A stretch of 63,731 nt of DNA, counting the filler, from a candidate division TA06 bacterium SM23_40 (GTDB lineage: Bacteria > LJUI01 > SM1-40): assembly GCA_001303705.1 (NCBI GenBank). It is 7 parts of 7 records of this genome, joined end to end, with 100 filler letters (N's around TTAATTAATTAA, not from the genome) between each part and the next. Parts side by side here need not be neighbours in the genome. Positions count along the whole stretch, not along the records: positions 51,068 to 57,355 come from LJUI01000143.1; 6 more parts are not named here. One strand, 5' to 3'. The position numbers were made by a program, and so were the translations under genes. Shown one piece after another: positions 1 through 63,731 of the stretch (position 1 is its first letter; each line of letters begins with the position of its first letter). Below the pieces are notes generated by a model. It searched no databases. It was not told the origin of the DNA and saw only the letters and a program-made list of their open reading frames with translations.

Positions 1-274
1 CTAGCGTCGCCGGCGTCACCGCGCTTAGCACAACCGAGTCCTGCGGGTGTTGTGGCTTCGATTTTTCTTGCTCGGTCTCTGGGAACGTCCGATAAGGGAG
101 ATTATGTCTACTTGGAGATGAATCGACACCTCTCTTCGCCCCAGCTTCTTCTCTCGGCACATCGCCGCTTCTGGGGGAACGGGCCCCTGGAAGGAGTCGT
201 GAGGATGGCGGGAAAGCGGTGGATGGAAAGGAACGGCGGAGGGGCTGGAGACGAGGGAGCGGGGTCAGTATCGT

Positions 275-3200
275 TCACGACTTGTCCCTACGCTCAGACA
301 TGGCGTTGGCGGCTTCCAGATTCTTGTGGAGCTCTTCGATGAGATCCCTGGCAAGATAGGTTGGTCTTAGCTCATCAGACAGTTGTGAGGAGATCGTGCC
401 GATCACCTGTTCCGCATTCTCCAGTTCGTCCAGGGCCTGGCTGTACTCCTCCCTTCGAAGGTAGACTTCGCCGAGACGGTGGTGCGCCTGCCAGAGGAGT
501 TCGTTCATCCCGCATTCGCGTGCCCTTTCCCCGGCCTCGCTTGCGTGGGATTGAGCTTGCCGCAGGTCACCTTGGATCAAGTGAATCCCGGCGAGAATGA
601 GATGTGCCCGCGCAGTATCTGGTACTCGGCCCGTTGCTTCTGCGAGATTCAGCAGTTCCTCTGCGTGCCGAAGGGCCTCAGGTTCATTCTTCGCGGCGAC
701 CTCCAGGGCAGCGGCGACGCCAAGGGCCTCGGAGGTTGCCTCTACCTTCCTCATCTCTCTGGCAAACTCCAGGCTCTTCAGAATGTCCCCGTGAGCTCGG
801 TCGGGTGAATGTTTGAGGAGGTGTACCATGCCCATGTCGATCCGCAACCGTGCCCTCATGTTTCTTGTGCCGATTGCCTCGGCGATGCGCCCTGCCTCTT
901 CCACGCTTTTCAACGCCTTCTCTTTGTCGCCTACGTCCATCCACAACTTACAGAGATGGTGGAGCGACTCCCACTGGCCGGCCTTGTGTCCGATCTGCTT
1001 GTGAATAGCTAACGCCTGTTCGTGGTAGTTGAGCGCGGCCTGGTACTCTCCCCGGCTCAGATAAGCATTCCCAGAATTGATCAGTGCGTTGGCCTCTCCC
1101 AGTCTGTTTCCAATACTCCGTTGAAGCGTCAGAGACTGCTCATAGTAGCCGAGCGACAGATCATAGTGACCGCGGCCATAGTGGACGTTCCCGATATTAT
1201 TGAGGGTGTTGGCCTCGCCGAGCCTATTGCCGATCTGCTTCTGGATATTCAGAGACTGCTCGTAATAGTCGAGCGAGATCTCGTAGTCGGCGAGGTCCAG
1301 ATGGACATTCCCGATATTGTTGAGTGCATTGGCCTCACCTAGCCTACTCTCGATCTGTCTTTGGATCTCCAGGGCGCTTGCGAAGTGGCTGAGGGCCTGT
1401 TCGTAATTGCCGCTATAGTAGTGGATGATCCCAAAGATGGTCAGGGTATTGGCCTCATCCTGTCTGCTTCCGCATCGCCTCTGGATAGCGAGGGCCTCCT
1501 CATGGTAGCGGAGTGCGATCTCGTAGTCATCATGGCTGTAATGGACCACGCCGATCAGGTAGAGACTTCTCGCTGTTCCTTCTTCGTCTCCAATTCGTCG
1601 CTGAATCTCCAGGGCCTTTTCCTGGTAGCTGAGTGCAACCTCAAATTCACCTTTGGCGCGGTGAGTGGTCCCCAGACCAGACAGCGCGATGGCCAGCTCA
1701 TGTTGGTCTTGTAGCCTTTCGGCGAGCCTCCCCATGGCCTCATAGTCTTCTCGGGCGCCATCGTAGTCGCCGATCAGTGCTTTCACCGCGGCCCGGCCCT
1801 TGAGCATAGCGAGCTTCATCCTCTCTGGGTCACGCTCCGGGAGCTGGGTAGGATGCTTGTCTGCCACCTCGACGCCCCTGTCGAAGTGTTCGATCGCCTC
1901 AGCATTCCCGAAAAGCCTGCTCGCATGCATGCCTGCCTTGAGCAGGTATGGGAGCGAGTGGATCTCTTTGCCTGCCTCGAGCAAATGGTGGGCTATCTTC
2001 CCCGCGTACTCGTCTCTTTCTCCGAAGCTCACCTCGAAGTACTCTGCAATGAGTCTGTGGTACTCATTCCTCAACTCAGGGATGAGCCCATCGTAAACGA
2101 CATCTCTGATCTTGCCATGGTCGAACTGATATTCGATATCAGAGGCGTGGATGAGATGGTGCGAGTCTTCCAGATCCTGTAGCGTGCGCAGTACCTTCAT
2201 GCGAGGGAGTCCCAGACAGTGGCAGAGAGTGTCGGAGTGGAAGGAACGTCCCTCTACAGAGGCGACATCTACTAGATCTCTCTCATCCCTGCTCAGGCTT
2301 CGCAATCTGTTCACGATTACGTCGTTGATTCTACCCGGGATTACCAGCTTCCTCAGCACATGAGACACTACCCATCCTCCATCCTCCTGGAGGATTACCC
2401 CTTCGTCTCGCATCAGTTGCAGCATCTCCAGGATGAAGAGAGGATTCCCTTCTGTCTCTCCATAGAGCGAGTGGACAAAGCTCTCAGATAAGGCCGAGTC
2501 GGGAAAGACTGAGTGGATTATCCCCTCGGTCGCCTCCTCGTCCAGCCTTCCGAGATCGATTTCCTCGCACAACCCCTCCCTTCTCATGTTATCCAGCACC
2601 GCAATCAGAGGATGAGCTATATCTCCATGCTTCCCAATCAGGTCTTCCGGCCGGTAGGTACCCACAATCAGTAGCCTCTCGCCCTGTAGGTTCCTCGCAA
2701 CATAGGTGAGCAAGCTCAGAGTAGGTTGGTCCGCCCAATGGAGATCCTCAACGTGAACAACTGTAGGCCTATCACGTGATATCAGTCTAACCAACTCGCA
2801 CGCTGTATCCCACAGTTGTTCCCTGTTGACCACTGATGACTCACGATCTTCCCTCACTTGAAGGAAGCCCTCGATGACCCCAATTCTTTCAGCGAGGTGT
2901 GGAGCTCTCTCCTGGATGAGATCACCCAGCCCCTCCTTGCTTCTGGCCCCCTTGACTTGCAGATAGGAGCGAACTACTTCGGTAATCGGCTCATAGGGAA
3001 AGCTTTCCTCGGCAAAGAGACATCTCCCCACCAGGTATCTGACTTTCTCTCTTTTCGCCCTTCTCCCCAGCTCCCAGACAAGGCGGGATTTCCCGATACC
3101 CGCCTCCCCCCGCACGAACACGGTGGAGCCTTCTCCCCTGAGCGCGCGCTCCAGATGACTCTCCAGAATGTCAAGCTCTCGTTTCCGTCCCACGAGAGCA

Positions 3201-4078
3201 GAATAGATGCCACGAGCTTGCTCCTCGAACACTTCCGTCGTGGCAATCAGTTCAGGAGTCGTCCCCGGAGGAGTCTCTTTCACCCTCTCCAGATCTGACC
3301 TCAGTTCCTCCGCATCTTGATATCGTTCTTGCGGTTTCTTCTGCAGAGCTTTGAACACAACCTGCTCTACCTCGATGGGTATCCCATCCCTCAATTCCTC
3401 CATTCTCAGCGGATCAGAGTTGAGGATGGAATGGATGATCGTACCCGGATGCTCCCCTTCAAATGGGAGCGTGCCTGTGAGCAGCTGATAGAGCAGAACT
3501 CCGAGGGAAAAGACGTCGCTCCTCACGTCTGTCTGGAGACCGACCGCCTGTTGGGGTGACATGTAGTGCAGTGTGCCAACGATCTCATACTTCTCGGTCA
3601 AAGCAGAGGCCTCCAGTATCCGTGCCAGCCCGAAGTCCATGATCTTGACGTTGCCGTTGTACACCATGATGTTCGCGGGTTTGATATCGCGATGGACGAT
3701 ACCCTTCCGGTGGGCGGCAGCGAGGGCATCCGCAATCTTCAATCCGATCTCGATGGCTCTATCTATGGCAACTCTCTCCTCCCGCATGACAGCGTCAAGG
3801 GTCCTTCCTTCGACGAGTTCCATTGCGATGAATAATCGATCGTTCTCCTCTCCTACTTCATAAACCTTGACGATACCGGGATGATCGAGCTGCATCGCCG
3901 CCTTCGCTTCTCTCAGGAACCGTCTGCGAACGACATCATCTGACGAGAGGTGAGGAAGAAGCACTTTCAGAGCCACGGATCTCCGGGTTCGCAGGTCTGT
4001 CGCCTGGTAGACTGCAGCCATCCCTCCGTGCCCCAGTTCTTCTGTTATCTTGTAATGGGAGAGTGTTTTGCTGATCAT
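275..4078 (-). CDS. Ser/Thr protein kinase - AAA_16/STAND ATPase - TPR repeat protein
   Basis: Kinase motifs GHGGMAAVY, VALK, HRDIKPAN, DFGLA; Walker A GEAGIGKS and Walker B VVHVEDLHW; many C-terminal TPR repeats (EANALNNIGNVH). Start set at ATG 4078 (MISKTLSHY); the ORF track extends to 4153. Confidence 0.9.
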   Translation of the reverse strand: MISKTLSHYKITEELGHGGMAAVYQATDLRTRRSVALKVLLPHLSSDDVVRRRFLREAKAAMQLDHPGIVKVYEVGEENDRLFIAMELVEGRTLDAVMREERVAIDRAIEIGLKIADALAAAHRKGIVHRDIKPANIMVYNGNVKIMDFGLARILEASALTEKYEIVGTLHYMSPQQAVGLQTDVRSDVFSLGVLLYQLLTGTLPFEGEHPGTIIHSILNSDPLRMEELRDGIPIEVEQVVFKALQKKPQERYQDAEELRSDLERVKETPPGTTPELIATTEVFEEQARGIYSALVGRKRELDILESHLERALRGEGSTVFVRGEAGIGKSRLVWELGRRAKREKVRYLVGRCLFAEESFPYEPITEVVRSYLQVKGARSKEGLGDLIQERAPHLAERIGVIEGFLQVREDRESSVVNREQLWDTACELVRLISRDRPTVVHVEDLHWADQPTLSLLTYVARNLQGERLLIVGTYRPEDLIGKHGDIAHPLIAVLDNMRREGLCEEIDLGRLDEEATEGIIHSVFPDSALSESFVHSLYGETEGNPLFILEMLQLMRDEGVILQEDGGWVVSHVLRKLVIPGRINDVIVNRLRSLSRDERDLVDVASVEGRSFHSDTLCHCLGLPRMKVLRTLQDLEDSHHLIHASDIEYQFDHGKIRDVVYDGLIPELRNEYHRLIAEYFEVSFGERDEYAGKIAHHLLEAGKEIHSLPYLLKAGMHASRLFGNAEAIEHFDRGVEVADKHPTQLPERDPERMKLAMLKGRAAVKALIGDYDGAREDYEAMGRLAERLQDQHELAIALSGLGTTHRAKGEFEVALSYQEKALEIQRRIGDEEGTARSLYLIGVVHYSHDDYEIALRYHEEALAIQRRCGSRQDEANTLTIFGIIHYYSGNYEQALSHFASALEIQRQIESRLGEANALNNIGNVHLDLADYEISLDYYEQSLNIQKQIGNRLGEANTLNNIGNVHYGRGHYDLSLGYYEQSLTLQRSIGNRLGEANALINSGNAYLSRGEYQAALNYHEQALAIHKQIGHKAGQWESLHHLCKLWMDVGDKEKALKSVEEAGRIAEAIGTRNMRARLRIDMGMVHLLKHSPDRAHGDILKSLEFAREMRKVEATSEALGVAAALEVAAKNEPEALRHAEELLNLAEATGRVPDTARAHLILAGIHLIQGDLRQAQSHASEAGERARECGMNELLWQAHHRLGEVYLRREEYSQALDELENAEQVIGTISSQLSDELRPTYLARDLIEELHKNLEAANAMSERRDKS

Positions 4079-4271
4079 CTTCTCGCCAAACGCAAATCGG
4101 CAGTCAGTCGTCGGCTGGATGCCTGAGGCCCGAGTAATATGCCTCCGCCCCACTCTCAGTGCGCTCCGCCTGGCCTAGCGGGCTCGCTCCGCCCCGCTGG
4201 CGAAATGGGTCCGGGCATTACCGTTGTTGGATGCGGTGACTCCGATGGCTCGGAACAGTAGTTCATTGGCT

Positions 4272-4300
4272 ACGATACTCAGTCCTCGTATGGTTGTCAA
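4272..4300 (-). promoter_or_regulatory. sigma70-type promoter for the kinase-TPR gene
   Basis: TTGACA-17 bp-TATCGT on the minus strand. Confidence 0.6.
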
Positions 4301-4407
4301 TCCCCATCTCTCCCCTGGTGGCGCCCTTCGGCAGCTACGACTATTGGTGGAGGCAACGTCCACTTGGGCACAGACAAGCCCTCCGCGCACTCCCCTCCGA
4401 TAGAATG

Positions 4408-4430
4408 AAAAAGGGTCCCAAAGGGGCCCT
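4408..4430 (-). terminator. Intrinsic terminator after tRNA-Arg
   Basis: AGGGCCCC-TTT-GGGACCCT stem followed by TTTT, just 3' of the tRNA. Confidence 0.6.
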
Positions 4431-4438
4431 CTCGAAGG

Positions 4439-4512
<74 letters not shown>

Positions 4513-4542
4513 GCAATAACTTACGAGATCGCAGAATGTGAC

Positions 4543-4560
4543 TGTGCCAGATTTGTGCCA
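4543..4560. repeat. TGTGCCA direct repeat pair (candidate integrase arm-type sites)
   Basis: TGTGCCA at 4543-4549 and 4554-4560 (11-bp period), between the integrase and the tRNA 5' end. Confidence 0.5.
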
Positions 4561-4649
4561 ACTTGGAGACTCAGTGGATCAGTCTGTTAGAGACGAAGCG
4601 ACCCCGGATCTGGGGAGGTGCCTCCGTGCAAGCTCGATATCGGAGCGTG

Positions 4650-5321
4650 CTATTGGTCATAGGAAGGAGGACACGGCTCCACGGGAGCGTATAGTATTTC
4701 GCCTTTCTCTATGAAGGCGATGCAGTCTTCTAGCATTCCGATTACAGCCCAATACTCGATGGCGGGCTGAGCTTGCTCCTCCCCTCCCTCATCTCTGCCT
4801 TCTTTCAGCGCCTCTTGCTCCCGGAGCTTTGATCTCAGGTGCTCCAATGCTGGTTCTCCAACCTCCGTAATGCGCTGAAGAAGTATCTCGCAGTTCGTTT
4901 CGCCAAGATAGTGAGAAGTCAGATCAACGAGGTGCTTGATACTCTCAGACGTTCCTATTTGAACAAGTCTGCACATCCCGATGCAGACTGCCTCATCGTA
5001 TCTGTCCCATTCCGCTTTGAACCTGTACCATTCTTCGCTCGGACCGTTCTCCCCTTCCGGGGCGCGTGTCATTTGTGCCCATACGGATTCGCTGCCTTCT
5101 CTAGACAGCAACATGACCGCCTTCACTATCTGCGGATCGTCGAGCCTGCCGAAGAGGGCCTCCATTCTCGGCACAGCTTCCTTGTACGAGATAGTGTGAT
5201 CCTCGGCGATGTGCTGCAGCTCTGCGAACTGCTCGAGGGACTCCGATGAGGACGCAGAAGCGCAGATCACGGACACGCACGCCAGAAGCAGACCTACTTG
5301 TGTTCTTTCGCTCCATTTCAT
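4650..5321 (-). CDS. Hypothetical secreted protein
   Basis: GGAGGTG RBS, N-terminal signal peptide (MKWSERTQVGLLLACVSVICASA), acidic helical body. Confidence 0.7.
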   Translation of the reverse strand: MKWSERTQVGLLLACVSVICASASSSESLEQFAELQHIAEDHTISYKEAVPRMEALFGRLDDPQIVKAVMLLSREGSESVWAQMTRAPEGENGPSEEWYRFKAEWDRYDEAVCIGMCRLVQIGTSESIKHLVDLTSHYLGETNCEILLQRITEVGEPALEHLRSKLREQEALKEGRDEGGEEQAQPAIEYWAVIGMLEDCIAFIEKGEILYAPVEPCPPSYDQ

Positions 5322-5503
5322 GTCGTTCACCTCCCGCTCGGGCAGCAGCATTTGATTGCCCTGCCCCCTCTTCCAACTGGATCCATGACCCGGTCATGAA
5401 CCACTGCTGCTCTGGCAATCGCACCAAATCTTCGCCGCTCGCCAAGTCTGGCGCCGTGAGCCAGTCATGATTGGAGCTAGCGAGGTGGTTTGTCGTGGAC
5501 AAT

Positions 5504-6550
5504 CTAGCGATCGTCCGACTTGTCACGCACTCGGGGTTCGTCCAGTGTGCCCAGGAGTTGCCTCGCAAGAGACTCCGCCGCTCCCTCGAGGTGCTTATGC
5601 GAGAGATGGGAGTATCTCATCGTCATCGAGAGGCCCTTGTGACCCAAGAGCTCCTGTACCGTCCTCAGATCTGCTCCCCCCATCATCAGGTGAGAGGCAA
5701 AGGTATGCCTGAGGTCATGAAACCTGAAATCCTCGATCCCGGCCCTTTTCACTGCTCCCCTGAACCCCTTCTTGATATCGCCATATGGCCTCCCCTCGGA
5801 GTCGCAAAACAGAAAGTCGCTCCGAATATGCCTGGGAGTTTTCTTCAGTTCCTGAAGTAGTGTGGAGTTAATCGGGATGGTCCTCTGCTCGTTGTTCTTG
5901 GAGTTCCGAACGGTGACCGTCCTCTGCCTGAGGTTCACGTCCTGCCACTTGAGTGATAGAAGTTCGGATCTTCTCATTCCAGTGTGAATCGCAGCGACCA
6001 CAATGCGACGTACGTGCGGCGAGCAGTGAGCCAAGAGCGCATCGATCTCCTCTTGCTGGAGATATCGCACCCTTCCGGGCGGCTCTTTCAGCTTCTTGAC
6101 GGCCTTTGCTGGGTTCTCCCGAACATACCCCCATTCTATAGCCTTAGTGTAGAGGTGCTTAAGACAGGAAAGCTCACGGTTGATGGTGGCGGGTGAAACG
6201 CGTTGCCGTCGTTTGGCTACATATTGCTCGATATGCTTGGTAGAGATGTTGCCAATGTATTCATCGCCGAAGTGAGGGATGAGGTTCGGCCTGAGGCTCG
6301 TAATATCACGCTCATATGAGGACTTAGCCTTCCTCAGTTCAGAAAACTCTAGATATTCCTCAGCCACCTCCTCAAACACTAGGCGCCGATCCTCGTACGC
6401 GCCCAAGAACTCGCCCTTGACGACCTTCACTTCGATGTCCTTGAGCGCGAGCTCCGCCAGCCGCTTCGACCGGCCGATCCTCCGGCGGATACGCCGGCCC
6501 TTATGGGTGAAGTCCACGTACCAGTATCTGCCTCGTTTGTAGGTTCTCAC
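5504..6550 (-). CDS. Tyrosine recombinase / phage-type integrase
   Basis: N-terminal arm-binding-like YKRGRYWYVDF, SAM-like domain, TGMRRSEL (R), SKN (K), FHDLRH (HxxR), LGH, RYSH (Y); GTG start at 6550 after GAGGAG. Confidence 0.95.
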   Translation of the reverse strand: MRTYKRGRYWYVDFTHKGRRIRRRIGRSKRLAELALKDIEVKVVKGEFLGAYEDRRLVFEEVAEEYLEFSELRKAKSSYERDITSLRPNLIPHFGDEYIGNISTKHIEQYVAKRRQRVSPATINRELSCLKHLYTKAIEWGYVRENPAKAVKKLKEPPGRVRYLQQEEIDALLAHCSPHVRRIVVAAIHTGMRRSELLSLKWQDVNLRQRTVTVRNSKNNEQRTIPINSTLLQELKKTPRHIRSDFLFCDSEGRPYGDIKKGFRGAVKRAGIEDFRFHDLRHTFASHLMMGGADLRTVQELLGHKGLSMTMRYSHLSHKHLEGAAESLARQLLGTLDEPRVRDKSDDR

Positions 6551-6567
6551 GGTCGGATATCGTCTCC

Positions 6568-7950
6568 TCACTCGAAATGTGCGCTGACTGCTATTGGCAC
6601 CAGCACCATCCGCTTCGTCTCCGTGAACTCGACTGCTTCCAGACGGCAGAGGTAGACGCCGCTCGCTACCTCTCGACCTCGCGCATCGCGGCCATCCCAG
6701 GTCACAGTATAGGAACCAGGAGGCTGCTCTGCATCAACTAGCGTAACCAGTGCCTGACCGAGCAAGTTATAGATCACGAGCCGCACCGTGGTGCCTTTCG
6801 ATCCTTCGATCCCAGGCACCACGTACGTAATACTTGTGGAGCTAGCAAACGGATTGGGCACGTTTGGACCCAACCGCAGTGTCCGCTCGGTCTCCAGTTC
6901 CTCATCCGCCCCATCTTCTACATTCACAAACCTCCTCTGGAACTTCTGAATTCGGTCGTGACTATAGTCCGATACGTATACGTTGCCGTAGAAGTCAGTA
7001 GTGATCCCCGCGATCATTCCAAACTGCCCTGGCTCTGAGCCATGAGAACCCCACATCGTGACAAGGGCGCCCAGGCTGTCGAATTTGCTCACCCGGCTCA
7101 GCCACCAGTCTCCCATGAAAAGACTACCTTCTGGATCGGTCGCCATATCATGGAGCATCTGGAACTGGCCTGGCCCGCTCCCGAAGGCACCAAACCAGAG
7201 AATCGTGTTCCCAACCACGTCACTCCGATAGATGCGCTTCTCTGGCACCGGTTCCGATCTCGACCACACCGCGTAGACAGACCTGGAATATGTCGCCACT
7301 ACGTGGTCGTGGTAGGTCATCGAATCGGGCGGGCCCCACAACGTGTCGAATTCGCCGCCACTCGTAAACCGCTGGACTCGGTAGTTATCCGTGTCTACAA
7401 CGTAGACATACCCGCTATCCCCTGAGGCAATACTTTGAGGATGGTCAAGCTGTCCGGGCTCGTGGCCGTATCCCCCAAACTCAAGCACAAACTGGCCAAG
7501 GCTGTCGAATTTCTCTACTCTGTCATTGCCCCTATCTATGACGAAGATGTAGCTGCTATCGTCCACGGCAACGTCCCGCGGCGCGTGGAATTGGCCTGGT
7601 CCCTGGCCACACTCCCCGAACATCAACAGGAAGTTCCCCAAGCTGTCGAACTTCTGGACACGGCAGTTCAGGTCGTCGCAGACATAGATGTTTCCGTACC
7701 GATCGTTCCCCATCCCGGTAGCTCCGTTGAACTGCCCCGGCCCTGACCCATGTTCCCCCCATGAGAGCACATACTCGTAGACCTCGGTCGTATCGGGGGT
7801 CGCGAGCGCATCACGATAGTCCAGAGAGTAGAGGTCAGTCGCAACCGCGTCTCCTGATGCCAGAACTCCCCTGGGAAGCAGCAGCGCAAAAATCAGAGTC
7901 AATGTGCGGAGTGTCGATGCATTCTGCCTCAACAACCTTCGTCCATCCAT
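6568..7950 (-). CDS. NHL-repeat beta-propeller protein with C-terminal FlgD-Ig/T9SS-type CTD
   Basis: Repeated G-S-G-P-G-Q-F...D..GN.YV.D..N.RVQKFD units; C-terminal PNPF...WDGRD..G.EVASGVY. Confidence 0.9.
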   Translation of the reverse strand: MDGRRLLRQNASTLRTLTLIFALLLPRGVLASGDAVATDLYSLDYRDALATPDTTEVYEYVLSWGEHGSGPGQFNGATGMGNDRYGNIYVCDDLNCRVQKFDSLGNFLLMFGECGQGPGQFHAPRDVAVDDSSYIFVIDRGNDRVEKFDSLGQFVLEFGGYGHEPGQLDHPQSIASGDSGYVYVVDTDNYRVQRFTSGGEFDTLWGPPDSMTYHDHVVATYSRSVYAVWSRSEPVPEKRIYRSDVVGNTILWFGAFGSGPGQFQMLHDMATDPEGSLFMGDWWLSRVSKFDSLGALVTMWGSHGSEPGQFGMIAGITTDFYGNVYVSDYSHDRIQKFQRRFVNVEDGADEELETERTLRLGPNVPNPFASSTSITYVVPGIEGSKGTTVRLVIYNLLGQALVTLVDAEQPPGSYTVTWDGRDARGREVASGVYLCRLEAVEFTETKRMVLVPIAVSAHFE

Positions 7951-8084
7951 TTCAGCCACCTCTCTCGTCTGTCATCAGAGGGTCAGACATCCGATATCTG
8001 CATCTGTCCTGAGAGTCGAAGGGGTTGTGTCCCTAATATTGTGTAAAATCGCAGACCGGGTGTAGAAAGGTGTTGAGCCACAGC

Positions 8085-8162
8085 GGTTCCGTTGTATCTT
8101 GGGGTAATAACCATTCACCCTTAGGTTCCGTTGTATCTTGGGGTAATAACCATTCACCCTTA
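8085..8162 (+). repeat. Exact 39-bp tandem duplication in the IS256 left end
   Basis: GGTTCCGTTGTATCTTGGGGTAATAACCATTCACCCTTA twice (8085-8123, 8124-8162). Confidence 0.95.
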
Positions 8163-8181
8163 GGTACAGGAGGAACTCGCC

Positions 8182-9390
8182 ATGGCTCAATCCCAAGCTA
8201 GCACGAATCCGTCGGATCTGCAACAGATTCTCCTTGATGATCCTGAGTTCTTGCGCGGCATCGTTGAGGAGACTCTCCAGCAGCTCCTCGAGGGCGAACT
8301 TGCCGCTCACCTGGGCGCCGATCACTATGAACGGACCGAGCGGCGCAAAGGGTATCGTAACGGCGGCTATCCTCGAACGGTGAAGACGCGGGTGGGGCCT
8401 ATCCAGCTCTTGGTTCCCCGTGACCGCAAAGGCACCTTTCAGCCCTCACTCTTCGGTCGCTATCAGCGCAATGAGAAGGCGTTGGTGCTCGCACTGATGG
8501 AGATGGTCATCCAAGGGGTCTCCACCCGCAAGGTTACTGAGATCACTGAGACGCTGTGTGGCAGTTCATTCTCCCGCAGCATGGTCTCCTCGCTGGCAGC
8601 CGGTCTGGACGGCCAGCTCGAAGCCTGGCGCACCCGCCCGCTCGAGGGGGAGTGGCCCTACCTGTTCGTCGATGCACGGTATGAGAAGGTACGTCACGAT
8701 AGTCGAGTCGTCAGCATGGCAGCGGTCACCGTCGTCGGGGTGAATGGCGCCGGCTACCGATCGATTCTGGCAGTCGATGTCAATCACAGCGAGAATGAGG
8801 CAGACTACGCGGAGCTGTTCCGCCGGCTGTACCACCGTGGTCTGAGAGGGGTCCAGTTAGTCATATCCGACCGCCACGAGGGGCTTCGCCGGGCGATCGA
8901 CCGCTTCTTCCAGGGTGCCTGCTGGCAACGGTGCCAGGTTCACTTCATGCGCAATCTGATGATCCGCTTACGCCGCCGCGACCGCAGCTGGGTGTTAGGA
9001 GCCCTCAGGAATGTCTACGATGCACCCGACCGCCCGCAGGCTGAAGAGCGGCTTCGTGAGCTCGTCGACCAGTTGCGCCCGAACTATCCGGAACTGGCCG
9101 AATGGCTCGAAGCCGAGGGCCCCGAGACCCTCGCGGTCTTCTCGTTCCCTGAGGCACACCGTCGCCGCATCCGCACGACCAACGGCCAGGAGCGGCTGCA
9201 CCAGGAGATTCGCCGCCGCACACGAGTAGTTCGAATCTTTCCCCATCGAGCCTCCTGCCTGCGCCTTGTCTCTGCCCTGTGCCAGGAACAGGACGAAGAA
9301 TGGATGACCGGCAGGCGGTATCTTGACATGTCCTTGTTGTCCGACAATCAGGAGGTAGCCATCGCTGAGGCGGTCCGCCGGGCCGGGTGA
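8182..9390 (+). CDS. IS256-family (Mutator) DDE transposase
   Basis: GYRNG, VPRDR, QGVSTRKV, FVDA (D), ISDRHEG (D), RCQVH (CxxH), TTNGQER (E); AGGAGG RBS. Confidence 0.95.
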   Translation: MAQSQASTNPSDLQQILLDDPEFLRGIVEETLQQLLEGELAAHLGADHYERTERRKGYRNGGYPRTVKTRVGPIQLLVPRDRKGTFQPSLFGRYQRNEKALVLALMEMVIQGVSTRKVTEITETLCGSSFSRSMVSSLAAGLDGQLEAWRTRPLEGEWPYLFVDARYEKVRHDSRVVSMAAVTVVGVNGAGYRSILAVDVNHSENEADYAELFRRLYHRGLRGVQLVISDRHEGLRRAIDRFFQGACWQRCQVHFMRNLMIRLRRRDRSWVLGALRNVYDAPDRPQAEERLRELVDQLRPNYPELAEWLEAEGPETLAVFSFPEAHRRRIRTTNGQERLHQEIRRRTRVVRIFPHRASCLRLVSALCQEQDEEWMTGRRYLDMSLLSDNQEVAIAEAVRRAG

Positions 9391-9475
9391 GCCTAGCTCG
9401 CTTCGCACTCTATCCGATCACCCGGTCCATCCCAAGAATACGGAACCAATTTACACAAGATTTCGGACTTGACTA

Positions 9476-9612
9476 AACTTTGTACGAATAAGGCATTGTT
9501 TTGCGCATGAGTTTGGTCGTCTAACCGACAAGCAGAGATCACACATATCATTGTTTCTGCAAGAGCTAAGAAATGGTACTGTAACACTGCAACACAAGAG
9601 GCATACACAAGG
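9476..9612 (+). pseudogene. 5'-truncated AT-rich ORF fragment with HEPN-like R-x4-H motif
   Basis: Frame open from the IS end to the contig end: NFVRIRHCFAHEFGRLTDKQRSHISLFLQELRNG...; not in the ORF track because it has no start codon. Confidence 0.45.
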
Positions 9613-9712
9613 NNNNNNNNNNNNNNNNNNNNNNNNNNNNNNNNNNNNNNNNNNNNTTAATTAATTAANNNNNNNNNNNNNNNNNNNNNNNNNNNNNNNN
9701 NNNNNNNNNNNN
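9613..9712. other. Artificial contig linker
   Basis: N-run/TTAATTAATTAA/N-run (stops in six frames). Confidence 0.99.
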
Positions 9713-9750
9713 GCCCGCAGCCCTCAAGAAAATGGAGAAGATCTTCTTCC

Positions 9751-10812
9751 CTACAGCCATTTCTTCCTCCTGAAGTAGAATCTCATTACAGCGGCGACGA
9801 CGGCCATCGCGGACAATGCGAGAAAGTAGCCCCAGCGCCAGTGCAACTCGGGCATGTAACTGAAGTTCATTCCATAGATACCCGCAATGAAGGTGAGAGG
9901 GATGAATATCGTCGCGATGATCGTCAACACCTTCATGACCTCGTTCATTCTGTTGCTGATACTGGAAAGATAGGTGTCGCGCATTGCCGCGATCATTTCG
10001 CGGAACGACTCGGTCGTTTCAATAACCTGAATCGTATGGTCGTAGAGATCTCTGAGGAACACCTGCGTGGTCTGGTGGACGAGCGTCGACTCCCCTCTCT
10101 CGAGACTGCTGATGACCTCTCTCAGAGGCCAGACTGACTGGCGTAAGAAGACCATTTCCGTTCTCAGGCCATGAATAACCTGGAGCGATTCGGGGGTCGG
10201 GTCACCGACCAATGTCTCTTCGATTTCTTCTATCCTCTGTCCAAGCTTCTCCAGGATGATGAAGTAGTTGTCGACAATAGTATCCATCAAAGCGTAGGCA
10301 AGATGATCGGACCCCTTGCTTCTGATACGGCCTTTCGCCTCACGAATTCTCTGTCTGACGGGTTCGAAAACGTCTCCTTCTCGTTCCTGGAACGAAATGA
10401 CAAAACCTTCGCCGAGCACGAGACTGACCTGCTCCGCGATTACTTGGTCGTTCTCTTCGTCGAAGCGCAGCATTCTGATGATGATGAAGAGGTAGTTCTC
10501 GAACTCTTCGACCTTCGGGCGCTGTCCGATGTGCATGATGTCCTCGAGAACGAGGGAATGCAGGCCGAAATGTCCGCCCAGCTTTTCCATGATGTCGACG
10601 TCGTGGATTCCGTTTACATTAATCCAGGTCACAGTTGGTTGGTCTCTGAACGGAAAACACTCTTCGACCGTCTGTACTTGCTTCTCCTGAACGTGGCCTT
10701 CATCGTAGTCGATAACGGTAATCGTTATTTCTTCTGCCGCCACCTCTCGACTTGGCACGAGCGTCCCTGGGGGGAGACCTACGCGCTTGCTCGGTTTGAG
10801 TAATCTCAGCAT
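9751..10812 (-). CDS. corA: Magnesium/cobalt transporter CorA
   Basis: GLPPGTL N-terminus, QRPKVE, MNEVMKVLT, YGMNF signature, MPEL. Confidence 0.97.
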   Translation of the reverse strand: MLRLLKPSKRVGLPPGTLVPSREVAAEEITITVIDYDEGHVQEKQVQTVEECFPFRDQPTVTWINVNGIHDVDIMEKLGGHFGLHSLVLEDIMHIGQRPKVEEFENYLFIIIRMLRFDEENDQVIAEQVSLVLGEGFVISFQEREGDVFEPVRQRIREAKGRIRSKGSDHLAYALMDTIVDNYFIILEKLGQRIEEIEETLVGDPTPESLQVIHGLRTEMVFLRQSVWPLREVISSLERGESTLVHQTTQVFLRDLYDHTIQVIETTESFREMIAAMRDTYLSSISNRMNEVMKVLTIIATIFIPLTFIAGIYGMNFSYMPELHWRWGYFLALSAMAVVAAVMRFYFRRKKWL

Positions 10813-11144
10813 TTCTCACATACCTCCTTCGGGCGATGGCCGGAGATGCCGGTCGATCGTGTGAGGATCCCTGCTCGGTTGAGTCCAGATGTCGGGGAGC
10901 GAAAGCGCAGCGATGGCCGGTGAAAACATGAATTCTCCGAACAGCATGGGTGGCTGATGAGAACTTCCCTCGGACTTCGATCCTTGTTCGAGCTGACTGG
11001 TGAGGCTTCGCCCAGTTCCGGTGTTGATGAAGAGCACCTCGGATCATGGGACAATAGGTTGATGAGCCGACATGGTCGAGCAAGCCACATAAGCGCCAGT
11101 CGAGCAGGGTGACGATGACGCGGACGAGCCTGTAATCGCTTTCG

Positions 11145-11174
11145 ATAGTATCACCGCAGGAAATAGAGAGTCAA
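11145..11174 (-). promoter_or_regulatory. Candidate sigma70 promoter for corA
   Basis: TTGACT-18 bp-TACTAT with TG extended -10, about 330 bp upstream of the corA start. Confidence 0.45.
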
Positions 11175-11593
11175 GGGCGATGAAACGCTCGCCTGACAGT
11201 GTGTGGGACCGATAAACGGAAGACGGCCGATCAAGATGGTCTCTCCCGGAGATCCACCCACTCGGTGGATGCGGCTTCCGCGGGCGCGAGAGGCTTTTGG
11301 CCAGGAGGTACCTGCAGTGCAGCGCTGGTACGGCAAGATATGTGCGGCGATGTGCGCGGCTGAATGCGTTACTCAGGCCTCGAGCGGAGATGTGAGCCGT
11401 TCAATTGCAGGGGCAGTGACGGCAAAGGGGGTGTATCTGGAATCTGAGGCCCTGGACTGTGAGATGTCAGGGAGCATATCGAGATCAGGGTGCGAGCGTA
11501 TAGCAGGGGCTCCGGAATGCGGCAGGCGACCGAGATCTCCTGCCGCTCCGGAGCCTGTGTGGTTGCTATGCTGCGCCTACCCGTCAGGCTCTG

Positions 11594-13681
11594 CTATCGC
11601 ACAATGATCATACGCCTCGTCTCACTGAAGTCGCCTGCCTCGAGACGACAGAAGTACATACCGCTCGCCACTCTGTGCCCTCGCTCGTCGCGGCCATCCC
11701 AGGTCACGCGATGTCGGCCGGCCGGAACCGTCTCTTCCTTCAGCCTGCGCACAAGGGCCCCGCGGATGTCGTAGATGCTCAATGTGACTCGCGTCGGTGC
11801 GATGAGTCCGTAGGTAATCGTGGTCGTCGCACTGAAGGGGTTGGGATAATTTTGTGCAAGGTACCGCGATAGCGGGAGGGTGAGCTCGTCTTCCTCGCCA
11901 GCGACCTCGGTAACGTCGGTCACAGTGATGTCAGTCCGGGTAGTGTCAGCCAGGGCCGGGACCCCGTCGTCGGTAGCAATGAACGTTACCGTATAGGCGC
12001 CCGCTTGATCATATGCTGGAGTCCACTCGAAGACACCGGTCACTGAGTTCAGAGTAGCTCCCGTCGGGAGGTCGGGGGAGGAGAAGGAGAGACTGTCGCC
12101 ATCCGGATCGCTCGCCGCGAGAGTGAAGGTGAGGAGGTCATTCTCGGCCACTGTCGTGTCGGCTTGATCGGATAGACTCGGTGGTCGGTTCACGTTGCCA
12201 ACGGTAATGACGGTCTGCTCGGTATCGGCGAGGGCCGGACTGCCATTATCGGTGGCGAGGAAGGTGATGGGATGGTTGCCTCCCTGATCATATGCTGGAG
12301 TCCACTCGAAGACGCCGGTCACTGAGTTCAGCATGGCTCCCGTCGGGAGGTCAGGGGATGAGAGGGAAATAGTATCGCCGTCAGGGTCGGTCGCCATCAG
12401 GGTGAAGGTGAGATACTGATTCTCGGCGACCGTGGTGTCTGCCTGATCGATCAGGTCCGGCGGACCGTCTATATCTGTCACAGTGATATCGACCTGTTCC
12501 GTGTCAGCGAGAGCAGAAGGGCCATTATCGGTGGCAATGACTCTGGCCGTGTACAAGCCCGCTTGGGCGTATGTCGGAGTCCATTCGAAGACTCCGGTCG
12601 CCGAGTTCAGCGTAGCTCCGGCGGGCAAATCGGGAGATGAGTAGGAGATGCTGTCACCGTCGGGATCGGTCGCCACCAGGGTGAAGGTGAGATACTGGTT
12701 CTCGACCACTGTCGTATCTGCCTGATCGACCAGGTCAGGCGGACGGTTCCAGCGGTAGTGATACCCCATATCCGCCGGGAACAGGTCGGGAGCCCCATCC
12801 GTTCTCGTGGTCGCCTCGGGGACCGGCGAGCCCGGATCGCCCGCGTCCACGCACGGGCTCTCCTGGAGCTGGCCTGCGGCTATCTGGCTCAGGTAGTAGT
12901 TCCCGAGCGGGCCGGTGACGAAGAGGGGATCGGCGTCGATGTTACCCGCACCGGCCCAGCCGCCCTGGATGTCGGAGTAGGTGACCTGGATCGAGCCCGA
13001 GGCGAGATGGATTTCCGGGTCGGTAGCGGCGCTATTGCCCCAGAGGATGGAGTTGACGACGATCGGGGTGGAGTTATCGCTGTAGATCCCGCCTCCCTCG
13101 TCGCTGGCCGTATTGCCTGAGATCGTGTTTCCGTCGATGGTCGGGGAGGTCCCCTGACGGCAGTAGATGCCGCCGCCGTCAATAGCCGTATTCCCCGAGA
13201 TCGTGTTCCCTCTGAGGATCGGAGAGCAGGCGAGCCGGCAGAAGATCCCGCCTCCGCGATTGGTGGCCGCATTTGCCGTGATTATGTTGCCCTCGATGGT
13301 CGGGGAGGAGCCGTTGCATCGGATCCCGGCGCCGTCGGCGTCAGCTCCGTTGGTGATCGTGAAGCCTTTGAGCACCGAGCTTGCGTCCTCCCCGCTATGG
13401 AAGAAGAACCCGCGGCCCAACCCTTCACAGTCGATGATCGTTGCCCCGGGCCCGTTCTCCGACATCACCACGATCGCCTTGCCCGAGAAATCGAGATCGC
13501 GGTTCGCCGTGCCGGTGTAGGTTCCGTCGGCCACGAGTACGCTGTCCCCGGCAGCCGCCGAGTCGATCCCTGCCTGGATGGTGGGACACTGCGGGCTCGG
13601 CACCGGCCAGGTCGTCGCCAGGGCGCTTCCAGCGAGCACAAGAACCCAGGCTCCACACACTAGAGCTGCTAGCAGTCTCAC
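11594..13681 (-). CDS. Secreted parallel beta-helix protein with three putative-Ig repeats and FlgD-Ig CTD
   Basis: Signal peptide; TIQAGID...GTYTG and GNTA..GGGIYC beta-helix repeats; 3x ATDPDGD..S.SSPDLP.GA...GVFEWTP; QNYPNPF CTD; AGGAGG RBS. Confidence 0.9.
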   Translation of the reverse strand: MRLLAALVCGAWVLVLAGSALATTWPVPSPQCPTIQAGIDSAAAGDSVLVADGTYTGTANRDLDFSGKAIVVMSENGPGATIIDCEGLGRGFFFHSGEDASSVLKGFTITNGADADGAGIRCNGSSPTIEGNIITANAATNRGGGIFCRLACSPILRGNTISGNTAIDGGGIYCRQGTSPTIDGNTISGNTASDEGGGIYSDNSTPIVVNSILWGNSAATDPEIHLASGSIQVTYSDIQGGWAGAGNIDADPLFVTGPLGNYYLSQIAAGQLQESPCVDAGDPGSPVPEATTRTDGAPDLFPADMGYHYRWNRPPDLVDQADTTVVENQYLTFTLVATDPDGDSISYSSPDLPAGATLNSATGVFEWTPTYAQAGLYTARVIATDNGPSALADTEQVDITVTDIDGPPDLIDQADTTVAENQYLTFTLMATDPDGDTISLSSPDLPTGAMLNSVTGVFEWTPAYDQGGNHPITFLATDNGSPALADTEQTVITVGNVNRPPSLSDQADTTVAENDLLTFTLAASDPDGDSLSFSSPDLPTGATLNSVTGVFEWTPAYDQAGAYTVTFIATDDGVPALADTTRTDITVTDVTEVAGEEDELTLPLSRYLAQNYPNPFSATTTITYGLIAPTRVTLSIYDIRGALVRRLKEETVPAGRHRVTWDGRDERGHRVASGMYFCRLEAGDFSETRRMIIVR

Positions 13682-13715
13682 GAGATCCTCCTATCGGATT
13701 CCGACGATTGACAAA

Positions 13716-14384
13716 CTAGTCGGATAGTGCGTAGCGCGAGAAGTGTTCGATCTGCGCGACCACTTCTTGATTGTCGACATCAAACTCCGAGTCGACTATT
13801 CTCCATGTCCGATTTCCCTCATCCCACCGATAGATGTTCAGATCCTGGGGGGCCAGGCCACCCAGATCGAGGTGCTCGACGCCGAACCGGAGATCTACCT
13901 TGTTCAGGAACTGCGTGCCGTCAGGACCGAAGTCGGCCAGGGCATAGCGTGGATCTCTCAATATGGAGATGGACATACTGTGCTGGAGTGCTTGGGGAGG
14001 GATCACCACTCTCATCAGTCCATTGTCGACCTCGCCCCCTTTGTTCCTGTGGATCATCTGTTCGACGAAAATCGGAAACTCAGGGCCTTCTCTGCCGTGC
14101 CCCGCGCGTGGAAGCTCTCCGATCGGAATCAGATTCAGCGACCCGTTGTCACCGTCGCGGTCCCACTCATTCCCGCTCTCTGCGACGACTGTCCGATCCT
14201 CAGAGGTCCTAGCTGTAGGACCGTCTGTCAGGAACTCTCCGGCAGGAATGATATTCCGTTCTGTCCCCGCGGCGGGGGTTGACGGCGACGTCGGCAAATC
14301 GTTGCGACCGCAGCCAGCATAAAAGGCCAGCACTATCAGCGTCGCTATCATGGCCCAGACACTCGCCTTATTGAGTGAACGCAT
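13716..14384 (-). CDS. Lipoprotein with ZU5-like C-terminal domain
   Basis: Lipobox YAG-C; C-terminal IPPQAL...FGPDGTQF...IYRWDE...HFSRYAL; AGGAGG RBS before ATG 14384. Confidence 0.75.
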   Translation of the reverse strand: MRSLNKASVWAMIATLIVLAFYAGCGRNDLPTSPSTPAAGTERNIIPAGEFLTDGPTARTSEDRTVVAESGNEWDRDGDNGSLNLIPIGELPRAGHGREGPEFPIFVEQMIHRNKGGEVDNGLMRVVIPPQALQHSMSISILRDPRYALADFGPDGTQFLNKVDLRFGVEHLDLGGLAPQDLNIYRWDEGNRTWRIVDSEFDVDNQEVVAQIEHFSRYALSD

Positions 14385-14511
14385 CGTAAACCTCCTATGT
14401 GTCAGAGCCGCTATTCTATCCACCGGGGAGTCTGCTATCGGCTTCGCCGGATCCGATCAGGCTCGCCCCGCTCCTCGGCGGACCGTCATTCGGTGTTTGT
14501 CTGAGTAGTGG

Positions 14512-14527
14512 AGCAAGACGTGTGCCG
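14512..14527 (-). promoter_or_regulatory. sigma54 -24/-12 promoter
   Basis: CGGCACACGTCTTGCT (GG-N10-GC) upstream of the lipoprotein/beta-helix operon; IHF-like ATTCAATGAATTA about 30-40 bp further upstream. Confidence 0.65.
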
Positions 14528-15171
14528 AAGCGGCCGCCGAGCGGGCAGGAAGCTTTTAATTCATTGAATCGTTGGATGTTACAGGGGGCCGTATGATCTC
14601 GGAGAGCAGCTCTGATGTCTGTCGAGCCCGGCTATCTGTTCCAGTTCGATAGGTCATTCTGTTACACTCTATCGTTATCGACCTTGAGCCCACGCCGAGG
14701 ATGGGCTCCGGTCCGGACTCTATCTTCCCATCAGTCGAGGAAATCGGGGCGTGGAGGTGTCCGGCATACTGGGGATCTGGCGGGTCTGGCGCTACGGCAT
14801 AGAGTTCGTGAGAGGCCGCAGAAAGGCGGATCGGGCAACGTGAATTTCTGGGGAACAGCCAGATATGTAGTGAGGAATGTGCTCATGGGCACGCATCGTT
14901 CCTGGTGTTAGTGACTGCGGATGTGAACGGCACCTGGTCAACAGGGTTGACGGTGCGACCTTGCCTGAATAGGATGAGCGATAGCGATTTCCGTTCTTGT
15001 GACCAGTCTGGTGACGTGTACACGTGAGCACGGGACTGGGGTCATCGAGAGGATCTGGCAGAGTCATGGAGGCAGCTACCGCCAGGGAAGCAGGCGGAGC
15101 AAGGCACGTAGTGCCGGATTGACAGACAGGGCTAAGTGCGTAGATAGTGGCGGGGAACACAGGAGGCCACG

Positions 15172-15657
15172 ATGGGAGATGCTTCCGGGATATTCATCGG
15201 CTCAGTTCTCGTAGCGCTCGTCCTCAGAGTTCCGTTGATCCTGCTCGAGGGCGGCCTCAAGCTGGTCGTCTTTTCGCGTTTCGCCAACGCACGGAGGGCT
15301 GAAGTCCTGCGTTCTGTGGTCGGAGTGGTGATCCTCGAGACCCTCGCCAGCATTGTCTTCGTCGGCGGCATTGGCTTTCTGGATCACACTGGCAGGATAT
15401 CCGGAGCCATAGTAGTCAGCAGACCGGTACTTCTTTCCGCGTGGCTTTTGTCGGTGGGCTTGCTGGCTGCGACAGTCTGGCTGGTGAACCTCATATTCCT
15501 CAGAAGGGTGTGTGAGAGGCATCTTCCGTTGCCCTCGACCCGGGCGCTCGCAGCGCGGTCGCTCCTGATGGTCGGTCTTTTCTTCGCCACCAGTGGATTG
15601 CAGGATCTGTGGGCATATCTTTCTACTCTGCTCGGCCTCTTTCCGGTCGGCTCCTGA
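15172..15657 (+). CDS. Hypothetical membrane protein
   Basis: AGGAGG RBS; about 4 hydrophobic segments. Confidence 0.6.
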   Translation: MGDASGIFIGSVLVALVLRVPLILLEGGLKLVVFSRFANARRAEVLRSVVGVVILETLASIVFVGGIGFLDHTGRISGAIVVSRPVLLSAWLLSVGLLAATVWLVNLIFLRRVCERHLPLPSTRALAARSLLMVGLFFATSGLQDLWAYLSTLLGLFPVGS

Positions 15658-15868
15658 CAGGGCGATCCAGCCGATCGATCGGCAGGAAGCTGTCGGGCAC
15701 GGTCGTTGGGGAATTGACCGAATGCTCCCGAATCGGTAGGTGCAGGGTGCCCCTCCGGAGCCAGTTTCATTCCCCTGCCCCGGCTGCACTGCGCGCGGTT
15801 CCGATGCCTCTGCCGGCCGCGCAATCGCTGGCGCAATCGCTGGTCGAGACAAGGGAAAGAGATCGAAT

Positions 15869-16140
15869 TCAGGTCTTCTTTCGCTGTTCTCTGAGGTAGG
15901 CAATGAACGCCGCGACTGCGCGCCACTCTTCGTCGGTTAGATCCTGGGGGAGCAGAGCCTGTTGAGCCAACGTGGGGGTGGTGCGGCCTGTCGCGCGGTC
16001 TGCGGCGGGGACGACGTACCCGGCGAGCTCCATAAGCTTTCCATAGGATACATCGAGCACAGTGGCGAGCCGGTGTAGCACACGCGGCGAAGGATTCTTC
16101 ACCATTCCCGCCTCGAGCTTCTGAAGGTAGGCGGCTGAGA
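15869..16140 (-). CDS. XRE-family HTH regulator (5' partial)
   Basis: SAAYLQKLEAG..KNPSPRVLHRLATVLDVSY..LMELAGY; runs off the contig. Confidence 0.85.
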
Positions 16141-16240
16141 NNNNNNNNNNNNNNNNNNNNNNNNNNNNNNNNNNNNNNNNNNNNTTAATTAATTAANNNN
16201 NNNNNNNNNNNNNNNNNNNNNNNNNNNNNNNNNNNNNNNN
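16141..16240. other. Artificial contig linker
   Basis: N/TTAATTAATTAA/N. Confidence 0.99.
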
Positions 16241-16657
16241 GGGATGCACCACAAGCGTCGAGCGGCCGATCCACCCGAGGCCGGCCGCCCGCGCAATCGC
16301 CCGATGCGAGAGCATCCCCACCTGCCGTTCCCAATCGACCGTCTGCGATGCCGGCACCGCGGCAGCGCCGAACCCCTCCGACTGAAGAGCGGCGGCTACG
16401 CGCGCCGCCGCCTGGTCGAGCAGCCAGTTAGCTGTTTTGTAGTGGTGTTTATAGAGGAGGGTGGGGCCGTCCTCGATCGGTTCGATCACGGCGTCGGAGA
16501 GACGGAACCCGAGAGAGATTGCATGCGGCAGCCGCGAGATCAGCTCCTTCCCGTCCGGCTCCGCGTACTCGGCGGCAGCGGCAGCGTCGGCGACGGCGAA
16601 GAGCGTCATCCCACTCCCGACGATCACATCCCTCAGCCTATCCTCAAGGCGCTGCAT
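16241..16657 (-). CDS. QueG-like/4Fe-4S reductase family protein (3' partial)
   Basis: VPASQ...LSHRAIARAAGLGWIGRSTLVVHP, typical of epoxyqueuosine-reductase-like proteins. Confidence 0.7.
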
Positions 16658-16687
16658 CGGCTCCTCCGGCTAGCCACCCTCCCGCCA

Positions 16688-17845
16688 CTAGATGCCGACC
16701 GAGAGCGTCACAATGTGGATGTCTTCGAGTCGTCCGAACTCCGCGAAGGCGTAGTCTACCTGGAGGGAGCGATTGGCGACGGGAACCCGGATCCCGCCGC
16801 CGAGAGTGTATGACTCCTCATCGTAGTTGATGCGATATCCTGCCCGGAGCGCGACAACCTCCTGCCAGACGTACTCTGCGCCGATCGACGCGCGTTCTTC
16901 GTTGTCGTTGGGATGGTTGGCGTCGACGGCCAGAGTGAGGCGGCTCGACTCTCTCTCCATCACCGACGGCCGGGGGCCGATAAGGTCGACGGCGATCCCC
17001 ACCCGGAAATTGAGCGGCAGGGGCCACGACCCCGTCTCGAGGTGACTGTCGAGCGAGTCGTCTTCCACTACGACCGTGCTCGATACGCTCAGATCCCTCC
17101 CCTCGCGCTGCATCCTCCCCCCGAAGTTGGACATCGACATCCCGATCCGGGCGCGGAACAAGCCGGTTCGCAGGAAGGTCCCGGCGTCGATGGCGACGGC
17201 TGACGCCGACTCATTGTGGAGGTTCTGCTGGATGTATTTCCCTGTCACCCCGGCGGCAAACCGGTCGGTGAGCCAGCGCGCATACGTCACCCCAACGCAG
17301 ATATCCTGTGCGCTGAAGTACTCGCCCGTCCCCTCTTCCTCGAGCTCCGTGGTTATCTCGATCTCATCGGTGCTGAGGAATGTCGCTGACCCCCCCAGGG
17401 ACCCGGAACTCCCCAACGGAGCAACGACCCCCACGTAGTCATGAGAGAGATCCGCAAACCAGAGGGCGTGGTGCCCTGCGAGGTTCCATCCGGTGAGCTG
17501 AACAGCGCCGGCAGGATTCCAGTACAGCGCGGTGGGATCATCGGCCACGGCGGCGAACGCTCCTCCCATTGCCCAGGCCCTTGCCCCGACGCCGATCTTG
17601 AGGAACTGTGCTGCCGCGGTGCCAGCTCTGTCGAATCCGAACGCCGTCCCCGACCAGAAGATGGCCGCAGCGAGGAGTACCGTTCCGGTCAGGCGCGCCA
17701 GTCTAGCGTGGTGGCAGCGGGCCGCCCTGGCGAGGGTCGCGACAATCGCTACTACCACGCCACAGCGCTCCGGCCGCACGCCGACGGCGAACACTCTCCT
17801 TCCTCTCCTGGTTGGTCCTCGCATGAAGTCGCCTTTCAGATTCAC
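16688..17845 (-). CDS. PorV/PorQ-family outer-membrane beta-barrel
   Basis: GTAAAQFLKIGVGARAWAMGGAF...ALYWNPAG, LPLNFRVG, DYAF. Confidence 0.9.
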   Translation of the reverse strand: MNLKGDFMRGPTRRGRRVFAVGVRPERCGVVVAIVATLARAARCHHARLARLTGTVLLAAAIFWSGTAFGFDRAGTAAAQFLKIGVGARAWAMGGAFAAVADDPTALYWNPAGAVQLTGWNLAGHHALWFADLSHDYVGVVAPLGSSGSLGGSATFLSTDEIEITTELEEEGTGEYFSAQDICVGVTYARWLTDRFAAGVTGKYIQQNLHNESASAVAIDAGTFLRTGLFRARIGMSMSNFGGRMQREGRDLSVSSTVVVEDDSLDSHLETGSWPLPLNFRVGIAVDLIGPRPSVMERESSRLTLAVDANHPNDNEERASIGAEYVWQEVVALRAGYRINYDEESYTLGGGIRVPVANRSLQVDYAFAEFGRLEDIHIVTLSVGI

Positions 17846-18119
17846 GGTCTCCGCAGATGTAGGGGGCTATCGCTCCCTAGATACGATCTGTCTTGCCGCC
17901 ATCAGGACCACTTGCTTTGATCAACCGCACCATCTCCGGCCACGGCGATCCAATCCTCCGCCCCTCGGCATACCGACTTCGTTCACGGTCCAGCGACGGG
18001 ATCCGCCACCCGGATCCGCCGCTCGCTACACTGACTCCCCCCGGGATCCACCACCGAGCTCTACCATCGGGATCCGCCGCCTCCCGACGTCCCAGCATTC
18101 GGATCCCCGGCACTCTGAT

Positions 18120-21100
18120 CTACCGTATGATAGCGAACTTCCCGACCTTCGTTCGCCCGTCAGGTGTCTCGATCACATACACATAGAGGCCGTACGCGAT
18201 GTCGAGTCCGTGTTCCGACCGGAGATCCCAGAACATATATCCATCCCGGCTCCGGTGGTGAATCCGTTTCACCTCATCGCCGGAGACCGTGTAGATGTGG
18301 ATGTCGCACTCGTCCGGCAGATGATTGAACTTGATCCGGTGCTCCAGATTGCTCGCCTCATACCGGGCCGCCACCACATACGGATTGGGGACGACCCGTA
18401 TGCGATCGAGTTCGCCCGCCCCCGCCACCGATCTCCCGGCCGTCGTCCGGAACTGATAGCTGACATCGCTCCGGAAGAGCTTCCGGACCTGTGCCGTGAA
18501 CTGATCGCCGTCAGAGGGAGGAATCGCGGTAACCGGCCCGTTCTGCGTCCTGACATGAACCGCCTGCACGTCGACGGTGTCCCCATCCCCGTTGACCGTG
18601 TACGAGTACAGGCCGAGCTCGTCGGGAAACCAGTCTCCGAAAGTGGGATCAGGATTGTACCCGGCACCTCCGGGAGTGAGATCCCAGCCGGCCGGCCCGA
18701 ACCACACGTGGTCCCACCCGTACCGGTAGTCGAGCAGCCACATCTCATCGACCGGCACCGGCGTTCCGTCCTCGAGCAACATCTCTCCCGCGACGGGGAG
18801 CCAGATGTGCATCGTATCCCAGGGAATCGACGTATAGTAGAAGACGCCATCGATCCTGGCGAGGGTGCCCCCACCGCCGACAGAATCGGTATCGATCGTG
18901 ATCCGGAAATCTCTCGCCCCGTCCACGTACGCAGGGGCGACCATCTGCCCCGGCTCGCGATCCTCGACAAACCAGTCGAATGTCGACTGCGTCCCCTCGA
19001 CGTGCGTCCATTCCAGGTTGGCGACGGCCGCCGCCGCATCGACCGCAACGAGCCTGAACCCGTGCGTGACCGGGATGTTGTCTCCCGTGCTGTCCGTCAG
19101 GGCCTGGTTCGCCAGGAGCGTATCGTCCGATGTCATATCGACGAGCGTCAGCGTCGTTGCCCGGAGCGTATCCGGCAGTCCCAGAGTATCGAGCAGGACC
19201 ACGGTGCCGGTGTCGATGAACGTCACCTCATACTTGTGCCCGGTCAGCGCCTCGGGGTCGATCACCTCAACATCGAACCAGCTGTCACACTCCCCGCCGA
19301 AGAGTTCCGGATCCGATGCCGCTCCCTCGATGTAGTTGGACGCCCTGGCCCCCGGCACGACGGCAACCGTGTTCAACTCCTGTTCCGAGCGGCCGCGCGA
19401 CGACTCGAATGACTGAAGCGATGTCTCGGGATCGCCCTGGTCGTACGACGTGACCGAATACCAGTACTCCACTCCGTTGATGACGTCGGAGTCGATGAAC
19501 GTATGGCGAAGCCCCGTTTCATCTCCCAACCATTGGTTCACCACCGGATCGACCCCGAAGATGCCGTCCACGAGATCGAACTGCGCGATCGGCACGTACC
19601 CGATCAGATTCCCCTCCGCATCGGTCACGGGATCTCCCCAGCTCGTCCCCCGGTCGCCGCTGCGGTACAGCTTATAGCCCTCGAAGTCGTACTCCCCGGA
19701 CTGCTGATCCCGCGACATCTCGGGAGACGAATCCCAGTACAGTGTCACGCTCCCGTCGCCTGCCACGGCGTGGAGGTCGGGCGACGGCGGCGGGCCCGGG
19801 CCCTGGTACGCGTTCTCGAACATCTGTTGGGCCATGGCCAGGTTCGCGAAGAGATCGGCGGTATCCTGGCCGGCGACGACGACGATGGCGGACCGGACGG
19901 TGTCACCCACGGCGAGCGTGCACGGTCCGGTCGAGAGGAAGAAGTCGATCGCTCTCCCCCCCGGGAATATGTCGGGAAGGAGCGACAGGTCGTCGAACCG
20001 TACGTTCCCCCCGTGGAAGTACTGCGAGGGATCGATATCAGGATCGGTGGTGTCGCTGGAGAAGATGGGCCAGATGGCCTCGTCTGTGGTGTGCGGCGAG
20101 GAGTGATCGAAGTAATGAAAATCGGTGATCCCCCGATCCTCGGGCGTGGCGAGCACACCCAGTCCGATCACCCCGACCGAGGTCCAGGGGGGATCCGGTG
20201 TCCCGCCCACGTCCCAATAATAGAAGAAGTCGGGGAGTGTATCTCCGTCGATCGTGGTGTCGAACCCACCGAGGTAGTCGAGGAAGTCGAAATCGACGCG
20301 GAAATCAGCGAAGTACCCGATGTACAGATCCTCGAGCGCGGTGCCCTCGGTCCGGATGATCGTGAAATCGAAGAAAAGGAAGTCCTCCGCATAGCTCCGG
20401 CCGTAGCTGTATGCGAGCTGGCGCACCTCGAACCCGAGCGGGCCGAGCGCGTTGTCGGCATCGTTGTACACGCAGAAGAGGTCGCGGTCGGCGCTGAACT
20501 CCCCTTCGACCTCCAGGCCCGTCGAGGGATCGATGCGGAACGGGCCCGGCCAGTACCGCTCCCCGTTCGCCAGCGGCCAGGAGAGCGGCCGGTCGCTCGT
20601 CGCCATGAGCGGCGTCCCGTCCGCGACCGTGTCGATCCCCGAGTGGTACATGCCGAGCGCCCCGTCCACCGGGGACCAGTCACCCTCAGCCCCTGCCTGG
20701 CTGGTGAACGACTCGATGACATTGTCCTCTGTCGCGACGAGCAACCCCAGACCGAAACAGTACTGCTCGACATCGGATGCTGAGAGGGGCCAGTGCATGG
20801 CGGGAGCGAAGTAGTGGAAGTTGGAGAGAAGCCCGAAGTTTGACGTGACATTGGTGAGCTGCCCCTTGTCCATGACCCCGACCGCGCGATCGGCATCGCC
20901 GAGGGGCATGAGCACGGCGGGGAGCGTTCTTCCGACATACTGCTCCCAGACGCGCGCCTCGGATTGGAGGGGGGCCTCGACACCGGACTCGGGGTCTCCC
21001 GCTATGACACCGTCGAACCGAATCGCAGGTACCTGATCGTCGATCCGGAGCGCCGGCGCCTCCTGCGCCTGGGCATCGAGAATGCCGGCCGCGAGCACGA

Positions 21101-21245
21101 GGGGCAGTGCTGCACCGACCACCAGGACCGCAGCGAGATGCAGGATCGTGCCCCGGACAGGCGTTCTCCCCCTTGCCCATGCAATGGTCAACCTGAGAAG
21201 ATGAACTACTGTTGCCCGTCTCCTCCCCCTACACGAAGGGCTCAT
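18120..21245 (-). CDS. Large acidic secreted protein with FN3-like module and T9SS-type CTD
   Basis: PPPSPDLHAVAGDGSVTLYWD, DFEGYKLYRS, YWYSVTSYD, RIRVVPNPY...IYTVSG...WDLRS...GKFAIIR. Confidence 0.85.
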   Translation of the reverse strand: MSPSCRGRRRATVVHLLRLTIAWARGRTPVRGTILHLAAVLVVGAALPLVLAAGILDAQAQEAPALRIDDQVPAIRFDGVIAGDPESGVEAPLQSEARVWEQYVGRTLPAVLMPLGDADRAVGVMDKGQLTNVTSNFGLLSNFHYFAPAMHWPLSASDVEQYCFGLGLLVATEDNVIESFTSQAGAEGDWSPVDGALGMYHSGIDTVADGTPLMATSDRPLSWPLANGERYWPGPFRIDPSTGLEVEGEFSADRDLFCVYNDADNALGPLGFEVRQLAYSYGRSYAEDFLFFDFTIIRTEGTALEDLYIGYFADFRVDFDFLDYLGGFDTTIDGDTLPDFFYYWDVGGTPDPPWTSVGVIGLGVLATPEDRGITDFHYFDHSSPHTTDEAIWPIFSSDTTDPDIDPSQYFHGGNVRFDDLSLLPDIFPGGRAIDFFLSTGPCTLAVGDTVRSAIVVVAGQDTADLFANLAMAQQMFENAYQGPGPPPSPDLHAVAGDGSVTLYWDSSPEMSRDQQSGEYDFEGYKLYRSGDRGTSWGDPVTDAEGNLIGYVPIAQFDLVDGIFGVDPVVNQWLGDETGLRHTFIDSDVINGVEYWYSVTSYDQGDPETSLQSFESSRGRSEQELNTVAVVPGARASNYIEGAASDPELFGGECDSWFDVEVIDPEALTGHKYEVTFIDTGTVVLLDTLGLPDTLRATTLTLVDMTSDDTLLANQALTDSTGDNIPVTHGFRLVAVDAAAAVANLEWTHVEGTQSTFDWFVEDREPGQMVAPAYVDGARDFRITIDTDSVGGGGTLARIDGVFYYTSIPWDTMHIWLPVAGEMLLEDGTPVPVDEMWLLDYRYGWDHVWFGPAGWDLTPGGAGYNPDPTFGDWFPDELGLYSYTVNGDGDTVDVQAVHVRTQNGPVTAIPPSDGDQFTAQVRKLFRSDVSYQFRTTAGRSVAGAGELDRIRVVPNPYVVAARYEASNLEHRIKFNHLPDECDIHIYTVSGDEVKRIHHRSRDGYMFWDLRSEHGLDIAYGLYVYVIETPDGRTKVGKFAIIR

Positions 21246-21459
21246 CCATTCCCCCTATTGTACCTGCACTACCACCGCACCGCCAGCGCAACACGATCAG
21301 ACTTCCTCGCGGATCCTCGTCTGTCTTGCCACCCAACACACTCGTCTCTCCTGCCCCCCCAGGCACATCCGCAGATAAACCTTTCACTGATGAAAGTCGC
21401 GCTCCGGCTACCCTCGCACAGAAACTCTGATCTACCCTTCCCTAGGTCGTAGTCTCGCG

Positions 21460-22638
21460 CTACCGCAACAACACCATTCGTCTCGTTTCGCTGCGCTCGC
21501 CCGCCTCCAGCCGGCAGAAGTAGATGCCGGAGCCAACCTCCCTCCCTCGCTCGTCGCGTCCATCCCACGCCACCTGATGTGAACCAGCGGGTGCGGTCCC
21601 GGAGACCAGTCCCCGCACACGAGCACCGCGGATATCGTACACGGCCAACCTAACCTGTGCCGCGGCTGCGAGCGAATAGGATATCGTTGTGCTCGACCCG
21701 AACGGATTGGGATGGTTCTGGGAAAGGTACAGATATCGAGGCCGAGGGATCTCATCAAGATCCCCGCTCACCTGCACATATCCGTTTGCATCGGTCTTGA
21801 TCAGATAGACATCGGCGTTCCCCGCGCCGAATGAGTCGGTGGATCCGGCGATGATGTACCCACGATCCTCGGTTGCCTCTATCCAGTGGCCGTAATCATG
21901 TTGCAAGCCCCCGAAGGTCCGCGTCCACACCGTGTCCCCCGCTTCGTCCGTCCTGATCAAATACACATCCCACCCGCCGACAGCGAACGTTTCAGTGTAT
22001 CCAGCGATGATGTAACCCCCATCGTCCGTCTGCGCGACCGAATACCCATACTCGTAATCTGAGCCGCCGTAGGTCCGCGTCCACAACGTGTCCCCCGCTC
22101 CATTCGTCTTGACAAGATACACGTTGTACCCTGGTGCGCCGAAGGAACCGGTCTGTCCAGCGATGATATATCCCCCGTCGTCCGTCTGCGCAACCGAGCG
22201 GCCGTGATCATAACCTGTGCCACCGTAGGTCCGCGTCCACAACGTGTCGCCCACAGCATCCGTCTTGATGAGATACACGTCGGGATTACCCGCACCGAAT
22301 GACTCCGTGGACCCGGCGATCACGTAGCCACCATCGTCCGTCCTCTCGACTGATTCGGCCCAGTCGATCTCTGGGCCGCCATAGGCCCGTGTCCACACCG
22401 TGTCGCCCGAAGAATCCGTCTTGACCAGATATACATCGCCATTACCTGCGCCGAAGGACTCCGTGTGCCCGGCCACGACGTAGCCACCATCGCCCGTCGT
22501 ATCGAGCGCCTTCGCATACTCATATTCGTTGCCGCCGTAGGTGCGCGTCCACAACGTGTCGCCCGCCCCGTCGGTCTTGATCAGATAGACATCGGCGACC
22601 CCCGCGCCGAACGAAAAGGTGTATCCAGCGACGACATA
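21460..22638 (-). CDS. WTRTYGG-repeat beta-propeller protein with FlgD-Ig CTD (5' partial)
   Basis: About 6 tandem ~50-aa repeats (WTRTYGG...QTDDGGYIIAG.T.SFGAG..DVYLIKTD); QNHPNPF CTD. Confidence 0.9.
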   Translation of the reverse strand, partial: YVVAGYTFSFGAGVADVYLIKTDGAGDTLWTRTYGGNEYEYAKALDTTGDGGYVVAGHTESFGAGNGDVYLVKTDSSGDTVWTRAYGGPEIDWAESVERTDDGGYVIAGSTESFGAGNPDVYLIKTDAVGDTLWTRTYGGTGYDHGRSVAQTDDGGYIIAGQTGSFGAPGYNVYLVKTNGAGDTLWTRTYGGSDYEYGYSVAQTDDGGYIIAGYTETFAVGGWDVYLIRTDEAGDTVWTRTFGGLQHDYGHWIEATEDRGYIIAGSTDSFGAGNADVYLIKTDANGYVQVSGDLDEIPRPRYLYLSQNHPNPFGSSTTISYSLAAAAQVRLAVYDIRGARVRGLVSGTAPAGSHQVAWDGRDERGREVGSGIYFCRLEAGERSETRRMVLLR

Positions 22639-22738
22639 NNNNNNNNNNNNNNNNNNNNNNNNNNNNNNNNNNNNNNNNNNNNTTAATTAATTAANNNNNN
22701 NNNNNNNNNNNNNNNNNNNNNNNNNNNNNNNNNNNNNN
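22639..22738. other. Artificial contig linker
   Basis: N/TTAATTAATTAA/N. Confidence 0.99.
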
Positions 22739-23155
22739 GAGAGGGCGTTGACGGACGAGGTCGCGAGTATGATGGGCAAGAGGGCGATCGTGACGGCCGG
22801 CAGAACGACGGTCGGGGAACTGGCAGCGGTCCTTGCGCGCTGCCGCGTGCTGGTGACGAATGATTCGGGGCCGATGCACGTTGCCACGGGGGTGGGGACT
22901 CCTGTTGTCGCCATCTTCGGCGCGACCACGCCGGAACTGGGGTTCGCTCCTCTCGGTGAGAGAGATATCATCGTCTCGAGGTCGTTGGAATGCCGTCCCT
23001 GCAGCCTGCACGGATCGGAGCGATGTCCGGTTGGCACGTTCGAATGCATGGAAGGCATCGAGGCGCAGGAGGTTTTCGAGAAGACACTCAGTCTGATCGG
23101 ATCGACCTACGAGCCTGCACGTCTCCCCGAGATGAGCGCCTGCCGACCGCACTGA
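22739..23155 (+). CDS. GT9 heptosyltransferase (5' partial)
   Basis: NDSGPMHVA..VGTPVVAIFG, C-terminal CRPC...C. Confidence 0.9.
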   Translation, partial: ERALTDEVASMMGKRAIVTAGRTTVGELAAVLARCRVLVTNDSGPMHVATGVGTPVVAIFGATTPELGFAPLGERDIIVSRSLECRPCSLHGSERCPVGTFECMEGIEAQEVFEKTLSLIGSTYEPARLPEMSACRPH

Positions 23156-23246
23156 GTGGGAGGGCAATCCGGGGGTAGAGTGAAAGAGGGGAGAGGAGGC
23201 GTCGGCGACGTCGGGCTCTGAAGAGCGCGGAAGATATGGATCGGAG

Positions 23247-24359
23247 ATGATGGAGAGGACCGGATTGTCGAAACTGCCGGAGAGAATCGAGGCTGCTCGA
23301 GGATCCCGTGCCGTGCGGGTGGCGGTGCGAGTACCCAACTGGATCGGGGATGCGGTGCTCTCGACGAGCGTTCTCGGAGCGCTCGGGGAGGCCCTGTCCG
23401 ACGCTGAGATCACAATCATAGCACACCGCCGCGTCGCTCCCATCTTCCTTCCCTCATACAACGGGATGAGGGTCCGGGTTTTCGATCCAGTTCTCCAACA
23501 TCGAGGGGTTCGGGGTCTTGTGCGGTTCGGTCGCGGTCTCCGGGAGGATGGGTTTGACATGGCGTTCGTGCTGCCGCTGTCGTTCTCGTCGGCGTTCATG
23601 ACATATCTTTCGGGCGCCGGAGAGCGGATCGGATACGCTACGCAGTACCGGAGCCGGTTGCTGACACGGACACTTCCCCTGCCGCACGACTACCGGAATC
23701 GCCATCTCATCAGTCACTATCAGGCATTGCTCGAGGTTGTTGGTGTCGATAACCGGCGTCGAAGGCCAGAAGTCCAGGTGACATCCAGAGCTGATGATGC
23801 TGCACGGCGCTGGCTCGGTCGGTACTCAGTCAGTGAATCGGATCCACTCGTCGGCCTTGCTCCCGGTGCAAGCTACGGCCTGGCCAAGCGATGGCCAGGT
23901 GAGCGCTTCGCCAGCGTGGCGAGAACGCTCGCCCGCGAGTATTCCGTGCGCGTACTCGTGCTCGGGGGAATGGAAGATGCGGGGCTCAACGGTATCTATG
24001 GCCTGAGCGATGCCTCAGTGATCGACCTCACCGGGAAGACATCACTCGATGAGGCGGCGGCGCTGATCAGGCGGTGTGAGCTGTTCATCTCCAACGACTC
24101 GGGACTGATGCACGTTGCCGCCGCTGTGGGGACTCCTGTCGTCGCCATCTTCGGGTCGACGAGTCCTACGTGGACGGGACCCATCGGAGAGAGGCACACG
24201 GTCCTCGCTGGCCGGGCAGACTGTGCTCCTTGTTTTGCCAGAGTCTGTCCGTACGCGACATATGATTGCCTCGACCGTATCCAGGTGAGCGACGTTCTGG
24301 AGGCATCGAGACGAACGCTTGAGGAAGGTGTCTTCACAAACAGGGAGCGACCAGGTTGA
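23247..24359 (+). CDS. waaF: LPS heptosyltransferase II (GT9)
   Basis: PNWIGDAVL, LPLSFSSA, APGASYGLAKRWP, NDSGLMHVA, CAPC. Confidence 0.88.
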   Translation: MMERTGLSKLPERIEAARGSRAVRVAVRVPNWIGDAVLSTSVLGALGEALSDAEITIIAHRRVAPIFLPSYNGMRVRVFDPVLQHRGVRGLVRFGRGLREDGFDMAFVLPLSFSSAFMTYLSGAGERIGYATQYRSRLLTRTLPLPHDYRNRHLISHYQALLEVVGVDNRRRRPEVQVTSRADDAARRWLGRYSVSESDPLVGLAPGASYGLAKRWPGERFASVARTLAREYSVRVLVLGGMEDAGLNGIYGLSDASVIDLTGKTSLDEAAALIRRCELFISNDSGLMHVAAAVGTPVVAIFGSTSPTWTGPIGERHTVLAGRADCAPCFARVCPYATYDCLDRIQVSDVLEASRRTLEEGVFTNRERPG

Positions 24360-24967
24360 GGCGCGATGAGTTGGGCCGGATCGCGGTCTTTCTCGACCGC
24401 GATGGAACCGTCAACCGAGAGGTTGGCTATCTGAGTGACCGAACGCGGCTGGCCCTGTATCCTGACGCTGGTGAGGCCATACGCACGCTGAATCGGCTGG
24501 GCGTCAAGGTCGTGCTCGTCAGCAACCAGTCAGGGGTCGGTCGAGGATTCTTTCCACCTGAGGCGGTTGAGGAGGTCAATGCTGAGTTGAGGCGCCTTCT
24601 CGGGCGCCTGGGAGCCAATCTCGACGCGATCTATTGGTGTAGCCATGTCCCCGAAGACGGATGCGATTGTCGCAAGCCCGAACCCGGTCAGGTGCGGCGT
24701 GCTGAGCGCGAGCTGGGGATCGATCCGCGGCGATCGTATGTGGTCGGAGATCGCACCAGTGATCTCGAACTTGCACGCCAGGTGGGCGCCAAGTCGGTCC
24801 TCGTCCTCACCGGCTATGGCAAGGAAGTCTATGAGGGCGGAGCGAGAGCGGACTATGTGGCCCGTGGGCTGGGGGATGCAGTCCAGTGGATCGTGAAGGA
24901 TCTGGGCGAGGAGCAGCATGGAAACAAGTGCGATGGACTCGCTCGTGCGCCGTTTCGCAGGTCGTAA
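24356..24967 (+). CDS. gmhB: D-glycero-manno-heptose-1,7-bisphosphate phosphatase
   Basis: FLDRDGT, SNQSGVGRG, CSH...CDCRKP, VGDR..D, LTGYG. Confidence 0.92.
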   Translation: MRRDELGRIAVFLDRDGTVNREVGYLSDRTRLALYPDAGEAIRTLNRLGVKVVLVSNQSGVGRGFFPPEAVEEVNAELRRLLGRLGANLDAIYWCSHVPEDGCDCRKPEPGQVRRAERELGIDPRRSYVVGDRTSDLELARQVGAKSVLVLTGYGKEVYEGGARADYVARGLGDAVQWIVKDLGEEQHGNKCDGLARAPFRRS

Positions 24968-25937
24968 GATACTGATAGTTGGTGATATCATCGCTGACGA
25001 ATACATTTCCGGCACGAGCTCCCGAATCTCACGCGAAGCACCGGTGCTCGTGCTGAAATTTCATTCGGAGCATGTGCGGCCCGGCGGTGCGGGAAATGCG
25101 GCAGCGAATGTCAGCTCTCTCGGGGGCACCCCTCTGCTGGTCGGTGTGCTCGGTCAGGACAGGGTGGGGGATGAGGTGCGACAGTGGTTCACGCACGCCG
25201 GGATTTCCACCGATTATCTTCTGACGAGAGATGGAGCGGAGACAACGAGAAAGACGCGGATCATGGCCGGTGGCCACCACACGTCCAAGCAACAGGTCAT
25301 CAGGATCGACAGGGACCAGTCCCCGGAGATCGATAGAGAGCTCGAGTCTGAGATTTGCGACCGCCTGGAGCATCTGCTTCCCGAGGCAGACGGGGTCATA
25401 ATCTCCGATTACGGACATGGAGTCCTAGCAGAGAGGGTGAGGCGCAGCGCACTCGATCTCGCAGTGCATCACAGGAAGGTCGTCTGTGTCGATTCCCGAC
25501 ATGATATTCGATCGTTCCGTGGGGCCACGCTGGCGACGCCCAATGAGGAAGAGATGGAGGAAGCGTGCGGCCACCCTGTCGACCGGGACGATGATCTTCG
25601 GCGTGGCGGGCAGTCATTGCGGAAAGAACTGGCGCTCGATGCGCTCATCGTCACGCGCGGCAGACTCGGGCTCACCCTGTTCGAGTCATCGGGGAACGTC
25701 GAGCACTATCCGATATATGGCAGCGATGAGGTCGCCGATGTGACGGGCGCGGGCGATACGGTCGCAGCAGTCGCCGCACTCTCGCTGGGGGCGGGCGGTT
25801 CATTCCGTGAGGCAGCATACCTCGCCAATCTGGCCGGGGGTATCGTGGTCATGAAACGTGGCGCCGCCACGCTCTCTCCGGCGGAGCTCCTGGCTGCGAC
25901 TGAGGCGGCGGAGCGATGGGATGAGAGAACGGAATAG
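24918..25937 (+). CDS. rfaE1: Heptose-7-phosphate kinase (HldE/RfaE kinase domain)
   Basis: RISREAPV, GGAGNAAAN, SDYG, TPNEEE, DVTGAGDT. Confidence 0.9.
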   Translation: METSAMDSLVRRFAGRKILIVGDIIADEYISGTSSRISREAPVLVLKFHSEHVRPGGAGNAAANVSSLGGTPLLVGVLGQDRVGDEVRQWFTHAGISTDYLLTRDGAETTRKTRIMAGGHHTSKQQVIRIDRDQSPEIDRELESEICDRLEHLLPEADGVIISDYGHGVLAERVRRSALDLAVHHRKVVCVDSRHDIRSFRGATLATPNEEEMEEACGHPVDRDDDLRRGGQSLRKELALDALIVTRGRLGLTLFESSGNVEHYPIYGSDEVADVTGAGDTVAAVAALSLGAGGSFREAAYLANLAGGIVVMKRGAATLSPAELLAATEAAERWDERTE

Positions 25938-26427
25938 GAAGGTGAAGACGATTCCGGAGATGGCCGGGATCGCAGGGCGTCTGAGGAGCGAAGGACGCCG
26001 GCTCGTCCTTGCCAACGGCTGCTTCGACATCATTCACGTCGGCCACATCCGCTATCTCGAGGGCGCGCGCGCTGCCGGTGACCTACTTCTGGTTGCCGTC
26101 AACGGTGACAGATCGGTGAGGGCACTGAAAGGTGATGGACGTCCGCTTATGCCCGCCGATGAGCGAGCCGAGATCGTGGCGTCATTCGGGTGTGTCAACT
26201 ACGTTATTATATTCGATGAACCTACGGTCGATCACGTCCTCACTCGTATCCAGCCGGCTGTACACGCGAAGGGCACTGACTACACGCCGGAATCGGTGCC
26301 AGAGCGAGAGACCGTGCGCTCATACGGGGGCGAGGTTGCGATCGTGGGCGATCGGAAATGCCACGCCACGCGCAATATCATTGACATCATCGTCAGAAGG
26401 TTCAGTGCCAGAACGTGCGGGGGATGA
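25921..26427 (+). CDS. rfaE2: Heptose-1-phosphate adenylyltransferase (HldE/RfaE domain II)
   Basis: ANGCFDIIHVGHIRYL, LKGDGRP, KGTDY; ATG at 25921. Confidence 0.9.
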   Translation: MRERNRKVKTIPEMAGIAGRLRSEGRRLVLANGCFDIIHVGHIRYLEGARAAGDLLLVAVNGDRSVRALKGDGRPLMPADERAEIVASFGCVNYVIIFDEPTVDHVLTRIQPAVHAKGTDYTPESVPERETVRSYGGEVAIVGDRKCHATRNIIDIIVRRFSARTCGG

Positions 26428-26430
26428 TGT

Positions 26431-27237
26431 ATGGCGAGCCGTGTGGGGGCCGCTCTCATCGTGCGGAATGAGGAGAAACAGATCGCCAGGTGTCTCCAGG
26501 GCGTGCAATGGGCGGATGAGATCCTGGTGGTCGACGGGTTGAGCACCGATCGGACTGCAGATATCTGTCGCCAATACGGGGCGAAGGTCGTCAGCAATCC
26601 CTGGGAGGGATACGTAAGACAACGCCGGATCGCCCTTTCGCATATCGACTCAGAGTGGGTCCTCATGGTCGATGCTGATGAGGTCGTCTCGCCACCGCTG
26701 GCAGAGGAGATCCGGAGGTTCGTGGCCTCGGATGAACAGGCGAGCGGATGTCTCATATCGCGGCGCAACTACTTCCTCGGCAAGTGGATCAGGGGGTGCG
26801 GGTGGTACCCTGACTACCAGCTCAAGTTGTTTCGAAAGGATGGTGTGGTCTTCAATGACGTCGAAGTCCACGAGGGCGCGATAGTACGTGGGAAGATCGT
26901 CACACTCAAAAACCACATCGACCACCACACTGCTCCCAGTCTCTTCGACTATATCGACAGGTTCAACGTCTATACTTCGTTTGAAGTGGCAAACAGGCTC
27001 ACGGGGCTGGGTAAGGATAGCGGGGGGTGGGCCGAGATGATCGGGAGCGCGCTTGTGCATTTCTGGAAGACATTCGTGCGGCGCAAGGGATATCAGGATG
27101 GGTACCACGGGTTTCTCGTGTCGGTGCTATCGAGCATGTATAAGGGTGTGACCTACGCGAAGGTATGGGAGTATCGGTGGCGTAAAAGGAGGGGCGAGCC
27201 GACGCCACCGATACGGGCTGGCGACTTCGATGGGTGA
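26431..27237 (+). CDS. GT2 glycosyltransferase (KdtX/WaaE-like)
   Basis: RNEE, VVDGLSTDRT, VDADE, WYPDYQ, VHE. Confidence 0.9.
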   Translation: MASRVGAALIVRNEEKQIARCLQGVQWADEILVVDGLSTDRTADICRQYGAKVVSNPWEGYVRQRRIALSHIDSEWVLMVDADEVVSPPLAEEIRRFVASDEQASGCLISRRNYFLGKWIRGCGWYPDYQLKLFRKDGVVFNDVEVHEGAIVRGKIVTLKNHIDHHTAPSLFDYIDRFNVYTSFEVANRLTGLGKDSGGWAEMIGSALVHFWKTFVRRKGYQDGYHGFLVSVLSSMYKGVTYAKVWEYRWRKRRGEPTPPIRAGDFDG

Positions 27238-28354
27238 GTACAGCCGGAAACCGAAGCTGCTGCATGTGTGCGGTTCGACCGCCTGGGGTGGTCTGGAGAT
27301 GCAGATGGTCTCCTTGGCTGAGCAGCTCAGTGCGAAAACGGATGGCGTTCGGTGTGTTGTTCACCCGGAGGGTCGTATCGCCTCCGAATGTGTCGCTCGA
27401 GGGCTTCCTGTCATCCCGCTACAACTCGGACGCTACCTTTCCTCAGGTGCTGTCTCCCGGCTGCGGGGAGCTGCCCGCCGTCTGTCTGTCGATCTTATCC
27501 ACTGTCACCTGTCCCAAGATCTCTGGTCGATCATTCCAGCTACTCTGGGGCTCGGCATCCCGGTGGTGCTGACGAAGGCCATCGGTTCCTACGTCAAGAA
27601 GAAAGATCCGCTCCATCGGTGGTTGTATGGCCGCGTTTCCCGGGTCATCGCGATCTCAGACGTCATCAGGCGGAACGTCATCGATACTTGCCCGATTGCT
27701 CCGGGGAACGTCGTCACCATATATCCCGGTGTCGACGTCGAGAGATTCACACCCGGGGATGGAGTTGGCGACGCGGTGCGGGCAAGACTGGGCATCGAGG
27801 ACGGTGTCTCCGCGGTCGGCATAGTCGGTCGGCTCGAGCCCTGGAAAGGGCAGTTGGAATTCATCGAGGCGGCAGCACTCGTCCACAGGGAACACCCGCG
27901 TACGAACTTTATCGTGGCCGGTGCAGATACTACTCCCGGGAGACAGTTTCGCAGATTCCTCGAGCAGAGAGTTAGTGATCTCGGCCTCCAGGGTTCTGTT
28001 GTCTTCACGGGTCATGTGAGCGATGTGGCCTCGCTCCTTCGCGCGCTCGACGTCTTCGTCTTTCCGTCCCGCGCGGAGGCCTTCGGACTGGCCCTTGCCG
28101 AGGCAATGGCGACGGGGATCGCTTGTATTGCCGCGAAAGCTGAGGGAGTGGAGGAGATCGTAGAAGATCAGACAGACGGACTTCTCTTTTCTCCGGGAGA
28201 TGTGCAGGAGATGGCGAGGAGTATCTCGCTGGTGCTGTCCAGAGCAGATGTTCGAAAGGCTCTGGCGGAACGCGCACGGGAGAAGGTGGCCAGGGAGTTC
28301 AGCCTCGGTTCTATGGTTGAGCGGGTGATGGCAATCTATGGTGAGGTGTTGTGA
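27230..28354 (+). CDS. GT4 glycosyltransferase
   Basis: WGGLE, GRLEPWKG, PSRAEAFGLALAEAMA. Confidence 0.92.
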   Translation: MGEYSRKPKLLHVCGSTAWGGLEMQMVSLAEQLSAKTDGVRCVVHPEGRIASECVARGLPVIPLQLGRYLSSGAVSRLRGAARRLSVDLIHCHLSQDLWSIIPATLGLGIPVVLTKAIGSYVKKKDPLHRWLYGRVSRVIAISDVIRRNVIDTCPIAPGNVVTIYPGVDVERFTPGDGVGDAVRARLGIEDGVSAVGIVGRLEPWKGQLEFIEAAALVHREHPRTNFIVAGADTTPGRQFRRFLEQRVSDLGLQGSVVFTGHVSDVASLLRALDVFVFPSRAEAFGLALAEAMATGIACIAAKAEGVEEIVEDQTDGLLFSPGDVQEMARSISLVLSRADVRKALAERAREKVAREFSLGSMVERVMAIYGEVL

Positions 28355-29172
28355 TGGCGACCATTTCGGTGGTCATCGTTGCCCGTGATGAGGAAAAGAA
28401 TATCGAGACCTGTCTGCAGAGTGTCTCGTGGGCCGATGAGACTATCGTTATCGTCGATGATAGGACGGTTGACCGTACCGCCGAACTGGCTGCGCCACTC
28501 GCCACACGGGTTTATCATCATGAGTGGGAGGGGTACGGGGGGACGAAGAACTGGGCGATCGCTCAGGCGAGTGGGGATTGGATCCTATCCCTCGATGCTG
28601 ACGAGCGTGTGCCCGAAGCATTGGCCCGCGAGATCCGCGACGAGGTCCTTGCGCGCGATCCGGAGGTCGCCGCGTACCGGATGGCGAGGCTTCCCTATTT
28701 CCTGGGTCGGGAGATCCGTCATTGCGGCTGGTATCCCGGATACGTGCTCCGGCTCTTCCGCAAGGGGAGAGTCGTCTATGACGGGGCACTCGTCCACGAG
28801 TCGGTCGAGGTCGATGGATCAATAGCGTGTCTACATAATGAGCTCGAACATTTCACAGATCCGACCATCTATCATTACCTACGTAAGCTCAATCGATACA
28901 CGACGCTCGCTGCACAGGACCTCAGTTCGGAGGGGCGCCGCGGGAGTCTGAGAGACTTAGTGCTGCGGCCTCCTGCATTCTTCCTCCGAATGTATCTGCT
29001 GAGAGGCGGGTTTCTTGATGGCATGCATGGATTCATGTTGAGCTATCTCTCGGCGTTCTATGTCTTCGTGAAGTATGCAAAGCTCTTTACCCTCAGGTCG
29101 TCGGTCCCGAGAGTCACACCCGGGTCAGGGGGTCCAGGAGTGGGGCGATCGGCTGCCGCGGCGGATGGATGA
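28351..29172 (+). CDS. GT2 glycosyltransferase (KdtX/WaaE-like)
   Basis: DEE, LDADE, WYPGY, VHE, GFLDG. Confidence 0.9.
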   Translation: MMATISVVIVARDEEKNIETCLQSVSWADETIVIVDDRTVDRTAELAAPLATRVYHHEWEGYGGTKNWAIAQASGDWILSLDADERVPEALAREIRDEVLARDPEVAAYRMARLPYFLGREIRHCGWYPGYVLRLFRKGRVVYDGALVHESVEVDGSIACLHNELEHFTDPTIYHYLRKLNRYTTLAAQDLSSEGRRGSLRDLVLRPPAFFLRMYLLRGGFLDGMHGFMLSYLSAFYVFVKYAKLFTLRSSVPRVTPGSGGPGVGRSAAAADG

Positions 29173-30233
29173 TAGGTGCTCCGATGGAACGAATTCTGGT
29201 GGTGAAGCTTCGCCAGATGGGCGATACCGTGATCCTCACGCCGATGCTCCGTGCTCTCCGACGCGCCCACCCCCGGGCACGTATCGTTGTTGTAGTGCCA
29301 TCGGTGTGGGCAGATCTCTTGGAGACAAGTCCGCATATCGATCGGTTGATCGGCTATCGGGGAGGGTCGTTCTACGGAACGCTCGCACTCATACGGGAGT
29401 TGAGGCAGGAGCGGTTCGATCTGGGTATCAATCCTCACGCCAGCTCCCGCAGCGCCTGGATTCTGTTCCTGAGCGCAGTGACTCAGCGTGTAGTCGATAA
29501 CCGCAGTGGCCGAGCCCTCTTCTCGACCGTGAATGTGCCACATCCTCCCAGGGGGCGTGCTGCGGTGGAGAGGGATCTCGACTGCATCCGCAGTCTGGGG
29601 CTCGAGTCGGATGGCTCGAACATCGAGCTCTTCCTGACGACTGAAGACAGAGCGGTGGCGCGCAGGTTCCTCGAGGAGCGCGGCCTGGTTGACGGTGCCC
29701 TGCGTGTCGCAATAGCCCCCGGAGCGAGCGCACCCGCCAAGCAGTGGTCTGCGGCACGATTCGCCTCTGTGGCCGATATACTGGCACAAGACGCTGGCGT
29801 CCACGTTCTGCTCGTGGGAGCACCGGAGGAGACAGAACTTCTCAACGAGGTCGAATCCCGGATGGCCGCGAGGCCAACAACGGTACAGATTAGTCAGCTC
29901 CGTCATCTGGCCGCTATCCTTGAACGCTGTAGCCTCTTTCTGGGGAACGACTCCGGGCCCAAGCACCTCGCAGTGGGGGTGGGAACTCCCACACTCAGCA
30001 TCTTCGGTCCTGAAGACGCAGTCGAGTGGCATCCGTATGAAGCTGAAGAGGGACATGTGGCGATTATCAAGGACGTCGACTGTCGGGAAGGAGGGTGTGG
30101 AAAGAAGGTCTGCGATGATCATCGGTGCATGGGCCTCATAACGGTCGATGAGGTTGTCGGAGGGGCGCGCACTTTACTTCGGCTCAAGAAGAACCGTGAC
30201 AGTCTGACGGTAAGGGGAGGTGCGCTGTGGTGA
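29169..30233 (+). CDS. GT9 heptosyltransferase
   Basis: RQMGDTVI, KQW, NDSGPKHLA. Confidence 0.9.
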   Translation: MIGAPMERILVVKLRQMGDTVILTPMLRALRRAHPRARIVVVVPSVWADLLETSPHIDRLIGYRGGSFYGTLALIRELRQERFDLGINPHASSRSAWILFLSAVTQRVVDNRSGRALFSTVNVPHPPRGRAAVERDLDCIRSLGLESDGSNIELFLTTEDRAVARRFLEERGLVDGALRVAIAPGASAPAKQWSAARFASVADILAQDAGVHVLLVGAPEETELLNEVESRMAARPTTVQISQLRHLAAILERCSLFLGNDSGPKHLAVGVGTPTLSIFGPEDAVEWHPYEAEEGHVAIIKDVDCREGGCGKKVCDDHRCMGLITVDEVVGGARTLLRLKKNRDSLTVRGGALW

Positions 30234-31279
30234 GGCAGGCTCGTCTTGGCGATATCGAGCGCGTTCTGCTCACCCGTCTGCGCTATCTCGGCGATGTGAT
30301 CCTCACGACGCCCACCATCGAGACCTTCCGTCAGGCCTATCCCGCAGGCTACGTCGCGTATCTCACGGAGGCCGATGGTGCGGCTGTACTGGAAGGGAAT
30401 CCCCATCTCGATGAGATCATAATCTGGCAGGAGGGGCTTGGAGGGCAGCGGAGGTGCATCGAGCAACTGCGGAGACGTCGCTTCGATATCGTCGTCGATC
30501 TGTTTTCGAATCCGAGGAGCGCTCTTCTGACATATCTCGCCGGCGCGAGATGGCGGATGGGGTACCGTCGGGGGCCACGGGGACTGCTGTACAATCTGGC
30601 CATAGAGACAGCCGGAGAGGTCCCCGCAATAGAGACCCATCTCAGGGCGGCCCGCACGCTCGGTATCGAACCGGGCCGCCTGAGGACGCGGATCTACTTA
30701 AGTGACAGTGATCGACTCTGGGGCAGCGGGTTTGTCGACGCGGGGATAGAGGACGGGTCTCCGATTATCGGGTTCTTCCCGGGCGGGAAATGGCCGGCCA
30801 AGCGATGGCGGCTTGAGAGGTTCGTCGAGCTGGCCAGCCTCCTCGTGCGGGAGGTGAGGGCCCGCGTGTTCGCCTTTTTTGGCCCGCACGAGTCAGAGGA
30901 TGCGGAACCCTATGCGAGCATGGCCGGAGGCGATCAATCTGTCTGTCGCGGGCAAACGGTGAGAGAACTGGCGGGGATCATCGCATCATGTGATCTCCTC
31001 GTCTCGAACGACGGCGGGCCGATGCACATCGGTCCGGCGGTGGGAACGCCGACGCTCGGGATACTGGGGCCGACCGAGCCCCAGATCTGGTTTCCCTATC
31101 GGCGAGAGGACGGCCACCGTCTGTTGATCCATGCGGTCGACTGTCGGCCCTGCCATCGCCATGATTGCGACGAACCTGAATGTCTCGATTCGATCACAGT
31201 GGACGAAGTATTCGGAACCTGCATAGAGATGCTGGAGGCCCGTAACCGGAGCGATCAACAGCGCGTCCCGTCCAGGTGA
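30227..31279 (+). CDS. GT9 heptosyltransferase
   Basis: RYLGDVIL, KRW, NDGGPMHIG, CRPC. Confidence 0.9.
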   Translation: MVRQARLGDIERVLLTRLRYLGDVILTTPTIETFRQAYPAGYVAYLTEADGAAVLEGNPHLDEIIIWQEGLGGQRRCIEQLRRRRFDIVVDLFSNPRSALLTYLAGARWRMGYRRGPRGLLYNLAIETAGEVPAIETHLRAARTLGIEPGRLRTRIYLSDSDRLWGSGFVDAGIEDGSPIIGFFPGGKWPAKRWRLERFVELASLLVREVRARVFAFFGPHESEDAEPYASMAGGDQSVCRGQTVRELAGIIASCDLLVSNDGGPMHIGPAVGTPTLGILGPTEPQIWFPYRREDGHRLLIHAVDCRPCHRHDCDEPECLDSITVDEVFGTCIEMLEARNRSDQQRVPSR

Positions 31280-31283
31280 TGCG

Positions 31284-32372
31284 GTGGCTATGTCTGGAAG
31301 AACTTTTAGGGAACTGCTGGGAGACCGGCCGAGGATCTTGATCATAAAGCTACGGGGTGTAGGCGACGTCCTGTTGGCGACTCCCGTAGCCGAGAACCTC
31401 AGGCTCTGCCTGCCGGACGCTCACATCGTCTTTCTCGCCGAGGAGGCATCGAGGGAGGTCCTCAGCGGCAACCCCTACCTGGACGAGGTGGCCGTCTTTG
31501 CCCGCGCAGAGCTCAGCCGTCTGTCGCCGGCGGCGTCGATGTTGCGGCAGATACGGTTCCTGATGGAACTGAGGGCGAGGCGTTTCGACTGCGTCATCGA
31601 TCTCTTCGGCAATCCAAGGAGCGCTCTCATGGCGTTCTCCACAGGAGCCAGGCTCCGCACGGGGTTCGATTTCCGCGTGCGCCGATCTATGTACAACTGT
31701 GTCGTGCCGACGGACGGCACGCGCATGCATGAGGTCGAATTCAACCTGCGTGCACTGGAGCACCTGGGGGTCGAGATCGTGACTCGTGATCCGCTGTTTC
31801 CGCTTTCTACCGACAGTCGTACAGAGGCGCGCACCTGGCTCTCCGGGCTGCCGCGCGGGGCGCCGATTGTGGGGCTGGCTCCCTGCGGCGGGTGGGCGGC
31901 GAAACGATGGCCGCTCCGGTCGTTTGCCATCCTCGGTGATGAGCTTGCCAGGCGTGGGTATGCCATCGTCCTTCTGTGGGGTCCCGGTGAGCTGGAATCT
32001 GGTAGAGAGCTCTCACAAAGGATGAGGGAAGATGCCTGGATCATCCCGCAGGTGGGTCTGAAGAGTCTCGGTGCCATCATGGAATGCTGCCAGCTCGTGG
32101 TCGCAAATGACTCTGGCCCCATGCACATCGCAGCAGCCGTGGGGACTCGTGTGTTGGGCATCTTTGGTCCTACTGATCACGAACTACAGGGGCCCTGGGG
32201 TCCGCGCCATCGTGTGGTGTGGAAGAAAGAGCTCGACTGTCTCGGATGTAATCGCACGGTATGTGACGAGAACTCTTGCATGACAGAGCTGGCAGTGGAT
32301 GACGTCCTCGAGGTCGCACTCGAGACGCTCAGGGAGGTGGAGGGGAGTGACTGCCGGAAGGTGATCGCATGA
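31284..32372 (+). CDS. GT9 heptosyltransferase
   Basis: RGVGDVLL, KRWP, NDSGPMHIA, CLGC. Confidence 0.9.
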   Translation: MAMSGRTFRELLGDRPRILIIKLRGVGDVLLATPVAENLRLCLPDAHIVFLAEEASREVLSGNPYLDEVAVFARAELSRLSPAASMLRQIRFLMELRARRFDCVIDLFGNPRSALMAFSTGARLRTGFDFRVRRSMYNCVVPTDGTRMHEVEFNLRALEHLGVEIVTRDPLFPLSTDSRTEARTWLSGLPRGAPIVGLAPCGGWAAKRWPLRSFAILGDELARRGYAIVLLWGPGELESGRELSQRMREDAWIIPQVGLKSLGAIMECCQLVVANDSGPMHIAAAVGTRVLGIFGPTDHELQGPWGPRHRVVWKKELDCLGCNRTVCDENSCMTELAVDDVLEVALETLREVEGSDCRKVIA

Positions 32373-33559
32373 GAGAGGATCCTGCGAGAAAGGATTCTGG
32401 AGTTGTGGGGCCCCGGCATATACTCGTCGTGAGAACCGACAGAATCGGTGACTTTGTGCTGTCCCTGCCGGCGATACAGGCCATCCGCACCGCATTCCCG
32501 GATGCTCGGCTCGATGTAATGGTGAGTCCGGATACGCGCGAACTCGCCGAACGTAGTCCGGCGATCGATCACATCATCGTCGACGATATGCGAGGGGACG
32601 ATCGCGGTCCCCGCGGGTTCATACAGCTTCTGCGCCGGGTGCGGCGAGAGAGCTACGATGTTGTCCTCCTGCTCCATCCTACTACGCGACTGGCCGCGCT
32701 CTTCTTTCTCTCCGGTATCAGGCAGCGGATAGGCACCGGCTATCGCCTGTACAGCCTCTTCTTCACCCGGAGAGTATGGCATCACCGGCGCAGAGCTGAA
32801 CGGCATGAGTCAGAATACTGCCTTGAGCTTGCCGGCACGCTTGGAGCCGATCAGTCTCCCCATCTCCCGAGTATCGTGCTCAGTGAGGAGGACAGGAGAT
32901 GGGCGAGTGGCCAGGCAGCACGCTGGTCGGTCGGAGATGACCTTCTCGTCGTCATCCATCCCGGGAGCGGAGGATCGGCAAGGGATTGGTCTCCCGAGAA
33001 CTACCGGGAGCTCGTCCGGCACCTCGCGGGCCGCCCCGGAGTGCAGGTCGCCGTGACAGGTAGCCAGGACGAGGCGCAACTCGTCACATCGGTGGCCGGG
33101 GCGGGCAGCGGGCGAGCGCACAGCCTGGCGGGAGGGGCGTCGCTCGGCCAGTTTGCCGCTCTGCTCCAGGGCTCGGCGCTCGTGGTGACGAACAGTACCG
33201 GGCCGCTCCATCTGGCTTCGGCTGTCGGCACCGCGACAGTCAGCATCTTCTGTCCTATCGTCGCCTGCAGCCCGAAACGGTGGGGCCCGATGGGTGAGGG
33301 CCACCGGGTGTTTGTGCCGGATGTTCCCCCTTGCGATGCGTGCACGGGCCAAGACTGCGCGTACTACGACTGCATGGACCGGGTCAGGCCGGAGGAAGTG
33401 GTGGCGACTATCAGTTCGATCCTGGGGCGGCCGGCGGCCGAGTTCTATCAAGAGTCTCATGGTGAGGCGCGGAATCGGAGGGACGAAAATGCATCTTCCA
33501 CGGTGGACACTGGTGACGTCGCTCCTCATAGCGTTCGTTCTCCTGATCGGCTGTCCTAA
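32369..33559 (+). CDS. GT9 heptosyltransferase
   Basis: RTDRIGDFVL, HPGSGGSARDW, NSTGPLHLA. Confidence 0.9.
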   Translation: MREDPARKDSGVVGPRHILVVRTDRIGDFVLSLPAIQAIRTAFPDARLDVMVSPDTRELAERSPAIDHIIVDDMRGDDRGPRGFIQLLRRVRRESYDVVLLLHPTTRLAALFFLSGIRQRIGTGYRLYSLFFTRRVWHHRRRAERHESEYCLELAGTLGADQSPHLPSIVLSEEDRRWASGQAARWSVGDDLLVVIHPGSGGSARDWSPENYRELVRHLAGRPGVQVAVTGSQDEAQLVTSVAGAGSGRAHSLAGGASLGQFAALLQGSALVVTNSTGPLHLASAVGTATVSIFCPIVACSPKRWGPMGEGHRVFVPDVPPCDACTGQDCAYYDCMDRVRPEEVVATISSILGRPAAEFYQESHGEARNRRDENASSTVDTGDVAPHSVRSPDRLS

Positions 33560-33917
33560 ACGGGAATGGGATAACCCCTTTGACCCCAGAGGTTCGGGAT
33601 ACATTCCTCCGCCTCAGGTGACCAGACTGATTCTCTCTCTCGTTGAGCCAGACACCCTCTGGGCGAACTACTGGTTTGGCAGCGCCCTGCCGGACACCTA
33701 CCCCATAGAACACGCCTGGTTGTACGAACAAGAGATGTTCCTGCGCGACACGATTGACGTGCCCGAGGGCTATGCGGCCTACGGCACGTACATAAGGATC
33801 AGCGAGGGCCCCGGTACATACGGTCTGGAGCTCTACTACGCCGGGGCATTCCTCGGGAGAGATACCATCGAGGTGGGGGGATGGATGCTTCCTTCTCTCG
33901 AACTGCCTGTTCGATGA
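33489..33917 (+). CDS. Hypothetical lipoprotein
   Basis: Lipobox LIG-C followed by REWDNPFDP; ATG 33489; stop overlaps the next start (ATGA). Confidence 0.7.
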   Translation: MHLPRWTLVTSLLIAFVLLIGCPKREWDNPFDPRGSGYIPPPQVTRLILSLVEPDTLWANYWFGSALPDTYPIEHAWLYEQEMFLRDTIDVPEGYAAYGTYIRISEGPGTYGLELYYAGAFLGRDTIEVGGWMLPSLELPVR

Positions 33918-35095
33918 TGAGCCGCCGAGATCGACTGAGCGAGAGCTGTGCCCGAGTGATTCGTTGGGGGACAACTGGGTTTGCCGCAGCAGCGACCATA
34001 TCGATCACTGCGACCCAGATCGCCTACTATTCTGCTCTCGCGGCTTGGTCCGTAAGAGCCTGGAAGGAACGGCGCCTCCCGATTCCCACGAGTTCGTTCA
34101 ACGGGGTCATCGGGCTCTTCTTCCTGGCAGGTGTGCTATCCACGTTCACGTCACAGAGGCCCCTTGAGAGTCTTGTAGGGATGAAGAAACTCCTCCTGAT
34201 TCCCATCGTCTATGTGATCGCGGATCAGATGGCATCGGCCTCGCGAGCTCGCGAACTGGCCCGAATCGTCATCGGGTTCGCCGCGATTGTCTCACTCTAT
34301 GGCATCGCCTCCTACACCTTCTCTGGCGAGGCTCGTCTTATGGCTACCCAGGCCATGCCGATAACCGCGGGCGGACTGCTCATGATGGTGAGTTGTCTCG
34401 CGATCCCACTGGCATTCTACGGGACGAGAGGATGGGAGAGAGTCCTTCTCCTCCTGTCTATCGGAGTGATGCTCTTGGCCCTCATACTCACAAAGACTCG
34501 CGGAGCGTGGATCGGCTTTTGCGCGGGAGTGCTGGCGATGGCAGGGGTAAAAGGGTGGAGATTCCTCCTCGGCGCGTTGCTGATCGTTCTCGTCGCATGG
34601 TTCCTCCTGCCGCACGAATTGAGTGAGCGACTGATGCAGGGAGTGCGCCTCGAGTATGAGGGCGTAAAGGAACGTCTCGCCATGTGGAGGGCGAGCCTGA
34701 TGATCCTTCACGACTTTCCCGTGACCGGCGTCGGGCTGATCGATCTCCAGCAGACGCACGCCGTCTATTCCAATCCTGGCGTCAGGAAAATCCATGGTCA
34801 CCTGCACAATAATCTCGTGCAAGTGGCAGTAACGATGGGGATTTTTGGCTTGACAATATTTCTCGGCGTATTGTTTACTCTAGTTCGCGAGCAATTTGCT
34901 GCGCACCGTCGTATCGCGGCAGACAAGAGTTACCTCAAGGCACTTTCGTTGGGATGTCTCGGTGTGTCCGTGGGATTCATGACCCACGGCCTGTTTGAAT
35001 GCACTCTGTGCGACGCAGAGACCGTGATGCTGTTCTGGTTCGTCGTTGGGATGAGTCTCGGCCTCAAAGGGGAGATTGATTGCGCGCTCGACTAG
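33914..35095 (+). CDS. O-antigen ligase (WaaL/Wzy_C family)
   Basis: About 12 TM segments, TKTRGAWIG, ERLAMW, GVG, HLHNNLVQ. Confidence 0.88.
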   Translation: MMSRRDRLSESCARVIRWGTTGFAAAATISITATQIAYYSALAAWSVRAWKERRLPIPTSSFNGVIGLFFLAGVLSTFTSQRPLESLVGMKKLLLIPIVYVIADQMASASRARELARIVIGFAAIVSLYGIASYTFSGEARLMATQAMPITAGGLLMMVSCLAIPLAFYGTRGWERVLLLLSIGVMLLALILTKTRGAWIGFCAGVLAMAGVKGWRFLLGALLIVLVAWFLLPHELSERLMQGVRLEYEGVKERLAMWRASLMILHDFPVTGVGLIDLQQTHAVYSNPGVRKIHGHLHNNLVQVAVTMGIFGLTIFLGVLFTLVREQFAAHRRIAADKSYLKALSLGCLGVSVGFMTHGLFECTLCDAETVMLFWFVVGMSLGLKGEIDCALD

Positions 35096-35823
35096 TCATT
35101 TTCATTATCCTTGGTGCCATCCTACCCGGTTGGGTTGTGCGGGCGCAAGGAGAACGACCGATGGCGTTCTCTGTCGGGGAGAAGCTGGTCTACTCGGTCA
35201 GGTATGGGTTCATCAATGCTGGTCAGGCGATTCTGGAGGTGAGAGAGACAGTACCCGTAGACAGTATTGAGTGCTATCACTTCATCTCTGAGGCTGTCTC
35301 CAACCCTACATACTCTATTCTGTTCAGGGTCCACGATATCATTCACTCATATGCCGATACAGACAGCCTGTATACGCGCCAGTTCACGAAGCATATAGAA
35401 GAAGGTCACTTCCGTGCCAATGAAACAGTAATCTTCGACCGTGAGTCCGGCATGGTGGTGTACCCGGACGATGAAATGGTTGAGATGGTTCCTGACGCAC
35501 GAGACGTGCTCGCGCTGCTCTATCACGTGCGGATGCTCGATTTCGATGTCGGGGACGTGATCAATGTCGACAGTCACTACAACAGGGAGAACTATTCTCT
35601 CGCAGTGAAGGTGCTGCGACGGGAACGCATTGAGAATGCGGTCGGCACATTCAATTGCCTGGTCATCTCGCCCGTCCTCAGGGTGACGGGGATCCTCCAG
35701 CCAAAAGGGGATCTGACAGTCTGGGTCACCGATGACTACTGGAAGATTCCCATCATGATGCGAAGCCGCATGATCATCGGATCTGTTCAGGTTATGCTCG
35801 AGGACATCGAGCTCGGAGGGTAG
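35080..35823 (+). CDS. DUF3108-family secreted protein
   Basis: FSVGEKLVY.VRYGFINAG, WVTDD..KIP; signal peptide. Confidence 0.8.
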   Translation: MRARLVIFIILGAILPGWVVRAQGERPMAFSVGEKLVYSVRYGFINAGQAILEVRETVPVDSIECYHFISEAVSNPTYSILFRVHDIIHSYADTDSLYTRQFTKHIEEGHFRANETVIFDRESGMVVYPDDEMVEMVPDARDVLALLYHVRMLDFDVGDVINVDSHYNRENYSLAVKVLRRERIENAVGTFNCLVISPVLRVTGILQPKGDLTVWVTDDYWKIPIMMRSRMIIGSVQVMLEDIELGG

Positions 35824-35824
35824 G

Positions 35825-36817
35825 GTGCCTTCTCGGTACGAAGAGATCGATCTTTCACAAGTCCATAGGATATCTATCGATGGGAGGGCGAGCAAGGTCA
35901 CCGTCGATGATTTCGCAAAGAGCTATGCTCCGGATGAGCCGATTTCCGGATTCTTCGATGCTCTCCCGTCGCTGTTGGCTGCCGCAGAGTTTCGTCGGCT
36001 CGTCGGTGAGGTCGGAGAGGCCATCGTCGGGAAGAGAACCGTACTTATGTTGCTCGGTGCTCACGTCGTGAAGTGTGGCCTGTCGCCCGTACTCCTCGAT
36101 CTGGCGAAGAGGGGGGCGGTTACTGCGTTTGCGCTGACCGGAGCGGGAGCGATTCACGATTTCGAGATCGCGATGTGGGGGAAGACCTCAGAGGATGTCG
36201 CAGCTGGGATAGTGGAAGGTTCGTTCGGGATGGCGAAGGAGACAGGGCAGCGATTCAATGAGGCGACGAACCGTGGTGCTGCCGCCGGTCTGGGCCTTGG
36301 CGAGGCGCTCGGGAAGTGGATCGTGCAGCAGAAAGCTGTGCACGGGGAGGCGAGTCTGCTCGCCGGAGCCTATGAGCTCGGGATACCTGTCACAGTCCAT
36401 GTGGCCATTGGGACCGATATCGTACACCAGCATCCGGAAGCGGAGGGGGCGGCGATCGGGCAAACGACCTTGCGCGATTTCCGGATTTTCGCCAATGTTG
36501 TAGCGGGACTACATCGAGGGGCTGTCCTCAATGTCGGTTCGGCGGTTGTCCTTCCTGAGGTCTTCATCAAGGCCCTATCACTCGCGCGGAATACCGGACA
36601 CACTGTCGATGACTTCACAGCCGCCAACTTCGACATGATTCGACACTATCGGCCGCAGGAAAACGTCCTCAATCGTCCGACCGGCGGGCGGGGGATTATG
36701 ATCATCGGGCACCATGAGCTGATGATTCCCCTGTACGCTGCGGCACTGAAGTCCTGGCTCGCGGAGCGCTCCGAACGCGAGGGCGGAGGCTCTGGAGGAC
36801 GACCAGCATGGGAATGA
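35825..36817 (+). CDS. Deoxyhypusine-synthase-like conserved protein
   Basis: GAHVVKCGL, GAGAIHDFE, TSEDV, HVAIGTDIVHQHP, GSAVVLPEVF, GHHELMIP. Confidence 0.75.
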   Translation: MPSRYEEIDLSQVHRISIDGRASKVTVDDFAKSYAPDEPISGFFDALPSLLAAAEFRRLVGEVGEAIVGKRTVLMLLGAHVVKCGLSPVLLDLAKRGAVTAFALTGAGAIHDFEIAMWGKTSEDVAAGIVEGSFGMAKETGQRFNEATNRGAAAGLGLGEALGKWIVQQKAVHGEASLLAGAYELGIPVTVHVAIGTDIVHQHPEAEGAAIGQTTLRDFRIFANVVAGLHRGAVLNVGSAVVLPEVFIKALSLARNTGHTVDDFTAANFDMIRHYRPQENVLNRPTGGRGIMIIGHHELMIPLYAAALKSWLAERSEREGGGSGGRPAWE

Positions 36818-37890
36818 AGGCGGTAATAATGGCGGGGGGAGGAGGGACGAGGCTCTGGCCGGTGTCGCGGGTCTCTTCGCCGAAGCAGGTCACCCCGTTC
36901 ACAGATCACGAGACGCTGCTCGAGAAGACGTACTCCCGGCTCGAGGGTTACTTCGATCCCAATGACATCTGGGTCGCGGTGGGGGTGGATCATCTCTCGC
37001 AGGTGAGGAAGCAGCTGCCCTCCGTGCCCCGGGCGAACTACTCGGTCGAGCCGGAGAGAAAGGACACTGCGGCAGCGATCGGCCTGGCAGCAGTTCGAAT
37101 CTCGGCGCGTGAGCCGGATGCCGTGATCGTGACGATAAACTCGGATGCCTATCTGCGGAACAGGCAGGCCTACTTCCGGGCAATCAAGGTCGCAGAGAAG
37201 GCGATCAGGTACTACCCCGATCATACGGTACTGATTGGGGTCAAACCGGCATATCCGGAGACAGGATACGGATACATAAGGCTGGGATCGGAGCTCCGGC
37301 GGATCGATCGCATGCCGATCTACCGGGTCGGTCGCTTCGTGGAGAAGCCCTCGCCGGCCCGTGCGAAGAGGTTCATCCGTGATGGTCGACACCTGTGGAA
37401 CCCGGCACTATTTGTCTGGAGGGTAGATCACCTGATGCATCTCTTCGCGGCGCACCTGCCGCACACATACCGGATATTGAGGCGGATACACAATAGCATC
37501 GGCACAAAGCGTGAGTCGAGTGAAATCAAGCTGGAGTATGCGAAGATCAGACCCATCTCGATCGACTACGGTATCCTCGAGAAGACACGGCAGATGATCG
37601 TGGTCCCGGGGACGTTCGATTGGGTGGATGTGGGACACTGGCGGACCGTACAAGACGTGCTGAGCCCGCGGCCGAACGAGAATGTCGTCGACGGCATGCA
37701 TATTGGGATAGACACGACGGGGAGCTTCATACGTGGATCTGTCAACAAACTGATTGCAACAGTGGGGATACATGATATAATCATTGTTGATACGGAGGAT
37801 GCACTTCTTGTCTGTCCCCGGGAGCGGGCGCAGGATGTCAGGCAGATCGTCGAGGAGTTGCGGCGGCGGAAGATGACGCAGTATCTTTGA
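36808..37890 (+). CDS. manC: Mannose-1-phosphate guanylyltransferase
   Basis: MAGGGGTRLWPVSR..PKQ, EPERKDTAAAI, PETGYGYI, FVEKP, SIDYGILEK, W.DVG.W. Confidence 0.92.
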   Translation: MGMKAVIMAGGGGTRLWPVSRVSSPKQVTPFTDHETLLEKTYSRLEGYFDPNDIWVAVGVDHLSQVRKQLPSVPRANYSVEPERKDTAAAIGLAAVRISAREPDAVIVTINSDAYLRNRQAYFRAIKVAEKAIRYYPDHTVLIGVKPAYPETGYGYIRLGSELRRIDRMPIYRVGRFVEKPSPARAKRFIRDGRHLWNPALFVWRVDHLMHLFAAHLPHTYRILRRIHNSIGTKRESSEIKLEYAKIRPISIDYGILEKTRQMIVVPGTFDWVDVGHWRTVQDVLSPRPNENVVDGMHIGIDTTGSFIRGSVNKLIATVGIHDIIIVDTEDALLVCPRERAQDVRQIVEELRRRKMTQYL

Positions 37891-38142
37891 GCGACAGGAT
37901 CTCCGGGTGATCGGAGGTCATCTGGCGCGTGGGGCGAGGGAGGGGGGGACGGCGGCCGGGCAGGAGTCTTTTGATACCTCTGGTGAGTCGGCAGTGTTGG
38001 CGAGATCTCGAACTTGGACGTGGCACAAGTACGACAGAAAGGGGGGATGCTCAGATTCGGCATCTTTGAGGCCTGGTACCTGGATGGGCTAGAGGCGGAT
38101 GAATGACCACTCACTCGTTCAATCTGAAGGAGGAGCGATACC

Positions 38143-38613
38143 ATGCGTTCTTCGCTAGTTGTCCTGGTCGCACTTGGCCTCTTCGCGACAATGGCGATAT
38201 GGTCCGGATGTGGGCGGAAGGCGCCGCCACCTCCTGTGACCGAGGAGCCGGAACTGATCGAGTTCTACGAAGAAGAACCGATCTACGAAGAGCAGATCTA
38301 TTTCGAGCCAGAGCCGGAGTTCGAAGAGGAGATCGTTCTCGAAGAACCTCCGCCGATGCCGGCAGTGGAAACTCATGGGTACCGCGTCCAGATCGGTGCG
38401 TTCCGCAAGTTCATGGGAGCCCAGAATCTCGCCGCACAGGCGGAGACGATGTTCAGAGAGGCGGTCTACATCGAGGAAATCGGCGGCTTGTTCAAGGTGC
38501 GTGTCGGTGACTTCGTGACCAGGGCCGAGGCAGATCTGATGAGGGGCAAGGCCGGCGCGATGGGGTTCTCCGACGCCTTTGTTGTGGAAACGATGGTGAC
38601 GCCGACTCACTAG
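38143..38613 (+). CDS. SPOR-domain lipoprotein
   Basis: Lipobox WSG-C, acidic linker, GYRVQIGAF...FKVRVGDF; AGGAGG RBS. Confidence 0.88.
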   Translation: MRSSLVVLVALGLFATMAIWSGCGRKAPPPPVTEEPELIEFYEEEPIYEEQIYFEPEPEFEEEIVLEEPPPMPAVETHGYRVQIGAFRKFMGAQNLAAQAETMFREAVYIEEIGGLFKVRVGDFVTRAEADLMRGKAGAMGFSDAFVVETMVTPTH

Positions 38614-38747
38614 GCGCGATCCTCTGAACTCAGACGGGCTGCGGCGCGATCGTCATGAGGGCACGCTGGATAGGTGAAGTGTTGCCCGCCAGGCAGTGCT
38701 GTGCGCGTCTTGAGGCCCCCCGTGACCGGGCGGTTTTTGGAGTCTCT

Positions 38748-39353
38748 GTGGAATCGCGGAGTAGAGTCGTACTGGCAACCCGGAACCCGGCCAAAGCCAG
38801 GGAACTGGCCGCGATGCTCGTGGGTACGGGGGTCGAGGTCTGTTCGCTCCTCGAGATCGGCGTGACGGAGCAGGTTGAAGAAGACGGAGCATCGTTTGAG
38901 GAGAATGCCCTCAAGAAGGCCCGCGGTGTGGCGAATTCGACCGGGCTTGTCGCACTTGCGGATGACTCCGGGCTTGAGGTCGATGCACTGGATGGGCTCC
39001 CCGGCGTGATGTCGAATCGGTTTGCCGGGGAGGGCGCCAGCGATGAGGAGAAGATCGCTAAGGTGCTCGAGCTGCTTCGTGCGGTTCCCCGAGCGGGACG
39101 GGCAGCTCGATTTCGATCGGCCATTGCCATCGCACTGCCCTCTGGAGAGGCATGTGTGGTTGATGGTTCGTGCGAAGGAGTTGTCGCCGAGGAACCTCGT
39201 GGTGAAGGAGGCTTTGGCTACGATCCGATATTCTTAGTGCCGAGCCTGGACAGGACCTTCGCCGAGCTGGCTCCGGAGGAGAAGATGCGGCTCAGCCACC
39301 GCGGTGCCGCCATGCAGAAGGCGATACCGATTCTCCTCAGGTTGTTGGGATCT

Positions 39354-39377
<24 letters not shown>
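38748..39377 (+). CDS. rdgB: Non-canonical purine NTP pyrophosphatase (HAM1 family)
   Basis: LATRN..K, ADDSGLEVDAL.G.PGV.S, GFGYDPIF, SHRG; GTG start chosen at 38748 (ORF track starts at 38655). Confidence 0.93.
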
Positions 39378-39431
<54 letters not shown>

Positions 39432-39459
39432 CCTCGGTGGATCATTCAGTCCAGTCGGC

Positions 39460-39939
39460 GAGTTTTCCGCCGGATGCATATGTACCCCCCTTATGACGAG
39501 GTTTCCGCTGAACAGAAGACGTTCCCCGCTTATTGTGTGAGGTTCCCGCCGAACACAAGGTATTCCCCGCGTATTCTGAGGCTTCCGCCGAACGCAAGAT
39601 ATTTCCCCGCATGACGAGGTTCCCGCCGAACACAAGACATTCCCCGCGTATTCTGAGGGTTCCGCCGAACGCAAGATATTTCCCCGCATGGCGAGGTTCC
39701 CGCGAGATACGAGACATCCTACCCCTATGACGAGGTTCCCGCCGAACACAAGGTATTCCCCGCGTATTCTGGGGGTTCCGCCGAACGCAAGATATTTCCG
39801 CGCATGACGAGGTTCCCGCGAGATACGAGACATCGTTCTCCTACGACGAGGTTTCCGGCGAACGCAAGACCTTCTCCGCGTACGGCGAGGGTTCCGCCGA
39901 ACGCAAGATATTCCCCCGTATGACGAGGTTCGCGCGAGA
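39460..39939. repeat. Degenerate 38-39 bp tandem array (12 full units plus 1 partial)
   Basis: Units begin GAGG(T/G)T(T/C)CCGC; starts at 39460, 39498, 39539, 39578, 39616, 39655, 39693, 39732, 39771, 39809, 39848, 39887, 39925. Confidence 0.92.
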
Positions 39940-40243
39940 GCAGGCGCTCGGCCTGTTCGGCAGAGCTGCCGGGCGCAGAGGTTCCTTTCGGATGTAGACG
40001 TTCCCGGCTTGCGGCTTGGTCATCGCAGCCCTCCGCACACTCCCCTCCGGTATGATTCCCCCCTAATTCCCGGACGACCCCCTCCGAATCGACTCCCACG
40101 ATGATGCGGCAGGGGCTTCCTCTCCTGGGGGCCCTGGCCTCCGACATGTTTGTGCCCGGTGCGTCGATTCCTGCGCGGTGCGGCACTCTTCTTCTGTCGG
40201 CGCGGTGCCTCGTGGGGCGCGGTGAGGTGTCAGTACGGAAAGC

Positions 40244-40345
40244 AGGATGCCTCGGAGGGTCTGGGGCGGGATGCCCGGAAGGGTCCGGGGGCAGGACGCG
40301 CTCGAGGATCTGGGGCGGGATGCCCATGGGGGTCTCGGCCGGGAT
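40244..40345. repeat. Degenerate ~24-bp tandem repeat (4 units)
   Basis: RGGATGCC....RGGGTCYGGGGC-like units at 40244, 40268, 40293, 40317. Confidence 0.65.
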
Positions 40346-41377
40346 ATGAGGGTGGTGCGCCGACGCTATCAGTCGGGAAACCATCTCACTGATCGCGATA
40401 CTCCTATCTCTTCTTGCGATAATGGCTTTATCGCTATCATCAGACTCGTTGCCCGGGCAATTATCAGTAACTGAGAAAGACTGCAGGCAGGCAGAGGTAA
40501 ATCCCCATAGTGCGAAAGACCGCGCGGGATCACTGATGCCATAACCGCATTCCATGCAACAGGTTGGACCAACGATCATTTGGGAATGAATTGGATCGGG
40601 ATCCTGCTTCATGGCACGAAGCTTGCTTGGGAAATGAGTGTCGGCCAGCAAGCGGCAGTGATTAAGGGCTAGGTCCACTGCTCATGGGCCGACGCAGGTG
40701 GGGGCCGCCCGGCACAACATAGCCGCTATCGTACAGGCAGCCACGGCCAGCCGGGATAGAGACGGTGCGGGACAACCAACATCCTTCGTCCTGGGCACAT
40801 ACTCTCCTCGCTGGTTTGTGGCAGGGTGGGACAAGGAGAGGAACGCGGCTGTGGCGGGCTCTCGGGGGCCAGGGGCTGACAGACGTCCGCAGGGGGGGTC
40901 ACGCGACCTAACCGTGAACGACAACCCACGAGTATGCGGCTTGGGGAAGACGATCTGGTTCGTGCAGAGTGACCTACCTCTACGATCAGGCCTTCCGTGT
41001 GGCCGGAGTGCCTCGCGGCTCCCCCCTCTTGACGCCGATTCAGGTTACCTCCCATGAGGGCCGCTCTGATCTCACCAGCTGCAGACAGAGTGGAAGGAGA
41101 AGGCCGGCAGGGTTTCCCGCAGACCTGGGTGCAGGAGGCAGGTTTGGCCTTGGATATGGGGCCGCAGTGGGAACCTTGTTTCGGCCTTTCCTTGTACGCG
41201 GGGCCCGACGTCCGTCTGGCTCTGTCATAGGGGCTTCAAAGAGTCCATAGAGGCGAGCTGCCGGGCCGCTCCCATCGATACGGAGGTACGGATCTCCCGT
41301 GTTGTGCGGCGGGGACGTTATGCGCGTGCCGCCGACAGTCTGAAGGGAAGAATTCTGTGTGTCGCCGCCACAGGTCC

Positions 41378-41406
41378 TTGACAGAGGCAGTGTGCAAATA
41401 TATACT
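41378..41406 (+). promoter_or_regulatory. sigma70 promoter
   Basis: TTGACA-17 bp-TATACT. Confidence 0.75.
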
Positions 41407-41456
41407 TGGGCGCGAATTAGAGAAACGGGCGTCGGCTACCTTCTGGACTCATCGAC

Positions 41457-43067
41457 GTGTTTCAGCCTGGCGACGCCATGGGAATCATCGTAAGGAGTCA
41501 AACACGCCACGCGCAACTGTTCGGTCCAGGTCAGGTCAGAACAGTGCACAAACTAGATAAGCAACTGTCCTTCTTGTCGGTTGTCATCGCCGGTGCCTGG
41601 TTTTTCTTCCTGGTCACTCAATTCTGGCCGTTTACCGTCGACGATGCGTTCATCACCTTCCGATATTCGGAAAATCTCGCCCGAGGAATCGGGCCGACCT
41701 ACAACGCTCAGCTCCCCCGTATCGAAGGGTACACCTCCTTTCTCTATGTGATCCTAATGTCGGTGCCTCACCTGTTACGTATAGATGCTGTGCCGGCCGC
41801 GAAAGTGATCGGCATCATCTGCTCACTCGTGACACTAGCTGTAACCTTCCTGTTGGCGTTCACCTTTCTTCAATCTGTTGATATCCGTGCCAGGATCCTG
41901 GCAGCATCCCTGGCCATATTCTGCCTGGCCTTCTTCCCGTTCACAGCGCTGCATTCGGTGGCGGGTATGGATACCATGTTGTTCAGCATGTTTTTCGTGT
42001 CAGCAACATTTCTCGTGTTCTATGACAGGACCTCCGGATCGATATGGGTGGCCCTCGCGGCTCTCCTCATGGGCCTCACGAGACCGGAAGGCAATCTGGC
42101 AGCACTTTCGTTGATCATAGGTAATCTCTTCCTTCTGCCGAAAGGGAGGCGTGTTCCCTTCATCCGGTATGTGCTGTTGTTATACATACTCCCCGGGGTG
42201 CTCTATTTCCTCTGGCGGTGGATGTACTACGGTTGCCTCTTCCCCCTGCCGTTCTATCTCAAGGTAAAGGATGAGGGTGTACTGAACGGGCTACTGCCCG
42301 TTCTGTCGTTTGTCAAGCTCGTTTCGGTTCCTCTGGGTACGTTCCTCTTGCTAGCATGTCTGAGATTCCCGAAGCGTTTCCTGATAGCTGGCATTCCTTG
42401 CCTTGTCTTGCTGGCCTTTTTCCTCTTCCCGTCGCATATCATGGGGTACGGTCACAGATTTCTCTTCCCCACGTTCCCTCTTTTTGCTGCTCTGGCAGGG
42501 ATCGGAGCGGTAGTTCTATTGGATTTCATAGAGCGCACGATCGGACGGACGCAGAGTAGAGTAGCGTACGTATTCGTGCTGATACTCTGGTCAGTCATTG
42601 TGACGGACAATGCCCGGGGTATGATACAGGGGTACCGGGCATATGCTGGGGGCCTCGAGCAGGCACATATCAGGCTGGGGAAGACATTGAGTGAACTAGA
42701 TGGTGATGGGAATGAGTTGCTGGTCATCGGTGACGCAGGCGCTGTCCCGTACTACTCGAAGTGGGAGACGTTCGATTCCTACGGCCTGAATAATCCCCAT
42801 ATTGCGAGAACCGGAGACCGTTCGCCGGGAGCGATTTCGTCTCAGGACCCCTCGGTGGTGGTCCTGCTATCAAAGAAGCCAGACGGCTTTGAGCCGCTTC
42901 TGCCGTGGGAGGATTCTCACTATATCTTCTTCACAGGGACTGGCATGACGAAGCTCCTCACGTTGAGATTCAGCAGCAGCTATTTTCTCTGGGTTCTGGG
43001 ATATCCTGATGCCGCAGTCTCGAGGCGGCTGATTGAGCTCCATTCGCAGAGGAGCGCAGGACGATGA
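41457..43067 (+). CDS. GT-C fold integral membrane glycosyltransferase
   Basis: DDAFITFRYSENL, EGYTS, TRPEG, many TM segments, AGAVPYYS, D.YGL; exact start uncertain. Confidence 0.8.
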   Translation: MFQPGDAMGIIVRSQTRHAQLFGPGQVRTVHKLDKQLSFLSVVIAGAWFFFLVTQFWPFTVDDAFITFRYSENLARGIGPTYNAQLPRIEGYTSFLYVILMSVPHLLRIDAVPAAKVIGIICSLVTLAVTFLLAFTFLQSVDIRARILAASLAIFCLAFFPFTALHSVAGMDTMLFSMFFVSATFLVFYDRTSGSIWVALAALLMGLTRPEGNLAALSLIIGNLFLLPKGRRVPFIRYVLLLYILPGVLYFLWRWMYYGCLFPLPFYLKVKDEGVLNGLLPVLSFVKLVSVPLGTFLLLACLRFPKRFLIAGIPCLVLLAFFLFPSHIMGYGHRFLFPTFPLFAALAGIGAVVLLDFIERTIGRTQSRVAYVFVLILWSVIVTDNARGMIQGYRAYAGGLEQAHIRLGKTLSELDGDGNELLVIGDAGAVPYYSKWETFDSYGLNNPHIARTGDRSPGAISSQDPSVVVLLSKKPDGFEPLLPWEDSHYIFFTGTGMTKLLTLRFSSSYFLWVLGYPDAAVSRRLIELHSQRSAGR

Positions 43068-43466
43068 GTTCCACCTGGCCGGCGATTCGCCGCCGTCCAC
43101 CGCCAATGGGTGAGCATTACTGAGGAGTCGATGCCGGAGGAAGAGGTCAGAAAACCAGCGCGCGAAGGTAGTTCTAGCAAGACAGTCTCACAGCGAGCGC
43201 TACATGTCACACGTGACGGTATTTGGCAGGGGATCTGCTCGAAAAAGGCTCGGAAATCGGCCCCGCTAGGGAACTCCCGGGATATGGAGACGTCGCGAAA
43301 ACGGTCATCTGTGTCCGCGTGTTGGGCTGCCGAGAGAGGGAGGGGGTGAGTGGGCGGGCGGGCAGACCAGCGGGTTTGAGGGCGCCCCTTTCCGGCCAGG
43401 AGTCGGAGATCTTCGTTTTGCTGAACGGGGAGCAGGGACGTGACCTTAGGGGGGTGGAGATTTGCC

Positions 43467-43495
43467 TTGACAAACCGGGCAAAGAGTGATACCCT
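43467..43495 (+). promoter_or_regulatory. sigma70 promoter
   Basis: TTGACA-17 bp-TACCCT with TG extended -10. Confidence 0.55.
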
Positions 43496-43655
43496 ACTAC
43501 GTTGTGAAATGGCATGTTGTGGGGAGGATGGATGATGTTTTCAGGTTACAGCTAGTGTGGCCCCGATGCGTTGATCGCCGGGCAGGATGAGCCCGTGCGT
43601 GCGTTCGGGGCCGCGGTCTTTCGTTGCATAGGAACCTCTTCTAAGGAGGCGAGAG

Positions 43656-44558
43656 ATGCAGAGCGGGAAGAAGTGGCTATCAGTCTCGGTCCTGTTGCTG
43701 TTGTGCGTCGGGATATGCGCGAGCGCAGGCGCTGGACAGAGCAGAAACTGGATACCTCTCAATCGAGGTCTAGTTAAGGAAGGTGTGAATGTTGAGTTGC
43801 TGGAGGGGGGGAGGGAGGAGACCCTCATCGAGGTAACAGTAGGAGGTGTATGGATTGAGGATCTGGACGTGAGTGGCGAACACTATCAGCTGCTCACGGT
43901 TCCCGGGGCAGGGCGCCTGACCGAAGAGGGGCGGCCCGCCGTGCCGGCGCTGGCAGAGCTTGTCGGCGTGCCCTGGGGCTTGTCGGCGTGCCCTGGGGGC
44001 GCGGGGTCGAGATCGAGCTCGTTGAAGCCGAGTATGAGACCTACGAAGGATATACGGTGGTGCCGTTCCTCCGTCCCCCTGACCGTGATGCCGCTGCGGG
44101 GTGGGTGGAGCCGTTCTGGCGCGATGAGGCCCTGTATCGGACCGATGGGTGGTTCCCCGAGGAGCTGGTGCAGGAGCGTGCGGTCGGTGTATGGCGGGAT
44201 GTGCGTGTTGCGCCGGTTGTCTGCGCGCTCGCCCAGACCAACCCGGTGAGCGGGGAGCTGCGCGTCTGCCGGCGGCTGGTGATCCGGGTGCGCCATGCTG
44301 AGGCCGATCCCGATGCCGGATGGCGGCGGGCGTCGCCCGAGACGGGCTACTCTGCGGCATTTGAGCGGCTCTATCGCTCGCTGCTCGTCAATCCCGATGT
44401 GGTGCTGGAGGGGAGGGTGCGGCAGCGCGGCCGTTATCTGATGATCACGCACGACGATTTCTATGATGAGCTTGTGCCGCTTGCCGAGTGGAAGTATTAC
44501 AAGGGTCTGGAGCCGAAGGTGGTGAAGCTCTCGGAGATCGGCCCCTCGCCGACGGCAG
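43656..44558 (+). pseudogene. Gingipain-like C25 peptidase (propeptide + start of catalytic domain), frameshifted and 3' partial
   Basis: Signal peptide; EEGRPAVP, GVWRDVRV, YLMITHDDF...PLAEWK..KG; frame shifted by a 20-bp duplication at 43959-43998. Confidence 0.8.
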
Positions 44559-44658
44559 NNNNNNNNNNNNNNNNNNNNNNNNNNNNNNNNNNNNNNNNNN
44601 NNTTAATTAATTAANNNNNNNNNNNNNNNNNNNNNNNNNNNNNNNNNNNNNNNNNNNN
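44559..44658. other. Artificial contig linker
   Basis: N/TTAATTAATTAA/N. Confidence 0.99.
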
Positions 44659-46256
44659 AAGTTGATCGTCTTGGAGACCGCATTGTCGGTATGTCTCTGG
44701 AATGCTGCCTGCAGTCGAACGTGCCATTCCGGCGTGATGTCAGGAGCGGTGACGAATAGCCGCCGAACATCTTCAGGAATCTCCGTGAGAGATTGTATGC
44801 TCCCCGCATCCGCGATGCGGTCCATCAACTCACGTGAATAGAAACCGCGCTCCTTCGCCGTCTCCTCGAAGTGCCGGTTGACATAAAGCAGCCGTTCGCC
44901 GTCCATGACTTCCTTCACATAGACAAGCGAAAAGAGCGGTTCGATCCCGCTCGAGCAGTCGGCGATCATCGAGATGGTGCCGGTGGGAGCGATCGTCGTA
45001 CGCGCAGCGTTCCGCATTCCCGGACGCCCGGACCATTCGTACACGCTCCCACTGAATGCCGGGAAACTCCCTCGCTCCCGGGCCAGACTCTCCGAGGTCG
45101 CCGCAGCGGTCTCCTGTATGAATTCCATCACCCCATCGCCCGTCTCGATTCCCTCCTCAGAGTCGTAGGGTATGCCGAGCTTGATGAGCATGTCGGCGAA
45201 TCCCATAACTCCGAGGCCGATCTTTCGGTTCGTCCTCGTCATCTCCTCGATCTGCCGCAGGGGATATTTATTTGCATCGATCACATTGTCCAGGAAGTGG
45301 CAACCGAGAGAGACTGTGGCCTTCAATAGATCCCAGTCGATCCTACCATGACGCACCATGAGAGAGAGATTGACCGATCCCAGATTGCACGACTCATACG
45401 GCAGGAGCGGCTGCTCTCCACACGGATTTGTGCTCTCGATCTCTCCCTGCCCAGGCGTGGGATTGTCCCGATTGATGCGATCGATGAAGATGAGTCCCGG
45501 CTCGCCGTTCCTCCAGGCCATGTCGACGATCAGATCGAACAACTCCCGCGCCGAGACCCTCTTCGACTCCTCTCCCGTGTGAGGATTGATGAGGCTCCAT
45601 TCGCCGTCGGACTGCACCGCCTGCATGAACTTCTCTGTGAGGGCGACGGAGATGTTGAAATTCGTGATCTGATCGCTATCCGCCTTGCAGCGGATGAAAT
45701 CGAAGATGTCGGGATGCTCGACATTCAACACGCCGATATTAGCTCCCCGCCTCGTCCCTCCCTGCTTCACCGCCTCTGTGGCCGAATTGAATGCGGCGAG
45801 GAACGAGACAGGACCGCTGGCGATGCCCTTAGTCGATCTCACCAAGTCGTTCTTGGGACGAATCCTCGAGAAGGAGAACCCGGTGCCACCTCCACTCTTC
45901 TGCACCAGAGCAGCGTTCTTGATCGCCTCGAATATGCTCTCGATCGAATCTTCGATCGGAATGACGAAGCACCCGGACAGCTGCCCCAGTTCTCTGCCGG
46001 CGTTCATCAGTGTCGGCGAGTTCGGCAGGAAGCGAAGGCTCGCCATCGCGGCGAAGAACTCGTCCTCGAGCGTTTCCACGTCAGGATGGCGGTCGTAGTT
46101 GAGATCGGCGGCAGCGACAACACGTGCGACCCGCCTGAACATCTCCTCGGGTGTCTCGACCGGGGTACCGGTGCCGTCCTTGCGCAGATAGCGGCGTTCA
46201 AGCACGCGGAGAGCGTTCTCCGAAAGCCGGAGCGGCGTAGAGGCAGCGATGCGCAT
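44659..46256 (-). CDS. nrdJ: B12-dependent class II ribonucleotide reductase (3' partial)
   Basis: NSPTLMNAG..GQLSGCFV, RRGAN, TNPCGEQPL, CNLGS, TIAPTGTIS, AVSKTIN. Confidence 0.95.
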
Positions 46257-46374
46257 GGGAGAGTACCTCAGTGACGGTTGGTGCTGAGATGACGCGATGA
46301 CATCCAGATCGTTCACAGAGAGAGGCCAGCAGAAGACCTGGCAAGGCCTCGTCGATCAGCCAGGTCCCGGATTG

Positions 46375-46403
46375 AGTGTACCGCTAACCGAAAGCGGTGT
46401 CAA
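46375..46403 (-). promoter_or_regulatory. sigma70 promoter of nrdJ
   Basis: TTGACA-17 bp-TACACT. Confidence 0.75.
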
Positions 46404-46410
46404 GAAAAAA

Positions 46411-46458
46411 ATACAAGATTTTGTGGGGCCGAGAACGAACTGCCCCTACTCATTGTAT
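46411..46458. promoter_or_regulatory. Tandem NrdR boxes
   Basis: ATACAAGATTTTGTGG (46411-46426) and a weaker CCCCTACTCATTGTAT (46443-46458), 32 bp apart, next to the nrdJ promoter. Confidence 0.65.
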
Positions 46459-46597
46459 GTAATCCAATAACATCATATATGCTGGAGCATTAGGCGAGTA
46501 TTCTGAAGCAAAACCTCAAGATTCCGGGCTAGTGCCCCACCCACAGGCACGTTGGGTGGCGGCGATCTGCCGGCAGGATCGGGGCGCCATCTGGGCG

Positions 46598-46673
46598 TGG
46601 TGGGCCGTGCTGGGATCGAACCAGCGGCTCCCTGCTTAAAAGGCAGGTGCTCTACCTACTGAGCTAACGGCCC
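46598..46673 (-). tRNA. tRNA-Lys(TTT)
   Basis: GGGCCGT acceptor, CCTGC-CTTTTAA-GCAGG, GGTTCGATCCC, encoded CCA. Confidence 0.96.
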
Positions 46674-46705
46674 ACATAGAACTCGATGGCCAGGAAGGTG
46701 ATCGA

Positions 46706-47965
46706 TCAGCCCTGACGGTACAGGGTTTCTTCCCGGTGCGGACCCACGGAGATGATCGTGACGGGGACCCCGCACAGATCGCCGATCCTCTCCACGTATC
46801 GTCGCGCGGCGGCCGGGAGATCTTCGAATCTCCGCGCCGAGGCTGTCGAAGCCCGCCAACCCGGTAACGTTTCATAGACAGGCGCACACTGTGCGAGCGC
46901 CCCGGCCGTCTCGGGCGGGGACTCAAGCCGCGCCCCATCATATTCGTACGCCGTGCAGACCGGCACTTCCTCGAGCTCATCGAGGATATCGAGACGCGTC
47001 AGCGCGATACTCCCCACGCCATTGAACAGGACCGCACGGCGAACGAGGACAGCGTCGAACCACCCGCACCGCCGCGGGCGCCCGGTCGTGGCGCCGTACT
47101 CGCGTGCCCGCTCTCGTAGGGACTCGCCGATCTGCGACCGCTCCTCCGTCGGGAACGGCCCCTCTCCCACACGGGTCGTGTACGCCTTGGCCACGCCGAG
47201 CACTCTGTCGATCTTCGTCGGCCCGATCCCCAGCCCGGTGCAGGCACCTCCCGCTATGGTATTAGAACTGGTGACATATGGATAGGTGCCGAAATCGACG
47301 TCGAGGAGCGTACCTTGCGCTCCCTCACAGAGCACAGTCTTCCCGTCATCGATCGCACGATTGATCGCCAGTGCCGTGTCTCCCACGTACTCTCTGAGCA
47401 CACCGGCGTAGTCGCGGTACTCAGCAAGCCATTCCTCGTCGGCAGAGGTGTCGCTCCCTGATCGCCGTCTCCACTCAGCGGAGAACCGGTCGAAATCGAC
47501 GAGGTCGACGAGTCGCCATCCCGAGCGAGCGACTTTGTCCGCGTATGTTGGACCGATCCCCCGGAACGTTGTCCCCAGGCGCTGCTCTCCCCGCTCCTCT
47601 TCCTGGAGACGCTCGAGTCGTTTATGGTGGGGCAGGGTGATGTGGGCGCTCCCGCTCACGATCAGTCGCCCGCGCACCCCGACCCCCTCAGCCTCGAGAT
47701 CGCGGATCTCTCCAACGAGAACAGCAGGATCTACGACGACGCCTCCCCCGATAAGGCACAGGGTATCTTCATGAAGTATCCCGGTCGGCATGAGGTGAAA
47801 CACGCGCTCGTGGTCGCCGCGCAGCACGGTGTGCCCTGCATTCGCTCCCCCCTGGAACCTCGCCACCACATCCGCGTCCCGGGCCAGGAGGTCGACGATC
47901 TTCCCTTTACCCTCGTCACCCCACTGCAGGCCGACGAGCACTACCGTACCCTCGATCAGTTTCAT
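46706..47965 (-). CDS. purA: Adenylosuccinate synthetase
   Basis: QWGDEGKGK, GGANAGHT, EGAQG, GTYPYVTSS, TTGRPRRCGW. Confidence 0.97.
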   Translation of the reverse strand: MKLIEGTVVLVGLQWGDEGKGKIVDLLARDADVVARFQGGANAGHTVLRGDHERVFHLMPTGILHEDTLCLIGGGVVVDPAVLVGEIRDLEAEGVGVRGRLIVSGSAHITLPHHKRLERLQEEERGEQRLGTTFRGIGPTYADKVARSGWRLVDLVDFDRFSAEWRRRSGSDTSADEEWLAEYRDYAGVLREYVGDTALAINRAIDDGKTVLCEGAQGTLLDVDFGTYPYVTSSNTIAGGACTGLGIGPTKIDRVLGVAKAYTTRVGEGPFPTEERSQIGESLRERAREYGATTGRPRRCGWFDAVLVRRAVLFNGVGSIALTRLDILDELEEVPVCTAYEYDGARLESPPETAGALAQCAPVYETLPGWRASTASARRFEDLPAAARRYVERIGDLCGVPVTIISVGPHREETLYRQG

Positions 47966-48046
47966 CCCTGCACCTTTGAAATGCCGATAGGTCCTGCCAC
48001 AGACATCCACCCAATGAACCGATCACCGGGCAGACCCGGACTCCCG

Positions 48047-48820
48047 CTACGGGCCGGGGCCGTACTGCTGCTCATTCGACACCAGCATCCCCAGACCCTC
48101 GAGCACGACGACCACCCTGTAGTATTGTGTGGTGTACCCATAGCGTAATGTGTCGGTGCCGGTCGTGTCCGCAGAGCCCGGGTTCACGATGTCGACGACT
48201 TCCCAGACCTCAGTCGTGTCGGGAGGGTCGACATCTCCCCAGCCGAGATCGTCGTACGGAGAGCCGAGCAGCACATAGCGGTACAGGTCGTCGTCTGGAT
48301 ACGCTTCCCATGCGAGCTCGATCGGCTCGGGGCCCGGGGTCAGAGACAGCCACACGAACGTGAAATCGAGATCGATCGTCTCATCCGCCCCGAGATCGGC
48401 CTTCCGGAATCCGGCGTACACGATCTCTTCCTGGTCGTCCTTGAGCACCAGGACGAAGACCCGGAAATTCCCCGGATCGAGTTCCAGCTCGAGCTCGATC
48501 GACTCCATCCCCGGCTCGACAGTGAAGTGATGCTCTGCCAGAAGATCGGCCTCGTATGTCTCGAGCGCCACCTCCAGTTGGTCGATGTCGATGTTCAGAA
48601 GATCGATATCACCGTACGCCGTCACGTCGAGGACATAGAGCGAGCCCTCGACGATCTCTCCCTGGGCGGGGCTCCTCGGGATCGGGATGCTGAGCTGCAC
48701 CGTAAGAGACTGAGGGGCCGTCGAGGAGTCGCGACCGCAGCCGGTGACGATCGTCAGGACTGCCACGCCCGCGAGGCCGAGCGCCAACAGCATCGGGAGA
48801 CTCCGTGATTGCCTTCGCAT
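48047..48820 (-). CDS. Hypothetical acidic lipoprotein
   Basis: Lipobox VTG-C; AAGGAG RBS; beta-rich acidic body. Confidence 0.75.
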   Translation of the reverse strand: MRRQSRSLPMLLALGLAGVAVLTIVTGCGRDSSTAPQSLTVQLSIPIPRSPAQGEIVEGSLYVLDVTAYGDIDLLNIDIDQLEVALETYEADLLAEHHFTVEPGMESIELELELDPGNFRVFVLVLKDDQEEIVYAGFRKADLGADETIDLDFTFVWLSLTPGPEPIELAWEAYPDDDLYRYVLLGSPYDDLGWGDVDPPDTTEVWEVVDIVNPGSADTTGTDTLRYGYTTQYYRVVVVLEGLGMLVSNEQQYGPGP

Positions 48821-48892
48821 ATGAGTCCTTCTCCTTGCTAGTTGTGATGCCAGGATTGATGACGAAATCTTCCTGACCAGGCCGCGGGCACT

Positions 48893-49777
48893 CTACCACT
48901 GAACGGTGATGCGCACTGTGGCCTTCCCGGGTTCCTCACCCTGGCCGGCTATGATGACAGCCGTGGTGACCGCGGCGCCAACGCCCACCGCTCCAGCCAG
49001 AACCGGAGCGCTCAGATACCAGGGTGTAGTTGCCGCGGCCTCTGCCGCCGTGGTCGGGGCAACACCGGCCCCCGCACCTGCGCCCGTGCCAGCACCAGTG
49101 CCAGCAGCTGCGCCGACCTGCCATACTGCCTGTGCCCATGCAGTCAGGGCGGCGATCTCCGCCGCAGTGAGGGCAATCGGCACAGCCGGCGGAACACCGC
49201 GACGCACAGTCGTCTTCTGTTTCTCTTCAACCATCACTTCAGGGCCCGGAACCTCCGGATTGATGACCCCCATGGTACCGTCGAGCACGGCGAGCTCAGT
49301 TGTCTCATCCGCACCCACGGTAGTGGAGAAGGTCGTTCCGCGTACGGCGGCAACCATCGTCGGGCTCGACATCTCAAATGTCGACTCCCGTGTGGTGAGT
49401 CGCCCCACCCTTGCGAGGACCGATCCCACCCAGGTGCGGAATCCCCGGTGCCGGTGGTTGCCTCGCCGCTCCAGCTTCGTTATCTCCAGGCGCGAATTCT
49501 CCTTGAGCCGGAGGTAGTCACCACCTTCGAGCTGGATCTCTGCCCGCGCCCCGGAGAACGTGCGGATGATATCCCCGACACGCAGCTCCATGTCGAGTTC
49601 CGCCTTCACGCTCCTGAATGCCCGCGCCCTCTTGACGCGCACGTTCCCGACAAGAAATGAAATGGTCGCGGCGGTCTGCTCCGTTGCCTCCTGTGCCACG
49701 GCGAGGGCCGCGAATGGCTCGGAGAGCACGAGGAACAACACCATACAGGCGACGGTACATCTTCGCATTCTCTTCAT
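48893..49777 (-). CDS. FecR-domain protein
   Basis: GDIIRT, LKENS.L.I, SPTMVAAVRGTTF, V.DG; Ala/Gly-rich C-terminus. Confidence 0.85.
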   Translation of the reverse strand: MKRMRRCTVACMVLFLVLSEPFAALAVAQEATEQTAATISFLVGNVRVKRARAFRSVKAELDMELRVGDIIRTFSGARAEIQLEGGDYLRLKENSRLEITKLERRGNHRHRGFRTWVGSVLARVGRLTTRESTFEMSSPTMVAAVRGTTFSTTVGADETTELAVLDGTMGVINPEVPGPEVMVEEKQKTTVRRGVPPAVPIALTAAEIAALTAWAQAVWQVGAAAGTGAGTGAGAGAGVAPTTAAEAAATTPWYLSAPVLAGAVGVGAAVTTAVIIAGQGEEPGKATVRITVQW

Positions 49778-49792
49778 GGAAGCTCTCCTCTT

Positions 49793-50548
49793 CTAGAAGT
49801 ACTCAGCGTAGCTGACCCGCGCGGATCTATTGACGTGACCACTATGCTCCAACAGATCCTTGAAATCGAACCCCAGGGTCAGCTGCCCCGCGAACATCCA
49901 CCGCACACCGGCGTTAAGGTACCCCTTTCGTGGATCCGCGAGGACATCATCGTTCAACGCAGCATCATACTCGGCGACGAGCACCAGCTCGGGGTTGAGC
50001 CCTTTCTCGATACCCGCGAAGACGTTCACATCCTTGTCTTCGTCATCTCGCTCCAGACTGTAATTCGCCCCTGCATGAACACTCGTCGGACCGAGGAATG
50101 CAAGGCTCTTGCTCGCCGTCGCATAGAATCCCCGCGACTTGATGTGATAGCGATCCTTCGCGTCATCGAAGCCTCCAAACCCCTGGGAATCGAAACCCAG
50201 GGCAACCGCCGGCAGATACGGCGTCTCATCGATGAACCGGTATCTCGCCGCGAATTCGACACGTGGATTCCAGTCCGGCCATCCAGCACCCACGATACTC
50301 GAGCCACCGTATGAGACTCCGAGCATGAACCGGCTGGCGAGCCCCACCGAGATTCCGGTAAGGAGTCCCCCACCCGGCTCGATACGAAGGTCGATCGCAT
50401 AGCTCCCACGCTCAAGCAGGCCCGCGGTGGGCGAGTCGACGAGCATGCGCGGCTCGAGCTCCTGCCCTCGGACCAGAGCTACAGCAGTCATCTGGACAGC
50501 GAGAAGCGCGAGAACGAACCAGACCCTCAACCGGTTGCTTGTCCCCAT
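49793..50548 (-). CDS. YjbH-like outer-membrane beta-barrel
   Basis: Signal peptide, LVDSPTAGLL, GFDSQG, GYLNAGVRW, terminal F. Confidence 0.7.
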   Translation of the reverse strand: MGTSNRLRVWFVLALLAVQMTAVALVRGQELEPRMLVDSPTAGLLERGSYAIDLRIEPGGGLLTGISVGLASRFMLGVSYGGSSIVGAGWPDWNPRVEFAARYRFIDETPYLPAVALGFDSQGFGGFDDAKDRYHIKSRGFYATASKSLAFLGPTSVHAGANYSLERDDEDKDVNVFAGIEKGLNPELVLVAEYDAALNDDVLADPRKGYLNAGVRWMFAGQLTLGFDFKDLLEHSGHVNRSARVSYAEYF

Positions 50549-50967
50549 GGTCTCATCCTCCCCGAGCCCTGCGACCACGCCGCTATCGCGCCCCTATCCC
50601 AATGCCGCTCCACGGCCCCTGCCCCCAACAGATTTCGCAGGCCGGCCAGCAGCTCGTCGTCGGGATCGACGCGCACATTGCGGGACAGAATGTTGAGTTC
50701 GTCTTCCTCGGCGCCAGCGATGCGCAAATGGACAGGGCATTGCCCGGCATGACTGGCAAGAAGACGCTTGAGCTCAAACAGAGTGGCCTCTTCGAGGGTT
50801 TGGGTTGAGAGGTTTATCTCCAGATGCGAGGCGAATTGCCTGACTGCCTCGGAGAGCGAGAACAGTCTCTGTGCCACGACCTTGGGCTCTTGTTCCTCCT
50901 TCGTCGAGGTCCTCCCATGGATCAGGACGATCGATTCTGGAACCAGCACGGCGCGGCTGCGCTCGAA
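50527..50967 (-). CDS. dnaE: DNA polymerase III alpha subunit, C-terminal end (5' partial)
   Basis: OB-fold tail IVLIHG...KVVAQRL and LKRLL..H.G.CPV.L...V...DELL..L..LLG pattern. Confidence 0.75.
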   Translation of the reverse strand, partial: FERSRAVLVPESIVLIHGRTSTKEEQEPKVVAQRLFSLSEAVRQFASHLEINLSTQTLEEATLFELKRLLASHAGQCPVHLRIAGAEEDELNILSRNVRVDPDDELLAGLRNLLGAGAVERHWDRGAIAAWSQGSGRMRPWGQATG

Positions 50968-51067
50968 NNNNNNNNNNNNNNNNNNNNNNNNNNNNNNNNN
51001 NNNNNNNNNNNTTAATTAATTAANNNNNNNNNNNNNNNNNNNNNNNNNNNNNNNNNNNNNNNNNNNN
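50968..51067. other. Artificial contig linker
   Basis: N/TTAATTAATTAA/N. Confidence 0.99.
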
Positions 51068-52636
51068 ACGGCGAGGACTGCTCCCAGAGGTTCGTACGTT
51101 ATCCGCGATCTCGCCCCATTCGGCTGGGTACAGGTCGGCAATCTGGCCGGGGCGAAGCAGGTCTTCTCTCTCATCGAGCTCGAGGACGGGACGCTTCTGG
51201 CGGGGACAGCGCACGAGGGCAAGGTCTTCAGGTCGCATGATGCGGGACGGACCTGGCAGGAGGCGATGGCCCTTCCCGGTGCCGAGGTGGTGAGGTCGCT
51301 GGCCGTCGATGACGGAGGGACGGTGTTCGCCGGGACATATCCGGGAGCGCGGCTATTTCGAAGCCGGGACAGGAGCGATCGGTGGGAGATGATACACGCC
51401 TTCCCGCATTCCCGGGAGATATATTCACTTCTCGCGGTCGGCACTGATACGTTGCTCGTCGGTCTGTACCCGCCCGCGGCGGTTGCTCATTGCACCGACG
51501 GGGGCCGCAACTGGAGCAATCGACAGCTCTTCCCGGACGAGGGTGGTGTCTTCTCGCTTCTCCAGTCTCGCGACGGGACGATCTATGCGGGAACCTATCC
51601 GGGGGGGCGCGTCTTCTCGTCCCGTGACCGGGGACGCTCATGGAAGGAGACAGGGGCGCCTGCAGGCGCTCAATATGTGAGAGCGCTTGTCGAAGATGAG
51701 GATGGCCGGCTCTTCGCCGGCACTTACCCTCAGGGCCGGGTATTCCGGTCGCTCGACCGCGGACAGCACTGGGAACTGACCGCCGATCTCGAAGGCGCTG
51801 AGGAGACGCTCTGTCTCCTTGCCGTGCGCGACAGGATCCTGTATGCAGGGACAACACTCTTCGGGCACATTTTCCGGACGACGGACGCCGGGAGTGCGTG
51901 GGCCGACGTGTCCGGCGATCTGTGGGGTGAGGGGTTGGCGGATTATGTTCACTGCCTCCTGGAGACTTCGGGGGGAGTGGTCCTCGCCGGAACCTCGGCG
52001 ACCGGAGACATATTCGCCCTGGGATACGCGCGCAACCGAGTGCACATCTCGCCCGTGTTTGCCCTGCCCGGCGAGGATGTCCTCTTCCGCGTCGTCGGGT
52101 GGGAGCCGGTCGCTGGAGGTGAACCTCCCATAATCAGAATACGGACGGGGCTCGACCCACGACTCGAGAATGCCGAACCGTGGGAACGATGTCCCCGCCT
52201 CGAAAACGGACAGATGCTGGGTGGCGTGTCTTCTGTACGAGAGGGAGACCACTTTCTCCAGTATCGGATCGACCTCCCGGACTCCCCATCTGCGATCGTG
52301 CCGGCGATTCGAGGAATCTCTATCGGCTGGGAGGCGGGCCCGACGGCCAGAGAGCCATCGGGCCGGGGGTATCTCCGGCCGCTCGCGGTGCGAGGCGAGG
52401 GGCTCGTTCGATTCAGAGTATCGGTTCCCGAAGGGGGATACACCGTCGTCACTGTCCTCGATCGCGCGGGCAGCATCGTGCGGATCCTCGTTGCGGAGAA
52501 TCGCCCTGTCGGGGGATTCGATGTCGTCTGGAACGGCAAAAGTCAAGTTGGTGAGATGGTTGATGAGGGGGTATACATCGTTTCCCTGATGTGGGGGAGG
52601 CGGTGTGCCGCGCGCCGATTCGCCTTCCTCCGTTGA
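51068..52636 (+). CDS. BNR/Asp-box repeat beta-propeller protein with degenerate FlgD-Ig CTD (5' partial)
   Basis: Repeated AGTYP.GRVFRS.D.G..W; C-terminal VVWNGK..G.MVDEGVY; frame open from the contig start. Confidence 0.85.
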   Translation, partial: TARTAPRGSYVIRDLAPFGWVQVGNLAGAKQVFSLIELEDGTLLAGTAHEGKVFRSHDAGRTWQEAMALPGAEVVRSLAVDDGGTVFAGTYPGARLFRSRDRSDRWEMIHAFPHSREIYSLLAVGTDTLLVGLYPPAAVAHCTDGGRNWSNRQLFPDEGGVFSLLQSRDGTIYAGTYPGGRVFSSRDRGRSWKETGAPAGAQYVRALVEDEDGRLFAGTYPQGRVFRSLDRGQHWELTADLEGAEETLCLLAVRDRILYAGTTLFGHIFRTTDAGSAWADVSGDLWGEGLADYVHCLLETSGGVVLAGTSATGDIFALGYARNRVHISPVFALPGEDVLFRVVGWEPVAGGEPPIIRIRTGLDPRLENAEPWERCPRLENGQMLGGVSSVREGDHFLQYRIDLPDSPSAIVPAIRGISIGWEAGPTAREPSGRGYLRPLAVRGEGLVRFRVSVPEGGYTVVTVLDRAGSIVRILVAENRPVGGFDVVWNGKSQVGEMVDEGVYIVSLMWGRRCAARRFAFLR

Positions 52637-52717
52637 AGGGAGGGCCGTCACCGCGTGGTCGGCGAAGGCCCCGGCTGGCGAAGCCCCCGCCTGGCGGAGG
52701 TGGAACGAGGACAGCGT

Positions 52718-53695
52718 ATGCGTATGAGTCGATCGAGCGTCTTGGGCATCGCGCTGGCACTGATCATCTTCGCCATGATCTTCTTCGCATTTCGTGGCCA
52801 GGTCGGCGACACGCTGCGGATCCTCAGGGGCTTCTGCTGGACCTACATGGTGGCGGCATGCGCACTTGCTTTCTCTAACTACCTGATACGATTCATCCGT
52901 TGGGAGTTTCTCCTCCGTCGCGCGGTCGGGCGCGCGGTCGGCGGACCGACACGATGGGCGAGCCTCGCCATCTTCTTCTCCGGGCTGGCAATGTCGGTTT
53001 CGCCGGGCAAGGTCGGTGAGGTTCTGAAGGCGGGACTTCTCAAGGAACTTGCTGGAACGCCACTCAGGCATTCAACGCCCGTCGTCATCATCGAGCGTCT
53101 CGCTGATCTTCTGGGCGTCGTCCTGCTCGCGGCCGTGGGGCTTCCTGCCTTCAGTCAGGCCGGGCCGATCGTCGCCGTCCCTCTCGTATTAGTCGCTCTC
53201 ATCATGCTCGTGCTGTCGAGGGAGCGGCTCTGCCTCTCCGCCCTGAGAGCGATGGGTAGAGTACCGTTCATAGGTCGCAGTACCGCTGCATTGACCGATG
53301 CGTATCGAGCGGGCCGTTCGCTCATCACTCCCTCCTCTCTCGTCGTCATCGTGCCCCTCAGTGTCGCTGCCTGGTTTCCCGAGTGTCTGGCCCTGTGGGT
53401 GATCATCCGCGGGCTCGGTGTCGATCTCTCGCTGCTCGCCGCTACGTTTGCCTATGCCATGGCCACGCTCGCCGGTGCCGTCACGCTCCTCCCCGGGGGC
53501 CTGGGCGCGACCGAGGCAAGCCTAGCCGGGCTCCTCATACTGTGGCACGTCCCCGGCGATGCTGCTCTGGCTGCCACGCTGCTCGTGCGGGCAGCCACCC
53601 TCTGGTTTGCCGTCGCCCTGGGGCTCGTTGCACTCGCGGCCACGAGACTCTCCATCTTCCGGGCATCGAGTCTCGAAGATACATCCACGGACTGA
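52718..53695 (+). CDS. Lysylphosphatidylglycerol-synthase-TM (flippase-like) membrane protein
   Basis: RFIRW, SPGKVGEVLK, ERLADL, PGGLGATEA. Confidence 0.88.
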   Translation: MRMSRSSVLGIALALIIFAMIFFAFRGQVGDTLRILRGFCWTYMVAACALAFSNYLIRFIRWEFLLRRAVGRAVGGPTRWASLAIFFSGLAMSVSPGKVGEVLKAGLLKELAGTPLRHSTPVVIIERLADLLGVVLLAAVGLPAFSQAGPIVAVPLVLVALIMLVLSRERLCLSALRAMGRVPFIGRSTAALTDAYRAGRSLITPSSLVVIVPLSVAAWFPECLALWVIIRGLGVDLSLLAATFAYAMATLAGAVTLLPGGLGATEASLAGLLILWHVPGDAALAATLLVRAATLWFAVALGLVALAATRLSIFRASSLEDTSTD

Positions 53696-53839
53696 AGGAC
53701 CACGAGCGCAGTGATGGTTGTACGGTCGCGCCCGGGATGCCGCACCTGCCCCCTGAGCCTGCCTCGCGACGATGAGGAAGCCCGGGGTTATCAGGGATGC
53801 CTGGCAACGTCGTCATCCCCGGGAGGGGCCATTTTTCGC

Positions 53840-53868
53840 TTGACATGTCAGCGAAGATATGGTAGAAT
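53840..53868 (+). promoter_or_regulatory. sigma70 promoter
   Basis: TTGACA-17 bp-TAGAAT with TG extended -10. Confidence 0.75.
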
Positions 53869-54137
53869 GCGAACCTCACTAGGGGTGGGGGAATATGTCA
53901 GCATGGTGCGAGGTAGAGAGAGGCCGCGACTATCTTCCCGGATCCAGGGGGTGTAGTGTGCGGTATTTTCTTTCGCCCCGAGAGAAGAGATGTGTAGTAG
54001 CCCGAAGGGATCTGCTTCACAGAAAGGGGGGATTCCGAGCAGCGAGGTAAGAGATCCTCGAAGGGTTCCTGTATTCCACTGTGGCATGTCGGATAGGAAG
54101 AGGAGCTTTCTATCCCGACACCAATTGAGAGGAGGAA

Positions 54138-54902
54138 ATGAGAATGACTCGACTGACTCTCGCGGCGGTCATTGTGTTTGCGGTCGCGCTCGTTGGGTGC
54201 CAGCAGGAGGCGCCGCTGCCCGTGGCAAGCGATTCCAGCAACCCTGAGGGGCCGTTCTTCGGCTCGGAGGTGCCGGTCGGTGTGCTCACGCCGGAGTACA
54301 CCACCGGTTCGGCCATGTTGACCCCCGAGCAGGTCACGCAGTTTTTCGGCATCGACGAAGTGACCCTCAGCGCGATGGAAGGCCTGGATCATGTCGTCAT
54401 CGATTGCTGGACCGTCGACACCATGGACTACTATTGGGATCTGCTCCACGAGAACTACAAGTTCTTCGGTGAGGAGCACATCCGTCACGTCATCTTGTGC
54501 AAGCTCAATCAGGGTGACTGGATCACGGCGGACATCGGTTGGTTTGAGTGCAGGGACTTCCAGCCGCCGCTGCTCCCGTTGAACCAGTACCTGATCGCTA
54601 TGCTCAATGACGTGGTGTGGGAACCGGTGTACGAGAAGAACTTCTGGCTGATGTGGGTTGACGTGACTTCGGGTGGCGTCGGGCTGCCGTGGGGCATCCC
54701 GCTCGATTGGGTGGCTGGCGTCGATTTCAACGTGAACACAGCCAATTTCAAGTACGATGATGTGTGTGGATGGAAGTACCCCGATATGATCATCTTCGGG
54801 CCCCATCCGCCGTTCCCGCCACCTCATCCGTTCCCGTTCAGTCTCCCGGGCGAGGATGGCGAGACCAGGCCGTGGTGTTTCCTGATCAACCCGTGGGACT
54901 AG
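54138..54902 (+). CDS. Hypothetical lipoprotein
   Basis: AGGAGG RBS, lipobox LVG-C, Trp/Asp-rich mature part. Confidence 0.8.
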   Translation: MRMTRLTLAAVIVFAVALVGCQQEAPLPVASDSSNPEGPFFGSEVPVGVLTPEYTTGSAMLTPEQVTQFFGIDEVTLSAMEGLDHVVIDCWTVDTMDYYWDLLHENYKFFGEEHIRHVILCKLNQGDWITADIGWFECRDFQPPLLPLNQYLIAMLNDVVWEPVYEKNFWLMWVDVTSGGVGLPWGIPLDWVAGVDFNVNTANFKYDDVCGWKYPDMIIFGPHPPFPPPHPFPFSLPGEDGETRPWCFLINPWD

Positions 54903-54932
54903 AAACGAGATAGGGTCTGATCAGATATCCCC

Positions 54933-54968
54933 GCAGGAGCCTTCGATTCCAGGATCGAAGGCTCCTGC
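54933..54968. terminator. 15-bp perfect inverted repeat (terminator-like)
   Basis: GCAGGAGCCTTCGAT-6 nt-ATCGAAGGCTCCTGC; no U-tract. Confidence 0.55.
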
Positions 54969-55150
54969 TGCGTAGTGCCGCTTTCGATGTTTGTGGATGT
55001 AGCAGGGGGCATCTCACCCGGATGAGATCGCCTCCGGGAGATCAACTCAAGGACCGATGTCTGATCTTCGTGCCGCATCTGTTCGATGACATCAGTCCGA
55101 CATAGATCCATGATAGTGCCTGTCGGCCTAGGGCTGGTCAGACTCTGTTC

Positions 55151-55238
55151 TGTAACAGCGAAGTGATAATGTCCTATTTAGGTAAAATGGGACATTTCTA
55201 TTTTGCTAAGAACGGGACAATTCTTATTTGCCTCTACA
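55151..55238 (+). mobile_element. 88-bp MITE with IS1202/ISNCY-type ends and 16-bp target-site duplication
   Basis: Starts TGT...AATGTCC, ends GGACATTTCTATTTTGC...GGACAATTCTTATTTGCCTCTACA; flanked by TGGTCAGACTCTGTTC (55135-55150) and TGGCCAGACTCTGTTC (55239-55254). Confidence 0.8.
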
Positions 55239-55254
55239 TGGCCAGACTCTGTTC

Positions 55255-55283
55255 TTGACTTCCATAGCTGCGGGGCGTATATT
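55255..55283 (+). promoter_or_regulatory. sigma70 promoter
   Basis: TTGACT-17 bp-TATATT, 33 bp before ATG 55317. Confidence 0.7.
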
Positions 55284-55316
55284 TGGAAGCGACAGAAAAG
55301 GGAGGAGGTCGTCCAT

Positions 55317-55868
55317 ATGAAGAGCTGCATAGTGGTTGCCGGCGTTCTATCGCTTCTGGTAGGCCTTCCCTCTGTGGGCGCGGAAAGCCCGGATGAGGAG
55401 AGAGGCGCTGGCGTACAGGCATATTCGGTGCCGACATACCCGTCAGCAACCCTGGAGCGATCCGAAGGGCTGAGCCTATCCGGGACTCCGGTTGGGTCCG
55501 GACTGCCCCGCCGTCCCGGGGTCTCCGTGGGGCGTCTCTCACTCCTCGATCCCTCGAAGATCCGCATGGCCCACGGCCTCTCGCTCGGCTTTGTCGGCGG
55601 TAGTGGGCAGAGGGGTCGATTTGAGAGCCGGTACCTGAACCGCATCTTCTATCCATTCACGCCCTCGCTAAGCCTGCGGCTCGATCTCGACTACGTCGTT
55701 GAGCCATTCGGATCTGCGAGTCAGAGTGAGATTCTGCCGGGTATGGTGCTCCGTTATGAGCCGAGCGACCACCTCCTGCTGCAAGTGCAATACCGTACGT
55801 ACAGAAACATGCGCTCGAGCTCCTGGTGGGCGAGTGATTTGTCCTCGGATCAGTCTCCACGCTGGTGA
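55317..55868 (+). CDS. Hypothetical secreted protein
   Basis: GGAGGAGG RBS, signal peptide MKSCIVVAGVLSLLVGLPSVGA, beta-strand-like C-terminal half. Confidence 0.7.
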   Translation: MKSCIVVAGVLSLLVGLPSVGAESPDEERGAGVQAYSVPTYPSATLERSEGLSLSGTPVGSGLPRRPGVSVGRLSLLDPSKIRMAHGLSLGFVGGSGQRGRFESRYLNRIFYPFTPSLSLRLDLDYVVEPFGSASQSEILPGMVLRYEPSDHLLLQVQYRTYRNMRSSSWWASDLSSDQSPRW

Positions 55869-56053
55869 CAGGAGCTCAGTCTGATGATCGTCGTTGTGTG
55901 CAGGCCGCTGTCTGAGAGTGGCCTGTTTGGTTCTTTCCGCGAGGAGGTTGGAGCTCTGTGCGGGATCCCCGCAGAACCGGCGCCGGAGCTGTGAGGGCCA
56001 TGAGAAGAGGATTTCGTCGGGGCGGGACCTTCTGGCTGGTGCCTTCGAGCGGT

Positions 56054-56279
56054 GGGGCAACACAGGACATGTGCTCTCCGCCAACAACCGGTCATTTCTA
56101 TTCTGCCGCGCAGACGGAAGAAGGTCTACACACCATAGCCTGACCACCCCTGGAGGAGGCGTTACAAGCCGCCTTCGTGGAGAGAGCGGAAGAAGCAGGC
56201 AGAGAGAGCTGCCTGTGCCGGGGCAAAATAGGACATTTCTATTTTGCTGAGAACCGGACATTTCTAATTTGCCTTCACA
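56054..56279 (+). mobile_element. IS1202/ISNCY-family remnants: degenerate right end, transposase C-terminal fragment and intact right end
   Basis: 56220-56279 carries two GGACATTTCTA boxes and ends ACA; 56054-56113 is a decayed copy; in between RKKVYTP*PDHPWRRRY resembles the PxPDHPWR tail of these transposases. Confidence 0.75.
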
Positions 56280-56295
56280 GTGGGGCAAAACGAGG

Positions 56296-56324
56296 TTGAC
56301 TTTTCGCGGCCTCTTCGCTATCCT
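56296..56324 (+). promoter_or_regulatory. sigma70 promoter
   Basis: TTGACT-17 bp-TATCCT upstream of the PorV-like gene. Confidence 0.65.
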
Positions 56325-56451
56325 CACTATCTTGGGAAATGGTACTGTATCTGTTCCGATTGCGGATTTCGGACCATCGCGGGAGAGGGTCGGGAGCGGC
56401 CGCGCAGTCCGGTTCCCCGGACGCGGGCATTGAGGCCCATAGGAGACCGCA

Positions 56452-57355
56452 GTGAAACGATCGACCAGAGAGCCTCATATATTTCAGGAGGTCATTGCTC
56501 TGCTGGCGGGAGTGACCCTGCTTATCCTGGTCCTCTCGCCTTACCCGTGTTCGGGCGATGTGCATCCCAAGGCCGGGACGACAGGACTCTCGTTTCTCAG
56601 GATCGATGTCGGCGGCCGCGGTGCGGCCATGGGGGGAGCGCATACGTCGGCCAGCGAGGGCGCATTCTCGATGTACTGGAATCCGGCCCTGCTCGCCCGG
56701 GTAAGGGGCTATGATCTCGCACTCATGCACACCGAGTGGTTTCAGGACATTCGCTACGACTATGCGGCCTTTGCCGCGGGTGGCGGAGACCAGGCTGTCG
56801 GGCTCTCTGTCGGCGCGCTGTACATGGGTGATATCGAGTACCGCATAGACACGCGGCAGGATCCGATTGGACATTTCAGTGCCGGGGACTATATGGTGGC
56901 TGTCAGCTATGCCCGATCGGTCCAGGGAGTTCATATCGGGGCTACGCTCAAGGCGATCCACGAGCGCATCTACCACGATACTGCGAGCGGCATCGCCGGC
57001 GATATCGGATTCGCATACGAGGTGGTGCACGTCTTCCCTGGAATCCGCCTGGGCGGCACCATCCAGAATCTCGGCCCGAAATTCCGTTTCAGAGATGTTC
57101 CGTTCAAGCTCCCCACACAATTAAGAGCGGGGATATCGTACCACTCCCCCATGGGGATGCGGATCGGTCAGCTGGTTGTGGCCGGCGATGTCACCAAGCC
57201 CAACGACGGTGATGTGAGAGCGGGCTTTGGGGCCGAATACGACTATAATGATCGGTTCCAGGTGCGTGCTGGCTACCGTGTCGGCTATGACACTGCTGAT
57301 CTGACCGCGGGCATCGGCGTGAAGTTCAAGTCGTACCGCGTCGACTACGCCTTCG
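56452..57355 (+). CDS. PorV/PorQ-family outer-membrane protein (3' partial)
   Basis: AGTTGLSFLRIDVGGRGAAMGGA, YWNPALL, LPTQLRAG, VDYAF. Confidence 0.9.
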
Positions 57356-57455
57356 NNNNNNNNNNNNNNNNNNNNNNNNNNNNNNNNNNNNNNNNNNNNT
57401 TAATTAATTAANNNNNNNNNNNNNNNNNNNNNNNNNNNNNNNNNNNNNNNNNNNN
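57356..57455. other. Artificial contig linker
   Basis: N/TTAATTAATTAA/N. Confidence 0.99.
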
Positions 57456-57689
57456 AGCCCCGGTGCACCTGGTAGTGCGCCAAGTCCAGGGGGTGGACAC
57501 CGATTTCGCTGACCCGAGCGGTAGAGCTGCTGGGGTTTGTCTATTTTGTGGCTAGTGCCCCGGCAGAGTGGCGAGTCCACGGTCGGCTGACCTGTCACAT
57601 GACTGGCAGGTATCCGGCTCGCCTTCGCAACTGTGAGAGGAGGTGAGATCAAGAAAGACAAGCGGTGATAAGTCAACCCCGAAATTGGG

Positions 57690-58898
57690 CTAATGTGAAT
57701 CCTCCGCTGCGGCGATGTGAGGGGTATACGGTTGCCTGTTCTTCAGCACAGAGAAGATGACGTGGAGCATTTTGTGAGCGACATGGCTGAGTGCGACGGT
57801 GTGATGTTTTCCCCGTGCGCGTTGGCGTTCATACACACCTTTGAAGAGCGGGTCCCGTGCAGTAAAGACGGCACTCTCGGCAGCCTGGATGATGGCCGTG
57901 CGCAGATACTTGCTTCCCCGTTTGGACATTCTGGTCTTGCCTGAGGATTCGCCGCTTTCCCGGAGACGGGGATCGATTCCGGCGGCAGCGACAAGTTTTC
58001 GGGCTCCTGTCTTCAGTTCAGGATGGAAGACAGGCAGGACTTCCGCCAGGACCGTAGGCGCCCACACCTTGCCCAGTCCGGGGATCGACTGCAAGAGCTT
58101 CTGCTCGGCGGGCAGCAACTGTGCAAGTCGCTCGGTCAGTTCTGCGATCTGGTCCAATAGGAGGTTGATGCGCTCCACGATGAACCGGACTTCCAGGGCA
58201 AGTGAGTCGGTGTCTCCGGTGAGTGCGAACGATGTCCTGGCAGCCCGTCTGAGACGCTCGGCATGTGGTCTGCCCATGCGGCCCCGGCTTGCTTCGCGCA
58301 GAACACGAGTCAGGCGACGGATGTCAACCTTTGCCAACATCTGGGCGGTGGGAAATTGGGCAAGGACTTCCCTGCTCGTGGCACCGAAGATATCCGAGAA
58401 GTGCTGAGCGTATTCGGGGAAGACCAGGTCGAGGAGGGCGACAAGGCGCTGTTTCTCAGCCATGGCCGCCTGTGCGCACTCGAAGCGCAGACGCGTCAGG
58501 TCGCGCAAATGGCGAATGTTCTCTTCCGGGATCGCGGATACGCTGAGGCTGTCCTCGCGCAACAGCTGAGCGATCAGGTAGGAATCGACGGCGTCTGTCT
58601 TGCTGCCACGGATGGTGACATTTCGCCGTGCTGCGGTCACCATTGGATTGATGACGAGCACCTTGTAGCCGAGCTAGGTGAGGTGCTGAAACAGCACCAT
58701 CCAGTAGTGGCCGGTCGCCTCCATCCCGATGAGGATCCCCGCCGGCGACTGTCCGGTGGCGGCCAGTTTAGCCGCGAAGCCATTAACGCCTTGGTGGCTA
58801 TGAGCGAACGAGAAGTTACGGAACACAACTTTGCCCTCTGCATCCAACAAGGTCGCGTTATGACGACGTTTGGCGATGTCGATCCCCAGCGTCCACAT
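57690..58898 (-). pseudogene. IS110-family DEDD recombinase with one in-frame TAG
   Basis: LGIDIAK, GMEATGHYW, SKTDAVDS, SIPGLG, ESG...SKRGSKYLR; ORFs 58674-58898 and 57690-58661 are in the same frame, split by TAG at 58674-58676. Confidence 0.92.
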
Positions 58899-58904
58899 GA
58901 GCAG

Positions 58905-59088
58905 ACCTCCGTTCGGGCTGAGAGTTGGAGGCTGCCCAAGATCGGGGTGACGCCAGACGGCACGTCCTCGCGGCTAGATCAGGGAACATGGTCCCATCAA
59001 GCGGTAAGTGCATCGTGCTGGCGCCGGCGGTCTTTCTAAGGGGACAATGCCCCGGGGACGAAAAGCCGAACCCCAGCAGCCTCGCCAG
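58905..59088 (-). ncRNA. Candidate IS110 bridge/seek RNA
   Basis: ~180-nt non-coding leader after a TTGCTT-17-TATACT promoter; closing helix GAGGCTGCT/GGCAGCCTC; inner stem enclosing two 8-mers that match the element's far boundary. Confidence 0.6.
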
Positions 59089-59233
59089 CCTGAGTATAGT
59101 CGCCATCGGCGAGCGAAGCAAGTCTTCCGCTAGTCGCAGAACCACACCAACACTGCCTCCTGCCTTCGGCAGGAGTCGGTAGAACCTGCCGATCAGCCAT
59201 CGAGGCTGTTCGACATATCATACGAGGAGGGTA

Positions 59234-59866
59234 ATGGCCATGGAAAAGGCCGATCTGACTAAGAGTCTCAAGGACCTGTATCGAGCGGGCCACGAGATCG
59301 AGGAAGTCATCGCCGAAAGAGGCGTTTTCTTCTGCGTGGACGGGCGGGGTGATCCGGGTGGCGATGTCTTTCAACGTGCGGTCGAGCAACTCAAACAAGT
59401 TGCCTATACGGTCAGAGCCCGCCTGAAGAAGGCGGGGAGGCTACAGTTCAGGATATCGAAGCTCGAGTGTCGGTGGATGTGTGATCCGGGCGAAACTCCG
59501 AGAGAGAAGTGGTTATGGAGAGTACTGGTGCGTGTCCCGGAGGAGGTTACCCAGAATGATCTCAGGGAAGCCCGCACAATCCTGCGCGATAAGAAGGGAT
59601 TGGACGTATCAGCAGTGAAACGGGTCTCCTGGCGGGAAGGGCGCGCACTCCAGGTGATGCATGTCGGTCCGTACGGCCAGGTCAGTAAAGTCTACGCGGA
59701 TCTTCGAGCAGAGGCCGAGACACTCGGGTACCGTGTGAAGGGGCCCGGCCACGAAATCTACATCAACGACCCGCGCCGAGTGGAGCCAGTCAAGCTGAAG
59801 ACCATTGTCCGCTTGCCGATCGCCTGGCCCCGTCCGGACTATGCTCGAGGAGGCTCTCGGCGCTGA
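59234..59866 (+). CDS. GyrI-like small-molecule-binding domain protein
   Basis: LKDLY, DGRGDP, LE..W, MHVGPY, HEIYINDPRR..P.KLKTIVRLP; AGGAGG RBS. Confidence 0.88.
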   Translation: MAMEKADLTKSLKDLYRAGHEIEEVIAERGVFFCVDGRGDPGGDVFQRAVEQLKQVAYTVRARLKKAGRLQFRISKLECRWMCDPGETPREKWLWRVLVRVPEEVTQNDLREARTILRDKKGLDVSAVKRVSWREGRALQVMHVGPYGQVSKVYADLRAEAETLGYRVKGPGHEIYINDPRRVEPVKLKTIVRLPIAWPRPDYARGGSRR

Positions 59867-60002
59867 TCGACTGACTGAGATTCTGGCTGGCCGTCGGGCG
59901 CCGATGGCTCCGGACTAGAGCGGGTGATCGTCATGCCCGCCGCACAGGGATTTCCTCCATGCCGCGGCTCAATCCGATCCGCAGGGAGAAACAGGATCTA
60001 TC

Positions 60003-61610
60003 ATGAGGTCTATCAAGAGGCATTGGCCTCTCATAGTGGCGGCGATCGTCCTCTGGTCGACAATAGCAGTATTGCTGCTCTCGTCTGTCACACAGAATCA
60101 TCGACATCTCGTCTACGCGCTCGATGACCCCTATATCCATATGGCTATCGCCAAGAACTTCTCCCAACACGGGGTCTGGGGCGCGACGAAGTATGAGTTC
60201 GGTTCACTATCATCCTCACCTCTCTGGACACTGATATTATCCTCGGTCTACTTCCTGTTCGGGGTAGACGAGGTGAGCCCGCTTGTCCTGAATCTAGTCT
60301 TCGCGACCCTCCTTTTGACGTTGTCATATATCCTCCTCAGAAGATCCGGACTGACTCCTTCTGCCCTGTTTCTGGTCCTGCTGCTGATGCTGTTTGCCAC
60401 CCCGCTTCCGGCAATCACCTTCTGTGGTCAGGAGCATATCCTGCATGCTCTCCTGGCGCTCCTCTTCGTTCATCTCTCGGCCAAGACACTCTCGACTGAA
60501 CGACCCGGGTCCTGCGGATTCATCACCCTCCTGATACTGGCACCTCTGGTGACAATGGTTCGCTATGAAGGATTATTTCTCCTGTTTGTCGTCTCTGTTC
60601 TGTTTGTCATGAGACGGCGGGTCTTCCATTCCTTGTCGCTGGGAGCAATCGGCGTTCTTCCGCTCTGCGCGTACGGCATACTATCGGTTCTGAATGGTTC
60701 GTATTTCTTGCCGAATCCAGTCCTACTGAAGGGGAACCTTCCTGATGTTTCCGGTCTCGAAGAAACGATCAAGAACCTCGCTCACTTCGTCTATCAGGCG
60801 GTCCGTGCTCCTCATATGCTCGTCCTCCTCTCCGTCGTCCTCATCCTCTTTCTCCACTCGTACAAAAGGCAGAGACAGATCTGGAGTTATCCCACCATCA
60901 TGAATACTATCTTCATTGTCACGACTGTCCTGCATATGCAGTTCGCTGGGATCGGCTGGTTCTATAGGTATGAAGCGTACCTTCTAGCCCTCGGGTTCTT
61001 TGTCATTGTCCGGGTAGGGTCTGACTACCTGCCGGCGAAGCGGTCAGTGGCGTTTGATGGGATCCTCTGGCCGAGTCATGCGGCGGCTGCACTGCTCGTT
61101 CTTCTCCTCGTTTCGCCGCTGGCCGAGAGGGCAGTCGTCTCCCTGATAAGAGTACCGCGCGCTACGACTAACATCTATCAACAGCAATACCAGATGGGAT
61201 TATTTCTCAGAGACTATTATGAGGGAGAGGCGGTCGCTGTGAATGACATCGGCGCCGTCAATTTCGTTGCGGATATCAGATGTCTGGATCTGTGGGGATT
61301 GGCGAGCATTGAGGTGGCGAGACTCAGACTGCGGAATGGTTACACGCAAGAGATGATGCGTGAATTGGTGAGAGAGAAGGGGGTCAAGATCGCGATACTG
61401 TACGACTCCTGGTACGGCGAGTACGGTGGAGTACCCTCAGAGTGGGTCAGGGTCGGGCAGTGGCAGATTCCCAACAGCGTCTTAGTCGATTCCCTCGTCT
61501 CCTTCTACGCGGTTGACCGGCTGGAGAGAGATGAGTTGGTGGAGAACCTGAGATCGTGCTCTTCCCAGCTCCCCAAAGAGATTGTACAGTCCGGGGAGTA
61601 CACCAGGTGA
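60003..61610 (+). CDS. GT-C fold integral membrane glycosyltransferase
   Basis: YALDDPYIHMAIAKN, SSSPLW, RYEG, many TM segments, NDIGAV, DLWGL. Confidence 0.78.
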   Translation: MRSIKRHWPLIVAAIVLWSTIAVLLLSSVTQNHRHLVYALDDPYIHMAIAKNFSQHGVWGATKYEFGSLSSSPLWTLILSSVYFLFGVDEVSPLVLNLVFATLLLTLSYILLRRSGLTPSALFLVLLLMLFATPLPAITFCGQEHILHALLALLFVHLSAKTLSTERPGSCGFITLLILAPLVTMVRYEGLFLLFVVSVLFVMRRRVFHSLSLGAIGVLPLCAYGILSVLNGSYFLPNPVLLKGNLPDVSGLEETIKNLAHFVYQAVRAPHMLVLLSVVLILFLHSYKRQRQIWSYPTIMNTIFIVTTVLHMQFAGIGWFYRYEAYLLALGFFVIVRVGSDYLPAKRSVAFDGILWPSHAAAALLVLLLVSPLAERAVVSLIRVPRATTNIYQQQYQMGLFLRDYYEGEAVAVNDIGAVNFVADIRCLDLWGLASIEVARLRLRNGYTQEMMRELVREKGVKIAILYDSWYGEYGGVPSEWVRVGQWQIPNSVLVDSLVSFYAVDRLERDELVENLRSCSSQLPKEIVQSGEYTR

Positions 61611-61653
61611 CGTGCTGTGGAGGAGTCCGGCTGGCGGTCCGGCGCCCCGGCTC

Positions 61654-62280
61654 CTACTTCCGTTCCCAGGTCACCCTGAAGTCTCGTGTCGTCTCCTCGA
61701 CCAACGTATCGACGAGCCTTCCGTACGCCTCCTCCGGGTCTTCTGCATCGAAGGTGAAGGTATCGCCGCCGAAGATACTGACGTGGCCCACGCGCTCCGT
61801 AGTGCTCGCGGAACTACTCCAGATCGATGCACCACTCACGGTCTCGACCATCTGCACGGCAAGCGAGGCATCCACCTCAGCCGCGAAGCTCAGGAACCCA
61901 AAGCCCGGGGTAATCGATATGTCCGGCCTTACATCAGAAACCAGGAGTTCCCCGGTAATGATCGTGTTGATCCCGCGTGTCTCTCCGAGCGCCTGGAATG
62001 CGGCCTGATCCAGCCGATCCCGGCCAACTTCTCTGAGAACTTCTGCCTCCGACCCGAGGTCTACGATACGCACCATGCCCTGGTCGCGGCGAGCCGCGTC
62101 CGTGAACTTCCTCGTTGCATGCGATGCGAGCCCGCCTTCGCTTGAGGAGGTGAACTCGATAATCCCGATGACTTCGTGTTGCACGAGGTCGATCCTGGGG
62201 GGGACCATGACCTTTGGTCCGCACCCCGCCGCGGCGGCCATCAGGGCAGCCACAATGCCCAGACTGAGTCCGTGTTTCAT
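61654..62280 (-). CDS. Lipoprotein (CsgG/LpoB-like alpha/beta fold)
   Basis: Lipobox AAG-C; IGIIEF, ALGETRGINTIITG, MVETVSGASIWS; AGGAG RBS. Confidence 0.7.
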   Translation of the reverse strand: MKHGLSLGIVAALMAAAAGCGPKVMVPPRIDLVQHEVIGIIEFTSSSEGGLASHATRKFTDAARRDQGMVRIVDLGSEAEVLREVGRDRLDQAAFQALGETRGINTIITGELLVSDVRPDISITPGFGFLSFAAEVDASLAVQMVETVSGASIWSSSASTTERVGHVSIFGGDTFTFDAEDPEEAYGRLVDTLVEETTRDFRVTWERK

Positions 62281-62626
62281 GCACGCGCTCCTTCTGATCG
62301 AGGGTTGAGGATTATTGGTTCGTGGTCCGGGTTCATCTTCTCCAGTCTCGCTCTCGTTGTCAACATCCTTTCTGCGTTGAGAGGAACAGCGCTTTTCTGA
62401 TCCGGGTCACGCATGGGAATCGTGTCGGGGATCCGGGCGGGTACGTAGGCGACAAGGCTTTTCAAATTGTCGCATGTGGATCGTTCACGTGATTCTTCAG
62501 CGACGGGCGCGACTGTAGAGGCAGGCTTCGGGTGGTGGTGTTCCAATGCTGCGGCGCGTGCCAAGTGCTAGTCTTCGAGACCGGTCGCGGAGGGCTGGGC
62601 GATGGTGACGGCAACTCTATATTATG

Positions 62627-63731
62627 CTATCGCACTATTACCATTCGCCTCGTTCCGCTGAAGTCACCAGCCTCGAGACGGCAGAAGTAGACGCCGCTGC
62701 TCACCCTGTGGCCCCGTCCGTCACGTCCGTCCCAGGTCATCCGATGGCGCCCTGCCGGGACCATCCCGGGCTCCAGTCTCCGCACAAGGGCGCCGCGGAT
62801 GTCATAGATGTTCAATGTGACCTGCGTCGGAGCCAGAAGCGAGTACGTGATCGTGGTCGTGGAGCGAAAGGGGTTGGGATAGTTCTGGGCGAGGTACTGA
62901 GATAGCGGGACGCCGAGATTCTCCTCCTCGCCCGTCACGCGGGTGACATCGGTGACGGTGATGTCGGTCTGCGTGGTGTCAGCGAGGGGCGGAAGGCCGT
63001 CATCGGTGGCGATGAACGTCACTACATAGAGGCCCGCCTGTTGGTACGTTGGAGTCCACTCGAAGACACCCGTGACCGAGTCGAGGACAGCTCCCGTCGG
63101 TAGGTCGGGAGACGAGAAGGAGATAGTATCGCCGTCGGGATCGGTCGCCATCAGGGTGAAGGTGAGATACTGATTCTCGGCGACCGTGGTGTCGGCCTGA
63201 TCGAGCAAGTCAGGTGGACGGTTCACATCGCCCACGGTGATAATGGTCTGTTCGGTATCGGCGAGGGCAGGGGTGCCCCAATCAGTGGCAATGAAGGTGG
63301 TCGGATAGTTGCCCGCCTGGCCGTATGTTGGAGTCCACTCGAAGAGACCCGTGACCGAGTCGAGGACAGCTCCCGTCGGTAGGTCGGGAGACGAGAAGGA
63401 GATAGTATCGCCGTCGGGATCGGTCGCCACCAGGGTGAAGGTGAGATACTGATTCTCGGCGACCGTGGTGTCGGCCTGATCGAGCAAGTCAGGCGGTCCG
63501 TTCACATCCGTCACGGTGATGGTGGTCTGTTCCGTATCTGCCAGTGCCGGGGGGCCATTGTCGGTGGCGATGAAGGTAGTCAGGTGGTTACCGGCTTGTG
63601 CATAGGTCGGAGTCCACTCGAAGACGCCTGACGCCGAGTTCAGCGTAGCTCCGGCGGGCAAATCGGGAGATGAGTAGGAGATGCTGTCACCGTCGGGATC
63701 GGTCGCCACCAGGGTGAAGGTGAGATACTGG
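62627..63731 (-). CDS. Putative-Ig repeat protein with FlgD-Ig CTD (5' partial)
   Basis: 3x 93-aa ATDPDGD..SFSSPDLP.GA...FEWTPTY repeats, QNYPNPF CTD; paralogous to the tail of 11594-13681. Confidence 0.9.
   Translation of the reverse strand, partial: QYLTFTLVATDPDGDSISYSSPDLPAGATLNSASGVFEWTPTYAQAGNHLTTFIATDNGPPALADTEQTTITVTDVNGPPDLLDQADTTVAENQYLTFTLVATDPDGDTISFSSPDLPTGAVLDSVTGLFEWTPTYGQAGNYPTTFIATDWGTPALADTEQTIITVGDVNRPPDLLDQADTTVAENQYLTFTLMATDPDGDTISFSSPDLPTGAVLDSVTGVFEWTPTYQQAGLYVVTFIATDDGLPPLADTTQTDITVTDVTRVTGEEENLGVPLSQYLAQNYPNPFRSTTTITYSLLAPTQVTLNIYDIRGALVRRLEPGMVPAGRHRMTWDGRDGRGHRVSSGVYFCRLEAGDFSGTRRMVIVR

Follow-up and report, generated by a model that had tools for sequence, protein, structure and literature searches.

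Putative miniature IS1202-family elements 16 bp upstream of promoter-like sequences in candidate division TA06 bacterium SM23_40, and promoter-associated insertion of their relatives

Introduction

A 63,731-nucleotide stretch of DNA (filler included; hereafter, the window) from candidate division TA06 bacterium SM23_40 carries two similar transposon-like right ends, each lying 16 bp in front of a -35-like hexamer. This locus raises the question of whether the elements were directed to these positions by the promoters. The original prediction placed the right ends at 55238 and 56279, each followed by 16 bp and then by TTGACT, 17 bp, and TATATT or TATCCT, respectively; these coordinates were confirmed in the sequence. 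All promoters considered below, P1 and P2 included, are consensus matches.

Results and Discussion

Miniature elements and promoters in the window

The following features were recognized at the first site:

55135–55150, no strand: left copy of the E1 target duplication, TGGTCAGACTCTGTTC, 15/16 identical to 55239–55254
55151–55238, plus strand: E1, an 88-bp non-autonomous miniature element with TGT..ACA ends; left end TGTAACAGCGAAGTGATAATGTCC
55239–55254, no strand: right copy of the E1 target duplication, occupying the entire interval from the E1 tip to the -35
55255–55283, plus strand: P1, promoter-like, TTGACT, 17 bp, TATATT (55278–55283); promoter scan, 10/12 matches
55317–55868, plus strand: 183-aa ORF downstream of P1, with GGAGGAGG before the start; ORF reading

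The right end of E1 (...GGGACATTTCTATTTTGC...CTCTACA, last base 55238) was followed by the 16 bp TGGCCAGACTCTGTTC and then by TTGACT at 55255. Two GGACA-type right-end repeat units were present inside E1, with the tip ..CTACA. The G+C content of the element was 35% vs. 60% for the surrounding contig, and its left inverted repeat (IRL) was identical at 23/24 positions to that of the full-length element L135. A Pfam search of the 183-aa ORF (55317–55868) returned no family; a terminator-like hairpin was located 3' of this ORF, at 55900–55926.

An empty E1 site was found in a metagenome contig of run X6, originating from a related strain, in which 55134 is connected directly to 55239. Exactly the 88-bp E1 and one 16-bp duplication copy were missing from this contig, and the sequence continued through the promoter with zero differences listed for 55239–55336, P1 being identical. 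As the empty site contains P1, TTGACT does not belong to E1, which settles a doubt raised with the original prediction, namely that the hexamer might be part of the element. The predicted identity of the first 16-mer as a duplicated target was borne out as well, both by the 15/16 match at 55135–55150 and by the empty site. E1 is therefore a MITE: a short, non-coding, multi-copy element whose ends match those of an autonomous element, flanked by a 16-bp duplication and missing from the empty site.

At the second site and next to it, the features were as follows:

56062–56114, plus strand: decayed third right-end repeat pair, GGACATGTGC...GGTCATTTCTATTCTGCC; local alignment score 53, the highest score among 500 shuffles being 41
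56219–56279 (left boundary approximate), plus strand: E2, a copy of the same miniature element without its left end, tip ..TTCACA; aligns with E1 from ~56222
56280–56295, no strand: 16-bp spacer GTGGGGCAAAACGAGG from the E2 tip to the -35, a presumed target-duplication copy
56296–56324, plus strand: P2, promoter-like, TTGACT, 17 bp, TATCCT (56319–56324); promoter scan, 9/12 matches
56452–57354, plus strand: ORF of a PorV-like outer-membrane protein, truncated by the contig end; PF19572, E = 1.2e-08

The right end of E2 (...AGGACATTTCTATTTTGC...CTTCACA) had its last base at 56279 and was likewise separated by 16 bp from TTGACT at 56296. Neither a left end nor a left duplication copy was recognizable in the sequence upstream of E2, and the TGT at 56214, tried as the left tip, yielded no duplication. 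The 9-mer GGGGCAAAA was present at 56220 and again at 56283, inside the E2 spacer; we conjecture that the left end may have been deleted between the left duplication copy and this internal look-alike, a reading that leaves a 3-nt mismatch. In run X5, other copies had the left end TGTAACAGG...ATGTCC immediately 5' of 56221. Judged by its sequence, E2 is a truncated copy of the same miniature element as E1. Read depth over 56196–56303 was 130.6 vs. 16.8 in run X2 (~8-fold), with a smaller rise in other runs, so the miniature element is multi-copy; many foreign flanks adjoined the right end in the sequencing runs.

With at most one mismatch, GGACATTTCTA occurred four times in the window vs. 0.35 expected, and GGTCATTTCTA was located at 56090, within the decayed third copy. 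The promoter scan of 53700–56600 gave four sites including P1 and P2, with a shuffle mean of 1.0. For annotation, the AT-rich 50–90-bp blocks before genes in the window are to be read as transposon relics and not as host regulatory sites.

Transposase and family assignment

The window encodes no transposase, and the family evidence comes from the transposases of full-length relatives. A total of 41 candidate full-length elements, 1387–2088 bp in length and with TG(N17)TGTCC ends, were collected. The transposases of two of them (L029 and L092) scored 387 and 414 bits with NF033594, the curated ISNCY_2 (IS1202-group) model with a cut-off of 250; E-values for the full-length relatives' transposases were 7e-116 and 8e-124. 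NCBIfam matches were limited to ISNCY_2, IS481, IS630, IS21, and IS3, and Pfam identified HTH and rve domains, with two HTH domains present. Residues D150, D171, D172, D211, and E256 were invariant across 36 transposase sequences, while Q263 (E+7) was at least 90% conserved (Q in 35/36, K in L048). The architecture comprised HTH domains, an RNase H-like core, a beta-barrel, and a C-terminal helix, and the fold resembled those of IstA, TnsB, MuA, integrases, and intasomes. The IS1202-type assignment of the original prediction was thus upheld by the NF033594 scores, the D/DD/D/E residues with Q at E+7, and the TGT..ACA ends.

The transposases fell into two clades (FastTree, SH-like supports; six long-branch rows are probably wrong ORF calls). 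The spacing between the second D and E was mostly 47–54 in clade 2 (41 and 44 in two rows) and mostly 42–45 in clade 1 (50 in three rows); an insertion of 5–10 residues in this interval was therefore present in most of clade 2 and absent from most of clade 1. ISKpn21, with a spacing of 45, was placed inside clade 1 in a quick tree, and the ends of E1 matched clade 2. Target repeats, expected to be 15–17 bp long in the ISTde1 group, measured 16 bp for E1 and 14–17, 16, and 15 bp in the well-assembled genomes G001, G002, and G003, respectively. The best explanation of E1 and E2 is that they represent non-autonomous miniature copies of an IS1202-family insertion sequence of the 15–17-bp-repeat (probably ISTde1-type) group.

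Promoter distance among related ends

Related ends were collected from metagenome and genome contigs via the shared subterminal repeat (an exact 17-mer), which makes the sample non-random. A longer 23-base end pattern had no match in the genome contigs, while a shorter gapped pattern did match. From at least 248 ends, 32 were dropped (no CA tip where expected, a flank shorter than 70 nt, or N) together with 4 duplicates, leaving 212 unique flanks. A tabulation of the end-to-(-35) distance had been proposed with the original prediction, and it gave a distinct peak: among the matches listed, the -35 matched at 5/6 or better at offsets 15–17 in 50 of 212 flanks, with 4.5 expected (P = 1.5e-36). 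The -10 likewise had a preferred position, a match of at least 5/6 being found at offsets 37–40 in 95/212 flanks vs. 8.3 expected (P = 1.5e-74, among the matches listed). It was also retained at 37–40 by 45 of the 110 listed flanks with a poor -35, where 4.3 were expected. The longer the promoter spacer, the shorter was the distance from the tip to the -35 (r = -0.54, n = 79); for strict promoter calls, r was -0.44 (n = 37), and 22 of 10,000 permutations gave values as low.

No further conserved motif besides the promoter elements was found in the duplication and its surroundings: the duplicated 15–17 bp were nearly devoid of sequence information, and the 16 bp and all sequence beyond varied from copy to copy. 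Targets of the related elements were distributed over more than 15 phyla; Bacteroidota-type promoters were represented by two loci (L219 and L238), too few to judge. Hosts without a -35 (Anaerolineaceae) may use a -35 consensus of their own, differing from the one scored.

Thirty full-length elements had both flanks on the contig; a 15–17-bp duplication was detected in 9 of them (7 perfect, 2 near-perfect) and none in 21. Most of the latter belong to short-read metagenome contigs, and we assume that the duplication was lost there through recombination between copies or through contigs joined chimerically across the repeat.

Well-assembled genomes and a protein-chosen sample

The genome G001 contained 43 full element copies. 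Duplications were exact and 14–17 bp long in 24 of the 31 copies examined, contained one mismatch in 2, and were absent in 5. Among 32 distinct promoter-side flanks of this genome, the -35 matched at 5/6 or better in 23 and at 4/6 or better in 29, and the -10 at 4/6 or better in 28; by a lenient criterion used without a control, an ORF start was located downstream at 27/32 sites. In G002, all three copies had perfect 16-bp duplications adjoining TTGTCA, TTGAAT, or TTGACA. Perfect 15-bp duplications accompanied 8 of the 10 copies in G003, and in 6/10 the -10 was found at offset 38, i.e., 23 nt from the nearer cut, despite the lack of a -35 consensus.

An independent sample was picked by protein, through an NF033594 search of 400 genomes of another class. 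In the elements with a 16–19-bp duplication, TTGnnn followed directly on the IRL side in 10/10 cases vs. 1/10 on the side of the right inverted repeat (IRR). Repeated hits on a single promoter had produced arrays of the form IS-16 bp-IS-16 bp-promoter; the DNA upstream of the duplication is therefore dispensable for targeting. A group with 27–28-bp repeats was also sought among 30 protein-chosen loci, 15 of which had no duplication, many lying at contig ends; in the four long-flank loci from this search, no convincing inverted repeats were detected.

Promoter-targeted insertion that leaves the promoter intact, as originally proposed from two cases, is thus backed by the empty site, the 212 flanks (among the matches listed), the three genomes, and the 10/10 result of the protein-chosen sample. 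On these comparisons, the group almost certainly integrates selectively just upstream of sigma70-type promoters.

Insertion was oriented, and the end facing the promoter depended on the clade. In clade 1, a promoter adjoined 12 IRL ends, with no IRL end lacking one, and none of 10 IRR ends. In clade 2, it adjoined 11 IRR ends and was missing at 5, while 2 IRL ends had a promoter and 10 had none. The right tip of the element was TTGACA in 35/39 full copies, and in clade 1 this end lies on the side away from the promoter. A search by the enzyme for targets resembling its own TTGACA tip was ruled out, as the clade 1 tip points away from the promoter.

Mechanism and alternative explanations

Promoter targeting together with the polymerase holoenzyme as its landmark, taken as a whole, is the explanation that we consider rather probable. 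Sequence comparison shows that the element integrates in a fixed orientation into the 15–17 bp immediately upstream of the -35 hexamer; of the two strand-transfer points, which are separated by ~16 bp, one borders the -35 on its upstream side and the other is near -52. Repair copies the stretch between these points, giving rise to the duplication, and the distance from the tip becomes ~16 bp to the -35 and ~38 bp to the -10, with the core promoter and the gene intact. The landmark would be a promoter occupied by the RNA polymerase holoenzyme rather than a DNA word read by the transposase, which may dock on that side of the holoenzyme which faces upstream, where sigma region 4 or the alpha C-terminal domains would be contacted. 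Such docking may be likened to that of Ty3 integrase on TFIIIB and to ISAba32-type relatives inserting 5 bp from the XerC site. Since the insertion position tracks the -10 as well, and -35-less promoters are also hit, promoter-bound RNA polymerase is indicated; both observations indirectly favor the mediation by sigma70/RNA polymerase suggested in the original prediction, while the landmark itself is one that we infer. Prediction of a complex between the G001 transposase (alignment A1) and residues 590–674 of RpoD from the same genome scored 0.01 and 0.00, the mark being 0.32, and speaks neither for nor against such contact.

Another explanation is a promoter carried by the element and reading outward from its right end; outward -35 boxes are common in insertion sequences, and TTGACA occurs at this very tip. 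This explanation has practically no probability left, because TTGACT-17-TATATT is present in the empty site without the element, which refutes it; moreover, the target duplication separates the tip from the -35, and the 16 bp and everything beyond differ among the copies. It is also very improbable that insertion is random with survival only upstream of promoters, or that both cases in the window are coincidental. Intragenic insertions are counter-selected in any genome, but selection can set neither a 15–17-bp distance nor a fixed orientation, and harmless intergenic sites are plentiful. The excess of matches (50 flanks vs. 4.5 and 95 vs. 8.3 expected, among the matches listed), the 29/32 sites of G001, and the tandem arrays built up at single promoters, with spacers of exactly 16 bp, also speak against chance.

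Direct reading of the -35, and perhaps of the -10, as DNA words by the transposase, with no need for the polymerase, is unlikely, as is its variant with a large complex reading both hexamers. In its favor, no other single signal is as strong as TTGAC in many lineages, two HTH domains are present in the transposase, and the TTGACA of the right tip in 35/39 full copies is a word that the enzyme already handles. However, the TTGACA-tipped end of clade 1 is distant from the promoter, and the tips of E1 and E2 differ from this word. The -10 keeps its fixed distance of 37–40 nt in the 45/110 flanks without a -35 (among the matches listed), and in G003, where a -35 consensus is absent, its distances to the tip and to the nearer cut are 38 and 23 nt, respectively; the insertion position also moves with the length of the promoter spacer, and reading two words 17 bp apart across a flexible spacer is sigma70's own way of reading. 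Sensing of the DNA structure of active promoters (bending or wrapping, negative supercoiling, protein-free DNA) instead of sequence would fit the near absence of sequence information in the duplicated 15–17 bp, the spread of targets over more than 15 phyla, and the 16-bp stagger, which would need strongly deformed target DNA. A precision of about ±1 bp to both hexamers and a strict clade-specific polarity would hardly be expected from shape, and we regard this explanation as improbable.

Implications

Polymerase-guided insertion can be extended to a joint reading, put forward here tentatively, in which an integrase-superfamily transposase uses the promoter-bound sigma70 holoenzyme as a molecular ruler. 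If this is true, the whole IS1202 family would use DNA-bound XerC or polymerase as a dock, cutting at the edge of that protein and n half-turns away, and successive repeat classes (5, 16, and 27 bp) would differ by one helical turn. A descent of the resistance-associated, dif-targeting ISAba32 group from within the promoter-targeting clade 1 may then be considered; ISKpn21 nests there in the quick tree. The agreement of repeat length and promoter spacer would be accounted for by the TTGACA right tip together with a 15–17-nt circle-junction spacer, and the element ends would serve as natural base-precise marks of functional promoters across uncultured phyla.

In unculturable organisms, a probable promoter can be located to the base from each insertion, and G001 alone provided 32 sites. 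One family now joins promoter targeting with dif/pdif targeting, and its dif/pdif relatives move with carbapenemase modules. A single-protein system inserting beside promoters and leaving them unbroken is also of interest for genome engineering.

Comparison with known systems

The IS1202 family was defined by Siguier et al. 2022 (10.1101/2022.12.17.520857) and Harmer and Hall 2023 (PMC10132070). Both papers report no target for the long-repeat groups, a stated gap that is filled by the present results. Supplementary Table 1 of the preprint, described there as holding 229 insertions with 100-bp flanks, may already contain the promoter signal (10.1101/2022.12.17.520857). No report of a promoter rule for the IS1202 family was found in open-access papers and preprints. 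The original prediction named no precedent for such a rule; one is published for TnGBS, ISLre2, and ISKra4 (PMC3942029).

The group studied here shares with the ISTde1 subgroup the TGT..ACA ends with a conserved block near position 20, a single 400–500-aa transposase with HTH and DDE domains, two extra D, and Q at E+7, as well as direct repeats of 15–17 bp. The element sizes, 1.39–2.09 kb, are near those of ISCARN53/62/63, given as 1387–1404 bp with 16–17-bp repeats in PMC10132070. Most of clade 2, to which the ends of E1 correspond, has the extra 5–10 residues between the second D and E characteristic of this subgroup, while most of clade 1 is without this insertion and still produces 14–17-bp repeats. 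Unlike in the published ISTde1 subgroup, the target here is the promoter, the polarity is clade-specific, and E1 and E2 are miniature and non-coding.

The ISAba32 subgroup (ISAjo2, ISKpn21) belongs to the same family, and the G001 transposase is 42% identical to that of ISKpn21. Insertion is likewise oriented there, several copies can stack at one site, and the target adjoins the IRL, which is also the promoter-side end of clade 1. In both cases, the interval from the end of the element to the site of the DNA-bound protein is exactly one repeat long, 5 bp there and ~16 bp here. However, the ISAba32 target is a site of the XerC/D recombinases (dif, pdif) and not a promoter, and its repeat of 5–6 bp is probably one helical turn shorter.

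Ty3 integrase, one of several integrases tethered to host factors, targets the start sites of Pol III through TFIIIB. It belongs to the same catalytic superfamily by fold (intasome matches), and its insertions likewise keep a constant spacing to the transcription initiation complex, leaving the gene unharmed, a behavior also cited in PMC3942029. Ty3 differs in being eukaryotic, in having an RNA intermediate, and in its short repeat; its tethering was shown experimentally, whereas we infer tethering here.

The TnGBS conjugative elements were reportedly also treated by Brochet et al. in 2009, as cited by Guerillot et al. in 2014. According to the latter paper (Guerillot et al. 2014, PMC3942029), TnGBS, ISLre2, and ISKra4, which are Mutator-like, insert in an oriented manner 15–17 bp upstream of the sigmaA -35, the distance to one of the inverted repeats being most often 16 bp. 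The same paper proposes that end asymmetry fixes the orientation and that contact is made with the polymerase initiation complex, with Ty3 as an analogy (PMC3942029). Our group shows the same orientation and the same 15–17 bp but is not a member of theirs: the latter belongs to the Mutator-like superfamily, whereas the transposases here have an rve/IS481-like sequence and an IstA/TnsB/MuA/integrase-like fold. The entire 15–17 bp are duplicated here, the repeat length of TnGBS, ISLre2, and ISKra4 not being given in the passages compared. ISLre2 is nearly restricted to Firmicutes (PMC9208149), in contrast to the more than 15 phyla of our group. Two unrelated transposase superfamilies have thus converged on the same landing point, ~16 bp upstream of the -35, pointing to a shared physical landmark on the upstream side of the initiation complex, a contact that thereby becomes testable.

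Two Miniature Elements and an Empty Site

At least seven contigs make up the window, connected by N-TTAATTAATTAA-N linkers at 9657, 16185, 22683, 44603, 51012, and 57400, and gene neighborhood across these joins has no meaning. The contig of interest is about 6.3 kb long (roughly 51024–57356), has a G+C content of 60%, and carries the following features:

51266–52636, beta-propeller protein with an FlgD_ig-type C-terminal domain
55151–55238, E1, a miniature element of 88 bp
55255–55283, P1, promoter-like site TTGACT-17-TATATT
55317, ATG of the gene downstream of P1, preceded by the Shine-Dalgarno-like GGAGGAGG
about 56219–56279, E2, a copy without its left end
56296–56324, P2, promoter-like site TTGACT-17-TATCCT
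56452–57354, PorV-like gene downstream of P2

The beta-propeller and PorV-like proteins suggest that the host is an FCB-group bacterium equipped with type IX secretion. Public metagenome runs containing this stretch came from marine sediment, seawater, and an estuary.

E1 (35% G+C) runs from TGT to ACA, with TGTAACAGCGAAGTGATAATGTCC as the left end and a GGACA-type unit in two direct copies at the right end. The element is flanked by TGGTCAGACTCTGTTC on the left and TGGCCAGACTCTGTTC on the right (15 of 16 positions identical), the right copy directly abutting TTGACT-17-TATATT. A second right end, that of E2, finishes at 56279, separated by 16 unrelated bases from a downstream TTGACT-17-TATCCT. 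The coordinates and spacings originally given for both right ends proved exact when the sequence was rechecked. Positions 56062–56114 contain the decayed remains of a third right end. In E1, left-end ATGTCC and right-end GGACAT can form a hairpin of 12 pairs (55168–55196) followed by a T-rich run; it was terminator-like in a scan and would lie just upstream of P1. Of the promoter-like sites in this region, the best (53840–53868, TTGACA-17-TAGAAT with TG, 11 of 12 matches), about 270 nt upstream of a lipoprotein-like ORF (54138–54902), has no element.

Contigs of four public metagenome runs were compared with positions 54900–56500. A 1237-nt contig of run X6 joined 55134 straight to 55239; the 104 absent bases equal the 88-bp E1 and one 16-bp copy. 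This contig ran on to 55527, with no difference listed between 55239 and 55336; therefore, a related strain has an empty site with an identical TTGACT-17-TATATT. E1 is an insertion, and the promoter-like sequence lies outside it, which answers the concern, raised with the original prediction, that TTGACT might belong to the element.

In run X5, a loose end preceding 56221 was a left end (TGTAACAGG...ATGTCC); therefore, E2 is the same miniature element minus its first ~30 bases. At its truncated left edge (56220–56228), E2 has the 9-mer GGGGCAAAA, which recurs within the 16-bp spacer after the element (56283–56291). The left end could have been lost if the DNA from the left duplication copy to an internal look-alike was deleted, although a 3-nt difference is left over. 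The right-end repeat was multi-copy in these communities (depth of 130.6 versus 16.8 in run X2, with a smaller rise in the other runs). Loose ends after 56280 in three runs continued with 15 bases and then TTGACA; being low-agreement consensus strings, they were counted as weak support.

Relatives and Family Assignment

Relatives were sought in public contigs by the shared repeat (GGACA placed 5–11 bases after a 17-base stretch), which matched at least 120 metagenome contigs and at least 119 genome contigs. By record titles, the genome matches listed spanned more than 15 phyla, with Chloroflexota, several classes of Pseudomonadota, Acidobacteriota, Nitrospirota, Nitrospinota, Patescibacteria, Omnitrophota, Elusimicrobiota, Zixibacteria, Cyanobacteriota, Chlamydiota, Bdellovibrionota, Desulfobacterota, Bacteroidota, and Bacillota among them. 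One copy (L141) came from a bin labelled as the archaeon Candidatus Methanoperedens; its flank has TATACT, a -10 of bacterial type, at the normal distance, and the contig is probably mis-binned.

Among the matches listed, full-length relatives were 1387–2088 bp long with a single ORF of ~400–460 aa. Two of their transposases matched NCBIfam NF033594, "ISNCY family transposase" (ISNCY_2), at 387 and 414 bits (cut-off 250), with IS481 a distant second; Pfam identified an integrase core together with HTH domains. Across 36 aligned transposases, D150, D171, D172, D211, and E256 were invariant and Q263 (E+7) nearly so; D/DD/D/E with Q at E+7 is the IS1202-family signature according to the preprint of Siguier et al. 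(10.1101/2022.12.17.520857). An AlphaFold model (pLDDT 85.5) contained two HTH domains, an RNase H-like core, a beta-barrel, and a long C-terminal helix, and the closest structures were IstA of IS21, TnsB, MuA, and retroviral intasomes. The left end of E1 differed from the left end (IRL) of the full-length element in L135 at 1 of 24 positions. The signature, the profile, and this match place E1 and E2 in the IS1202 family, as miniature derivatives of an element with 16-bp repeats.

Spacing between Element Ends and Promoters

The matches listed contained 248 ends, of which 216 had a correctly placed CA tip and a clean flank of 70 bases; 212 remained after deduplication. A -35 matching at 5/6 or better was found at offsets 15–17 in 50 of these 212 flanks (4.5 expected, P = 1.5e-36), a -10 matching equally well at offsets 37–40 in 95 (8.3 expected, P = 1.5e-74), and both together in 43. 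About half of the ends are expected to be promoter-distal, so the fractions for the two boxes are near those of a strict rule. The peak was visible in the metagenome set alone and likewise in the genome set alone. Flanks aligned on the -35 revealed no further conservation beyond the -10 and the C that commonly precedes TTGACA.

A sample chosen by protein, which avoids DNA-motif bias, was drawn by searching 400 genomes of another class for the transposase family. Among its 30 loci, 4 lacked a long ORF, 15 lacked a duplication (many at contig ends), 1 had a doubtful 12-mer, and 10 had 16–19-bp duplications. These ten elements differ in their end sequences; on the IRL side, all ten duplications were immediately followed by TTGnnn, in most cases with a good -10 at 17–18 bp, versus only one of ten on the right-end (IRR) side. 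The proposal of promoter-adjacent insertion, first made for two ends with a 16-bp spacing, is supported by the distances tabulated on ends from other genomes and holds for a group of elements that is widespread; sigma70/RNA polymerase would be the mediator.

The orientation depends on the clade. A FastTree tree of 60 transposase rows had two clades, each with 99% local support. In clade 1, the promoter is faced by IRL, the end beside the transposase start (12 IRL with a promoter and 0 without; 0 IRR with and 10 without). In clade 2, it is faced by IRR (11 IRR with and 5 without; 2 IRL with and 10 without). E1 has clade-2-type ends and points its IRR toward P1. The spacing between the second D and E is 47–54 residues in most of clade 2 and 42–45 in most of clade 1, with a few exceptions in each; the preprint (10.1101/2022.12.17.520857) describes the extra residues as an indel of ISTde1-type transposases.

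Copies in Individual Genomes

Genome G001 (3 Mb) carried 43 full-length copies and 6 fragments. The 31 copies examined in 30 loci had exact 14–17-bp duplications in 24 cases, one mismatch in 2, and none in 5, the last being in tandem or nested arrays. Its 32 distinct promoter-side flanks matched the -35 at 6/6 positions in 9, 5/6 in 14, 4/6 in 6, and 3/6 in 3; the -10 matched at 4/6 or better in 28. Several promoters had IS-16 bp-IS-16 bp-promoter arrays, and tandem arrays lie at:

L270, G001:C1:221400–225400
L271, G001:C1:115100–118500
L272, G001:C1:1586500–1590500
L273, G001:C1:186000–188800

Such repeated insertion at one promoter shows that the determinant is to be found beyond the duplication, toward the promoter. 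In some dimers, the inner 16-bp spacer came from a different locus (e.g., the L267 duplication) and the local duplication flanked the whole dimer; it seems that these dimers travel as units or that junction-like spacers are carried along. At a circle or tandem junction, the right-tip TTGACA would face the left tip (often TGTAAC/G/T) across a 15–17-nt spacer, a promoter-like spacing.

All three copies in G002 had perfect 16-bp duplications abutting TTGTCA, TTGAAT, or TTGACA. G003, an Anaerolineaceae MAG, had ten copies, eight with perfect 15-bp duplications; no -35 consensus was present at these ten copies, and the -10 lay at offset 38 in six and 36 in one. Among the matches listed, only 9 of 30 full-length elements with both flanks had a duplication; most of the 30 were on short-read contigs, and we assume chimeric assembly or inter-copy recombination for the other 21.

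How the Site Is Probably Found

Among the matches listed, 45 of 110 flanks with a poor -35 still had a -10 at 37–40 (4.3 expected), as was also the case in G003 alone. A longer promoter spacer went with a shorter tip-to-(-35) distance (n = 79, r = -0.54, slope -0.59; unambiguous calls only, n = 37, r = -0.44, slope -0.47, with 22 of 10,000 permutations as low). The tip-to-(-10) distance had a spread of 1.0, versus 1.4–1.5 expected were the -35 alone to matter. Thus, the insertion position is set by the -35 and -10 jointly.

A TTGACA right tip, which puts an outward -35 consensus at the extreme end of the element, was present in 35 of 39 full-length elements (L005–L212). Target pairing by this tip was ruled out, as clade 1 has it at the far end. 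The tips of E1 (CTCTACA, 55233–55238) and E2 (CTTCACA, 56274–56279) have lost it.

Because the -10 is kept without the -35, the position depends on the spacer, and the clade-1 TTGACA tip is at the far end, we infer that the landmark is probably a holoenzyme-bound promoter rather than a DNA word. One cut falls at the upstream edge of the -35 and the other ~16 bp further up. The stretch upstream of the -35 is the binding place of the alpha C-terminal domains and upstream activators. Given cuts within this stretch, we propose that the transposase would dock on the upstream face of the holoenzyme.

Comparison with Known Systems

Siguier et al. (10.1101/2022.12.17.520857) divide the IS1202 family into three subgroups by repeat length and name a target (XerC/D sites) for the 5–6-bp group alone. 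We found no report of a promoter-targeting rule for this family in the open-access literature. In a quick tree, ISKpn21 (L282, on a Klebsiella plasmid) fell inside clade 1, although small sampling and long branches make this weak evidence; its D-to-E spacing of 45 is clade-1-like. A quick tree with A1, an alignment with the G001 transposase, also put an ISNCY transposase of an Enterobacter plasmid (L281) inside clade 1, whose D-to-E spacing it shares. The position of the dif-targeting ISKpn21 hints that XerC-site targeting may derive from promoter targeting, or the reverse. Promoter-adjacent insertions of this kind are usable for promoter mapping in uncultured bacteria and are of interest for transposon biology.

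Promoter targeting as such is already known from Mutator-like elements. Guerillot et al. (PMC3942029) describe TnGBS, ISLre2, and part of ISKra4, whose transposases are Mutator-like, as inserting 15–17 bp upstream of the sigmaA -35 in a fixed orientation, and propose contact with the initiation complex, citing Brochet et al. 2009. The group of E1 and E2 works like TnGBS and ISLre2 but is not related to them.
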